Source: Escherichia coli
GTDB taxonomy: Bacteria > Pseudomonadota > Gammaproteobacteria > Enterobacterales > Enterobacteriaceae
NCBI RefSeq assembly: GCF_036507355.1
Contig: NZ_AP027877.1
DNA length: 64,000 nucleotides
Strand: one strand, 5' to 3'
The notes below the pieces were generated by a model. That model worked only from the letters and a program-made list of their open reading frames with translations, did no database searches and was not told where the DNA came from. Within the stretch, counting starts at the first letter, position 1. Every line of letters starts with the position of its first letter. The position numbers and the translations under genes were made by a program. Positions 1-64,000 of this stretch are shown here, piece after piece.

Positions 1-703
1 GTTCCACGCACTGTTCGTGGAACTCGTTGTGATGACGGAATGAGACCAGGTAACGCAGCAGTTTTTCTCTGTCAATTTGGTGTCCACGATACTGAATTTG
101 GATCGAACCCCAATCTGGTTGATGGGTGATCAGGCAGTTTGATTTCAGCAGGTGGCTGACGAGCGTCTCTTCCACTACTTTTTCACCACTGGTGGCATTC
201 TCCAGATAGTCAGTAGTGAATTCATAGTTATCGATAGTGATATCCTGGTCATCAATGCAAGTGCCATTGAAATGACCTATCGGCTGGCCTTCCAGTTCAT
301 CAAGACGATATAACGCCACGCTAACCTTACCCTGAGCGCAAGTGCTTAAGTCGCGCTCCAGCGTCTGGCGCACCTCATCCCAGTTATTAAAACGCGTCTG
401 GTTAAAACTGTTGAGATAAAGCTTAAAACTCTTCGACTCAATCAGATTTACGCTGGTGTAATCAAGTTCAACATGACCGACAGCGACCTGCGGCAAACCT
501 TTCGCATTCAGCCAGGAAAGTTCATACAGCGTCCAGATATCCGTACCGTGAAAAGGCAGGTTATCCGCTTTCAGACCCAGCGGGTCGCGATTCAGGCTGC
601 GTGGAACGCCTTGCAGTAGGCTGGTGTCATAGGTATCCCGGTAATCGGTTGATTTTCCAAGAGTCAGGCCCGCAAGTGCCTGATGGTTTGCATAAGAAGA
701 CAT
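1..703 (-). CDS. queF: NADPH-dependent 7-cyano-7-deazaguanine reductase QueF, partial (3' end runs off the window start)
   Basis: Reverse-strand ATG at 701-703 opens an uninterrupted frame reading [26 protein letters not shown]... to position 1; not in ORF track because no stop lies in the window. Confidence 0.85.
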
Positions 704-770
704 GTTTCACCGTCATAAACCAGATAAACTAAACGACAAGTGTATCTGGTTTAAGTGAAGAGAGAAATTA

Positions 771-1316
771 GTGGACGATTTGACCGCACAAGCCCTGAAA
801 GATTTTACTGCACGCTACTGCGATGCGTGGCATGAAGAGCATAAAAGCTGGCCGTTAAGTGAGGAACTGTACGGCGTTCCTTCACCGTGCATTATTTCAA
901 CTACTGAAGATGCCGTATACTGGCAACCCCAGCCGTTTACCGGGGAACAAAATGTAAACGCGGTTGAACGCGCTTTTGATATTGTGATACAACCCACAAT
1001 TCATACCTTTTATACGACTCAGTTTGCCGGGGATATGCACGCGCAGTTTGGCGATATCAAACTGACATTGCTGCAAACCTGGAGTGAAGACGACTTCCGT
1101 CGGGTGCAGGAAAATCTGATTGGTCATCTGGTGACTCAGAAAAGGCTAAAACTGCCACCCACGCTATTTATCGCGACGCTGGAAGAAGAGTTAGAGGTCA
1201 TCTCGGTGTGTAATCTCTCCGGTGAAGTGTGTAAAGAGACGCTGGGAACACGTAAACGGACGCATTTAGCCTCAAATCTTGCGGAATTCCTTAATCAACT
1301 TAAGCCTCTTCTGTAA
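771..1316 (+). CDS. syd: SecY-interacting protein Syd
   Basis: 181-aa ORF in track; sequence recognised as Syd. Confidence 0.9.
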
Positions 1317-1335
1317 TCCAAATACCCCATCTGGT

Positions 1336-1353
1336 TGTGAGAGATCTCTTACA
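1336..1353. promoter_or_regulatory. 18-bp inverted repeat TGTGAGAGATCTCTTACA upstream of csrB, matching the UvrY/SirA box
   Basis: Near-perfect palindrome read directly, about 175 bp upstream of the csrB 5' end. Confidence 0.6.
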
Positions 1354-1526
1354 GACTCTGTAGGAGATCGCCAGGAAATAAGCGAATACTTAAAAAGATA
1401 AGAATCGCTATTTTCATTTAAAAACAACATGTTGCTTGTTAATTCCTAACTTTCATATGAAATTTTCCTTAAGGCATTGTCTGTAAGCGCCTTGTAAGAC
1501 TTCGCGAAAAAGACGATTCTATCTTC

Positions 1527-1893
1527 GTCGACAGGGAGTCAGACAACGAAGTGAACATCAGGATGATGACACTTCTGAAGGACACACCAGGATGGTGTTT
1601 CAGGGAAAGGCTTCTGGATGAAGCGAAGAGGATGACGCAGGACGCGTTAAAGGACACCTCCAGGATGGAGAATGAGAACCGGTCAGGATGATTCGGTGGG
1701 TCAGGAAGGCCAGGGACACTTCAGGATGAAGTATCACATCGGGGTGGTGTGAGCAGGAAGCAATAGTTCAGGATGAACGATTGGCCGCAAGGCCAGAGGA
1801 AAAGTTGTCAAGGATGAGCAGGGAGCAACAAATGTAGCTGGAATGCTGCGAAACGAACCGGGAGCACTGTGAATACAGTGCTCCCTTTTTTTA
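1527..1893 (+). ncRNA. csrB: CsrB small RNA (CsrA-sequestering)
   Basis: About 370 nt with more than a dozen CAGGATG/AGGA motifs, no long ORF, ending in a GC hairpin (ggagcactgt...acagtgctcc) plus T-run at 1861-1893. Confidence 0.85.
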
Positions 1894-1937
1894 TTCCTGC
1901 TATCCTTCGCGGCAGTTTTTCTTATTGAGGTTGCTTT

Positions 1938-2267
1938 ATGACCACTCATGACCGCGTTCGTCTCCAGTTGCAGGCGCTTGAAGCGTTACTGCGTGAACAT
2001 CAGCACTGGCGAAACGATGAACCCCAGCCGCATCAATTTAATAGTACCCAACCGTTCTTTATGGACACCATGGAACCACTGGAGTGGTTGCAGTGGGTGC
2101 TGATCCCGCGAATGCACGATTTGTTAAATAACAACCAGCCGTTACCGGGCGCTTTTGCCGTTGCTCCCTATTATGAAATGGCGCTGGCGACGGACCATCC
2201 GCAACGCGCGCTTATTCTGGCTGAGTTGGAAAAACTGGATGCTCTTTTTGCGGATGATGCGAGCTAA
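1938..2267 (+). CDS. yqcC: DUF446 family protein YqcC
   Basis: 109-aa ORF; stop overlaps truC start (TAATG). Confidence 0.85.
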   Translation: MTTHDRVRLQLQALEALLREHQHWRNDEPQPHQFNSTQPFFMDTMEPLEWLQWVLIPRMHDLLNNNQPLPGAFAVAPYYEMALATDHPQRALILAELEKLDALFADDAS

Positions 2268-3049
2268 TGCTGGAAATACTCTATCAGGATGAATGGCTGG
2301 TTGCGGTAAATAAACCCTCCGGCTGGCTGGTTCACCGCAGCTGGCTGGATCGCGACGAGAAAGTAGTGGTCATGCAAACCGTGCGTGACCAGATAGGCCA
2401 GCATGTTTTTACTGCTCATCGTCTGGACCGACCAACTTCTGGTGTGTTGTTGATGGGATTATCCAGCGAGGCCGGACGGCTGCTGGCACAACAGTTTGAA
2501 CAGCACCAAATCCAGAAATGTTACCATGCGATTGTGCGCGGCTGGTTGATGGAAGAAGCGGTGCTGGATTATCCACTGGTGGAAGAACTGGACAAAATCG
2601 CTGATAAATTTGCCCGCGAAGATAAAGGCCCGCAGCCAGCAGTGACGCATTATCGCGGTCTGGCGACCGTAGAAATGCCGGTAGCGACCGGACGTTACCC
2701 GACCACGCGCTACGGCCTGGTGGAACTGGAGCCGAAAACCGGACGCAAACATCAGCTTCGCCGACATCTTGCCCATTTGCGTCATCCGATTATTGGCGAT
2801 AGCAAACATGGCGATTTACGCCAGAATCGCAGCGGTGCTGAGCATTTTGGTCTTCAGCGGTTAATGCTGCATGCCAGTCAGTTGTCATTGACGCATCCTT
2901 TCACTGGCGAGCCGCTGACTATTCACGCGGGCCTGGACGACACCTGGATGCAGGCGTTATCACAATTTGGCTGGCGCGGTCTGCTTCCTGAAAATGAAAG
3001 GGTTGAGTTCAGTGCGCCATCGGGTCAGGATGGAGAGATAAGTTCCTAA
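2267..3049 (+). CDS. truC: tRNA pseudouridine(65) synthase TruC
   Basis: 260-aa ORF with RluA-family motifs (HRLDRPTSG). Confidence 0.9.
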   Translation: MLEILYQDEWLVAVNKPSGWLVHRSWLDRDEKVVVMQTVRDQIGQHVFTAHRLDRPTSGVLLMGLSSEAGRLLAQQFEQHQIQKCYHAIVRGWLMEEAVLDYPLVEELDKIADKFAREDKGPQPAVTHYRGLATVEMPVATGRYPTTRYGLVELEPKTGRKHQLRRHLAHLRHPIIGDSKHGDLRQNRSGAEHFGLQRLMLHASQLSLTHPFTGEPLTIHAGLDDTWMQALSQFGWRGLLPENERVEFSAPSGQDGEISS

Positions 3050-3066
3050 TCTAGGGAGAAAACGGT

Positions 3067-3516
3067 ATGGCGGAAATTGGTATTTTTGTCGGCACCATGT
3101 ACGGAAATTCGCTGTTAGTGGCGGAAGAAGCAGAAGCAATTCTGACCGCACAGGGCCACAAAGCAACGGTATTTGAAGATCCTGAATTAAGCGACTGGCT
3201 GCCCTATCAGGATAAGTATGTTCTGGTGGTTACGTCCACGACCGGGCAGGGCGACCTTCCTGATAGCATTGTGCCGCTCTTTCAGGGAATCAAAGATAGT
3301 CTGGGCTTCCAGCCGAATCTGCGTTATGGCGTGATTGCGCTCGGCGACAGCAGTTATGTAAATTTCTGCAATGGCGGCAAACAGTTCGATGCCTTGTTGC
3401 AGGAACAGAGCGCTCAGCGGGTTGGCGAAATGCTGTTGATTGACGCCAGTGAGAACCCGGAACCGGAAACGGAATCAAATCCGTGGGTCGAACAGTGGGG
3501 CACGCTGTTGTCCTGA
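3067..3516 (+). CDS. yqcA: Flavodoxin YqcA
   Basis: 149-aa ORF, flavodoxin-like ([10 protein letters not shown] motif). Confidence 0.85.
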
Positions 3517-3570
3517 TATGTTCAGCGAGCGGTAAATGTCGTTTTAGCGGTGCTGAATCGAATCTTTTTA

Positions 3571-3624
3571 GGCAAATGCCAGTAAAAACTGCTTCATAGC
3601 GCGGATTTTTACTGGCGTTTGCCT
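3571..3624 (+). terminator. Long inverted repeat (ggcaaatgccagtaaaaa ... tttttactggcgtttgcc) downstream of yqcA
   Basis: Arms are reverse complements with one mismatch. Confidence 0.45.
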
Positions 3625-3950
3625 GGAGTCAAGCGATCCATTTCATACTCTTCTTTATTTCTTCGTTTTAACCCTTCCTTTCTTGTTCTTGTTTTCATTT
3701 CCGTGAAGTGGATTCCACCGTCCAGGGCTAATGCCAAAATCGGGCCTCATTGAACGCATTAATGTTGTGTTGTTGCACGGTGAGCCGCTATGGCGCGCTT
3801 TTTATACTGCTATTGCCAGATATAAACACGCGCCGTATTCGGCGAACGACCTATAAAAACGGCAAAAAACACCCTACGTCACCTCTGATTTCCTGGCGAT
3901 GTCGCAGTCCAGAGTGAGCGTGGCTAACGCGAATTTTCAGGAGTGCAACA

Positions 3951-5303
3951 ATGAGTTCTTTAAGTCAGGCTGCGAGCCGTGTGGAAAAACGCACGAATGC
4001 TCGTTACTGGATAGTGGTGATGTTGTTTATCGTCACATCCTTCAACTACGGCGACCGCGCTACGCTTTCTATTGCCGGTTCGGAAATGGCCAAAGATATC
4101 GGCCTTGATCCCGTGGGAATGGGCTATGTGTTCTCTGCCTTCTCATGGGCTTATGTTATCGGGCAGATCCCTGGTGGTTGGTTGCTGGATCGTTTTGGTT
4201 CAAAACGCGTCTACTTCTGGTCGATCTTTATCTGGTCGATGTTTACCTTGCTGCAAGGCTTCGTCGATATCTTTAGTGGATTCGGCATTATCGTTGCCCT
4301 GTTTACTCTGCGCTTCCTGGTCGGGCTTGCTGAAGCGCCATCTTTCCCCGGCAACAGTCGCATTGTTGCGGCCTGGTTTCCGGCGCAGGAAAGGGGAACG
4401 GCGGTGTCGATTTTTAACTCCGCTCAATACTTCGCAACGGTGATCTTCGCGCCGATTATGGGCTGGCTGACGCATGAAGTGGGCTGGTCACACGTCTTCT
4501 TCTTTATGGGCGGTCTGGGCATTGTCATCAGCTTTATCTGGTTGAAAGTCATCCACGAGCCAAATCAATATCCGGGGGTAAATCAGAAAGAGCTGGAGTA
4601 CATCGCCGCGGGTGGCGCGCTGATCAATATGGATCAGTAAAACACCAAAGTTAAAGTGCCGTTCAGCGTGAAGTGGGGGCAGATCAAACAACTGCTCGGG
4701 TCACGGATGATGATCGGCGTTTATATTGGTCAGTACTGTATCAACGCCCTGACTTACTTTTTCATTACCTGGTTTCCGGTTTATCTGGTGCAGGTGCGTG
4801 GGATGTCGATTCTGAAAGCGGGCTTTGTGGCTTCCGTTCCGGCGGTTTGCGGTTTTATCGGCGGTGTGCTGGGTGGGATTATTTCCGACTGGCTGATGCG
4901 CCGCACGGGATCGCTGAACATTGCGCGTAAAACACCGATCGTAATGGGCATGTTGCTGTCGATGGTGATGGTGTTCTGCAACTACGTCAACGTTGAGTGG
5001 ATGATCATCGGCTTTATGGCGCTGGCCTTCTTCGGTAAGGGCATTGGGGCGCTGGGTTGGGCAGTAATGGCAGATACCGCACCAAAAGAGATCAGCGGTC
5101 TTTCCGGTGGCCTGTTCAACATGTTCGGTAACATTTCTGGCATCGTCACGCCAATCGCAATTGGTTATATCGTTGGCACGACTGGCTCCTTTAATGGGGC
5201 GCTGATTTATGTTGGTGTTCATGCCTTAATCGCGGTACTGAGCTACCTGGTGCTGGTGGGCGATATCAAGCGTATCGAGCTGAAACCTGTCGCGGGGCAA
5301 TAA
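3951..5303 (+). pseudogene. gudP: Glucarate/galactarate MFS transporter GudP, interrupted by one in-frame TAA at 4638-4640
   Basis: Track ORFs 3951-4640 and 4656-5303 are in the same frame and together give a full 12-TM MFS protein; only one stop codon separates them. Confidence 0.75.
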
Positions 5304-5304
5304 G

Positions 5305-6645
5305 ATGACGACACAATCCAGTCCTGTTATTACTGATATGAAAGTCATTCCGGTCGCCGGGCATGACAGCATGTTGCTCAATATTGGTGGTGCGCATAAC
5401 GCATACTTCACCCGCAATATCGTGGTACTCACCGATAACGCCGGGCATACCGGCATTGGTGAAGCACCGGGCGGAGAGGTGATTTATCAAACACTGGTCG
5501 AAGCTATTCCGATGGTGCTGGGCCAGGAAGTTGCGCGCCTGAATAAAGTGGTTCAGCAGGTGCATAAAGGTAATCAGGCCGCCGATTTTGATACCTTCGG
5601 CAAAGGTGCCTGGACTTTTGAATTGCGCGTTAATGCCGTAGCGGCGCTGGAAGCCGCCTTGCTTGACCTGTTAGGTAAGGCGCTGAATGTTCCGGTCTGC
5701 GAACTGTTAGGGCCAGGCAAGCAACGCGAGGCTATTACCGTCCTCGGTTATCTGTTTTATATCGGTGATCGGACCAAAACCGATCTTCCTTATCTGGAAA
5801 ATACGCCGGGCAACCATGAGTGGTATCAGTTGCGGCATCAGAAAGCGATGAACAGCGAAGCCGTTGTGCGTCTGGCGGAAGCCTCACAGGATCGCTACGG
5901 CTTTAAAGATTTTAAACTTAAGGGCGGCGTGTTACCTGGCGAGCAAGAAATCGACACTGTTCGTGCATTGAAGAAACGCTTCCCGGATGCGCGGATTACC
6001 GTTGATCCCAACGGTGCATGGCTGCTTGATGAAGCCATTTCTCTGTGCAAAGGGCTGAATGATGTTCTCACCTATGCCGAAGATCCATGTGGCGCAGAAC
6101 AGGGCTTCTCCGGACGTGAAGTGATGGCGGAGTTTCGGCGGGCGACCGGCTTGCCCGTTGCGACTAACATGATCGCCACCAACTGGCGCGAAATGGGTTA
6201 TGCGGTGATGCTCAATGCGGTAGATATTCCACTTGCCGATCCGCACTTCTGGACGCTTTCCGGTGCAGTCCGCGTGGCGCAGCTTTGCGACGACTGGGGG
6301 CTGACCTGGGGCTGCCATTCTAATAACCATTTCGATATCTCTCTGGCGATGTTTACCCATGTGGGCGCGGCGGCACCGGGTAATCCTACCGCTATCGATA
6401 CCCACTGGATTTGGCAGGAGGGCGATTGTCGCCTGACCCAAAATTCGCTGGAGATTAAAAACGGAAAAATTGCCGTTCCTGATGCGCCCGGTCTGGGCGT
6501 GGAACTGGACTGGGAACAGGTACAAAAGGCACATGAGGCCTATAAACGTCTGCCTGGCGGTGCGCGTAACGACGCAGGCCCGATGCAGTACCTGATCCCC
6601 GGCTGGACCTTTGACCGTAAACGTCCCGTTTTCGGCCGTCATTGA
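5305..6645 (+). CDS. gudX: Glucarate dehydratase-related protein GudX
   Basis: 446-aa enolase-superfamily ORF, paralogous to the next gene. Confidence 0.9.
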
Positions 6646-6665
6646 TTCTGAAAAAGGACATAAAT

Positions 6666-8006
6666 ATGAGCTCTCAATTTACGACGCCTGTTGTTACTGA
6701 AATGCAGGTCATCCCGGTGGCGGGCCATGACAGTATGCTGATGAATCTGAGTGGTGCACACGCACCGTTCTTCACGCGTAATATTGTGATTATCAAAGAT
6801 AATTCTGGTCACACTGGCGTAGGGGAAATTCCCGGCGGCGAGAAAATCCGTAAAACGCTGGAAGATGCGATTCCGCTGGTAGTGGGTAAAACGCTGGGTG
6901 AATACAAAAACGTTCTGACGCTGGTGCGTAATACTTTTGCCGATCGTGATGCTGGTGGGCGCGGTTTGCAGACATTTGATTTGCGTACCACTATTCATGT
7001 AGTTACCGGGATAGAAGCGGCAATGCTGGATCTGCTGGGGCAGCATCTGGGGGTTAACGTGGCATCCCTGCTGGGCGATGGTCAACAGCGTAGCGAAGTC
7101 GAAATGCTCGGTTATCTGTTCTTCGTCGGTAATCGCAAAGCCACACCTCTGCCGTATCAAAGCCAGCCGGATGACTCATGCGACTGGTATCGCCTGCGTC
7201 ATGAAGAAGCGATGACGCCGGATGCGGTGGTGCGCCTGGCGGAAGCGGCGTATGAAAAATATGGCTTCAACGATTTCAAACTGAAAGGCGGTGTACTGGC
7301 CGGGGAAGAAGAGGCCGAGTCTATTGTGGCACTGGCGCAACGCTTCCCGCAGGCGCGTATTACGCTCGATCCTAACGGTGCCTGGTCGCTGAACGAAGCG
7401 ATTAAAATTGGTAAATACCTGAAAGGTTCGCTGGCTTATGCAGAAGATCCGTGTGGTGCGGAGCAAGGTTTCTCCGGGCGTGAAGTGATGGCAGAGTTCC
7501 GTCGCGCGACTGGCCTGCCGACTGCAACCAATATGATCGCCACCGACTGGCGGCAGATGGGCCATACGCTCTCGTTACAATCCGTTGATATCCCGCTGGC
7601 GGATCCGCATTTCTGGACGATGCAAGGTTCGGTACGTGTGGCGCAAATGTGCCATGAATTTGGCCTGACCTGGGGTTCGCACTCTAACAACCACTTCGAT
7701 ATTTCCCTGGCGATGTTTACCCATGTTGCCGCCGCTGCACCGGGTAAAATTACTGCTATTGATACGCACTGGATTTGGCAGGAAGGCAATCAGCGCCTGA
7801 CCAAAGAACCGTTTGAGATCAAAGGCGGGCTGGTACAGGTGCCAGAAAAACCGGGGCTGGGTGTAGAAATCGATATGGATCAAGTGATGAAAGCCCATGA
7901 ACTGTATCAGAAACACGGGCTTGGCGCGCGTGACGATGCGATGGGAATGCAGTATCTGATTCCTGGCTGGACGTTCGATAACAAGCGCCCGTGCATGGTG
8001 CGTTAA
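6666..8006 (+). CDS. gudD: Glucarate dehydratase GudD
   Basis: Start placed at [10 protein letters not shown] (ATG 6666) after an AGGA-type RBS; the track start at 6642 overlaps the gudX stop. Confidence 0.9.
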
Positions 8007-8018
8007 GACAGAAAACCA

Positions 8019-8046
8019 AAACCGGCTCTGTCAGGAGCCGGTTTGA
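8019..8046 (+). terminator. Rho-independent terminator after gudD
   Basis: Hairpin aaccggctc...gagccggtt followed by a T-run. Confidence 0.6.
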
Positions 8047-8068
8047 GACTGATGCCAAACACAAAATT

Positions 8069-8166
8069 GCCTGATGCGCTACGCTTATCAGGCCTAAATG
8101 CTTTTTAATTTATTGAATTTAATTGGTTTTGTAGGCCGGATAAGGCGTTAACGCCGCATCCGGCAT
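8069..8166. repeat. REP/BIME-type palindromic elements between gudD and barA
   Basis: gcctgatgcgctacgcttatcaggcc and gtaggccggataaggcgttaacgccgcatccggc match the REP consensus. Confidence 0.7.
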
Positions 8167-8238
8167 AAACACAGGCACTTTGTCACCAATCTGAAACCAG
8201 CGTCATAAAAAGCCGATTGCTACTCGACAAGACATCCA

Positions 8239-10995
8239 TTACCCGAGAATTTTGCTGGCTTCGCGCGCGACATTATCCATCTCGTCCAACAGTTCCAGCA
8301 GCTCCGGCTCCAAATCTTCTTCTTTAGTACCGCTACGTAACTGTTGTTCGATCAGTTGGCAGAGATTCTTCATACGCGGCACACCGCTATAGCCGCAACT
8401 GCCATGCAGTTTATGAATCAAATCAACCAGGCCTTCCGGGTTTTCTCCAACCAGCTGTTCCTCAACTTTGTTGCGAACTTCAGGCAGGAAATCGAGTAAC
8501 ATTTGCAGCATATCGCGCGCCAGATCGGTTTTTCCTGCTGCCTGGCGTAGTGCCAGTTGCCAGTCGAGGGTCGCATTCGGGTTCACCACAATTTCGTTGA
8601 CTTCGGGCGTCACGACGCGAGAGGAAATACCGCTGCCAGGCTTGTAGCGCAACAGCAAATTATGCAATCGCTCTTCTTCAATCGGTTTCGCCAGATAATC
8701 ACTCATCCCTGCGCCAAGCAGCTTCTCTTTTTGCCCGGCCATTGCATGCGCCGTTACCGCGATAACCGGCGTTTGTTGCTGATGGGGGAGTTGGTGGATG
8801 AGTTCGCAGGCCCGAATGCCATCCATGTCCGGCATTTGAATATCCATTAAGATCAAATCGAACGGCATCTGTTTCGCCCGTTCAACCGCCTGATGCCCGC
8901 TATCGCAAAGCTCCACATGTTGCACCATATCTTCCAGCAATGCGCCGATAAGTTTCAGGTTAGCGGGGTTGTCATCAACCGCCATGACTGTCATTGCCAG
9001 CTTACTTTCATCGGTTACAGGCAAAAGCGTGTTTTGTTTGTGATGACAAAATTCCGTCAGGGCAGGCAACAGGCGCGTAGGTGTTAATGGTTTCAGCAGA
9101 CACGCGCCGATACCATCTTGCTTGAGTTTTTCAGCATTGACTTGTGCATGGCAAGGAAGTGCCAGCATCAGGAAATCGGTCATCGATACCGCTTTCGCTA
9201 ATCGCTCATGTTGCATTGTTAGCGGCTCGCGGAAGGTCACCGCGATGCCTAACAACATCATGTCGTAATGCGCGGGAGGCAGCGCGGAGAACGTTGGGCT
9301 ATAAACCACTTCCAGCGGCGTTTCACTTAAAATATCCAGCGTGCATTGCGCTGCTGCGGAGTTTGGTTCGACATAGGCCAGGCGTTTACCGGCGAGGCAC
9401 TGGGTGGATGGCCCTTCAATAATAATGTTCGGGTTCAGATCGAGATTAATGTGGAACCAGAAAGTTGAACCGCGATTCGGCTGGCTATGGAACGAAATAT
9501 CGCCGCCCATTTCATTAACCAGTTTTTGTGTAATCACCAGCCCCAGCCCGGTGCCACCATGACGGCGGGAAATACTGGCATCAGCCTGTCGGAAGGCCTG
9601 GAATAAGCGCGATTGATCGCGTTCAGGAATACCAATGCCGGTATCCCGAATCTGCACTTCAATCTGCACTTTGGTATTACTCAGCGCACGTTTTTCTACC
9701 AGAATATCAATGTTGCCATTCTCGGTGAATTTAATTGCATTCCCCACCAGGTTAGTGATGATTTGCTGTAATCGCAGTGGGTCGCCGATCACGTTATCAG
9801 GCACGTCGCTTTTAATATTGAGCGTCAGTTCCAACCCTTTATCGTGAGAAGAATGTGCCAGCAGAGTAACGACTTCATCCAGCGTGCTGCGTAGTGGGAA
9901 TGGAATACTTTCCAGAATCAGCTTACCTGCTTCCAGTTTCGAGAAGTCGAGAACATCATTAATAATTGCCAGCAAATTATTTGCCGAACGTTCAATCGTA
10001 TTCAGGTGATCGCGCTGCGTTGGTGTTAATTCTGTTTTCAGCGTCAGGCGGGTAAAGCCAATAACACCATTCAGTGGTGTACGCAGCTCGTGTGACATAT
10101 TTGCCAGAAACTCGGATTTAATACGCGCCGCTTCCTGGGCGCGCTTTTTCGCCAGATCCAACTCAACGTTCTGAATTTCCATCTGCTCCAGCGTTTCACG
10201 CAGATCGGACGTCGCCTGGTCGATATTGTGCTGCATCTCTTCGTGATAAGCAGCCAGCGACATTGCCATCGAGTTGATACCGTTTTTCAGCATATCCAGC
10301 TCGCCGAGCATAAATCCTTCCACCCGGCTGTCGAGTTGCCCGCGACGGATGCGGTCGACGGTATTCACCATGTTGCGAATCGGACCGGTTACATCGCGCA
10401 TTAAGCGCCAGCCAAAAATAAGCGCAATACCGATACAAAACAGCATCATCACGCTGGAAATAAAGATCTCTTTATATTGCTGCAAGCGAACCGATTTAAG
10501 ATCCAGCTCAAGCGCAATATATCCCAACATATTTTGACTATTTTTGGCATCGCTACTGGGCGATTCGTCGGGGGAGTAACTCTCAGAAATAATCGGCGTG
10601 CGGAGGATCATAATATCGCCGTCACGAGTGACAGTGAGCTGGCGAGGAAACGGCACGTTGCTGCCGAGCTGCATTGATGAGGGATCAAGATGAAAATTGG
10701 AGGTGACAAAGAGTCGGTTATTTTCATCATAAACCGAAATCGCGCGAACAATATCGGAATGGCGACGATGCAGTACGCTTATTAACTGACCGATAGATTC
10801 GCGATTTTGCAGGCTCATGCCATATTCAGTAGAAACTGCAAGCGGCTCAATAATGCTGGCACCGGCATCTTCCAGTTGACGCTGCAAGTCGTTATAGCGA
10901 TGCACGACGAAAAAGATACTCAGCAATAAACCAATAAGGACGGTCGGTGCCAGGATCAGAATCATCATGCGTGCGCGCAGGCTGTAGTTGGTCAT
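8239..10995 (-). CDS. barA: Hybrid sensor histidine kinase BarA
   Basis: 918-aa ORF with HAMP, HisKA/HATPase, receiver and HPt regions. Confidence 0.95.
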
Positions 10996-11051
10996 GGAGT
11001 TCCGTTATGGGACAATTAAGGTCACACTGTTAAATTGAGAAAGTCTCGCCA

Positions 11052-12353
11052 ATGGCGCAATTCTACTCTGCAAAACGACGCACGACGACGCGTCAGATCA
11101 TAACCGTTTCAGTCAACGACCTCGACTCTTTTGGTCAGGGCGTGGCGCGACATAACGGCAAAACGCTATTTATCCCCGGATTATTGCCGCAGGAAAACGC
11201 GGAAGTTACTGTTACTGAAGATAAAAAACAGTATGCCCGCGCTAAAGTCGTACGCCGGTTAAGCGATAGCCCGGAACGCGAAACGCCACGCTGTCCTCAT
11301 TTTGGCGTATGCGGCGGCTGTCAGCAACAACACGCCAGCGTGGATTTACAGCAGCGAAGCAAAAGTGCGGCACTCGCCCGATTAATGAAACACGAAGTCT
11401 CTGAAGTGATCGCCGATGTTCCCTGGGGCTATCGCCGTCGCGCGCGTTTAAGTCTGAATTACTTACCGAAAACACAGCAACTTCAGATGGGGTTTCGCAA
11501 AGCGGGCTCCAGTGACATTGTCGACGTTAAACAATGCCCCATTTTAGTGCCCCAACTTGAAGCATTGCTGCCCAAAGTCAGGGCATGCCTGGGCAGCTTA
11601 CAAGCTATGCGCCATCTTGGTCATGTTGAACTGGTACAGGCAACCAGCGGCACGCTGATGATTTTGCGCCATACCGCACCGCTAAGTTCGGCAGATCGCG
11701 AAAAACTGGAACACTTTTCGCATTCTGAAGGCCTGGATCTGTATCTTGCCCCCGATAGTGAGATACTCGAAACCGTCTCTGGTGAGATGCCCTGGTATGA
11801 CTCAAACGGGTTGCGCTTAACTTTTAGCCCGCGCGATTTTATTCAGGTCAATGCGGGTGTGAACCAAAAAATGGTAGCGCGTGCGTTGGAATGGCTGGAT
11901 GTGCAACCTGAAGATCGCGTACTGGATCTGTTCTGTGGTATGGGCAACTTTACACTGCCATTGGCGACACAAGCAGCCAGTGTCGTGGGTGTAGAAGGTG
12001 TTCCGGCGCTGGTGGAAAAAGGCCAGCAGAATGCGCGTCTTAATGGCTTACAGAATGTGACGTTTTATCATGAAAATCTTGAAGAAGATGTCACAAAGCA
12101 GCCGTGGGCGAAAAACGGCTTCGATAAAGTGTTGCTGGACCCCGCGCGAGCAGGTGCCGCAGGTGTTATGCAGCAAATTATAAAACTGGAACCTATTCGT
12201 ATAGTTTATGTATCCTGTAACCCTGCAACGCTGGCTCGGGATAGCGAAGCGTTATTAAAAGCAGGATATACCATTGCGCGACTGGCGATGCTGGATATGT
12301 TCCCACACACGGGACATCTGGAATCGATGGTACTTTTCTCGCGCGTTAAATAG
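11052..12353 (+). CDS. rlmD: 23S rRNA (uracil1939-C5)-methyltransferase RlmD
   Basis: 433-aa ORF with an Fe-S Cys cluster and SAM-MTase fold motifs. Confidence 0.9.
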
Positions 12354-12400
12354 TTGCGATTTGCCGATTTCGGCAGGTCTGGTCCCTAAAGGAGAGGACG

Positions 12401-14635
12401 ATGGTTGCGGTAAGAAGTGCACATATCAATAAGGCTGGTGAATTTGATCCGGAAAAATGGATCGCAAGTCTGGGTATTACCAGCCAGAAGTCGTGTGAGT
12501 GCTTAGCCGAAACCTGGGCGTATTGTCTGCAACAGACGCAGGGGCATCCGGATGCCAGTCTGTTATTGTGGCGTGGTGTTGAGATGGTGGAGATCCTCTC
12601 GACATTAAGTATGGACATTGACACGCTGCGGGCGGCGCTGTTGTTCCCTCTGGCTGATGCCAACGTGGTCAGCGAAGATGTGCTGCGTGAGAGCGTCGGT
12701 AAGTCGGTCGTTAACCTTATTCACGGCGTGCGTGATATGGCGGCGATCCGCCAGCTGAAAGCGACGCACACTGATTCTGTTTCCTCCGAACAGGTCGATA
12801 ACGTTCGCCGGATGTTATTGGCGATGGTCGATGATTTTCGCTGCGTGGTCATCAAACTGGCGGAGCGTATTGCTCATCTGCGTGAAGTAAAAGATGCGCC
12901 GGAAGATGAACGCGTACTGGCGGCAAAAGAGTGCACTAATATCTACGCGCCGCTGGCGAACCGTCTTGGGATTGGGCAACTGAAATGGGAGCTGGAAGAT
13001 TACTGCTTCCGTTATCTCCACCCGACCGAATATAAACGCATCGCAAAACTGTTGCATGAACGCCGTCTCGACCGCGAACACTATATCGAAGAGTTTGTCG
13101 GCCATCTGCGCGCTGAGATGAAAGCTGAAGGCGTTAAAGCTGAAGTGTATGGTCGTCCGAAACACATCTACAGCATCTGGCGCAAAATGCAGAAAAAGAA
13201 TCTCGCCTTCGATGAGCTGTTTGATGTGCGTGCGGTACGTATTGTCGCCGAGCGTTTACAGGATTGTTATGCCGCACTGGGGATAGTGCACACTCACTAT
13301 CGCCACCTGCCGGATGAGTTTGACGATTATGTCGCTAACCCGAAACCAAACGGTTATCAGTCTATTCATACCGTGGTTCTGGGGCCGGGTGGAAAAACCG
13401 TTGAGATCCAAATCCGCACCAAACAGATGCATGAAGATGCAGAGTTGGGTGTTGCTGCGCACTGGAAATATAAAGAGGGCGCGGCTGCTGGCGGCGCACG
13501 TTCGGGACATGAAGACCGGATTGCCTGGCTGCGTAAACTGATTGCGTGGCAGGAAGAGATGGCTGATTCCGGCGAAATGCTCGACGAAGTACGTAGTCAG
13601 GTGTTTGACGACCGGGTGTATGTCTTTACGCCGAAAGGTGATGTCGTTGATTTACCTGCGGGATCAACGCCGCTGGACTTCGCTTACCACATCCACAGTG
13701 ATGTCGGACACCGCTGTATCGGGGCAAAAATTGGCGGGCGCATTGTGCCGTTCACCTACCAGCTGCAAATGGGCGACCAGATTGAAATTATCACCCAGAA
13801 ACAGCCGAACCCCAGCCGTGACTGGTTAAACCCAAACCTCGGTTACGTCACAACCAGCCGTGGGCGTTCGAAAATTCACGCCTGGTTCCGTAAACAGGAC
13901 CGTGACAAAAACATTCTGGCTGGGCGGCAAATCCTTGACGACGAGCTGGAACATCTGGGGATCAGCCTGAAAGAAGCAGAAAAACATCTGCTGCCGCGTT
14001 ACAACTTCAATGATGTCGACGAGTTGCTGGCGGCGATTGGTGGAGGGGATATCCGTCTCAATCAGATGGTGAACTTCCTGCAATCGCAATTTAATAAGCC
14101 GAGTGCCGAAGAGCAGGACGCCGCCGCGCTGAAGCAACTTCAGCAAAAAAGCTACACGCCGCAAAACCGCAGTAAAGATAACGGTCGTGTGGTGGTTGAA
14201 GGTGTCGGTAACCTGATGCACCACATCGCGCGCTGCTGCCAGCCGATTCCTGGAGATGAGATTGTCGGCTTCATTACCCAAGGACGCGGTATTTCAGTAC
14301 ACCGCGCCGATTGCGAACAACTGGCGGAACTGCGCTCCCATGCGCCAGAACGCATTGTTGACGCGGTATGGGGCGAGAGCTACTCCGCCGGATATTCGCT
14401 GGTGGTCCGCGTGGTGGCTAATGATCGTAGTGGGTTGTTACGTGATATCACGACCATTCTCGCCAATGAGAAAGTGAACGTGCTTGGCGTTGCCAGCCGT
14501 AGCGACACCAAACAGCAACTGGCGACCATCGACATGACCATTGAGATTTACAACCTGCAGGTGCTGGGTCGCGTGCTGGGTAAACTCAACCAGGTGCCGG
14601 ATGTTATCGACGCGCGTCGGTTGCACGGCAGTTAG
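12401..14635 (+). CDS. relA: GTP pyrophosphokinase RelA
   Basis: 744-aa ORF. Confidence 0.95.
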   Translation: MVAVRSAHINKAGEFDPEKWIASLGITSQKSCECLAETWAYCLQQTQGHPDASLLLWRGVEMVEILSTLSMDIDTLRAALLFPLADANVVSEDVLRESVGKSVVNLIHGVRDMAAIRQLKATHTDSVSSEQVDNVRRMLLAMVDDFRCVVIKLAERIAHLREVKDAPEDERVLAAKECTNIYAPLANRLGIGQLKWELEDYCFRYLHPTEYKRIAKLLHERRLDREHYIEEFVGHLRAEMKAEGVKAEVYGRPKHIYSIWRKMQKKNLAFDELFDVRAVRIVAERLQDCYAALGIVHTHYRHLPDEFDDYVANPKPNGYQSIHTVVLGPGGKTVEIQIRTKQMHEDAELGVAAHWKYKEGAAAGGARSGHEDRIAWLRKLIAWQEEMADSGEMLDEVRSQVFDDRVYVFTPKGDVVDLPAGSTPLDFAYHIHSDVGHRCIGAKIGGRIVPFTYQLQMGDQIEIITQKQPNPSRDWLNPNLGYVTTSRGRSKIHAWFRKQDRDKNILAGRQILDDELEHLGISLKEAEKHLLPRYNFNDVDELLAAIGGGDIRLNQMVNFLQSQFNKPSAEEQDAAALKQLQQKSYTPQNRSKDNGRVVVEGVGNLMHHIARCCQPIPGDEIVGFITQGRGISVHRADCEQLAELRSHAPERIVDAVWGESYSAGYSLVVRVVANDRSGLLRDITTILANEKVNVLGVASRSDTKQQLATIDMTIEIYNLQVLGRVLGKLNQVPDVIDARRLHGS

Positions 14636-14650
14636 GCAGAAATTTGCTCG

Positions 14651-14695
14651 TATCTACAATGTAGATTGATATATACTGTATCTACATATGATAGC
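14651..14695. promoter_or_regulatory. mazEF promoter-operator with alternating palindrome
   Basis: tatctacaatgtagattgatatatactgtatctacatatgata immediately upstream of mazE. Confidence 0.6.
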
Positions 14696-14712
14696 GGTTT
14701 GAGGAAAGGGTT

Positions 14713-14961
14713 ATGATCCACAGTAGCGTAAAGCGTTGGGGAAATTCACCGGCGGTGCGGATCCCGGCTACGTTAATGCAGGCGCTCAATCTGAATATTG
14801 ATGATGAAGTGAAGATTGACCTGGTGGATGGCAAATTAATTATTGAGCCAGTGCGTAAAGAGCCCGTATTTACGCTTGCTGAACTGGTCAACGACATCAC
14901 GCCGGAAAACCTCCACGAGAATATCGACTGGGGAGAGCCGAAAGATAAGGAAGTCTGGTAA
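14713..14961 (+). CDS. mazE: Antitoxin MazE
   Basis: 82-aa ORF; TAATG overlap with mazF. Confidence 0.95.
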
Positions 14962-15296
14962 TGGTAAGCCGATACGTACCCGATATGGGCGATCTGATTT
15001 GGGTTGATTTTGACCCGACAAAAGGTAGCGAGCAAGCCGGACATCGTCCGGCTGTTGTCCTGAGTCCGTTCATGTACAACAACAAAACAGGTATGTGTCT
15101 GTGTGTTCCTTGTACAACGCAATCAAAAGGATATCCGTTCGAAGTTGTTTTATCCGGTCAGGAACGTGATGGCGTAGCGTTAGCTGATCAGGTAAAAAGT
15201 ATCGCCTGGCGGGCAAGAGGAGCAACGAAGAAAGGAACGGTTGCCCCAGAGGAATTACAACTCATTAAAGCCAAAATTAACGTACTGATTGGGTAG
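14961..15296 (+). CDS. mazF: mRNA interferase toxin MazF
   Basis: 111-aa ORF. Confidence 0.95.
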   Translation: MVSRYVPDMGDLIWVDFDPTKGSEQAGHRPAVVLSPFMYNNKTGMCLCVPCTTQSKGYPFEVVLSGQERDGVALADQVKSIAWRARGATKKGTVAPEELQLIKAKINVLIG

Positions 15297-15367
15297 GTGT
15301 TACTAACTCACTTCTATTCTGGTCACAGGTTTCCACCTGACAGACCCGCAATTTTCAGGACATTCTA

Positions 15368-16159
15368 ATGAATCAAATCGACCGTTTGCTCACTATTATG
15401 CAGCGCCTGCGCGACCCGGAAAACGGCTGCCCGTGGGATAAAGAGCAGACATTTTCTTCTATTGCGCCTTACACCCTTGAAGAAACCTACGAGGTGCTGG
15501 ACGCTATTGCCCGCGAAGACTTTGACGATCTGCGCGGTGAACTCGGCGATCTGCTGTTCCAGGTGGTGTTTTACGCACAAATGGCCCAGGAAGAAGGGCG
15601 CTTTGATTTTAATGATATTTGCGCCGCGATTAGCGATAAATTAGAACGCCGTCATCCACATGTTTTTGCTGACGGTTCTGCCGGAAACAGCCGCGAAGTT
15701 CTCGCCCGTTGGGAGGAGATCAAAACCGAAGAGCGCGCGCAGAAAGCGCAGCATTCGGCGCTGGACGATATTCCTCGTAGTTTACCCGCCTTAATGCGTG
15801 CGCAAAAAATCCAGAAACGTTGCGCCAACGTTGGCTTCGATTGGACGACGCTTGGTCCGGTAGTCGATAAAGTCTACGAAGAGATCGACGAGGTGATGTA
15901 CGAAGCGCGGCAGGCTGTTGTCGACCAGGCTAAACTGGAGGAGGAAATGGGGGACCTGCTGTTTGCCACGGTCAATCTGGCTCGTCATTTAGGGACAAAA
16001 GCGGAAATCGCATTGCAAAAAGCGAACGAAAAATTCGAGCGTCGTTTTCGCGAAGTGGAGCGTATTGTTGCCGCGCGTGGACTGGAAATGACAGGTGTTG
16101 ACCTCGAAACAATGGAAGAAGTCTGGCAACAGGTAAAACGGCAGGAAATTGATCTCTAA
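15368..16159 (+). CDS. mazG: Nucleoside triphosphate pyrophosphohydrolase MazG
   Basis: 263-aa ORF. Confidence 0.9.
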   Translation: MNQIDRLLTIMQRLRDPENGCPWDKEQTFSSIAPYTLEETYEVLDAIAREDFDDLRGELGDLLFQVVFYAQMAQEEGRFDFNDICAAISDKLERRHPHVFADGSAGNSREVLARWEEIKTEERAQKAQHSALDDIPRSLPALMRAQKIQKRCANVGFDWTTLGPVVDKVYEEIDEVMYEARQAVVDQAKLEEEMGDLLFATVNLARHLGTKAEIALQKANEKFERRFREVERIVAARGLEMTGVDLETMEEVWQQVKRQEIDL

Positions 16160-16371
16160 GGGAATTACGCGGTCAAGCGCCATTTGTGTCATTTTTTAAA
16201 TGACAAGCGCTTGATTTGCGTCAAAAACATTTACCCCAAAGGGGCTATTTTCTCACTCCTGATTTCAATAGTGCGCTGGCGAAGAGGAGGGATAATGAAA
16301 GTTTGTGGCACAGGTCATGTTCGGGTATACTGCTTTCCCGTCCTGGTTATTCCATCGTCTTTTCAACCTAA

Positions 16372-18024
<1,653 letters not shown>

Positions 18025-18096
18025 GTAAAAAAGTTAGAACGGCAACGCGTACCCTGGGTACGCGTTGTTTGTCTGGAGTTTCAGTTTAACTAGTGA

Positions 18097-19410
<1,314 letters not shown>

Positions 19411-19430
19411 GACTGACTTAACGTCTTAAT

Positions 19431-19461
19431 AAAAAACCCGCTTCTTGAAGCGGGTTTTTTT
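19431..19461 (+). terminator. Rho-independent terminator after eno
   Basis: aaaaaacccgcttcttgaagcgggttttttt. Confidence 0.8.
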
Positions 19462-19465
19462 ATCT

Positions 19466-19828
19466 TCACATTTTGAGTTCAGTAAGCAGAGCGATAACAT
19501 TAATAAATGTTATTCCCACCAGGATAAGTATCCGAACAATTTTTCTGCTATTCCTTACATTGCTGACAAAATCATTATGAGAAATATTGGATGAATATTT
19601 TCGTTGATGGACTTTATAATCCCAAAGAAGATCATTTGCCTCAGGTATTGGGTTAATCAGACTGTAGATGCAAAAGTATACAAACGTATCTAAAGCAAGC
19701 AGTGATGTTATCAGTTGAAATAATTCATCGCCCTGGAAGGCTTTATTAAGCCAAATCATTCCAGCAGCACCGAATAAGCCAAATACAAATTTACTTAATC
19801 GCGGATGATTCGCTAAAATCTTACTCAT
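19466..19828 (-). CDS. Hypothetical small membrane protein (about 3 hydrophobic segments), AT-rich, no recognisable family
   Basis: 120-aa ORF in track; GC visibly below neighbours; function not inferable. Confidence 0.45.
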   Translation of the reverse strand: MSKILANHPRLSKFVFGLFGAAGMIWLNKAFQGDELFQLITSLLALDTFVYFCIYSLINPIPEANDLLWDYKVHQRKYSSNISHNDFVSNVRNSRKIVRILILVGITFINVIALLTELKM

Positions 19829-19863
19829 ATTTTCTTACCTTCCCTGTAATCTGTTTTTAAGTC

Positions 19864-20766
19864 TTACCATCTTCCTGACGCGCCGCCACCGCCGGATGAA
19901 CCGCCGCCACCGCTGAAATTGTCATTGTCGAAAGAGGATGAAGAGGAAGAAGACGATGACGAATGCCAGGAGGCCGAGTTGCTTCTTTCGTAGCGTGACG
20001 GTCGGTTTGCACTACGCATTGAATCACGCACCTTTCTGCCGAAAGGTGTGAAAGCGATAGCTACGACCAGGAATGGAGTGGCGAAACATAATAATGTGGC
20101 AAGAATTCCCCAGCTCCCGCTATATCCAGCGATGGGAAGTACAAAGGCCAGTATTATGGCAGCAAAGCAAATCACTCCCAGCGTTTTGATATATCCTCTG
20201 GCAGAAATAAACGTCAGTACTATCGCCCAGACTAACAGAGCCCACCAACCGCTAAAGGGTAAAGGATGATCGGGCGATGTATTATTGACTAAATCATTTC
20301 CTGATAGTCGGGTTTCAATATCACCAATACCTTGTTGCAAGCCGACAGCAAGGTCGCCCTTTTTAAACGCTGGAATAATACTGTTGCGTATAATTTGCCC
20401 GGACTGCGCATCCGTCAGAATACCCTCAAGTCCGTAGCCAATTTCAATATGTACTGTATGATCTTGCTAGGCAACTACCAGTAAAATACCGTCATCAAGA
20501 TTCTTATGACCGGGCTGCCAACGCTCGAATACCCGCGTTGCGTACTGCTCGATGGTTTCGTCGCCTGTTGTATCAACCACTAACACGACCAACTGTGCGT
20601 GTTTTTTTTGTGTCAGGGCTTTAATCTGGTTGGTCAGGGTGTTTACTTCGCTGTTTGTTAATGTGCCGGTTAAGTCATTCACATACTTGGGTGATTCAGG
20701 TACTGGAATTTGTGTGGCAAACACAGATGAACAGAAGAAAGCCGTAAGGAAGATAAAATTTCGCAT
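19864..20766 (-). pseudogene. ygcG: TPM-domain protein YgcG homolog, interrupted by one in-frame TAG at 20467-20469
   Basis: Track ORFs 20467-20796 and 19864-20340 share a frame; translation through the stop continues the TPM domain (…LLVVA*QDHTVHIEIGYGLEG…); signal peptide start MRNFIF, Gly/Ser-rich C-tail. Confidence 0.7.
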
Positions 20767-20779
20767 AGAACTTCCCCGC

Positions 20780-21400
20780 TTAATGAGCATTAGCATTCTG
20801 GCTAAAATCTATTGTTGGGGCTTTACTTACTGCGGCGACATCATCCGGCAAATAATTTTTCTTTGGTGTGTAATCCATGACCTTTGCGGTTAATACAGCG
20901 GGGAATTTGCGGATAGTGACATTATATTGTTCAATGGCTTTAATATATCTTCCTCGCGCAACGGCAATTCTATTCTCACTTCCTTCGAGCTGTACCATTA
21001 AGTTTTGATAGAGCTCTTGAGCCTTTAACTCAGGGTAACGCTCACTAATTATCGTTAACTGACCGAGAGTGCGAGTCACCTGCGCCTGGGCCTGTTGCCA
21101 GGCTTGTAATTTTTGTGCATCTCCGGGAGCTTGCTGAAGATCGCTGCTGGCGCGATTAGCCTGGCTACGAGCCAATGTTACGGCTTCCAAAACGTCTTTT
21201 TCATGGTTGGAATAACCTTTAATACTGGCGACAAGATTAGGAATAAGATCGGCGCGACGTTGATATTGATTTAATACCTCAGACCAGGAGGCGTTAACCT
21301 GCTCATCATAGGTTTGAATATCGTTATATCCACAGCCTGATAAATTGAAAATAAATATAATTAAGATGAATATCCTGAGCATGTTTAAATCCTTTTTCAT
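20780..21400 (-). CDS. LemA family protein, probable lipoprotein (alternative start 21382, MLRIF…LSGC lipobox)
   Basis: 206-aa ORF; stop 14 bp upstream of the ygcG start, so the two look co-transcribed; low GC. Confidence 0.7.
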   Translation of the reverse strand: MKKDLNMLRIFILIIFIFNLSGCGYNDIQTYDEQVNASWSEVLNQYQRRADLIPNLVASIKGYSNHEKDVLEAVTLARSQANRASSDLQQAPGDAQKLQAWQQAQAQVTRTLGQLTIISERYPELKAQELYQNLMVQLEGSENRIAVARGRYIKAIEQYNVTIRKFPAVLTAKVMDYTPKKNYLPDDVAAVSKAPTIDFSQNANAH

Positions 21401-21554
21401 TAATTCCTTAAAACATAATACGCCGCTTCATTTTATTCTTTATGATCTAATGCACTTTTTGCCTTAAACCTGCCTGTAACAGAATGTTAATAAGACATGA
21501 TTGTTGCGGCAGGATCTGCAATAATTAACAATTATCCACTTCACAGAGAATGCT

Positions 21555-22226
21555 ATGCAGTACCCGATTAACGAGATGTTCCAGACCCTGCAAGGTGAGG
21601 GTTACTTTACCGGCGTCCCCGCCATTTTTATTCGTTTACAGGGATGCCCGGTTGGCTGTGCCTGGTGCGACACCAAACACACCTGGGAAAAGCTTGAGGA
21701 TCGGGAAGTCTCCCTTTTCAGCATTCTGGCGAAGACCAAAGAGAGTGATAAGTGGGGGGCGGCGAGCAGTGAAGACTTGTTGGCTGTCATTAGTCGCCAG
21801 GGATACACCGCGCGGCATGTGGTGATTACGGGTGGTGAGCCTTGCATTCATGATTTGCTACCACTGACTGATCTGCTCGAAAAGAACGGTTTTAGCTGCC
21901 AGATCGAGACCAGTGGTACTCATGAGGTACGCTGCACACCGAATACCTGGGTTACCGTATCGCCAAAGCTGAACATGCGCGGCGGCTATGAAGTGTTGTC
22001 ACAGGCACTGGAGCGAGCCAACGAAATCAAGCATCCAGTGGGGCGCGTACGCGATATTGAAGCACTGGATGAACTATTGGCAACGCTGACCGATGATAAA
22101 CCGCGAGTCATTGCACTGCAGCCGATTAGCCAAAAGGATGATGCCACACGATTGTGCATTGAAACCTGCATTGCGCGTAATTGGCGTTTGTCGATGCAAA
22201 CACATAAATATCTAAATATTGCCTGA
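21555..22226 (+). CDS. queE: 7-carboxy-7-deazaguanine synthase QueE
   Basis: 223-aa radical-SAM ORF (CxxxCxxC-like cluster). Confidence 0.9.
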   Translation: MQYPINEMFQTLQGEGYFTGVPAIFIRLQGCPVGCAWCDTKHTWEKLEDREVSLFSILAKTKESDKWGAASSEDLLAVISRQGYTARHVVITGGEPCIHDLLPLTDLLEKNGFSCQIETSGTHEVRCTPNTWVTVSPKLNMRGGYEVLSQALERANEIKHPVGRVRDIEALDELLATLTDDKPRVIALQPISQKDDATRLCIETCIARNWRLSMQTHKYLNIA

Positions 22227-22565
22227 TTAAACATTTATAAGCGTTATAAATGGGTGGAACCTGTAAAGACTTCTACTCATTTATATTCTTTGTCGCCTCT
22301 GAAAACTCCTCCATTTTACCCATCCAGGGCTAATCATTAGCATTCTCTACAAATTCTGTGGTGTTAATTTTTTGTTGGAGTGAAAATTATTGCGGTAAAG
22401 TTTGGTAGATTTTAGTTTGTATAGAATTATTTTAAATATTTGCCTTTTTAATCAATGGGTTAAGTGCTCTTTAACATAATGGATGTGTTGTTTGTGTGAT
22501 ACTGTAAAGTTGGTAGATTGTGACTGGCTTAAAAAATCATTAATTAATAATAGGTTATGTTTAGA

Positions 22566-22777
22566 GAGTTCCCCGCGCCAGCGGGGATAAACCGGAGAGA
22601 GTCCAGTATCAATCCCGCGATCCGCAGAGTTCCCCGCGCCAGCGGGGATAAACCGCCGTTGCGGATCTTGAGTAGTGCCACGTCACCGAGTTCCCCGCGC
22701 CAGCGGGGATAAACCGGGTACAAAAGAGGCCCCATTCTGGCAGGGCTCGAGTTCCCCGCGCCAGCGGGGATAAACCA
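22566..22777 (+). CRISPR. Type I-E CRISPR array: 4 repeats of 29 bp (GAGTTCCCCGCGCCAGCGGGGATAAACCG) and 3 spacers of 32 bp, AT-rich leader upstream
   Basis: Repeats at 22566, 22627, 22688 and 22749 (61-bp period); last repeat ends in A; degenerate repeat remnant near 22867-22888. Confidence 0.95.
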
Positions 22778-23244
22778 CCATATAACCCGTTATCTCTTTC
22801 TCAAGTTTTTATATTAGCAGTACTTGTAATAAGCAACATATCCACGTAACACCTCATGTTCAAAATAGTTCCCCATGCCAGATAAGTTCACAATTATCGA
22901 TACAAAAAATTAAATTTAATCAAAGTGTTATTTGTATAATTCTTAAGCCGTTAAGAAATTTTAATCTATTATTTTTTTAATATTAATTAATGCCTGTTAA
23001 TTTTTTCTTTAGTATAACAGTGTATTTTTTAAGCTTGTTATTCATTGATTAAGTAATAAATCTGGAAATTTGTCTTTGTTTTGAGGCTAATGAGTGGTTT
23101 TACATAACCGCCTCTATACGCTGTTGATGAATAGTTCTTATGAATAAAGATATCCAGTTCATACTTTAAGTGAAAATTGATAAAGTGCGATTCGTATTGT
23201 CTTTTATTCTAAAGACATCGAGTGTAGTTAATATTCCTTGTAAA

Positions 23245-23368
23245 AACAGGGATAAACCGAACTAGTTAAAGTTTTTATTATGTTCCCTGCATCAGCGGGG
23301 ATAAACCGGACTTGTTATCATTTTTTAAGTTGTCGAACTTATGTTCCCCGCGCCAGCGGGGATAACCA
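23245..23368 (+). CRISPR. Degenerate, vestigial CRISPR array (2-3 mutated repeats, one 32-bp spacer)
   Basis: Partial repeat ending ggataaaccg at 23259, mutated repeats at 23280-23308 and 23341-23368 flanking a 32-bp spacer. Confidence 0.7.
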
Positions 23369-23414
23369 TTCAGGTATGTTCAGGCCGGGCAGTTTCCCGC
23401 CCGGTTTTCCTCAC

Positions 23415-24893
23415 TTACGCATTCGACCAGCTCTGGATCGAATCCGCATTTCCCAATTCCCCATGCATCACTTCATACGATTTTTTCAGAATCACATCAG
23501 TATGTTTGGTTAGGTCTTTGAAAATGCCTTTATTCATCGCGTCGTAGCGTTTGGCATTGCTCTCAATCGGTATAAAGATATCTTTCACGCGAACCATTTT
23601 ATCGACAGCCGTTGCGTAATCCGGGTATAGCCCCAGACCTACCGCGGTATTAATCGCTGCCCCCAGACTTGCACAACCGTTAATGGCGTTACGTCGTGCC
23701 GGAAGGTTGAACACGTCGGCAAAAATCTGCATAAACAGATCGCTGTTCGAACCGCCGCCAGTAATGATCACATGCTTCGCAAAGTGATTCATTTCATTAC
23801 ACATATTGTCGTAATTGTTCTTCAGCGTCAGCGCCACGCTTTCCAGTATCGAACGATATATCCATGCGTAATCCATGCTGGAATCAAAGCCGATCATAAT
23901 CCCGCGTTTGTACGGTTCCCACGGATTGGTCAGCCAGTCCAGCACCGTCATCAGCCCATTACAGCCAGGTGGCACACTAGAGGCTTTCTTGTTGAGTAAA
24001 TCTTCCGGTGAAAGATCCTGCGCCCTGGCATCCTGAATTAACGACTCGCCCAACATGTCGCGCAGCCAGCTCACCGTCCACATGCCTTTGCGAATACCGT
24101 AACCTTCATACAGCAATGTTTGCGGAATAGAAGACATAATCGGCCAGTACGCCACCGGATCTTTCGGCAAGGCTTTGCCGTTCATCATCAATGCGATGTA
24201 AGTGCCAAGAGAAATTACCGCAGTTTCATCATCCAGTAATCCGGCCCCCAGAGCTTCTACCGGTTTATCACTGGTGGTACAAACAACCGGCAGTCCTGCC
24301 GGGAAATGTGTCGCCAGTGCGGCTTGTGGTGTGATATGTCCGAGGACGGTGCCAGGCATTTGCACATCAAACAGCATATGACGAGGGATATTAAACTTCT
24401 CCATTACCGCAGCATCTTCGCTCCATGCCCAGCTCTTATAATCCACCGGCCACTGACCAAAATAGTTGGCGATATTGTCTTTAAACTCGCCGGTTAAGCG
24501 ATGCGTCAGATAACCCGAAAAAGAGGTGACATATGCCACGTCAGGATTCGTAGGTTCGTAAGGGCGTGTAACGCGTGCATCCTGCCAGCTAATCAATGGC
24601 GCAGCTGGCGTGCCATCGGCTTTCAATAACGCACGGCAGCAACGGATGGATCCCAGACCAATACCGACAATATCTTCTTTATTCCCGGCAAACTGACTCA
24701 TCAAATCGTGACCGGCAAAACATAATGATGCCCATAAATCGTCGTCAGGATGTTCTGCAGTATCGGCATCTGGCGTGTGCATCGGCTGCAATAAACCTTT
24801 GCCTTCGCAAACCACATTACCTTCCAGATCGTACATCACCACTTTTGTGCTCTGACTTCCGCCATCAATCCCTATGATATATTTTTTCGACAT
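23415..24893 (-). CDS. ygcE: FGGY-family carbohydrate kinase YgcE
   Basis: 492-aa ORF. Confidence 0.85.
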   Translation of the reverse strand: MSKKYIIGIDGGSQSTKVVMYDLEGNVVCEGKGLLQPMHTPDADTAEHPDDDLWASLCFAGHDLMSQFAGNKEDIVGIGLGSIRCCRALLKADGTPAAPLISWQDARVTRPYEPTNPDVAYVTSFSGYLTHRLTGEFKDNIANYFGQWPVDYKSWAWSEDAAVMEKFNIPRHMLFDVQMPGTVLGHITPQAALATHFPAGLPVVCTTSDKPVEALGAGLLDDETAVISLGTYIALMMNGKALPKDPVAYWPIMSSIPQTLLYEGYGIRKGMWTVSWLRDMLGESLIQDARAQDLSPEDLLNKKASSVPPGCNGLMTVLDWLTNPWEPYKRGIMIGFDSSMDYAWIYRSILESVALTLKNNYDNMCNEMNHFAKHVIITGGGSNSDLFMQIFADVFNLPARRNAINGCASLGAAINTAVGLGLYPDYATAVDKMVRVKDIFIPIESNAKRYDAMNKGIFKDLTKHTDVILKKSYEVMHGELGNADSIQSWSNA

Positions 24894-24919
24894 GATTTTT
24901 CTCCTGTAATTTTCCTGGC

Positions 24920-26197
24920 TTACTTGCTGCTAGCTATTGCGGGGGCGCTATCAGCAGTACGAATTTTTTGGAACAGCAAAAAGGTAAAGACGATCACCAT
25001 GCCGAGTGCCGCCATGCCCATCAGCCACATGTTGCGGTAGGCTTCTGCTGCGGGCAGGGTGTCCTGCCAGTGGCCGATAATCGGGTAAACGAAGACATCC
25101 GGCAGGAATCCAATCACCGAACAAATACCTACCGTGGTGCCCATAATGTAAGACGGTGTTCTCGCTTCGCCAGGGCAGGCCCAGTACAGCCCGCGTGAGG
25201 CGTAACAGGTGAATCCCAGCAGTAAAATCAGGCCAATCCCCATCGCGACCGATTGCGGGTTAGAGTTCGTGACGAGCAGGGCAGTTAACGCCAGCAGGCC
25301 GAGTACGGAAAGGATTTGGATCACGCGGGTAGGGGATTTCACTTTGCTGTAGGTGGTGATTATGCCGCCAAGTGGGCCGCACAGCGCGCGGAATATTTTG
25401 TTGATCACAATCCCCATGTAGCTCGCCGCCACCAGCGACATGCCGTACATTTCGGTCAGATAGTTGGTGGAGTAACTCAGAATGGCGTAGATGGTGAAGA
25501 CACCAAAAATCACCATGCTGCAATACCAGGTGGTGCTGATGCGCAAAACGGCCAGGATGTCGCTAAGCTGGAATGACTGTTTTTCTTCGTTATTGGCACT
25601 ACGCAGGTTATTGTTATCGCTAACAAAAAACCAGCACAGAAGCCCCAACAAGATGTAAACCACACTGTAGATGATAATGACCGTTTTCAGGCTGGCGCTG
25701 TCATCCGGTGCAAAGCGAGAAAAGACCCACATGGTAAACACCGCCAGCGACATTACACCGACGCCGCGCAGCCCTTCCATCCAGCCCATAATTTTCCCTT
25801 GCTCGCTATGATCGCCAAGCAACGATGCGGCTTTAATCGACACCGACCACAGCATTAAAATCGTTGTTATCGCAAAGGCGACCTGAATACAGAGCATTAC
25901 CCACAGCGGTGGATACGTTGCCATTAACAGACCCAGTAATCCGGTAATGATCATCGCGGAAGTAATCATTTTGCGGTGTGAAAATTTATCGGCAATAACG
26001 CCGCTGGGGGCATAAAGAATAATAGCCGCAATACCAAAGGTACTCATTATTAAACCTATCTCGGTATTGCTGAATCCCATAAATTTCGCCATGGGAATTT
26101 GATAAATATAACGTAAATAAGCCAGGTCGAAACTAACGCCGCCGCTAAAACTAATTATCGCGAGGGTTATCCAACGGCGATATGAGTTGTGTTGCAT
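24920..26197 (-). CDS. yqcE: MFS transporter YqcE
   Basis: 425-aa multi-TM ORF. Confidence 0.85.
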   Translation of the reverse strand: MQHNSYRRWITLAIISFSGGVSFDLAYLRYIYQIPMAKFMGFSNTEIGLIMSTFGIAAIILYAPSGVIADKFSHRKMITSAMIITGLLGLLMATYPPLWVMLCIQVAFAITTILMLWSVSIKAASLLGDHSEQGKIMGWMEGLRGVGVMSLAVFTMWVFSRFAPDDSASLKTVIIIYSVVYILLGLLCWFFVSDNNNLRSANNEEKQSFQLSDILAVLRISTTWYCSMVIFGVFTIYAILSYSTNYLTEMYGMSLVAASYMGIVINKIFRALCGPLGGIITTYSKVKSPTRVIQILSVLGLLALTALLVTNSNPQSVAMGIGLILLLGFTCYASRGLYWACPGEARTPSYIMGTTVGICSVIGFLPDVFVYPIIGHWQDTLPAAEAYRNMWLMGMAALGMVIVFTFLLFQKIRTADSAPAIASSK

Positions 26198-26440
26198 ATC
26201 GTATTCCCATTTGTAATAGACAAAAAAAAGAGAAAAGTAAGCCGCCCTTTCAGGTGGATTACTTTTCTCAGGTCTCTAGTAATTGAAATAATAAATAACA
26301 TGGAAAGCAGAGGTGTTGTGTGAGAGTAATCACGCTTCTGCTTTTTAAAACTATTTGATAATGCGAATATCACACTGTGATTACGATCACATTAGCAGTT
26401 ATGTCCTTATGCTAAAAATTATCTCCAGTTACCAGAGATA

Positions 26441-27571
26441 ATGAGAAAGGTAACTGAGAATATGCAGGCGACGGCGCAATGTGGCGTTCCGCTGGAGGTG
26501 CTGGAAAACGCGTTGCGTGAAAAAGGTTACACCACGGGGCATTCTCCGCAGTCAAAGCCGCTGGCGCAGATGGGCGGCCTGGTAGCAACCCGCAGTATCG
26601 GGCAGTTCTCCACACTCTACGGCGCAATCGAAGATATGGTCGTTGGTCTGGAAGCAGTATTGGCTGATGGCACCGTGACACGTATTAAAAACGTGCCACG
26701 CCGCGCGGCTGGCCCGGACATTCGTCACATCATCATCGGCAACGAAGGTGCATTGTGCTATATCACTGAAGTAACAGTGAAAATCTTTAAATTCACCCCG
26801 GAAAACAACCTCTTCTACGGCTATATCCTGGAAGACATGAAAACCGGCTTCAACATCCTGCGTGAAATCATGGTGGAAGGGTATCGTCCGTCGATCGCTC
26901 GTTTGTATGACGCTGAAGATGGCACCCAACACTTCACGCATTTTGCCGACGGAAAATGCGTGCTGATCTTTATGGCTGAAGGTAACCCTCGCATTGCGAA
27001 GGCGACGGGCGAAGGGATTGCGGAAATCGTTGCCCGCTACCCGCAATGCCAACGCGTGGACAGCAAGCTGATCGAAACCTGGTTTAACAACCTGAACTGG
27101 GGACCGGATAAAGTGGCTGCCGAACGTGTGCAGATCCTCAAAACCGGCAACATGGGCTTTACTACCGAAGTGTCCGGCTGCTGGAGCTGCATCCACGAAA
27201 TCTACGAAAGCGTTATTAACCGTATTCGTACCGAGTTCCCGCACGCCGACGACATCACTATGCTGGGCGGTCACTCCTCTCATAGCTATCAGAACGGCAC
27301 CAACATGTACTTCGTCTACGACTACAACGTTGTCAACTGTAAGCCGGAAGAGGAAATCGACAAGTACCACAATCCGCTCAACAAAATCATTTGCGAAGAA
27401 ACCATTCGCCTCGGTGGTTCGATGGTGCACCACCACGGTATCGGTAAACATCGCGTTCACTGGAGCAAGCTGGAACACGGCAGCGCGTGGGCGTTGCTGG
27501 AAGGGCTGAAAAAGCAATTCGATCCTAACGGCATTATGAATACGGGTACTATCTATCCGATTGAAAAATAA
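26441..27571 (+). CDS. ygcU: FAD-linked oxidase YgcU homolog, apparently lacking about 100 N-terminal residues of the FAD-binding domain
   Basis: 376-aa ORF begins inside the PCMH-type FAD-binding region; the preceding in-frame sequence is closed by stops. Confidence 0.6.
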   Translation: MRKVTENMQATAQCGVPLEVLENALREKGYTTGHSPQSKPLAQMGGLVATRSIGQFSTLYGAIEDMVVGLEAVLADGTVTRIKNVPRRAAGPDIRHIIIGNEGALCYITEVTVKIFKFTPENNLFYGYILEDMKTGFNILREIMVEGYRPSIARLYDAEDGTQHFTHFADGKCVLIFMAEGNPRIAKATGEGIAEIVARYPQCQRVDSKLIETWFNNLNWGPDKVAAERVQILKTGNMGFTTEVSGCWSCIHEIYESVINRIRTEFPHADDITMLGGHSSHSYQNGTNMYFVYDYNVVNCKPEEEIDKYHNPLNKIICEETIRLGGSMVHHHGIGKHRVHWSKLEHGSAWALLEGLKKQFDPNGIMNTGTIYPIEK

Positions 27572-27664
27572 TGTGTCAGGCAGCGTTCCGCGATGATGGG
27601 GCGTTGCCTTTTCGGCTTCTCAGGCGAGAAGCCGTTCTTATTACCGGACAATGAAGGGGTAAAG

Positions 27665-29002
27665 ATGAACACTTCACCGGTGCGAATGGATGATTTACCA
27701 CTTAACCGTTTTCACTGTCGAATTGCTGCGCTCACTTTCGGCGCACACCTGACCGACGGTTATGTTCTCGGCGTCATTGGTTACGCCATTATTCAACTTA
27801 CGCCCGCCATGCAACTGACGCCGTTTATGGCGGGAATGATCGGCGGCTCGGCGCTCCTTGGTTTGTTTCTTGGCAGCCTGGTTCTTGGGTGGATCTCCGA
27901 CCATATTGGTCGGCAAAAAATCTTCACCTTCAGCTTTTTGCTGATTACGCTCGCTTCGTTCCTGCAATTTTTTGCCACCACGCCAGAGCATCTTATTGGA
28001 CTGCGCATTTTGATCGGCATTGGTCTGGGAGGCGATTACTCAGTAGGTCACACCTTGCTGGCTGAATTTTCCCCGCGCCGCCATCGCGGTGTTTTGCTGG
28101 GCGCATTCAGCGTGGTGTGGACCGTAGGCTATGTGCTGGCAAGTATTGCCGGACATCACTTTATTTCCGAAAACCCGGAGGCCTGGCGCTGGCTGCTGGC
28201 ATCGGCAGCTCTGCCCGCGTTGTTGATTACGTTATTACGCTGGGGAACGCCAGAATCGCCACGCTGGCTACTGCGCCAGGGGCGTTTTGCAGAAGCTCAC
28301 GCTATCGTGCATCGCTATTTTGGTCCCCATGTTTTACTGGGCGATGAAGTGGCAACGGCGACCCATAAACACATCAAAACCTTGTTCTCTTCACGCTACT
28401 GGCGGCGCACGGCGTTTAACAGCGTCTTCTTTGTCTGCCTCGTAATCCCATGGTTTGTGATTTATACCTGGCTGCCAACTATCGCCCAGACTATTGGTCT
28501 GGAAGATGCGCTGACTGCCAGCCTGATGCTTAATGCGTTGTTAATTGTGGGCGCGCTGCTGGGATTAGTTCTGACGCACCTGCTGGCACATCGCAAATTT
28601 TTGCTGGGAAGTTTTTTGCTGCTGGCGGCAACGCTGGTAGTAATGGCCTGTTTGCCTTCCGGCAGTTCATTAACGCTGCTGCTTTTTGTTCTCTTCAGCA
28701 CCACCATTTCGGCAGTCAGTAATCTGGTGGGCATTTTGCCTGCGGAAAGTTTTCCTACTGACATTCGCTCGCTGGGCGTCGGTTTTGCCATCGCCATGAG
28801 TCGGTTGGGGGCGGCGGTAAGTACTGGCCTGCTGCCGTGGGTGCTGGCGCAGTGGGGAATGCAAGTCACCTTATTGCTCCTGGCGGCAGTGTTGTTGGTT
28901 GGTTTTGTTGTAACCTGGCTATGGGCACCAGAAACCAAAGCACTCCCGCTGGTGGCGGCGGGAAATGTAGGAGGTGCGAATGAACATTCTGTTAGCGTTT
29001 AA
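27665..29002 (+). CDS. ygcS: MFS sugar transporter YgcS
   Basis: Start placed at MNTSPVRM inside the 469-aa track ORF. Confidence 0.8.
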   Translation: MNTSPVRMDDLPLNRFHCRIAALTFGAHLTDGYVLGVIGYAIIQLTPAMQLTPFMAGMIGGSALLGLFLGSLVLGWISDHIGRQKIFTFSFLLITLASFLQFFATTPEHLIGLRILIGIGLGGDYSVGHTLLAEFSPRRHRGVLLGAFSVVWTVGYVLASIAGHHFISENPEAWRWLLASAALPALLITLLRWGTPESPRWLLRQGRFAEAHAIVHRYFGPHVLLGDEVATATHKHIKTLFSSRYWRRTAFNSVFFVCLVIPWFVIYTWLPTIAQTIGLEDALTASLMLNALLIVGALLGLVLTHLLAHRKFLLGSFLLLAATLVVMACLPSGSSLTLLLFVLFSTTISAVSNLVGILPAESFPTDIRSLGVGFAIAMSRLGAAVSTGLLPWVLAQWGMQVTLLLLAAVLLVGFVVTWLWAPETKALPLVAAGNVGGANEHSVSV

Positions 29003-29759
29003 AGCCGAACCGGATGCCGGAATGCTGGCGGAAAAAGAGTGGCAGGCGGCGGCTCAGGGTAATAGCGGACCGGATATTTCGCTACTGCGAAGTTTACTCG
29101 GTGCTGATGAACAGGCTGCCGCCGCGCTGCTGTTGGCGCAGAGAAAAAACGGTACGTCGATGTCTTTAACCGCGTTGAGCATGGGGGATGAACGGGCGTT
29201 GCACTGGCTGCGCTATCTCATGGCTCTTGGGTTTGAGGAAGCTGTATTGCTGGAGACGGCGGCAGATCTGCGCTTTGCGCCGGAATTTGTCGCTCGCCAT
29301 ATTGCCGAATGGCAGCGTCAGAATCCGCTGGATCTGATAATTACCGGCTGCCAAAGCAGCGAAGGGCAGAATGGGCAAACGCCATTTTTGCTGGCGGAAA
29401 TGCTGGGCTGGCCTTGCTTCACCCAGGTGGAGCGTTTCACTCTCGACGCGCCGTTTATCACCCTCGAACAGCGTACTGAACATGGGCTGCGCTGTTGCCG
29501 GGTTCGCTTGCCTGCGGTGATTGCCGTGCGTCAGTGTGGTGAAGTGGCCTTGCCAGTACCGGGAATGCGCCAGCGAATGGCTGCGGGGAAAGCAGCAATT
29601 ATCCGTAAAACTGTTGCTGTCGAATTGCCAGCGATGCAGTGTCTGCAACTGGCAAGAGCAGAGCAACGACGCGGAGCGACGTTGATTGATGGGCAAACGG
29701 TAGCAGAAAAAGCGCAAAAGCTATGGCAGGACTATTTACGCCAAAGGATGCAGCCATGA
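28974..29759 (+). CDS. ygcR: Electron-transfer-flavoprotein beta-subunit-like protein YgcR (start possibly 28980)
   Basis: 261-aa ORF. Confidence 0.8.
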   Translation: MRMNILLAFKAEPDAGMLAEKEWQAAAQGNSGPDISLLRSLLGADEQAAAALLLAQRKNGTSMSLTALSMGDERALHWLRYLMALGFEEAVLLETAADLRFAPEFVARHIAEWQRQNPLDLIITGCQSSEGQNGQTPFLLAEMLGWPCFTQVERFTLDAPFITLEQRTEHGLRCCRVRLPAVIAVRQCGEVALPVPGMRQRMAAGKAAIIRKTVAVELPAMQCLQLARAEQRRGATLIDGQTVAEKAQKLWQDYLRQRMQP

Positions 29760-30616
29760 ATATCGCAATTGTGACAATAAATCAGGAGAATGCCGCATTA
29801 GCGGGCTGGCTGGCGGCGCAGGATGTCAGCGGTTGTACCCTGGCGCACTGGCAAATAGAACCACAGCCCGTAGTGGTGGAACAGGTGCTGGATGCGCTGG
29901 TGGAACAGTGGCAGCGAACGCCTGCGAACGTTGTTCTCTTTCCGCCGGGAACGTTTGGCGATGAACTGTCGACCCGGCTGGCCTGGCGTTTACATGGTGC
30001 AAGCATCTGCCAGGTGACTTCGTTAGAGATTCCAATCGTAAGCGTGCGCAAATCCCACTGGGGAAATGCGCTAACGGCGACGCTGCAAACAGAAAAACGC
30101 CCGCTATGTCTTTCCCTGGCGCGCCAGGCGGGAGCAGATAAAAATGCCACGTTGCCCTCTGGTATGCAGCAACTGAACATAGTCCCAGGTGCGCTTCCGG
30201 ACTGGCTGGTTAGCATAGAGAACCTGAAAAATGTTACTCGCGACCCATTAGCTGAGGCCAGACGGGTGCTGGTGGTGGGGCAGGGCGGAGAGGCAGATAA
30301 CCAGGAAATTGCTATGCTGGCAGAAAAGCTGGGAGCCGAAGTAGGCTACAGTCGGGCACGAGTGATGAACGGTGGCGTTGATGCCGAAAAAGTGATTGGT
30401 ATTTCCGGACATCTGCTGGCACCTGAGGTGTGTATTGTTGTTGGCGCATCCGGTGCGGCAGCGTTAATGGCGGGCGTAAGCAATAGCAAGTTTGTGGTGG
30501 CGATTAATCATGACGCCAGCGCAGCGGTATTTTCACAGGCAGATGTTGGCGTGGTTGATGACTGGAAAGTGGTGCTGGAGGCACTGGTGACAACCATTCA
30601 CGCAGAATGCCAATAA
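29756..30616 (+). CDS. ygcQ: Electron-transfer-flavoprotein alpha-subunit-like protein YgcQ
   Basis: Start placed at MNIAIVT inside the 297-aa track ORF. Confidence 0.8.
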   Translation: MNIAIVTINQENAALAGWLAAQDVSGCTLAHWQIEPQPVVVEQVLDALVEQWQRTPANVVLFPPGTFGDELSTRLAWRLHGASICQVTSLEIPIVSVRKSHWGNALTATLQTEKRPLCLSLARQAGADKNATLPSGMQQLNIVPGALPDWLVSIENLKNVTRDPLAEARRVLVVGQGGEADNQEIAMLAEKLGAEVGYSRARVMNGGVDAEKVIGISGHLLAPEVCIVVGASGAAALMAGVSNSKFVVAINHDASAAVFSQADVGVVDDWKVVLEALVTTIHAECQ

Positions 30617-30620
30617 CGTG

Positions 30621-30728
30621 CTGCCGGATGATCCTGCCTACGGTTCTGGCCTGGGGACTTGTAGGCCTGATAAGACGCGTCAAGCGTCGCATCAGGCGCT
30701 GAATGTCGGATGTGGCGTGCGGCCTACA
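30621..30728. repeat. REP/BIME palindromic elements
   Basis: gtaggcctgataagacgcgtcaagcgtcgcatcaggc and related copies. Confidence 0.7.
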
Positions 30729-30763
30729 AATCAAACCAAATTCAATTGGTTACGATTATCCCG

Positions 30764-31339
30764 TCAAAGCAATTTTTTCGCTAATGTCCAGACTCCGGTA
30801 TTCGTGGTGGAAAGCGCCACGACACCCGCGTTAATCGCATTACGCGCATCTTCTTCATCGCATACCAGCCCGCCAGCAATCAGCGGTTGGCGGATTTTTT
30901 CCGTCACCCAGCCCAGCACTTTGGGCATGCAGCCTGGCAGGATCTCAATACAATCCGGATTCGATTGCGCAACTTGCTTATCAATGTTGTGAAACGAAAT
31001 CGAATCAACAATAAACAGGCGATGAATACAGAAAAAACCTTCCGCTCTTGCCGCTTTTAGCATCGATGCTTTGGTGCTGATAATTCCATCCGCCTCGGTC
31101 ACCAGTTTCAAAAACTGAATCACGACTTCTTTATTTGACGCGCCTTCCAGCAAATCGACATGAATAAAAGCATATTTCCCGGCGTTCTTAATCTTTTTAA
31201 CGATTTGACTAATGGTGCAGATATTGCCGTACAACACGGAAATAAATTGGCATTCAGAATCGATTGCCAGTTGCAGGCTGGCATTATCTTTAACGGCAGC
31301 AATCACCGGATTCTGGCGGAGCAGGTGTAAGAGGGGCAT
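30764..31339 (-). CDS. ygcP: GlpP-like glycerol-3-phosphate-responsive antiterminator family protein YgcP
   Basis: 191-aa ORF. Confidence 0.8.
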   Translation of the reverse strand: MPLLHLLRQNPVIAAVKDNASLQLAIDSECQFISVLYGNICTISQIVKKIKNAGKYAFIHVDLLEGASNKEVVIQFLKLVTEADGIISTKASMLKAARAEGFFCIHRLFIVDSISFHNIDKQVAQSNPDCIEILPGCMPKVLGWVTEKIRQPLIAGGLVCDEEDARNAINAGVVALSTTNTGVWTLAKKLL

Positions 31340-31355
31340 AAATTATCCTTATTAT

Positions 31356-31616
31356 TTATCCAAAGCGGTAGGTGATGCCGAATCCGGAAGGTGGATAGCG
31401 CCACTGTTGTAGTGTGGATTCGTCGCACAGCAAACGGCAGGTGCCACACTCCAGGCAACTGCGATAGTCAATACGTAAGTCACCTTCTGGTGTGAGCGAA
31501 AAAAGACCTGCCGGACAGGCGTTAATCAACCGTTCTGCCGTCTGGCGCTCAACGGAGTCAGCCGGAACAATGTGCGGCGCATCAGCAACGCGCCAGAGAT
31601 TACGGGCTACAGACAT
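31356..31616 (-). CDS. ygcO: Ferredoxin-like protein YgcO (FixX-like)
   Basis: Start placed at MSVARNLW; Cys cluster CLECGTC. Confidence 0.75.
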   Translation of the reverse strand: MSVARNLWRVADAPHIVPADSVERQTAERLINACPAGLFSLTPEGDLRIDYRSCLECGTCRLLCDESTLQQWRYPPSGFGITYRFG

Positions 31617-32878
31617 CGCAGACTCCTGATAACATCGCCCGCCAGATGCCACAGGCCGTGACGACGTAAATGGCGCCAGAATAACTGGCGCAGCGGTGGA
31701 ACAGGTTTATCACCCTGATCCCATAAATCGCGGGAAATATCCTGCATTAACGCAGGCCACGCCCGATACCAGCCAGGGCGTTGCAAAAGCGCCGGAACAT
31801 GCTGATAACGCTGTAGAACATCCCACAGCAGGCTGCGCTCGACGTTGTGATGATAAAGCGGAAACAGATTTTGCGGCTCACAGTGCTGGCAGGCGCTTAT
31901 CAGCGTTTGTGCCGCCGCCTGTGCGCCAGTCAGCGCCATATCCATGCCGCGCACGGAGATTCCGGTATTGACGCAACTGCGTAACGCATCGCCCACCAGC
32001 AGCCAGCCGTTACCGGCGTATTGTACCGGCATACTGTGCAAGCCACCTTCTGGCACCAGATGCGCACCATACTCCAGTGATTCCGTGTTTTTGATAAGCG
32101 GGCGAACTGCCGGATGCGCTTTAAAGCGAGCCAGCAGCTCGCTTGCCGGAACACGCCTTTGCGTAAGGGAAGAGAGTGGGCAAACAATCCCTAACGAGAG
32201 CGTTTGTTGATTAGTATAAAGAAATGCGCCGCCGGGTAAGTCATCACAGATCCCGCCGCTGAACAGCAACGCTGCGCCTTCGTTATTCTCCAGATGAAAA
32301 CGTTCTTCAATAGCGGATGTTTCCAGCGACAGCACTTCTTTGATCCCCAACGCCATCGCTTCGCCAGCAGGACGAGTCACTAACCCGTGACGTTCAGCCA
32401 GGACGCTGTTGGCACCTTCTGCCAGCACCACATAACGGGCGCGGAGAATATCGTCACCACAAATGACACCACACACCCTGCCGTTTTCTTCATACAGTGC
32501 ATCCACCGTCGCACCAGGGATGCATTCGACACCTTCTTTTTCGGCTTCGGCAACCAGCCACGGATCGAACCGTGCACGTAATACACTCCAGGATTCACCG
32601 CCGGGCTGTAAGCTGGAAAACGTCGTTGCACCATCCGGCGTTAACAGGGAAAGGCTTTCGTGAGTGATGCGTCGTTCAAGAGGCGCGGTCAGATGAAATT
32701 GCGGGAGGAGTTCCGCGAGTGCATGGGTATATAACCGCCCGCCGGAAAGATTTTTGCTGCCGGGGATTTCAGCGCGTTCCAGTAACAAAACGGATAAACC
32801 CGCTCGCGCGCAGCGTAACGCGCAAGCGGTGCCTGCAATACCGGCACCAATAATAATAATGTCGCAGTCGTCTTCCAT
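31607..32878 (-). CDS. ygcN: FAD-dependent oxidoreductase YgcN (FixC-like)
   Basis: Start placed at MEDDCDIIIIGAG (Rossmann GxGxxG). Confidence 0.8.
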   Translation of the reverse strand: MEDDCDIIIIGAGIAGTACALRCARAGLSVLLLERAEIPGSKNLSGGRLYTHALAELLPQFHLTAPLERRITHESLSLLTPDGATTFSSLQPGGESWSVLRARFDPWLVAEAEKEGVECIPGATVDALYEENGRVCGVICGDDILRARYVVLAEGANSVLAERHGLVTRPAGEAMALGIKEVLSLETSAIEERFHLENNEGAALLFSGGICDDLPGGAFLYTNQQTLSLGIVCPLSSLTQRRVPASELLARFKAHPAVRPLIKNTESLEYGAHLVPEGGLHSMPVQYAGNGWLLVGDALRSCVNTGISVRGMDMALTGAQAAAQTLISACQHCEPQNLFPLYHHNVERSLLWDVLQRYQHVPALLQRPGWYRAWPALMQDISRDLWDQGDKPVPPLRQLFWRHLRRHGLWHLAGDVIRSLRCL

Positions 32879-32955
32879 GTCATGCCCCAGATATCCAGAA
32901 CACAACACCCTAACATAGCGTTACTTAAGGGAAATTGACCGCCGACACACTCTTA

Positions 32956-33321
32956 TCATTCGCCGCGATAGATACAACCAGCGGTGCAGGTTTCTTTTAC
33001 CATCACCGCACTTAACAGCGGCACAACGGGTTTAACCTGATCCCAAATCCATTTTGCTAAAACTTCGCTGGTCGGGTTTTCCAGGCCTGGAATATCATTG
33101 AGATAATGGTGATCGAGGCGCTCATAAGTTGGCTTAAACGCTGCTTTCAGTTCAGCGAAATCGATAATCCAGCCCGTATGCGGATCGACTTCCCCGGTAA
33201 TTTCCAGTCGCACCATAAAGGAATGCCCGTGCAGGCGACCACATTTATGCCCTTCCGGGACGTGTGGTAAGCGGTGAGCGGCTTCGAAGGTGAAATCTTT
33301 AAATAACGTGGTGGACATCAT
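32956..33321 (-). CDS. queD: 6-carboxy-5,6,7,8-tetrahydropterin synthase QueD
   Basis: 121-aa product starting [20 protein letters not shown] inside the longer track ORF. Confidence 0.85.
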
Positions 33322-33636
33322 AATTTCTCTACAGGACGATAAAACCGCCGTAGAGTACCGGAAAGGCTGTTTTTTCGCATTATCTAAAACGACTTTGTTG
33401 CGCAAAATCGCTGATTTATCTTAATGATTGGCTAAATTCATTTGTTTTTCATTAGGTTGGTTAATCTATTTTGTTGTTAAAGACTATTGCTAAAACAGGT
33501 TAGTCGATTTGGTTATTAGTTATCGCTATCCCGTCTTTAATCCACACCGTTCACCCCGTTAACCTTACCTTCTCTTCTGTTTTATGGGCGCTGACAGGGC
33601 GCAGAAACAGCTTTGCTTACTGGAACATAACGACGC

Positions 33637-35436
33637 ATGACGACACAGGTCCCACCTTCCGCGTTGCTTCCGTTGAACCCGGAGCAACTGGCACGCCTTC
33701 AGGCGGCCACGACCGATTTAACTCCCACCCAGCTTGCCTGGGTTTCTGGCTATTTCTGGGGCGTGCTCAATCAGCAGCCTGCTGCGCTTGCAGCGACGCC
33801 AGCGCCAGCCGCAGAAATGCCGGGTATAACTATTATCTCTGCTTCGCAAACCGGCAATGCGCGCCGGGTTGCTGAAGCATTACGCGATGATTTATTGACG
33901 GCAAAACTGAACGTTAAGCTGGTGAACGCGGGCGACTATAAATTCAAACAAATCGCCAGCGAAAAACTGCTTATCGTGGTGACGTCAACGCAAGGAGAAG
34001 GGGAACCGCCGGAAGAAGCCGTCGCGCTGCATAAGTTCCTGTTCTCCAAAAAAGCGCCGAAGCTGGAAAACACCGCGTTTGCCGTGTTTAGCCTCGGCGA
34101 TAGTTCTTATGAATTTTTCTGCCAGTCCGGGAAAGATTTTGACAGCAAGCTGGCGGAACTGGGCGGTGAACGCCTGCTCGACCGTGTCGATGCCGACGTT
34201 GAATACCAGACCGCTGCCAGCGAGTGGCGCGCCCGCGTGGTTGATGCGCTTAAATCGCGTGCGCCTGTCGCGGCACCTTCGCAATCCGTCGCTACTGGCG
34301 CGGTAAATGAAATCCACACCAGCCCGTACAGCAAAGACGCGCCGCTGGTGGCTAGCCTCTCTGTTAACCAGAAAATTACCGGGCGTAACTCTGAAAAAGA
34401 CGTTCGCCATATCGAAATTGACTTAGGTGACTCTGGCCTGCGCTATCTGCCGGGCGACGCGCTGGGCGTGTGGTATCAGAACGATCCGGCACTGGTGAAA
34501 GAACTTGTCGAACTGCTGTGGCTGAAAGGTGATGAAACTGTCACCGTTGACGGCAAAACGCTGACCCTGAGCGAAGCGCTACAGTGGCACTTCGAACTGA
34601 CGGTTAACACCACCAATATTGTTGAGAACTATGCCACGCTTACCCGCAGTGAAACGCTGCTGCCGCTGGTGGGCGATAAAGCGAAGTTGCAGCATTACGC
34701 CGCGACCACGCCGATTGTCGATATGGTGCGTTTCTCTCCGGCACAGCTTGATGCTGACGCGCTGATTAACCTGCTGCGCCCGCTGACGCCGCGCCTCTAT
34801 TCCATCGCCTCATCGCAGGCTGAAGTGGAAAGTGAAGTGCACGTCACCGTTGGTGTCGTTCGTTATGACATTGAAGGCCGCGCCCGTGCGGGTGGTGCCT
34901 CCAGCTTCCTCGCGGACCGCGTGGAAGAAGAGGGTGAAGTCCGCGTCTTTATCGAACATAACGACAACTTCCGCCTGCCCGCTAACCCGGAAACCCCGGT
35001 GATTATGATTGGCCCAGGCACCGGCATCGCGCCGTTCCGCGCCTTTATGCAGCAACGCGCCGCCGACGAAGCGCCGGGCAAAAACTGGCTGTTCTTTGGC
35101 AACCCGCACTTTACGGAAGATTTCCTCTACCAGGTGGAATGGCAGCGTTACGTCAAAGAGGGCGTGCTGACACGTATCGATCTCGCCTGGTCGCGCGATC
35201 AAAAAGAAAAAGTTTACGTACAAGACAAACTGCGCGAACAGGGCGCGGAGCTGTGGCGCTGGATCAATGACGGTGCCCACATTTATGTCTGCGGCGACGC
35301 TAATCGCATGGCGAAAGACGTTGAGCAGGCACTTCTGGAAGTGATTGCCGAATTTGGTGGCATGGACACCGAAGCGGCGGATGAATTTTTAAGTGAGCTG
35401 CGCGTAGAGCGCCGTTATCAGCGAGATGTCTACTAA
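33637..35436 (+). CDS. cysJ: Sulfite reductase (NADPH) flavoprotein alpha subunit
   Basis: 599-aa ORF; TAATG overlap with cysI. Confidence 0.95.
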
Positions 35437-37148
35437 TGAGCGAAAAACATCCAGGGCCTTTAGTGGTCGAAGGAAAACTGACAGACGCCGAGCGCATGAA
35501 GCTTGAAAGCAACTACCTGCGCGGCACCATTGCGGAAGATTTAAACGACGGTCTGACCGGCGGCTTTAAGGGCGACAACTTCCTGCTGATCCGCTTCCAC
35601 GGCATGTATCAGCAGGATGACCGCGACATCCGCGCCGAACGTGCTGAACAGAAGCTGGAGCCGCGCCATGCGATGCTGTTGCGCTGCCGTCTGCCGGGTG
35701 GAGTTATCACCACCAAACAGTGGCAGGCGATCGATAAATTTGCCGGTGAAAACACCATCTATGGCAGCATTCGCCTGACCAACCGCCAGACATTCCAGTT
35801 CCACGGCATTCTGAAAAAGAACGTCAAACCGGTGCACCAGATGCTGCACTCGGTCGGTCTTGATGCGCTGGCGACCGCTAACGACATGAACCGTAACGTA
35901 CTCTGCACCTCGAACCCTTACGAGTCGCAGCTGCACGCAGAAGCGTACGAGTGGGCGAAGAAAATATCTGAACATCTGCTGCCTCGTACCCGCGCGTATG
36001 CGGAGATCTGGCTCGATCAGGAAAAAGTCGCCACCACTGATGAAGAACCGATCCTCGGCCAGACCTACCTGCCGCGTAAATTCAAAACCACGGTAGTGAT
36101 CCCGCCACAGAACGATATCGATCTGCACGCCAACGACATGAACTTCGTGGCAATCGCCGAAAACGGCAAGCTGGTGGGCTTTAACCTGCTGGTGGGCGGT
36201 GGGCTTTCCATCGAACACGGCAACAAGAAAACCTACGCCCGCACCGCGAGTGAGTTTGGCTATCTGCCGCTGGAGCATACGCTGGCAGTGGCGGAAGCCG
36301 TCGTGACAACTCAGCGTGACTGGGGTAACCGAACCGATCGTAAAAATGCCAAAACCAAATACACGCTGGAGCGCGTGGGGGTTGAGACGTTTAAAGCGGA
36401 AGTGGAGCGTCGCGCGGGGATCAAATTCGAGCCGATTCGCCCGTATGAGTTTACCGGACGCGGAGATCGTATTGGCTGGGTTAAGGGCATTGATGATAAC
36501 TGGCACCTGACGCTGTTTATCGAAAATGGTCGCATCCTTGATTATCCGGGGCGTCCGCTGAAAACCGGCCTGCTGGAGATCGCGAAGATCCACAAAGGTG
36601 ATTTCCGCATTACGGCGAACCAGAATCTGATCATCGCCGGTGTGCCGGAAAGCGAGAAAGCGAAGATCGAGAAGATCGCCAAAGAGAGCGGGTTAATGAA
36701 TGCCGTCACGCCGCAGCGTGAAAACTCAATGGCCTGCGTCTCGTTCCCGACTTGCCCGCTGGCGATGGCGGAAGCGGAGCGTTTCCTGCCGTCTTTTATC
36801 GACAACATCGATAATTTAATGGCGAAACATGGTGTCAGCGATGAGCATATCGTGATGCGTGTAACAGGCTGCCCGAACGGTTGTGGTCGCGCGATGCTGG
36901 CGGAAGTGGGCCTGGTGGGTAAAGCGCCGGATCGCTACAACCTGCATCTTGGCGGCAACCGCATTGGGACACGTATCCCACGGATGTATAAAGAAAACAT
37001 CACCGAGCCGGAAATCCTGGCGTCGCTTGATGAACTGATAGGGCGCTGGGCGAAAGAGCGCGAAGCGGGTGAAGGCTTCGGCGACTTTACGGTGCGTGCG
37101 GGCATCATTCGCCCGGTGCTCGATCCGGCGCGCGATTTGTGGGATTAA
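35436..37148 (+). CDS. cysI: Sulfite reductase hemoprotein beta subunit
   Basis: 570-aa ORF. Confidence 0.95.
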
Positions 37149-37163
37149 CCATCAGCCCGGTCT

Positions 37164-37200
37164 TGTAGGCCTGATAAGACGTGTGAGCGTCGCATCAGGC
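37164..37200. repeat. REP element between cysI and cysH
   Basis: tgtaggcctgataagacgtgtgagcgtcgcatcaggc. Confidence 0.7.
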
Positions 37201-37221
37201 AAGGCAAACAGTGAGGAATCT

Positions 37222-37956
37222 ATGTCCAAACTCGATCTAAACGCCCTGAACGAACTGCCGAAGGTAGATCGCATTCTGGCGCTGGCGGAAACTAACGCCC
37301 AACTGGAAAAATTGGACGCTGAAGGCCGCGTAGCCTGGGCGCTGGATAATCTGCCCGGTGAATATGTGCTTTCTTCCAGCTTCGGCATTCAGGCGGCGGT
37401 GAGCCTGCATCTGGTGAATCAGATTCGCCCGGATATTCCAGTGATCCTCACCGATACCGGTTACTTGTTCCCGGAAACCTACCGCTTTATTGACGAGTTA
37501 ACGGACAAACTCAAGCTCAACCTGAAAGTGTACCGTGCTACCGAAAGCGCAGCCTGGCAGGAAGCACGCTACGGCAAACTGTGGGAGCAGGGCGTTGAAG
37601 GCATTGAAAAGTACAATGACATCAACAAAGTCGAACCGATGAACCGGGCGCTGAGAGATCTGAATGCGCAAACGTGGTTTGCTGGCCTGCGCCGCGAACA
37701 ATCCGGCAGCCGCGCCAATTTACCGGTGCTGGCAATTCAGCGTGGCGTATTTAAAGTGCTGCCGATTATCGACTGGGATAACCGAACGATATATCAGTAT
37801 CTGCAAAAACATGGCCTGAAATATCACCCATTATGGGACGAAGGATATTTATCGGTGGGCGATACCCATACAACCCGTAAATGGGAACCCGGCATGGCGG
37901 AAGAAGAAACGCGTTTCTTTGGCTTAAAAAGGGAATGTGGGTTACACGAAGGGTAA
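37222..37956 (+). CDS. cysH: Phosphoadenosine phosphosulfate reductase
   Basis: 244-aa product starting [14 protein letters not shown] inside the longer track ORF. Confidence 0.9.
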
Positions 37957-38219
37957 ATATTGCCGGATAAATTAAACGCCTCTGTCAGAAATGATGGGGG
38001 CGTTTTTATTTTGCGAGCAGCATTCCTGATTTTAAACGTGAACGCCGCTGGAAGAATTATCAGGTATAGAATGGCGTCGGGTGCTTGAGGCTGTCTGGCG
38101 TTAAGCATTCGCGAGGTTCCAGATGGACAAAAGCCCCAGGCGATATTTCTATCAACCTGAGGCTCGCGTTCGAACGTAGCAATTCGGATGTTAGTCTCTT
38201 CTTTGCAGGGAGGCAAGAC

Positions 38220-38372
38220 ATGCTAACAAAATATGCCCTTGTGGCAATCATAGTACTGTGTTGTACAGTACTGGGATTCACGCTCATGGTAGGCGACTCG
38301 TTATGTGAGTTGAATATCAGAGAGCGTGGTATGGAGTTTAAGGCAGTTCTCGCTTACGAATCGAAGAAGTAG
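38220..38372 (+). CDS. Hok/Gef-family type I toxin (50 aa)
   Basis: [50 protein letters not shown]: single TM segment then the SLCE..IR…AYES.K signature; AGGGAGG RBS 7 nt upstream. Confidence 0.75.
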
Positions 38373-38761
38373 CCACCACGTGGGGGTAAAACCCCGCGTA
38401 TTGAATTGTGATGGTTTGGTCTCCTGCACCCTTTTTTAAATTTATATTTTTTATGTGAATATATTGTCTCTATTTATTATTATGAATTTCAAATGAAAAT
38501 CATAAATTTATTCACAATATAAATGTTTTATTGGCTGATATATATCACAGATAATTTTTAAAATATGCGTAAATATCCTTTAAGTTTACTGAAGGATAAA
38601 AATATTGTGACTTTCTTTGATTTCTGGGGAAAAACCCGACGCGACGAGAAAGAAGGGGGTGACGACTATCACCTTCTTTGCTGGCATTCGCTGGATGTGG
38701 CCGCGATGGGCTATTTAATGGTTAAAAGAAATTGCTTCGGGCTGGCGGTAATGACTCCAAC

Positions 38762-39265
38762 TTATTGATAGTGTTTTATGTTCAGATAATGCCCGATGAC
38801 TTTGTCATGCAGCTCCACCGATTTTGAGAACGACAGCGACTTCCGTCCCAGCCGTGCCAGGTGCTGCCTCAGATTCAGGTTATGCCGCTCAATTCGCTGC
38901 GTATATCGCTTGCTGATTACGTGCAGCTTTCCCTTCAGGCGGGATTCATACAGCGGCCAGCCATCCGTCATCCATATCACCACGTCAAAGGGTGACAGCA
39001 GGCTCATAAGACGCCCCAGCGTCGCCATCGTGCGTTCACCGAATACGTGCGCAACAACCGTCTTCCGGAGCCTGTCATACGCGTAAAACAGCCAGCGCTG
39101 GCGCGATTTAGCCCCGACATAGCCCCACTGTTCGTCCATTTCCGCGCAGACGATGACGTCACTGCCCGGCTGTATGCGCGAGGTTACCGACTGCGGCCTG
39201 AGTTTTTTAAGTGACGTAAAATCGTGTTGAGGCCAACGCCCATAATGCGGGCTGTTGCCCGGCAT
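38762..39265 (-). CDS. insB: IS1 InsB (expressed as InsAB' by a -1 frameshift)
   Basis: 167-aa ORF overlapping insA in the -1 frame. Confidence 0.9.
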
Positions 39266-39459
39266 CCAACGCCATTCATGGCCATATCAATGATTTTCTG
39301 GTGCGTACCGGGTTGAGAAGCGGTGTAAGTGAACTGCAGTTGCCATGTTTTACGGCAGTGAGAGCAGAGATAGCGCTGATGTCCGGCGGTGCTTTTGCCG
39401 TTACGCACCACCCCGTCAGTAGCTGAACAGGAGGGACAGCTGATAGAAACAGAAGCCAC
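39184..39459 (-). CDS. insA: IS1 InsA
   Basis: 91-aa [26 protein letters not shown]…. Confidence 0.9.
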
Positions 39460-41451
39460 TGGAGCACCTCAAAAACACCATCATACACTAAATCAGTAAG
39501 TTGGCAGCATCACCCGGGCTGGCTGATTATTTTCGTCAATTAGGGATTTCTGACAAGGAACAGGCGGCTCAATTTTTCGCCTGGTTGTTGTGCTGGCACG
39601 ATATTGGAAAATTTGCCCGCTCATTTCAGCAACTTTACCTGCACCCACAACTCAAGGTTCCGGAAGGCGCAAGAAAGAATTACGAAAAGATCTCTCATTC
39701 AACGCTGGGCTACTGGTTGTGGCATCATTATTTAAGTGAATGCGAAGAATTGCTTCCTGCCTCTTCACTCTCTACTCGCAAACTTAAACGTGTAATAGCG
39801 ATGTGGATGCCCATGACTACCGGGCATCATGGTCGGCCCCCTGACCGTATTGATGAACTGGATAATTTTCTGCCTGAAGACAAAGTTGCCGCGCGAGATT
39901 TTCTCCTTGAAATCAAGGCACTGTGTCCGCTCATAGAGATTCCCACATTCTGGGATAATGACGAGGGAGTTGAACTTTTAAAACAACTTTCCTGGTATAT
40001 CTCTGCAACAGTCGTACTTGCAGACTGGACGGGTTCGTCAACGCGATTTTTTCCACGCGTCGCACACCCAATGGATATTAAAGATTACTGGCAGAAAACT
40101 TTAGTTCAGGCTCAAAACGCCTTAACCGTCTTTCCTCCAAAAGCAGAAACCGCACCTTTCACCGGAATTAATACGCTGTTTCCTTTTATTGAGCACCCGA
40201 CACCATTACAGCAAAAGGTGCTGGATCTGGATATCAGCCAGCCAGGGCCACAGTTATTTATTCTGGAAGACGTGACTGGCGCAGGTAAAACAGAAGCGGC
40301 GCTTATCCTGGCGCACAGGTTGATGGCTGCGAGGAAAGCACAGGGTTTGTTTTTTGGCCTGCCAACAATGGCAACGGCCAATGCCATGTACGATCGGCTG
40401 GTCAAAACCTGGCTTGCTTTCTATTCGCCAGAGTCCCGCCCCAGCCTGGTGCTGGCACACAGTGCCCGCACATTAATGGACCGCTTTAATGAATCACTCT
40501 GGTCCGGTGATTTAGTCGGGTCAGAAGAACCGGATGAACAAGCGTTCAGTCAAGGATGTGCAGCCTGGTTTGCCGACAGTAACAAGAAGGCTTTACTGGC
40601 TGAAATTGGCGTCGGCACGCTGGATCAGGCGATGATGGCGGTGATGCCGTTCAAACATAATAATCTGCGGCTTCTGGGGCTGAGTAACAAAATCCTGCTG
40701 GCTGATGAGATCCACGCCTGTGACGCTTACATGTCATGCATTCTTGAAGGGCTGATCGAGCGGCAGGCGCGTGGTGGAAACAGCGTCATTTTGCTTTCTG
40801 CTACGTTATCCCAACAGCAGCGCGACAAACTCGTCGCCGCCTTTGCGCGTGGCACAGAGGGCCAGCAAGAAGCTCCGTTCCTTGAAAAGGATGATTACCC
40901 CTGGCTGACGCATGTCACGAAATCCGATGTGAACTCACACCGGGTAGCGACGCGCAAAGACGTTGAGCGTAGCGTCAGCGTGGGTTGGCTTCATAGTGAA
41001 CAAGAGAGTATTGCGCGTATCGAATCGGCGGTAAGTCAGGGAAAATGCATCGCCTGGATCCGCAATTCTGTCGATGACGCTATTAAGGTTCATCGTCAGC
41101 TGCTTGCCCGCGGCGTCATTCCCGCTTCCAGCCTTTCACTCTTTCATAGCCGCTTTGCTTTTAGCGATCGCCAGCGAATCGAAACGGAAACGCTGGCACG
41201 CTTTGGTAAAAATTGTAATTTAAAAAGATCATCGCAAGTCATTGTTTGTACACAAGTAATTGAGCAAAGTGTGGATATTGACCTGGACGAAATGATCTCC
41301 GACCTTGCCCCCATTGATTTGCTGATCCAGCGAGCGGGGCGATTACAGCGACATATCCGCGATATTAATGGTCAGTTAAAGCGTGACGGAAAAGACGAGC
41401 GTTCCCCTCCTGAATTGCTGATTCTGGCCCCCGTCTGGGACGACGCTCCTG

Positions 41452-41781
41452 GTGACGAATGGTTCGGCAGTGCCATGCGTACGCGCCTTTACAGAGGCCG
41501 CGCTTAAAGTCTCACCAACCGGAAAACAAAACAGCTTTGCCAGCCGTGCCTACGCCTCCTGGGCGCTGGCGGAAAAAGGCACTGTTCAACCGCGTTCTCT
41601 GGCGGCGGCTTTCTATGAACCCATTAATGGTACCCGTCAGTTAGATGTGGCGGTGCAGCGTATTACAACGCTTCGCGAAAACATGAATACGGTCTACGAA
41701 CAGAAGACTGAATGCGCAAGTTTTGACGTGATGAACAAACAGGGAAGCATGAAGGACGTACTGGACTTTATCTGCGCGTAA
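41452..41781 (+). pseudogene. 3' remnant of a cas gene, most plausibly the end of cas7/casC fused out of frame to cas3
   Basis: 109-aa frame ending 10 bp before the cas5 ATG, the position casC occupies in an intact I-E operon; the alternative reading is a frameshifted cas3 tail. Confidence 0.4.
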
Positions 41782-41791
41782 GGGGCGGCTT

Positions 41792-42973
<1,182 letters not shown>

Positions 42974-43069
42974 GTTATGTGTTCTTTAAAAATAAGGAAA
43001 TGTTTGAATTTAGTTGGTAGATTGTTGATGTGGAATAAATTTGTTTAAAAACAGATATGTATGCTTAGT

Positions 43070-43281
43070 GTGTTCCCGGCGCCAGCGGGGATAAACCGAC
43101 GAGGGGCTCGTTATTCGGGAAATTACAAAAGTGTTCCCCGCGCCAGCGGGGATAAACCGGCCCAGGGATTTGTTCAATCCAGCGTGCCGCTGTGTTCCCC
43201 GCATCAGCGGGGATAAACCGGGCGCACTGGATGCGATGATGGATATCACTTAGAATTCCCCGCCCCTGCGGTAGAACTCCC
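43070..43281 (+). CRISPR. Type I-E CRISPR array next to cas2: 3 repeats GTGTTCCC(C/G)GCGCCAGCGGGGATAAACCG plus a degenerate terminal repeat, 3 spacers of 32 bp
   Basis: Repeats at 43070, 43131 and 43192, degenerate repeat at 43253; 61-bp period; AT-rich leader at 42974-43069. Confidence 0.95.
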
Positions 43282-43301
43282 AGCTCCCATTTTCAAACCC
43301 A

Positions 43302-44339
43302 TCAAGACGCCTTCGCCAACTCTTTCACCAGAGGTAGCATTATCCGCATAACGTCACGGCAGCGACGTTCTATTCTTCCAGGAAGTGCCTTATCAATATG
43401 CTGTTGATTATCCAGTCTTACGTCATGCCAGCTATTTCCCGCAGGGAATGCGGCTGTTTTTGCGCGTTGCTGATAACCATCCTTATTCCCAAGATTCCAG
43501 TTAGTCGCTTCCACCGAAAGTACAGCAATGCCCGCTTTGTCGAATATTTCTGCGTCATTACAACACCCAGTGCCTTTCGGATAATTTTTATTCAAACCCG
43601 GATTGGTCGTTGCGGCAATTCCATGACTACGCGCAATTGCCAGCGCCCTGTCGCGCGTTAATTTCCTTACTGCTTCAGGTGTTTTTACGCCACTGTTGAA
43701 ATACAGCTTATCGCCAACGATCAGATTATCGAGATTAATCACCAATAAAGTATTTTTCTTTTCGGTATCACTCATGCGCTTGAGGAAATTCTCAGCGCCT
43801 AATTTCCCTTCTTCTTCGCCACTGGTTGCTACAAAACGAATGCCATATTCGGTTGGCGTATTTTTCAGGCGTTCTGCCAGCTCCAGCATGACACCTAAAC
43901 CTGCGGCATTATCATCCATTCCTTGTAACGTCAGCCCGCCGAGATTGGCATCTGCATCTGCGTCGCTCTGCGGGGCATAGGTATCCAGATGCGCCATAAT
44001 AATGATCTGCTGCGGCGCTTTGCCTTCATGAGCGGCAATCACCGTACTTCCCGTCACGTTGTGCCAGTTTTTGCGGTTATCGCGGGCGGTATAAATATAT
44101 CGGCTATTAAACGTACGAATATCACTGCGGTAACCCATTTGCTGAAACTGTTGCCGAATATAATCGGCAGATAACATTTCTGCAGGAGTTCCGGTCATGC
44201 GTCCCGGAAAGAAAGTGGCAATATGTCGCGCCTGTGTATTGGCAAAATCGCCAGGTTTAGGTGACGAGGCGTGTACGGGGAGAATAAAGCATACGCCGAG
44301 CGCCAGGGCAGCGGTACGGTGGCGCAATGCGGAAAACAT
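43302..44339 (-). CDS. iap: Alkaline phosphatase isozyme conversion aminopeptidase
   Basis: 345-aa ORF with signal peptide. Confidence 0.85.
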   Translation of the reverse strand: MFSALRHRTAALALGVCFILPVHASSPKPGDFANTQARHIATFFPGRMTGTPAEMLSADYIRQQFQQMGYRSDIRTFNSRYIYTARDNRKNWHNVTGSTVIAAHEGKAPQQIIIMAHLDTYAPQSDADADANLGGLTLQGMDDNAAGLGVMLELAERLKNTPTEYGIRFVATSGEEEGKLGAENFLKRMSDTEKKNTLLVINLDNLIVGDKLYFNSGVKTPEAVRKLTRDRALAIARSHGIAATTNPGLNKNYPKGTGCCNDAEIFDKAGIAVLSVEATNWNLGNKDGYQQRAKTAAFPAGNSWHDVRLDNQQHIDKALPGRIERRCRDVMRIMLPLVKELAKAS

Positions 44340-44590
44340 AGTGAGTCCTTAAATACCATGCAAATTTTTTTACCGCCATAGTATGAAACTGCCGCTGCGC
44401 TAAAACAATTTCAAATCTTCCTAAACGCCCGAAATCCGGTGCCTTAAGCACTTTTTGATATTAGCTTTGCCAAATCGTTATTCCGTTAAGGAACTACTCA
44501 TTCTAATTGGTAATTTCATTCGTTCTCTTACGCTCCCTATAGTCGAAACATCTGATGGCAAGAAAATAGCGGTATTGCAAAGGAACGGTT

Positions 44591-45499
44591 ATGGATCAAA
44601 TACGACTTACTCACCTGCGGCAACTGGAGGCGGAAAGCATCCACATTATTCGCGAGGTGGCGGCAGAATTCTCAAATCCGGTGATGCTCTACTCTATCGG
44701 TAAAGATTCCAGCGTCATGCTGCATCTGGCGCGCAAGGCGTTTTATCCAGGTACGCTGCCTTTCCCGTTGCTGCATGTCGATACCGGCTGGAAATTCCGC
44801 GAGATGTATGAGTTCCGCGATCGTACGGCGAAAGCCTACGGCTGCGAGCTGCTGGTGCATAAAAACCCGGAAGGCGTGGCGATGGGGATTAATCCATTCG
44901 TGCACGGCAGCGCGAAACATACCGATATTATGAAGACCGAAGGCCTGAAGCAGGCGCTGAATAAATACGGTTTTGATGCCGCCTTCGGTGGTGCGCGCCG
45001 CGACGAAGAGAAATCCCGTGCTAAAGAGCGTATCTACTCTTTCCGTGATCGCTTCCATCGCTGGGACCCGAAAAATCAGCGCCCGGAGCTGTGGCACAAC
45101 TATAACGGGCAGATTAACAAAGGCGAAAGCATCCGCGTTTTCCCGCTCTCTAACTGGACCGAGCAGGATATCTGGCAATACATCTGGCTGGAAAATATCG
45201 ACATTGTTCCGTTGTATCTCGCTGCGGAACGTCCGGTTCTGGAACGCGACGGTATGTTGATGATGATTGATGACAACCGTATCGACCTGCAACCGGGCGA
45301 AGTGATTAAAAAACGGATGGTGCGTTTCCGTACGCTGGGCTGCTGGCCGCTGACCGGTGCGGTGGAGTCAAATGCACAAACGCTGCCGGAGATCATCGAA
45401 GAGATGCTGGTTTCCACCACCAGTGAACGTCAGGGGCGCGTGATTGACCGCGACCAGGCTGGTTCTATGGAGCTGAAAAAACGTCAGGGGTATTTTTAA
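44591..45499 (+). CDS. cysD: Sulfate adenylyltransferase subunit 2
   Basis: 302-aa ORF. Confidence 0.95.
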
Positions 45500-45500
45500 G

Positions 45501-46928
45501 ATGAACACCGCACTTGCACAACAAATCGCCAATGAAGGCGGCGTCGAAGCCTGGATGATTGCGCAACAACATAAAAGCCTGCTGCGTTTTCTGACCTGTG
45601 GTAGCGTCGATGACGGCAAAAGTACCCTGATTGGTCGTCTGCTGCACGATACCCGCCAAATCTATGAAGATCAGCTCTCATCGCTGCATAACGACAGCAA
45701 ACGACACGGTACCCAGGGCGAGAAACTGGATTTGGCGTTGCTGGTGGATGGCCTGCAAGCTGAACGCGAACAGGGTATTACTATCGACGTGGCTTACCGT
45801 TATTTCTCTACCGAGAAGCGTAAATTTATTATCGCCGACACCCCCGGGCACGAGCAGTATACCCGCAATATGGCGACCGGCGCCTCAACGTGTGAGCTGG
45901 CGATCTTATTGATCGACGCCCGTAAAGGCGTGCTCGATCAAACCCGTCGTCACAGTTTTATCTCCACGCTGCTGGGGATCAAACATCTGGTCGTAGCGAT
46001 CAACAAAATGGATCTGGTGGATTACAGTGAAGAGACATTCACCCGCATTCGTGAAGACTACCTGACTTTCGCCGAACAGTTACCTGGCAATCTGGATATT
46101 CGCTTTGTGCCGCTCTCTGCGCTGGAAGGCGACAACGTGGCTTCGCAAAGTGAAAGTATGCCGTGGTACAGCGGTCCGACACTGCTCGAAGTGCTGGAAA
46201 CCGTGGAGATCCAGCGAGTGGTGGATGTCCAGCCAATGCGCTTCCCGGTGCAGTACGTTAACCGCCCAAATCTCGATTTTCGTGGCTACGCCGGAACGCT
46301 GGCATCCGGTCGCGTGGAAGTCGGGCAACGTGTAAAAGTGCTGCCCTCTGGTGTGGAATCAAACGTCGCGCGGATCGTGACTTTTGATGGCGATCGCGAA
46401 GAAGCCTTTGCCGGAGAAGCGATCACCTTGGTGCTGACGGATGAGATCGATATCAGCCGTGGTGATCTGCTGCTGGCGGCAGACGAAGCGTTACCAGCTG
46501 TGCAGAGCGCGTCGGTGGATGTGGTATGGATGGCGGAACAGCCGCTTTCCCCGGGCCAGAGTTATGACATCAAAATTGCCGGTAAGAAGACGCGTGCTCG
46601 TGTTGATGGCATTCGTTATCAGGTTGATATTAATAACCTTACCCAACGCGAAGTTGAAAACCTGCCGCTGAACGGCATCGGCTTGGTGGATCTCACTTTT
46701 GACGAGCCACTGGTGTTAGATCGTTATCAGCAAAACCCGGTTACCGGTGGGCTGATTTTTATCGATCGCCTGAGCAATGTGACCGTAGGTGCCGGTATGG
46801 TGCATGAGCCAGTTAGCCAGGCAACTGCTGCGCCATCTGAATTTAGTGCATTCGAACTGGAATTGAATGCCCTGGTTCGCCGCCACTTTCCACACTGGGG
46901 CGCGCGCGATTTGCTGGGGGATAAATAA
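45501..46928 (+). CDS. cysN: Sulfate adenylyltransferase subunit 1 (GTPase)
   Basis: 475-aa ORF with GTP-binding motifs. Confidence 0.95.
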
Positions 46929-47533
46929 TGGCGCTGCATGACGAAAACGTCGTCTGGCATAGCCATCCGGTCACTGTGCAACAACGCGAGCTACACCACG
47001 GTCATCGTGGTGTAGTGCTGTGGTTTACCGGCCTCTCCGGGTCCGGTAAATCAACGGTCGCCGGGGCGCTGGAGGAGGCGTTACATAAACTCGGCGTCAG
47101 TACGTATCTGCTGGATGGCGATAATGTTCGCCACGGATTATGCAGCGATCTCGGTTTTAGCGATGCCGATCGTAAAGAGAATATCCGTCGCGTCGGTGAA
47201 GTGGCGAATTTGATGGTTGAAGCCGGACTGGTGGTGCTGACCGCATTTATCTCGCCACACCGCGCCGAACGCCAGATGGTTCGCGAACGCGTAGGAGAAG
47301 GGCGCTTTATCGAAGTGTTTGTCGATACGCCGCTGGCGATTTGCGAAGCCCGCGATCCAAAAGGCTTATATAAGAAAGCGCGTGCCGGTGAACTGCGCAA
47401 CTTTACGGGAATAGATTCCGTTTACGAAGCGCCTGAATCGGCAGAAATTCATCTCAATGGTGAACAATTAGTAACAAATTTGGTACAGCAATTATTAGAT
47501 CTGTTGAGACAGAACGATATTATCAGATCCTGA
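46928..47533 (+). CDS. cysC: Adenylyl-sulfate kinase
   Basis: 201-aa ORF with P-loop GLSGSGKST. Confidence 0.95.
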
Positions 47534-47582
47534 GACACCACCGGGTTTCCATGCCCGGTTCGTCAAAGTAACAGGATCAAAT

Positions 47583-47906
47583 ATGCGTAATAGCCATAAC
47601 ATTACACTAACAAATAACGACAGCCTTACTGAGGATGAAGAAACCACATGGTCACTGCCTGGTGCCGTGGTCGGTTTTATCTCCTGGTTATTTGCGCTGG
47701 CGATGCCGATGTTGATTTATGGCTCTAACACGCTGTTCTTCTTTATCTACACCTGGCCTTTCTTTCTTGCGCTGATGCCCGTCGCGGTAGTGGTGGGGAT
47801 TGCGCTGCATTCATTGATGGACGGAAAGCTACGCTACAGTATTGTTTTCACCCTGATGACAGTAGGCATTATGTTTGGCGCACTGTTTATGTGGCTACTG
47901 GGCTAA
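47583..47906 (+). CDS. ygbE: Inner membrane protein YgbE
   Basis: 107-aa hydrophobic ORF. Confidence 0.8.
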   Translation: MRNSHNITLTNNDSLTEDEETTWSLPGAVVGFISWLFALAMPMLIYGSNTLFFFIYTWPFFLALMPVAVVVGIALHSLMDGKLRYSIVFTLMTVGIMFGALFMWLLG

Positions 47907-48099
47907 TTTGTACTTTCCCGTCTCCTCTGTTCATAATTCAAACCGTAACTAATAATGAGATTATGTTCTGCACGCCCTGGGTATACGTAACAATGGACAA
48001 ATGTGGTACATTTGCCCGCGTTGTCGCGGTATCCCCAACAGAGGATGTAGAGTCGTCTTCGGATGCATGGGATGATGATGCCGTTTTTCAGGGGGCAGG

Positions 48100-48411
48100 A
48101 TGGGTAAACTAACGCTGCTGTTGCTGGCTATTCTGGTCTGGCTACAGTATTCGCTGTGGTTCGGTAAGAACGGTATACATGACTATACCCGCGTCAATGA
48201 TGATGTGGCGGCACAGCAAGCTACAAACGCGAAACTTAAAGCGCGAAACGATCAACTTTTTGCCGAAATTGACGATCTCAATGGCGGCCAGGAGGCGCTC
48301 GAAGAGCGTGCGCGTAATGAACTCAGCATGACCAGGCCGGGCGAAACGTTTTATCGTCTGGTGCCTGACGCGTCGAAGCGCGCACAGTCTGCGGGGCAAA
48401 ACAATCGATAA
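48100..48411 (+). CDS. ftsB: Cell division protein FtsB
   Basis: 103-aa ORF with TM segment and coiled coil. Confidence 0.9.
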
Positions 48412-48429
48412 ATCAGCCCGGGAATTAAC

Positions 48430-49140
48430 ATGGCAACCACTCATTTGGATGTTTGCGCCGTGGTTCCGGCGGCCGGATTTGGCCGTCGAATGCAAACGGA
48501 ATGTCCTAAGCAATATCTCTCAATCGGTAATCAAACCATTCTTGAACACTCGGTGCATGCGCTGCTGGCGCATCCCCGGGTGAAACGTGTCGTCATTGCC
48601 ATAAGTCCTGGCGATAGCCGTTTTGCACAACTTCCTCTGGCGAATCATCCGCAAATCACCGTTGTAGATGGCGGTGATGAGCGTGCCGATTCCGTGCTGG
48701 CAGGTTTGAAAGCCGCTGGCGACGCGCAGTGGGTATTGGTGCATGACGCCGCTCGTCCTTGTCTGCATCAGGATGACCTCGCGCGATTGTTGGCGTTGAG
48801 CGAAACCAGCCGCACGGGAGGGATCCTAGCCGCACCAGTGCGCGATACTATGAAACGTGCCGAACCGGGCAAAAATGCCATTGCTCATACCGTTGATCGC
48901 AACGGCTTATGGCACGCGCTGACGCCGCAATTTTTCCCTCGTGAGCTGTTACATGACTGTCTGACGCGCGCTCTAAATGAAGGCGCGACTATTACCGACG
49001 AAGCCTCGGCGCTGGAATATTGCGGATTCCATCCTCAGTTGGTCGAAGGCCGTGCGGATAACATTAAAGTCACGCGCCCGGAGGATTTGGCACTGGCCGA
49101 GTTTTACCTCACCCGAACCATCCATCAGGAGAATACATAA
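48430..49140 (+). CDS. ispD: 2-C-methyl-D-erythritol 4-phosphate cytidylyltransferase
   Basis: 236-aa ORF. Confidence 0.95.
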
Positions 49141-49619
49141 TGCGAATTGGACACGGTTTTGACGTACACGCCTTTGGCGGTGAAGGCCCAATTATCATTG
49201 GTGGCGTACGCATTCCTTACGAAAAAGGATTGCTGGCGCATTCTGATGGCGACGTGGCGCTCCATGCGTTGACCGATGCATTGCTTGGCGCGGCGGCGCT
49301 GGGGGATATCGGCAAGCTGTTCCCGGATACCGATCCGGCATTTAAAGGTGCCGATAGCCGCGAGCTGCTACGCGAAGCCTGGCGTCGTATTCAGGCGAAG
49401 GGTTATACCCTTGGCAACGTCGATGTCACTATCATCGCTCAGGCACCGAAGATGTTGCCGCACATTCCACAAATGCGCGTGTTTATTGCCGAAGATCTCG
49501 GCTGCCATATGGATGATGTTAACGTGAAAGCCACTACTACGGAAAAACTTGGATTTACCGGACGTGGGGAAGGGATTGCCTGTGAAGCGGTGGCGCTACT
49601 CATTAAGGCAACAAAATGA
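49140..49619 (+). CDS. ispF: 2-C-methyl-D-erythritol 2,4-cyclodiphosphate synthase
   Basis: 159-aa ORF; TAATG overlap with ispD. Confidence 0.95.
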
Positions 49620-50645
49620 TTGAGTTTGATAATCTCACTTACCTCCACGGTAAACCGCAAGGCACCGGGCTGCTGAAAGCCAATCCGGAAGACTTTGTGG
49701 TGGTGGAAGATTTGGGCTTTGAGCCTGATGGTGAAGGTGAGCATATTCTGGTTAGAATCCTCAAAAACGGCTGCAATACCCGTTTTGTGGCGGATGCACT
49801 GGCGAAATTCCTGAAAATTCATGCCCGTGAAGTCAGCTTTGCTGGGCAAAAAGACAAACATGCTGTTACAGAACAGTGGTTATGCGCTCGCGTGCCGGGC
49901 AAGGAAATGCCCGATCTGAGCGCCTTTCAACTGGAAGGCTGCCAGGTGCTGGAGTATGCGCGGCACAAGCGCAAGCTGCGTTTAGGGGCGCTGAAAGGTA
50001 ACGCCTTTACCCTGGTTCTGCGCGAAGTGAGCAATCGCGATGACGTTGAACAACGTCTGATCGATATTTGCGTAAAAGGTGTACCGAACTACTTCGGTGC
50101 CCAACGTTTTGGGATTGGCGGTAGCAACTTGCAGGGCGCGCTGCGCTGGGCGCAAACCAATACTCCGGTGCGCGATCGCAATAAACGGAGTTTTTGGTTG
50201 TCGGCAGCCCGCAGTGCGTTGTTTAATCAGATTGTTGCTGAGCGCCTCAAAAAAGCAGACGTTAATCAAGTTGTTGACGGCGATGCGCTACAATTAGCCG
50301 GACGTGGTAGCTGGTTTGTCGCAACCACCGAAGAACTGGCGGAATTACAGCGTCGCGTCAACGATAAAGAGCTGATGATAACCGCCGCATTGCCGGGCAG
50401 TGGCGAATGGGGAACTCAGCGTGAAGCGCTGGCATTCGAACAAGCAGCTGTCGCCGCAGAAACTGAATTACAAGCTTTACTGGTGCGCGAAAAAGTTGAA
50501 GCCGCGCGCAGAGCGATGCTGCTGTATCCGCAACAATTAAGCTGGAACTGGTGGGATGACGTCACCGTAGAGATCCGTTTCTGGCTTCCGGCGGGTAGTT
50601 TTGCAACCAGCGTTGTCAGGGAACTTATCAACACAACAGGTGATT

Positions 50646-50665
<20 letters not shown>
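49616..50665 (+). CDS. truD: tRNA pseudouridine(13) synthase TruD
   Basis: 349-aa ORF. Confidence 0.9.
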
Positions 50666-52027
<1,362 letters not shown>

Positions 52028-52166
52028 AACGTGAGGAAATACCTGGATTTTTCCTGGTTATTTTGCCGCAGGTCAGCGTATCGTGAACATCTTTTCCAGT
52101 GTTCAGTATGGTGCCCTGCACGGTAATTATGTCACTGGTTATTAACCAATTTTTCCTGGGGGATAA

Positions 52167-53306
52167 ATGAGCGCGGGAAGCCCAAAATTCACCGTTCGCC
52201 GCATTGCGGCTTTGTCACTGGTTTCGCTATGGCTGGCAGGCTGTTCTGACACTTCAAATCCACCGGCACCGGTCAGTTCCGTCAATGGCAATGCGCCTGC
52301 AAATACCAATTCTGGTATGTTGATTACGCCGCCGCCGAAAATGGGGACGACGTCTACAGCGCAGCAACCGCAAATTCAGCCGGTACAGCAGCCACAAATT
52401 CAGGCTACTCAACAACCGCAAATCCAGCCAGTGCAGCCAGTAGCTCAGCAGCCGGTACAGATGGAAAACGGACGCATCGTCTATAACCGTCAGTATGGGA
52501 ACATTCCGAAAGGCAGTTATAGCGGCAGTACATACACCGTGAAAAAAGGCGACACACTTTTCTATATCGCCTGGATTACTGGCAACGATTTCCGTGACCT
52601 TGCTCAGCGCAACAATATTCAGGCACCATACGCGCTGAACGTTGGTCAGACCTTACAGGTGGGGAATGCTTCCGGTACGCCAATCACTGGCGGAAATGCC
52701 ATTACCCAGGCCGACGCAGCAGAGCAAGGAGTTGTGATCAAGCCTGCACAAAATTCCACCGTTGCTGTTGCGTCGCAACCGACAATTACGTATTCTGAGT
52801 CTTCGGGTGAACAGAGTGCTAACAAAATGTTGCCGAACAACAAGCCAACTGCGACCACGGTCACAGCGCCTGTAACGGTACCAACAGCAAGCACAACCGA
52901 GCCGACTGTCAGCAGTACATCAACCAGTACGCCTATCTCCACCTGGCGCTGGCCGACTGAGGGCAAAGTGATCGAAACCTTTGGCGCTTCTGAGGGGGGC
53001 AACAAGGGGATTGATATCGCAGGCAGCAAAGGACAGGCAATTATCGCGACCGCAGATGGCCGCGTTGTTTATGCTGGTAACGCGCTGCGCGGCTACGGTA
53101 ATCTGATTATCATCAAACATAATGATGATTACCTGAGTGCCTACGCCCATAACGACACAATGCTGGTCCGGGAACAACAAGAAGTGAAGGCGGGGCAAAA
53201 AATAGCAACCATGGGTAGCACCGGAACCAGTTCAACACGCTTGCATTTTGAAATTCGTTACAAGGGGAAATCCGTAAACCCGCTGCGTTATTTGCCGCAG
53301 CGATAA
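52167..53306 (+). CDS. nlpD: Murein hydrolase activator lipoprotein NlpD (LysM and M23 domains); rpoS promoters are known to lie within it
   Basis: 379-aa ORF with lipobox LAGC and Q/P-rich tandem repeats. Confidence 0.9.
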
Positions 53307-53368
53307 ATCGGCGGAACCAGGCTTTTGCTTGAATGTTCCGTCAAGGGATCACGGGTAGGAGCCACCTT

Positions 53369-54361
53369 ATGAGTCAGAATACGCTGAAAGTTCATGATTT
53401 AAATGAAGATGCGGAATTTGATGAGAACGGAGTTGAGGTTTTTGACGAAAAGGCCTTAGTAGAAGAGGAACCCAGTGATAACGATTTGGCCGAAGAGGAA
53501 CTGTTATCGCAGGGAGCCACACAGCGTGTGTTGGACGCGACTCAGCTTTACCTTGGTGAGATTGGTTATTCACCACTGTTAACGGCCGAAGAAGAAGTTT
53601 ATTTTGCGCGTCGCGCACTGCGTGGAGATGTCGCCTCTCGCCGCCGGATGATCGAGAGTAACTTGCGTCTGGTGGTAAAAATTGCCCGCCGTTATGGCAA
53701 TCGTGGTCTGGCGTTGCTGGACCTTATCGAAGAGGGCAACCTGGGGCTGATCCGCGCGGTAGAGAAGTTTGACCCGGAACGTGGTTTCCGCTTCTCAACA
53801 TACGCAACCTGGTGGATTCGCCAGACGATTGAACGGGCGATTATGAACCAAACCCGTACTATTCGTTTGCCGATTCACATCGTAAAGGAGCTGAACGTTT
53901 ACCTGCGAACCGCACGTGAGTTGTCCCATAAGCTGGACCATGAACCAAGTGCGGAAGAGATCGCAGAGCAACTGGATAAGCCAGTTGATGACGTCAGCCG
54001 TATGCTTCGTCTTAACGAGCGCATTACCTCGGTAGACACCCCGCTGGGTGGTGATTCCGAAAAAGCGTTGCTGGACATCCTGGCCGATGAAAAAGAGAAC
54101 GGTCCGGAAGATACCACGCAAGATGACGATATGAAGCAGAGCATCGTCAAATGGCTGTTCGAGCTGAACGCCAAACAGCGTGAAGTACTGGCACGTCGAT
54201 TCGGTTTGCTGGGGTACGAAGCGGCAACACTGGAAGATGTAGGTCGTGAAATTGGCCTCACCCGTGAACGTGTTCGCCAGATTCAGGTTGAAGGCCTGCG
54301 CCGTTTGCGCGAAATCCTGCAAACGCAGGGGCTGAATATCGAAGCGCTGTTCCGCGAATAA
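53369..54361 (+). CDS. rpoS: RNA polymerase sigma factor RpoS (codon 33 is GAG, intact)
   Basis: 330-aa product starting [14 protein letters not shown] inside the longer track ORF. Confidence 0.95.
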
Positions 54362-54378
54362 GTAAGCATCTGTCAGAA

Positions 54379-54412
54379 AGGCCAGTCTCAAGCGAGGCTG
54401 GCCTTTTTCTTT
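54379..54412 (+). terminator. Rho-independent terminator after rpoS
   Basis: aaggccagtctcaagcgaggctggcctttttcttttg. Confidence 0.8.
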
Positions 54413-54480
54413 TGTTTGGGAAGCTTGTGTTTTTGTCGCCTGGATAAGACACGTCAGCGTCCTACCCGGCAATTTGCATC

Positions 54481-54888
54481 CTATGTGTTCATCATCTTGC
54501 GCACCAGCTGCACAAACAGCTCCTGCTCTTCTGCACTCAAACGCCCCAAAAATTCCTCATCCACGCTGTCACCAATCGGTATCGCCGCAGCAAGTATCTT
54601 TTCTCCTTCGGCAGTCAGCCAGACAAAGCGACGCCGCTTGTCAGCGGCATCATGTTCACGTCTGACTAAGCCACGATTCTCCATTCTTGCCAACATTTCT
54701 GCCAACGTTGCTTTGGTGCTGACTGCTGCTTCTATCAGTGCCACCTGTTCGATACCAGGCTTATCAGCAATGGCGCGCATCACCGCATACTGTGGTTTGG
54801 TCAGGTCAGGTAACTCGTGCTGCCAGCGAGCCGTGTGCTGCTGAAAAAGCTGTCGTAACTGATGGAACGCTTTATTTCGTAACGCCAT
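54481..54888 (-). CDS. MarR/SlyA-family transcriptional regulator, divergent from the decarboxylase operon
   Basis: 135-aa ORF with winged-helix region. Confidence 0.8.
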   Translation of the reverse strand: MALRNKAFHQLRQLFQQHTARWQHELPDLTKPQYAVMRAIADKPGIEQVALIEAAVSTKATLAEMLARMENRGLVRREHDAADKRRRFVWLTAEGEKILAAAIPIGDSVDEEFLGRLSAEEQELFVQLVRKMMNT

Positions 54889-55003
54889 GTAAACTCCGGG
54901 CTAATTCTCTGTCGCTATCATAGCGGTTTTTTAGTGACGAAGAAGATGTTGTTACTTTTCAATCCTTGCCGCTGTGGAAATGAAGGAGTATGTTAATAAT
55001 AAC

Positions 55004-55017
55004 GTTCGTATACGAAC
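55004..55017. promoter_or_regulatory. Perfect 14-bp palindrome GTTCGTATACGAAC, candidate MarR operator
   Basis: Read directly; 18 bp upstream of the ecdB ATG in the divergent intergenic region. Confidence 0.4.
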
Positions 55018-55034
55018 AATTAAGAGAATAAGCA

Positions 55035-55628
55035 ATGAAACTGATCGTCGGGATGACAGGGGCTACCGGTGCGCCTCTTGGTGTGGCATTACTGCAAGCG
55101 CTGCGGGAGATGCCGAATGTCGAGACTCATCTGGTGATGTCGAAGTGGGCGAAAACCACCATTGAACTGGAAACGCCTTACAGCGCCCGCGATGTTGCTG
55201 CCCTCGCTGACTTCAGCCATAACCCGGCGGATCAGGCGGCGACCATCTCCTCAGGTTCCTTTCGTACCGACGGCATGATCGTTATTCCGTGCAGTATGAA
55301 AACGCTCGCCGGTATCCGCGCTGGTTACGCCGATGGCCTGGTAGGGCGCGCGGCGGACGTCGTGCTCAAAGAAGGCCGCAAACTGGTGCTGGTGCCGCGT
55401 GAAATGCCGCTTAGCACCATCCATCTCGAAAATATGCTCGCACTTTCACGCATGGGCGTGGCGATGGTGCCGCCGATGCCTGCCTTTTATAACCATCCCG
55501 AAACGGTAGATGACATTGTCCACCATGTAGTAGCCCGCGTGCTGGATCAATTTGGCCTCGAACATCCCCACGCCAGGCGCTGGCAAGGATTGCCGCAGGC
55601 CCGGAATTTTTCTCAGGAGAATGAATAA
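55035..55628 (+). CDS. ecdB: UbiX-like flavin prenyltransferase (Pad1/EcdB)
   Basis: 197-aa ORF MKLIVGMTGATGAPLG…. Confidence 0.85.
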   Translation: MKLIVGMTGATGAPLGVALLQALREMPNVETHLVMSKWAKTTIELETPYSARDVAALADFSHNPADQAATISSGSFRTDGMIVIPCSMKTLAGIRAGYADGLVGRAADVVLKEGRKLVLVPREMPLSTIHLENMLALSRMGVAMVPPMPAFYNHPETVDDIVHHVVARVLDQFGLEHPHARRWQGLPQARNFSQENE

Positions 55629-57055
55629 TGGCATTTGATGATTTACGCAGCTTTTTACAGGCGCTTGATGACCACGGCCAGTTACTGAAAATCAGCGAAG
55701 AGGTGAACGCGGAACCGGATCTGGCAGCAGCAGCTAACGCCACCGGGCGTATCGGTGACGGCGCGCCCGCGCTGTGGTTTGATAATATTCGCGGCTTTAC
55801 CGATGCCCGCGTGGCAATGAACACCATCGGTTCCTGGCAGAACCACGCGATTTCCCTCGGCCTGTCGCCAAACACCCCGGTCAAAAAGCAGATTGATGAG
55901 TTTATCCGCCGCTGGGATAACTTCCCGATTGCCCCGGAGCGCCGCGCCAATCCAGCCTGGGCGCAGAACACCGTCGATGGCGACGAGATCAACCTGTTCG
56001 ATATCCTGCCGCTGTTTCGTTTAAACGATGGCGATGGCGGTTTCTATCTCGACAAAGCGTGCGTGGTTTCCCGCGATCCGCTCGACCCGGATAACTTCGG
56101 CAAGCAGAACGTCGGCATCTACCGCATGGAAGTGAAGGGCAAGCGTAAGCTCGGCCTGCAACCGGTGCCGATGCACGATATCGCCCTGCATCTGCATAAA
56201 GCGGAAGAGCGCGGTGAAGATCTGCCGATTGCGATCACGCTCGGTAACGATCCGATCATCACGCTGATGGGGGCCACGCCGCTGAAATACGAACAGTCTG
56301 AGTATGAAATGGCAGGTGCGCTGCGTGAAAGCCCGTACCCGATCGCCACCGCCCCGCTGACCGGTTTTGATGTGCCGTGGGGTTCAGAAGTGATCCTCGA
56401 AGGGGTCATCGAAAGCCGTAAACGCGAAATCGAAGGGCCGTTCGGTGAGTTTACCGGACACTACTCCGGCGGGCGTAACATGACCGTGGTGCGCATCGAT
56501 AAAGTCTCTTACCGCACCAGGCCGATTTTCGAATCGCTGTACCTCGGCATGCCGTGGACCGAAATCGACTACCTGATGGGGCCAGCCACCTGTGTGCCGC
56601 TGTATCAGCAACTTAAAGCCGAGTTCCCGGAAGTACAGGCGGTGAACGCCATGTACAACCACGGCCTGCTGGCGATTATCTCCACCAAAAAACGCTACGG
56701 CGGCTTTGCCCGCGCGGTGGGCCTGCGTGCGATGACCACGCCGCACGGTCTGGGCTACGTAAAGATGGTGATTATGGTCGATGAAGACGTTGACCCGTTC
56801 AACCTGCCGCAGGTGATGTGGGCGCTCTCCTCGAAAGTAAATCCGGCAGGGGATTTGGTGCAGTTGCCGAATATGTCCGTGCTGGAACTCGACCCTGGCT
56901 CAAGCCCGGCGGGGATCACCGACAAGCTGATTATCGACGCCACCACGCCTGTCGCCCCGGACAACCGTGGTCACTACAGCCAGCCGGTGGTGGATTTGCC
57001 GGAAACCAAAGCCTGGGCTGAAAAACTGACCGCTATGCTGGCCGCACGTAAATAA
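55628..57055 (+). CDS. ecdC: UbiD-family (prFMN-dependent) decarboxylase (YclC/EcdC)
   Basis: 475-aa ORF; TAATG overlap with ecdB. Confidence 0.85.
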   Translation: MAFDDLRSFLQALDDHGQLLKISEEVNAEPDLAAAANATGRIGDGAPALWFDNIRGFTDARVAMNTIGSWQNHAISLGLSPNTPVKKQIDEFIRRWDNFPIAPERRANPAWAQNTVDGDEINLFDILPLFRLNDGDGGFYLDKACVVSRDPLDPDNFGKQNVGIYRMEVKGKRKLGLQPVPMHDIALHLHKAEERGEDLPIAITLGNDPIITLMGATPLKYEQSEYEMAGALRESPYPIATAPLTGFDVPWGSEVILEGVIESRKREIEGPFGEFTGHYSGGRNMTVVRIDKVSYRTRPIFESLYLGMPWTEIDYLMGPATCVPLYQQLKAEFPEVQAVNAMYNHGLLAIISTKKRYGGFARAVGLRAMTTPHGLGYVKMVIMVDEDVDPFNLPQVMWALSSKVNPAGDLVQLPNMSVLELDPGSSPAGITDKLIIDATTPVAPDNRGHYSQPVVDLPETKAWAEKLTAMLAARK

Positions 57056-57065
57056 GGAGAACAAG

Positions 57066-57302
57066 ATGATTTGTCCACGTTGTGCCGATGAACAGATTGA
57101 AGTGATGGCGAAATCGCCGGTGAAAGATGTCTGGACGGTATATCAGTGCCAGCATTGCCTTTATACCTGGCGCGATACCGAACCGCTACGTCGCATCAGC
57201 CGCGAACATTATCCCGAAGCGTTCCGCATGACGCAGAAAGATATTGATGACGCGCCAATGGTGCCGAGCATTCCGCCGCTGCTGGCGGCAGATAAGCGCT
57301 AA
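57066..57302 (+). CDS. ecdD: Small zinc-ribbon subunit of the decarboxylase (BsdD/VdcD-like, EcdD)
   Basis: 78-aa ORF with CPRC…CQHC. Confidence 0.75.
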   Translation: MICPRCADEQIEVMAKSPVKDVWTVYQCQHCLYTWRDTEPLRRISREHYPEAFRMTQKDIDDAPMVPSIPPLLAADKR

Positions 57303-57310
57303 TAAAAAGT

Positions 57311-57338
57311 GCCGGGTAGTGGCTTTGCTTTACCCGGC
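57311..57338. terminator. Hairpin between the convergent ecdD and pphB
   Basis: gccgggta…tacccggc stem. Confidence 0.5.
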
Positions 57339-57342
57339 CTCA

Positions 57343-57999
57343 TTACTTTATTTTATAAAATGACAGCCGCCCGCTTTTCGGCGATCCGGTATCAATATAA
57401 ATCTGGTTAGCGAACGTCTGAATGTTATCAAGCATCATATGTCCAAATATAAAATAATCAGCGCCGTTTATTTGTTGTAACTCGCCATTAAGAGATTTCT
57501 GCACACGATCAACAGGCCAAAGTAATTCGCTCTCCGCTATTTGTTTGCCAAAGAGATATTCATTGCCCGGATAATCCGCATGTGCGATGACATATTTTAT
57601 AATGTCGTTGGTAATTTCAATAATATGTGGAAGTTGATGAAATTTCAGCAATAGACCTATAGCTTCTTTTTGTTCCATATCATTTAACTCAAAGAACCAG
57701 TCACCACCGCTGGCAAGCCACATATTGCCATCGCCGGTCGCGAACGCATCCAGCGCCATTGCTTCGTGGTTGCCTTTAACGGAGATAAACCAGGGCTGGT
57801 TTAGCAGGCGCAGGACGTCAAGACTCTCCGGCCCACGATCAATATTATCGCCGACAGAAATAAGTAAGTCGGTTTCGGGGAAAAAAGAGAGTTGATGTAA
57901 GCGGGATTGTAATAACTGATATTCACCATGAATATCACCAACGACCCATATATGGCGATAGTGATGGGCATTGATTTTTTGATAGCGTGTAGATGGCAT
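57343..57999 (-). CDS. pphB: Serine/threonine protein phosphatase 2 (PphB/PrpB)
   Basis: 218-aa ORF with metallophosphatase motifs GDIHG and GNHE. Confidence 0.9.
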   Translation of the reverse strand: MPSTRYQKINAHHYRHIWVVGDIHGEYQLLQSRLHQLSFFPETDLLISVGDNIDRGPESLDVLRLLNQPWFISVKGNHEAMALDAFATGDGNMWLASGGDWFFELNDMEQKEAIGLLLKFHQLPHIIEITNDIIKYVIAHADYPGNEYLFGKQIAESELLWPVDRVQKSLNGELQQINGADYFIFGHMMLDNIQTFANQIYIDTGSPKSGRLSFYKIK

Positions 58000-58104
58000 G
58001 GTTTTACCCTGTAAAATAAGCTTTCCTATTATACAGGGTATTTTTATTTGATTCGTCAGCTGTAGATAATATTCCCGATAGTATTTTTCTACCGGGAATT
58101 ATAA

Positions 58105-60666
58105 TTACACCAGACTCTTCAAGCGATAAATCCACTCCAGCGCCTGACGCGGGGTGAGTGAATCCGGATCGAGGTTTTCCAGTGCCTCGACCGCAGGCGA
58201 GGTTTCTTCTGGCACTGACAGCAAAGACATTTGCGTACCATCCACTTGCGTAGCGGCGGCGTTCGGCGAAATGCTTTCCAGCTCACGCAGTTTTTGCCGT
58301 GCGCGCTTAATAACCTCTTTTGGCACGCCGGCCAGAGCTGCAACCGCCAGGCCGTAGCTTTTGCTCGCCGCGCCATCCTGCACGCTATGCATAAAGGCAA
58401 TGGTGTCGCCGTGCTCCAGTGCATCGAGATGCACGTTGGCGACGCCTTCCATTTTCTCCGGTAACTGGGTCAGCTCGAAATAGTGGGTAGCAAACAGCGT
58501 CAATGCCTTAATCTTATTCGCCAGATTTTCCGCGCACGCCCATGCCAGTGACAGACCATCGTAAGTGGACGTTCCACGCCCGATCTCATCCATTAACACC
58601 AGACTGTATTCGGTGGCGTTATGTAAAATATTGGCGGTTTCAGTCATCTCCACCATAAAGGTTGAGCGCCCGGAAGCCAGGTCATCTGCCGCGCCTACGC
58701 GGGTAAAGATGCGATCGATAGGTCCAATCTCGACTTTTTGTGCCGGTACATAGCTGCCGATGTAGGCCATCAGCGCAATCAGTGCGGTCTGGCGCATATA
58801 GGTACTTTTACCGCCCATGTTCGGGCCGGTAATAATCAACATCCGGCGCTGCGGTGACAGATTCAGCGGGTTGGCGATAAATGGCTCGTTCAGCACCTGT
58901 TCAACCACCGGATGGCGGCCTTCGGTAATGCGAATGCCCGGTTTATCAATAAAGGTCGGGCAGGTGTAGTTCAGGGTATAGGCCCGTTCCGCCAGGTTCA
59001 CCAGCACGTCGAGTTCCGCCAGCGCGCTCGCGCTCTGTTGCAACGCTTCCAGATGCGGCAACAGCAGGTCGAACAGCTCTTCATAAAGCTGTTTTTCCAG
59101 AGCCAGTGCTTTGCCTTTTGAAGTGAGGACTTTATCTTCGTACTCTTTTAGCTCTGGAATGATGTAGCGCTCGGCGTTTTTCAGCGTCTGGCGACGCATA
59201 TAGTTGATAGGTGCCAGATGGCTTTGCCCACGGCTGATTTGAATGTAGTAGCCGTGCACCGCATTAAAGCCAACTTTTAGCGTGTCCAGGCCGGTACGTT
59301 CACGCTCGCGGACTTCCAGACGCTCCAGATAATCGGTCGCGCCGTCAGCCAGCGCGCGCCACTCATCCAGCTCTTCGTTATAGCCCGATGCGATAACACC
59401 ACCGTCGCGTACCAGCACCGGCGGTGTGTCGATGATTGCTCGCTCCAGCAGATCGCGCAGCTCGGCAAACTCGCCCATCTTCTCACGCAGCGCCTGTACC
59501 GGTGCACTATCGACAGTTTCTAACTGCGCACGCAGCTCCGGCAGTTGCTGGAAAGCGTGGCGCATACGGGCCAGATCGCGTGGGCGAGCGGTACGCAACG
59601 CCAGACGCGCCAGAATACGTTCCAGGTCGCCGACCTGACGCAGTACCGGCTGTAGCTCGGCGGTGAAATCCTGCAATGCGCCAATAGTTTGCTGGCGCTC
59701 AAGCAACACGCGGGTATCGCGCACTGGCATATGCAGCCAGCGTTTCAGCATACGGCTGCCCATCGGCGTGACGGTGCAGTCGAGCACAGAAGCCAGCGTA
59801 TTTTCCGCACCACCCGCCAGGTTCTGGGTGATTTCCAGATTACGACGCGTCGCGGCATCCATAATGATGCTGTCCTGCTCACGTTCCATGGTGATGGAAC
59901 GAATATGCGGCAGAGTCGTACGTTGGGTATCTTTCGCATACTGCAACAGACAACCGGCAGCACAAAGTCCGCGCGGCGCGTTCTCGACGCCAAAACCGAC
60001 CAGATCGCGAGTGCCAAATTGCAGATTCAACTGCTGGCGCGCGGTGTCGATTTCAAACTCCCACAGCGGGCGACGGCGCAGGCCGCGACGGCCTTCAATT
60101 AACGACATTTCAGCAAAATCTTCTGCATACAGCAATTCCGCAGGATTAGTGCGTTGCAGTTCTGCCGCCATCGTTTCCCGGTCAGCCGGTTCGCTCAGGC
60201 GAAAACGCCCGGAGCTGATATCCAGCGTCGCGTAGCCGAAACCTTTGCTGTCCTGCCAGATAGCCGCCAGCAGGTTGTCCTGACGCTCCTGCAACAGGGC
60301 TTCATCGCTGATGGTGCCTGGCGTAACGATACGCACAACTTTGCGCTCAACCGGACCTTTGCTGGTCGCCGGATCGCCAATTTGTTCGCAGATGGCAACG
60401 GACTCGCCCTGATTCACCAGTTTGGCGAGGTAGTTTTCCACCGCATGGTAGGGAATCCCCGCCATCGGGATCGGCTCTCCCGCCGAAGCACCGCGTTTGG
60501 TCAGTGAAATATCCAGCAGTTGCGACGCGCGTTTTGCGTCGTCATAAAACAGTTCATAAAAATCACCCATCCGGTAAAACAGCAGGATCTCGGGATGCTG
60601 GGCTTTCAGCTTGAGATACTGCTGCATCATGGGCGTATGGGCGTCGAAATTTTCTATTGCACTCAT
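58105..60666 (-). CDS. mutS: DNA mismatch repair protein MutS
   Basis: 853-aa ORF. Confidence 0.97.
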
Positions 60667-60952
60667 GGGGTTATGTCCGGTTCCCTGATATTAAATGGGG
60701 TGTGATGGTTTTTATTTTCGTTGTAATCACATAAGGCGCACATGATACCGGAGTTAATCATTTCAGGGGAAGAAGCGAACGGCGAGTTCTTGATGCTGGT
60801 TCCGGGAAAGATGCTGTTTTGCAGCTTTTGCGTGATGCTTATGAAGCAAGTACGCAAAATTGCGTCGGTTGAATAAACCTCCTCCTTCAGAGCCATAGTC
60901 CCCTTTCAAATTAAGTTGTAGTATAAATACACCTTAAGAGTATGGAGGCAGC

Positions 60953-61297
60953 ATGTCCGGCAAGCGTATCTCTCGTGAAAAACTGACGATTAAAAAAATG
61001 ATCGATCTTTATCAAGCGAAATGCCCGCAGGCGTCAGCGGAGCCGGAGCATTACGAGGCGTTGTTTGTTTACGCGCAAAAGCGGCTGGATAAATGTGTGT
61101 TCGGCGAAGAGAAGCCAGCCTGTAAGCAGTGTCCGGTGCACTGTTACCAGCCTGCAAAGCGTGAGGAGATGAAACAGATTATGCGTTGGGCCGGGCCGAG
61201 AATGCTGTGGCGTCATCCGATCTTAACCGTGCGTCATCTCATCGATGACAAGCGTCCGGTGCCAGAGTTGCCAGAAAAATATCGTCCAAAGAAATAA
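60953..61297 (+). CDS. ygbA: Nitrous-oxide-stimulated promoter family protein YgbA
   Basis: 114-aa Cys-rich ORF. Confidence 0.8.
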   Translation: MSGKRISREKLTIKKMIDLYQAKCPQASAEPEHYEALFVYAQKRLDKCVFGEEKPACKQCPVHCYQPAKREEMKQIMRWAGPRMLWRHPILTVRHLIDDKRPVPELPEKYRPKK

Positions 61298-61335
61298 ATC
61301 TGCCGGAGAGCCATACTCTCCGGCAAATAAGGCGC

Positions 61336-61764
61336 TTACGTTTTGGTAGCAATCAGGATTGCTGATGCTTTGATCAACGCAATAACGCGTGAGCCAGTGG
61401 TAAGTTTCATTTCATCCTGACTTTCATTTGTTACCACTGCCACAATTTCAAAACCCGCATCCGTTTTGATATGGACAGTGGCGTTCACTGCGCCTTCGGT
61501 GATTGTCGACACGCTGCCAGCAAACTGGTTGCGAGCAGAGAATTTCAGTCCACAGTCTTCCGTGGCCAGCGTTACCCACGGGGCTTTAATCAGGGCAATC
61601 GCTTCTTTCCCTTTTGCCAGCCCCAGAGCCTGTTGGCTGCTGTGTGTAACAATCGCCACCAGTTTTGCACCACCTGCCAGCGTCAGTTCTACTTCGTCAT
61701 TCACCGCGCCCATTGCTACTGCGCTAACTGTTCCGGTTAATTGATTTCTTGCTGAAACTGCCAT
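61336..61764 (-). CDS. Tandem TOBE (Mop-like molbindin) domain protein
   Basis: Start placed at MAVSARNQ (ATG 61764) after an AAGGAGG RBS; two repeated halves (ARNQLTGTVS / ARNQFAGSVS); 45 bp downstream of the fhlA stop on the same strand. Confidence 0.7.
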   Translation of the reverse strand: MAVSARNQLTGTVSAVAMGAVNDEVELTLAGGAKLVAIVTHSSQQALGLAKGKEAIALIKAPWVTLATEDCGLKFSARNQFAGSVSTITEGAVNATVHIKTDAGFEIVAVVTNESQDEMKLTTGSRVIALIKASAILIATKT

Positions 61765-61808
61765 ACTGCCTCCTTTCATTGAATGTTGATCGAGTATAAC
61801 CACATCTG

Positions 61809-63923
61809 TTAAATCAATGCCGATTTATCAATTCCCAGTCGCTTCATCCGTGACAGCAGGGTCGTGCGTTTCAGCCCCAGACGTTGCGCAGCGCCTTTAG
61901 GCCCGGCAACCACGCCGTTAGTTTCTTTCAGCACGCGAACAATCAACTGATATTCATCTTCGCCCTCCTGAGCGACAACCGTTGCGGCAGGCGGCGTTTC
62001 AGGCTCCGGTAAAGCAATATCTGGCAATGACAGCTGCAGCACGTTGCCGCGTGTTAGCAATACCGCGCGCTCAATGACGTTTTCCAGTTCGCGTACGTTA
62101 CCCGGCCACTCCATATTGCTCAAGGTGCGCAACGTCTCGGCAGGAATGCTGTCGATATTGCGCCCCAGACGACGGGCAATTTTGAAGGTAAAGGCTTTCG
62201 CCAGCAGCGGAATATCTTCCGGACGCTCGCGTAGTGGCGGAAGGTGAATCGGGAATACGTTCAGGCGGTAATAGAGATCGCTACGGAACTCACGGTCGGC
62301 GACCATTTTTTTCAGATCGCGGTTAGTCGCGGCGATTAGACGCACGTCCGTCTGAATGATTTTGTTGCTGCCGAGGCGTTCAAACTCCTGTTCCTGCAAT
62401 ACACGCAGCAACTTCGGCTGTAACTCCAGTGGCATATCGCCCACTTCGTCGAGGAACAGGGAGCTTTTATCCGCCAGTTCAAAACGACCGATACGCTGGG
62501 CGCTGGCACCGGTAAAAGCCCCACGCTCATGACCAAACAGATCGCTCTCCAGCAATCCGGCAGGCATCGCCGCGCAGTTCATTTTGACCATGCGGCGATT
62601 ATTACGCCCACTGAGATTATGGATAGCACGGGCAATCAGCTCTTTACCCGTGCCAGTTTCACCGAGGATCAGCACGGTACTGTCACTTTGCGCCACCATT
62701 TCAACTTGTTTAAGCACGCTGTACATGGCTTCGCTGCGGCCAATAATCTCGCCAAATTCACTATCAACATTGTTGAGCTGCTCGGTCAGGGCGAGGTTTT
62801 CATCAACCAGCCGTTCTTTCAGACGATGGATTTCCTGATAGGCGAGGGCGTTATCGACAGCGATTGCCACACGTTCGGCAATCTGGCGCAGTAAATTCAG
62901 ATTGGTAGTGGTAAACACTTTCTCTTCACATTGCGCCAGTTTCAGCACGCCCAGCATGGTGTCGCCAGACATCAGCGGTAACAGGCACAAGGTTTGAATC
63001 TGGTTGCCCCAGGTGTCGAACAACATGCGTTCATAGGGGGCTAAATCATCCCGCTCGTGGAGATTAATCAGCAGCATCTCTTTACTTTTGAACACGCGTT
63101 CGGTGAGGGTTCCGGCTTCATCGACTTCGCTCTGTTCGTGGGCGGGATGCTGTTTATCAAGATAGTGAGTGGAGTAGATGTTGAGTTTGTTTTTACGGTG
63201 GCTGCGTAAGACGATACTGATATCGTCAATATCGAAATAGTAATGGATTTCTTTGGCGACTTCGCTGACCAGTTCGTCCATATCCAGGCGGGAAAGCACC
63301 GCGTTGGTGATGGCGACCAGGATGCGGAAGTTATCGCGTTCCCGGCATAACAACTCATAGTCGACATTGTTAACGACGCGACTCTGGATTTGTTCGGTGA
63401 CGACAGAAACGATCTGCGTAAATGTTTGCAGACGATTGAACTCTTTTTCGCTCCAGGGGCGATCGTCATAACGAATAAATTCACAGCCACCAAAAATATG
63501 CCCTTCCGCCGCCAGTGGCATCAGGCAATAGTGAGCAAATTTTGGGTATAGCCCACCTGCGGCCAGCTGCGGCCAGGTTTCACAAAATTCTTCGTAACTG
63601 CAATGCAGCGTATCAGGGCGCGACAAAATGCTGCGTACCGGACCGTGTGCCAGAACAGTTTCGTCTTCATATTTAATGGGGGTGTCTTTTTCACGCGATG
63701 CGTAATAAGACGCACGTTGAGTCTGCGCTTGCCACAACACAATAGCCGCGTTGTCGGCGAGCGCAGAACGCTTTACCAGTTGCGAAAGAGCCTCACACAG
63801 CGAGGCCAGATCGGGCTGCTGCAATAGTGTCCGAGTGATGTCGAACAACCCTTGCTGTCCGAGATCACTCATCGGTGTATATGACATTTTGTTCTTCCAG
63901 GAAAGCACCGCAAAGCGGTGCAA
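61809..63923 (-). CDS. fhlA: Formate hydrogenlyase transcriptional activator FhlA (sigma-54-dependent)
   Basis: 704-aa ORF with GAF, AAA+ (GETGTGKE, GAFTGA) and HTH regions. Confidence 0.95.
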   Translation of the reverse strand: MHRFAVLSWKNKMSYTPMSDLGQQGLFDITRTLLQQPDLASLCEALSQLVKRSALADNAAIVLWQAQTQRASYYASREKDTPIKYEDETVLAHGPVRSILSRPDTLHCSYEEFCETWPQLAAGGLYPKFAHYCLMPLAAEGHIFGGCEFIRYDDRPWSEKEFNRLQTFTQIVSVVTEQIQSRVVNNVDYELLCRERDNFRILVAITNAVLSRLDMDELVSEVAKEIHYYFDIDDISIVLRSHRKNKLNIYSTHYLDKQHPAHEQSEVDEAGTLTERVFKSKEMLLINLHERDDLAPYERMLFDTWGNQIQTLCLLPLMSGDTMLGVLKLAQCEEKVFTTTNLNLLRQIAERVAIAVDNALAYQEIHRLKERLVDENLALTEQLNNVDSEFGEIIGRSEAMYSVLKQVEMVAQSDSTVLILGETGTGKELIARAIHNLSGRNNRRMVKMNCAAMPAGLLESDLFGHERGAFTGASAQRIGRFELADKSSLFLDEVGDMPLELQPKLLRVLQEQEFERLGSNKIIQTDVRLIAATNRDLKKMVADREFRSDLYYRLNVFPIHLPPLRERPEDIPLLAKAFTFKIARRLGRNIDSIPAETLRTLSNMEWPGNVRELENVIERAVLLTRGNVLQLSLPDIALPEPETPPAATVVAQEGEDEYQLIVRVLKETNGVVAGPKGAAQRLGLKRTTLLSRMKRLGIDKSALI

Positions 63924-64000
63924 AAGGTCATTGACTAACTATAGGAGATTTAGAATTTTATTAGCATATACGCGGAAGCGGTTCGGCGTGTGGTAAATCG

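Follow-up and report, generated by a model that had tools for sequence, protein, structure and literature searches.

The window, the whole stretch of 64,000 nucleotides of Escherichia coli DNA analysed here, carries a small gene immediately downstream of fhlA. The fhlA gene itself occupies 61809..63887 on the minus strand, matching the profile NF011958 with 1546 bits and K-12 fhlA with 98.9% nucleotide identity. It is followed, after a 44-nt spacer without a terminator (61765..61808, minus strand), by the coding sequence of a ModG-like protein of 142 aa with two Mop domains (61336..61764 including the stop codon, minus strand; hereafter the TOBE gene), which was delimited from the open reading frame list and from profile matches. 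The reading frame runs from the ATG at 61764-61762 to the TAA at 61338-61336 and comprises 142 codons. Beyond the TOBE gene, ygbA converges on it from the plus strand (60953..61297), encoding 114 aa in the window and 117 aa in K-12, and mutS comes after ygbA in the gene order of the window.

The original prediction of a gene at 61336-61764 agrees with an open reading frame of 142 aa at exactly those coordinates on the minus strand. The strong ribosome-binding site that it described is AAGGAGG at 61769-61775 (minus strand), which can be read directly from the sequence 4 nt 5' of the ATG, and a GGAGG or GGAGA core stands at the same position in nearly all orthologs. The gene was also correctly placed on the strand of fhlA and next to it, but the distance given, 45 bp past the fhlA stop, is one too many for a spacer of 44 nt. 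An alternative start codon, GTG at 61803, would give 155 aa; it appears in the program-made list of open reading frames and is used in some GenBank records. This start was rejected in favour of the ATG because of the ribosome-binding site, the length of 142 aa in 46 of 49 orthologs, and an N-terminus that aligns to ModG and Tub without gaps, starting at residue 1. Two open reading frames on the opposite strand, 61466..61744 and 61471..61740 (plus), were taken as chance frames opposite a conserved gene.

The gene is already known, being a routine RefSeq annotation and belonging to a structurally characterised family. The window allele equals WP_000301062.1 except for A142T; that accession, named ‘TOBE domain-containing protein’, is the RefSeq annotation of the gene in E. 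coli 14EC033 and in ST131. Names in other records vary and include ‘molybdopterin-binding protein’, ‘molybdenum-pterin-binding protein’, ‘transporter’ and ‘molybdate transport system regulatory protein’. The literature searched yielded no functional study of the enterobacterial protein; its only mention was a synteny remark in a 2020 paper, where a gene between fhlA and ygbA in some Escherichia was noted and labelled “modE” (PMC7232297). This label is a misannotation, as the DNA-binding half of ModE is missing.

Domains, fold and ligand positions

The two Mop/TOBE repeats that had been proposed for the protein were recovered in profile searches. Pfam PF03459 (TOBE) matches in two stretches (E 8.8e-35, 119.2 bits against a cutoff of 22.3), as does NCBIfam TIGR00638 (Mop, molybdenum-pterin binding domain; E 4.1e-42, 142 bits against a cutoff of 55). 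The protein consists of these two tandem Mop domains alone; the Pfam and NCBIfam profiles identified no other domain in its 142 residues, and in particular no DNA-binding (HTH) or ATPase domain. Domain 1 comprises residues 1-69 (61558..61764, minus strand), with the Pfam stretch covering residues 4-66, and aligns gap-free to residues 1-70 of Tub and 4-72 of ModG. Its motifs are S4-A-R6-N-Q, G19-A20-V21-N22, T40-x-x-S43 and K60-A61. Domain 2, delimited by profile matches and the ortholog alignment, comprises residues 73-142 (61339..61548, minus strand) and repeats this set at +72 as S76-A-R78-N-Q, G91-A92-V93-N94, T112-x-x-S115 and K132-A133.

The oxyanion sites of this family have been described in Tub, where Ala20-Val21-Asn22 form a site on the threefold axis, and Ser4, Arg6, Lys60 and Ala61, together with Ser40 of the neighbouring subunit, form a buried interface site; both have been likened to the sites of ModG, Mop and ModE (PMC11980592). 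Equivalents of the interface (type-2) ligands are complete in both domains of the window protein (S4/R6/T40/K60/A61 and S76/R78/T112/K132/A133), and the A-V-N turn of the threefold-axis (type-1) site is present and conserved in both (A20-V21-N22 and A92-V93-N94). Across 22 orthologs with identity down to 40%, the ligand columns of both domains are invariant or nearly so.

An AlphaFold2 model of the monomer, built from the alignment of 22 orthologs, has a pLDDT of 95.7 and was matched by Foldseek to ModG (PDB 1H9J) with a TM-score of 0.95, an rmsd of 1.3 Å and 48% identity. In phmmer, the same structure is matched at E 5.8e-33 over residues 1-139, followed in the ranking by the di-Mop region of ModE (E 1e-15) and then by the single-domain proteins Tub and MopII. 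The ligand sets, the fold and the missing HTH and ATPase domains thus mark the protein, as judged from its sequence and structural model, as a ModG-type molbindin, neither ModE nor a transporter subunit.

ModG of Azotobacter vinelandii (PDB 1H9J, 1H9K and 1H9M) is likewise a cytoplasmic protein of ∼142 aa with two tandem Mop domains, and both proteins carry the SARN, GAVN, T/S-x-x-S/A and KA motifs in each domain. According to a passage of PMC11980592 that cites earlier work, A. vinelandii modG lies in the mod (molybdate transport) locus, is controlled by ModE and contributes to the molybdenum supply of nitrogenase. The context of the window gene is different: it follows the hyp genes and fhlA, has ygbA beyond it and has no mod neighbours. 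In contrast to the ModE-controlled, nitrogenase-linked modG, it has no recognisable ModE operator in the 100 nt upstream, and its host is no nitrogen fixer. The ModG trimer holds eight oxyanions, and this arrangement can be carried over to the window protein by analogy. It would then most likely assemble as a trimer, that is, a pseudo-hexamer of Mop domains, with room for as many as eight molybdate or tungstate oxyanions, of which two would sit on the threefold axis and six at buried interfaces. The backbone of the A-V-N turn would provide the axial sites, and the S-A-R-N-Q, T-x-x-S and K-A motifs the interface sites.

The di-Mop region of E. coli ModE (PDB 1H9R, 1H9S and 1O7L) shares the two-domain Mop fold with the window protein (TM 0.88-0.90, ∼35% identity), and its domain 1 ligands S126, R128, T163, S166, K183 and A184 have equivalents in domain 1 of the window protein. 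However, the second Mop domain of ModE lacks the ligand motifs (ADNQ, no TxxS, no KA), whereas domain 2 of the window protein has the full set, and ModE possesses an N-terminal winged-helix DNA-binding domain that the window protein does not. The ModE profile NF007957 reaches 88.1 bits, well short of its cutoff of 369, in an alignment confined to ModE positions 124-261. With a score so far under the cutoff and the HTH missing, identity with ModE was ruled out. The TOBE protein is additional to ModE, whose gene occurs in 5391 of 5426 complete E. coli genomes (99%). Identity with ModC or another ABC ATPase was also dismissed, since the N-terminal ATPase is missing; ModC and WtpC profiles match with their C-terminal 60-70 positions alone and score far under their cutoffs.

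The remaining relatives are the single-domain hexameric molbindins, namely Mop or MopII of Clostridium pasteurianum, Haemophilus influenzae and Sporomusa ovata and Tub of Eubacterium limosum (PDB 1GUG, 1FR3 and 9BEB). Each half of the window protein aligns gap-free with these proteins of ∼70 aa, with ∼40% identity to Tub and identical ligand numbering. While the single-domain molbindins are hexamers of one-domain subunits, the domains are fused in the window protein, and three chains would make the equivalent particle. The function presumed for both, by analogy, is the storage of oxyanions.

Distribution, ancestry and the K-12 deletion

A scan for orthologs in one genome per species returned 49 loci with the TOBE gene. 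In 38 of these, fhlA is directly upstream on the same strand. The linked loci span a dozen named enterobacterial genera as well as unclassified Enterobacteriaceae, and include E. albertii, Escherichia sp., Citrobacter, Pseudocitrobacter, Klebsiella, Raoultella, Kluyvera, Enterobacter, Pluralibacter, Yokenella, Lelliottia and Kosakonia. The spacer between fhlA and the TOBE gene measures 36-56 nt in 35 of the 38 linked loci and 74-101 nt in the other three, and ygbA is often found in convergent orientation just past the TOBE gene. The identity of the TOBE gene drops with phylogenetic distance, in step with that of fhlA. No Salmonella genome was among those recovered by the scan; in that genus ygbA is depicted beside fhlA (PMC7232297). 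The shared position between fhlA and ygbA across genera indicates that the arrangement is ancestral in Enterobacteriaceae and that the K-12 state is a deletion.

The TOBE gene also occurs away from fhlA. Either fhlA or the entire hyp-fhlA block is absent upstream in five loci (L014, L030, L035, L040 and L047); the whole block was replaced in two loci that kept the TOBE gene, and hypE is immediately followed by the TOBE gene, without fhlA, in Phytobacter and Kosakonia sp. S29. In Serratia, Cedecea and Edwardsiella the gene stands alone in unrelated contexts. Its retention without fhlA in several lineages shows that its function does not strictly depend on FhlA.

Remnants of the fhlA 3' end, ...KMGMDKQAMT and ...MKRLGINKNELV, each closed by a stop codon, precede the intact TOBE gene in the loci from which fhlA was deleted, that is, the Phytobacter and Kosakonia sp. 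S29 loci L035, L040 and L047 (positions 4866-5000) and L014 (upstream of position 5001). Locus L014, from the Raoultella/Klebsiella/Enterobacter group, additionally contains a four-gene ABC transporter between the TOBE gene and ygbA, at about 5.6-9.1 kb in the locus. Read from its open reading frames, this insert encodes a binding protein, an ATPase and two permeases and is sitABCD-like; loci L016, L018 and L021 probably hold the same insert, to judge by ygbA lying ∼4 kb downstream of the TOBE gene. An arrangement with sitABCD at fhlA/mutS has been described and matches this Klebsiella-type insert (PMC7232297).

Within E. coli, the gene is present in 1892 of 5426 complete genomes (35%), always in single copy and on the chromosome. 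Carriers include SMS-3-5 as well as ST131, ST95 and other extraintestinal pathogenic lineages; the remaining genomes, K-12 derivatives and O157:H7 EC4115 among them, show the K-12-type junction. The original prediction gave K-12 no gene between fhlA and ygbA, and indeed the two stop codons are 36 nt apart in MG1655 with nothing annotated between them. Alignment shows that 473 nt, comprising the spacer and the TOBE coding sequence, are missing in MG1655, where fhlA leads straight into a hairpin terminator. Spacer and gene have been cleanly deleted in K-12 and in ∼65% of sequenced E. coli. The gene is no novelty of this strain; it represents the ancestral state in Enterobacteriaceae, which the K-12 lineage lost. 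The boundary of the deletion also changes the 3' end of ygbA in K-12, adding three C-terminal residues (117 versus 114 aa). The two YgbA lengths correspond to two separate NCBIfam equivalog models for this protein.

The gene is live and under strong purifying selection across Enterobacteriaceae. Exactly 142 aa and a start of the form M-x-V/I-SARNQ are found in 46 of the 49 loci. Of the other three, two are distant homologs that measure 143 and 140 aa and the third is a shortened copy; the architecture of two Mop domains is identical in all orthologs. The shortened copy comes from Enterobacter sp. EA-1 (L045), in which fhlA and the TOBE gene are both truncated. Comparisons with other genera give a dN/dS of 0.04-0.10. 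The window allele differs from the common E. coli allele (ST131) at 16 nucleotides, 15 of them synonymous (dN 0.003, dS 0.153; fhlA dS 0.128). The GC content of the gene is 49.9%, that of the window 51.2%.

Transcription and proposed function

In K-12, the hyp-fhlA unit is transcribed from an FhlA/sigma-54 promoter before hypA and from an FNR-dependent promoter inside the operon. A terminator scan of the 44-nt spacer (61765-61808) in the window returned no terminator-like site, and the spacer folds at the level of shuffled sequence (z -0.09). The sole strong terminator follows the TOBE gene: an intrinsic terminator with a 14-bp stem and a U-rich tail at 61298..61328 (minus strand), where it separates the stop codons of the TOBE gene and of the convergent ygbA (dG -23.1 kcal/mol, z -4.62). 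This terminator (window 61285-61345) is a diverged homolog of the one that follows fhlA in K-12 (L002:6415-6480), from which it differs by compensatory changes in the stem (GCCGGAGAG/CTCTCCGGC versus GCCGGACAG/CTGTCCGGC). With the spacer free of terminators and the homologous terminator placed after the gene, the simplest reading of these signals would make the TOBE gene the final cistron of the hyp-fhlA unit, co-transcribed with fhlA as the original prediction proposed.

The spacer also contains a TATACT box within GGTTATACT (61793..61798, minus strand), 34 nt upstream of the ATG, which is conserved and may be the -10 element of a weak promoter belonging to the gene. The corresponding consensus GGYTATAMW is located at -34 in Escherichia, Citrobacter, Pseudocitrobacter and Pluralibacter and at -46 in Kluyvera, and is kept downstream of an extra terminator-like hairpin in Lelliottia and Enterobacter soli; it is absent in Klebsiella and Raoultella, whose spacer is 38 nt. 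No -35 element stands at a usable spacing from the box, and a sigma-70 consensus scan called no promoter in the spacer. A sigma-54 promoter (TGGCAC-N5-TTGCW, up to 2 mismatches) was ruled out, with no match in 61765-61808 and 43 matches in the window against 45 expected by chance.

Control by ModE was examined with three operator patterns in the 100 nt upstream of the gene in the window and its 49 orthologs, after the operator of K-12 modA, CGTTATAT-N7-TACATAACG, had been confirmed from sequence. No convincing operator (TATAT-N7-TAYAT) was found there: the best match in the window has 3 mismatches in 10 positions and falls within the coding end of fhlA, and match positions are inconsistent among species, with a slight excess over background that fits AT-rich spacers. 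A ModE operator upstream of the TOBE gene was rejected on the grounds of these mismatches and inconsistent positions. Rfam models at the gathering threshold detected CsrB and sok alone in the window, both far from the TOBE locus.

These features are consistent with a cytoplasmic protein, small and soluble, in which two Mop/TOBE domains are fused and which, as a ModG-type molbindin, would buffer or store molybdate inside the cell. Expressed probably as the final gene of the hypABCDE-fhlA unit, with a possible contribution from a weak promoter of its own, it would be made under anaerobic, formate-inducing conditions, the same conditions under which the molybdo-selenoenzyme formate dehydrogenase H (FDH-H) is formed. 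It would plausibly secure molybdate for FDH-H and other molybdoenzymes in anaerobic growth. That the gene encodes a ModG-type cytoplasmic buffer or store of molybdate or tungstate, made together with the genes for hydrogenase maturation and for the activator of formate hydrogenlyase (FHL), is held with good confidence. The analysis itself establishes the domains, the fold, ligand conservation, synteny, purifying selection, the K-12 deletion and the terminator-free spacer; we infer the trimer, the binding of oxyanions, joint transcription with fhlA and a physiological tie to FHL or to the supply of FDH-H. K-12 and most E. coli possess an active formate hydrogenlyase without the gene, which is thus dispensable for the pathway in the laboratory.

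As an alternative, transcription could come mainly from a promoter in the spacer, the position after fhlA being historical and not functional. The conserved GGYTATAMW box some 34-46 nt before the ATG in Escherichia, Citrobacter, Pluralibacter and Kluyvera speaks for this arrangement, as do its retention past the added hairpin of Lelliottia and Enterobacter soli and the solitary homologs of Serratia, Cedecea and Edwardsiella. Nevertheless, the box comes with no -35 element, consensus promoter call, sigma-54 site or ModE operator and is missing in Klebsiella and Raoultella, so that a mainly independent promoter is possible but doubtful; it can also coexist with read-through from fhlA. A chiefly regulatory protein, acting as a free-standing molybdate sensor on FhlA or ModE or competing for molybdate, would give carriers a different response of hyc and fdhF to molybdate. 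Expression of hyc and fdhF in K-12 reportedly depends on molybdate through ModE and MoeA, according to the Shanmugam laboratory. The TOBE gene adjoins the regulatory gene fhlA in many genera, its product is homologous to the di-Mop sensor domain of ModE (E 1e-15, TM 0.89), and ModG has been called a ‘molybdate homeostasis regulator’ (PMC11980592). However, similarity to ModG far exceeds that to ModE (116.6 versus 60.6 bits), both domains retain the full ligand sets of the storage-type pattern, which the second domain of ModE lost, and the gene survives where fhlA is absent; a mainly regulatory role is accordingly rated unlikely. Slightly less credit still is given to a molybdate- or tungstate-sensing accessory of the FHL regulon that gates the activation of hyc and fdhF by FhlA or ModE, or that sequesters tungstate. 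Were the accessory role true, tungstate sequestration would spare FDH-H from mis-metallation, and the two-thirds of E. coli without the gene, including K-12, the basis of all models of FHL regulation, would be wired differently from extraintestinal pathogenic E. coli and most other Enterobacteriaceae.

Two further alternatives concern the origin and the state of the gene. The interval between fhlA and mutS is a known hotspot of island gain and loss (PMC7232297), and the gene is confined to 35% of E. coli genomes, as might be expected of a recent horizontal insertion in this lineage with K-12 as the original empty site. Against such an insertion, the same position is occupied in E. albertii, Citrobacter, Klebsiella, Kluyvera, Enterobacter and others with identities that track fhlA, dS against ST131 (0.153) is near that of fhlA (0.128), GC content is native, and mobile-element features are missing. 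The K-12 junction also retains the homologous terminator, as a deletion predicts. Synteny and selection data effectively refute horizontal acquisition, which is judged very improbable. Even less credible is a decaying, functionless fragment such as the remains of a duplicated modE or modC, an idea that gains from the alignment with the C-terminal half of ModE alone and from records that call the protein ‘modE’, ‘transporter’ or ‘molybdate transport system regulatory protein’. It is contradicted by the selection data: the dN/dS of 0.04-0.10, the fixed length of 142 aa and the invariant ligand columns do not fit a relic, nor do the strong, conserved ribosome-binding site, the confident ModG-like model and the restriction of truncation to one of 49 loci (L045).

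The original interpretation is upheld on each point open to checking: the tandem Mop/TOBE protein, its place directly after fhlA on the same strand and the empty site in K-12. The significance of a ModG-type molbindin at this locus is modest. Classical E. coli work on the molybdate control of FHL and on molybdenum homeostasis used K-12, which is without the gene, and the residual interest lies in a strongly conserved, predicted molybdenum-binding protein tied to the FHL regulon and absent from the model strain.

Other features of the window

Relative to 14EC033, the window shows ∼98% identity overall and 99.8% across the TOBE segment. Within the mutS-rpoS polymorphic region, the stretch at ∼55946-57344 contains hydroxyarylic acid decarboxylase genes, and the ygbI-ygbN block of 14EC033 is missing, with the join at ∼57314-57344. 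Between ygbA and mutS, a 44-aa open reading frame at 60742-60876 (plus strand) corresponds to the hypothetical protein WP_000611932.1 of 14EC033, and the same segment is the part of the ygbA-mutS interval most divergent from K-12.

The CsrB sRNA is found at 1536-1895 (Rfam, 384 bits). A decayed type I-E CRISPR-Cas locus lies at 38747-43220, between cysH and iap. There, an IS1 copy (38747-39516) abuts a cas3-like open reading frame with HD and C-terminal domains (39501-41507). Next come fragments of Cas7/CT1975 (41452-41781) and Cas1 (41820-42683) and only three CRISPR repeats (43072-43220); the Cascade genes have apparently been deleted. Beside the IS1 and cas remnant, the Rfam sok antitoxin RNA at 38079-38235 (105 bits) marks a hok/sok toxin-antitoxin locus. 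A second CRISPR array, with the E. coli I-E repeat, spans 22568-23369 and consists of four regular repeats at 22568-22777 and, after a gap of ∼500 nt, two degenerate repeats at 23282-23369.
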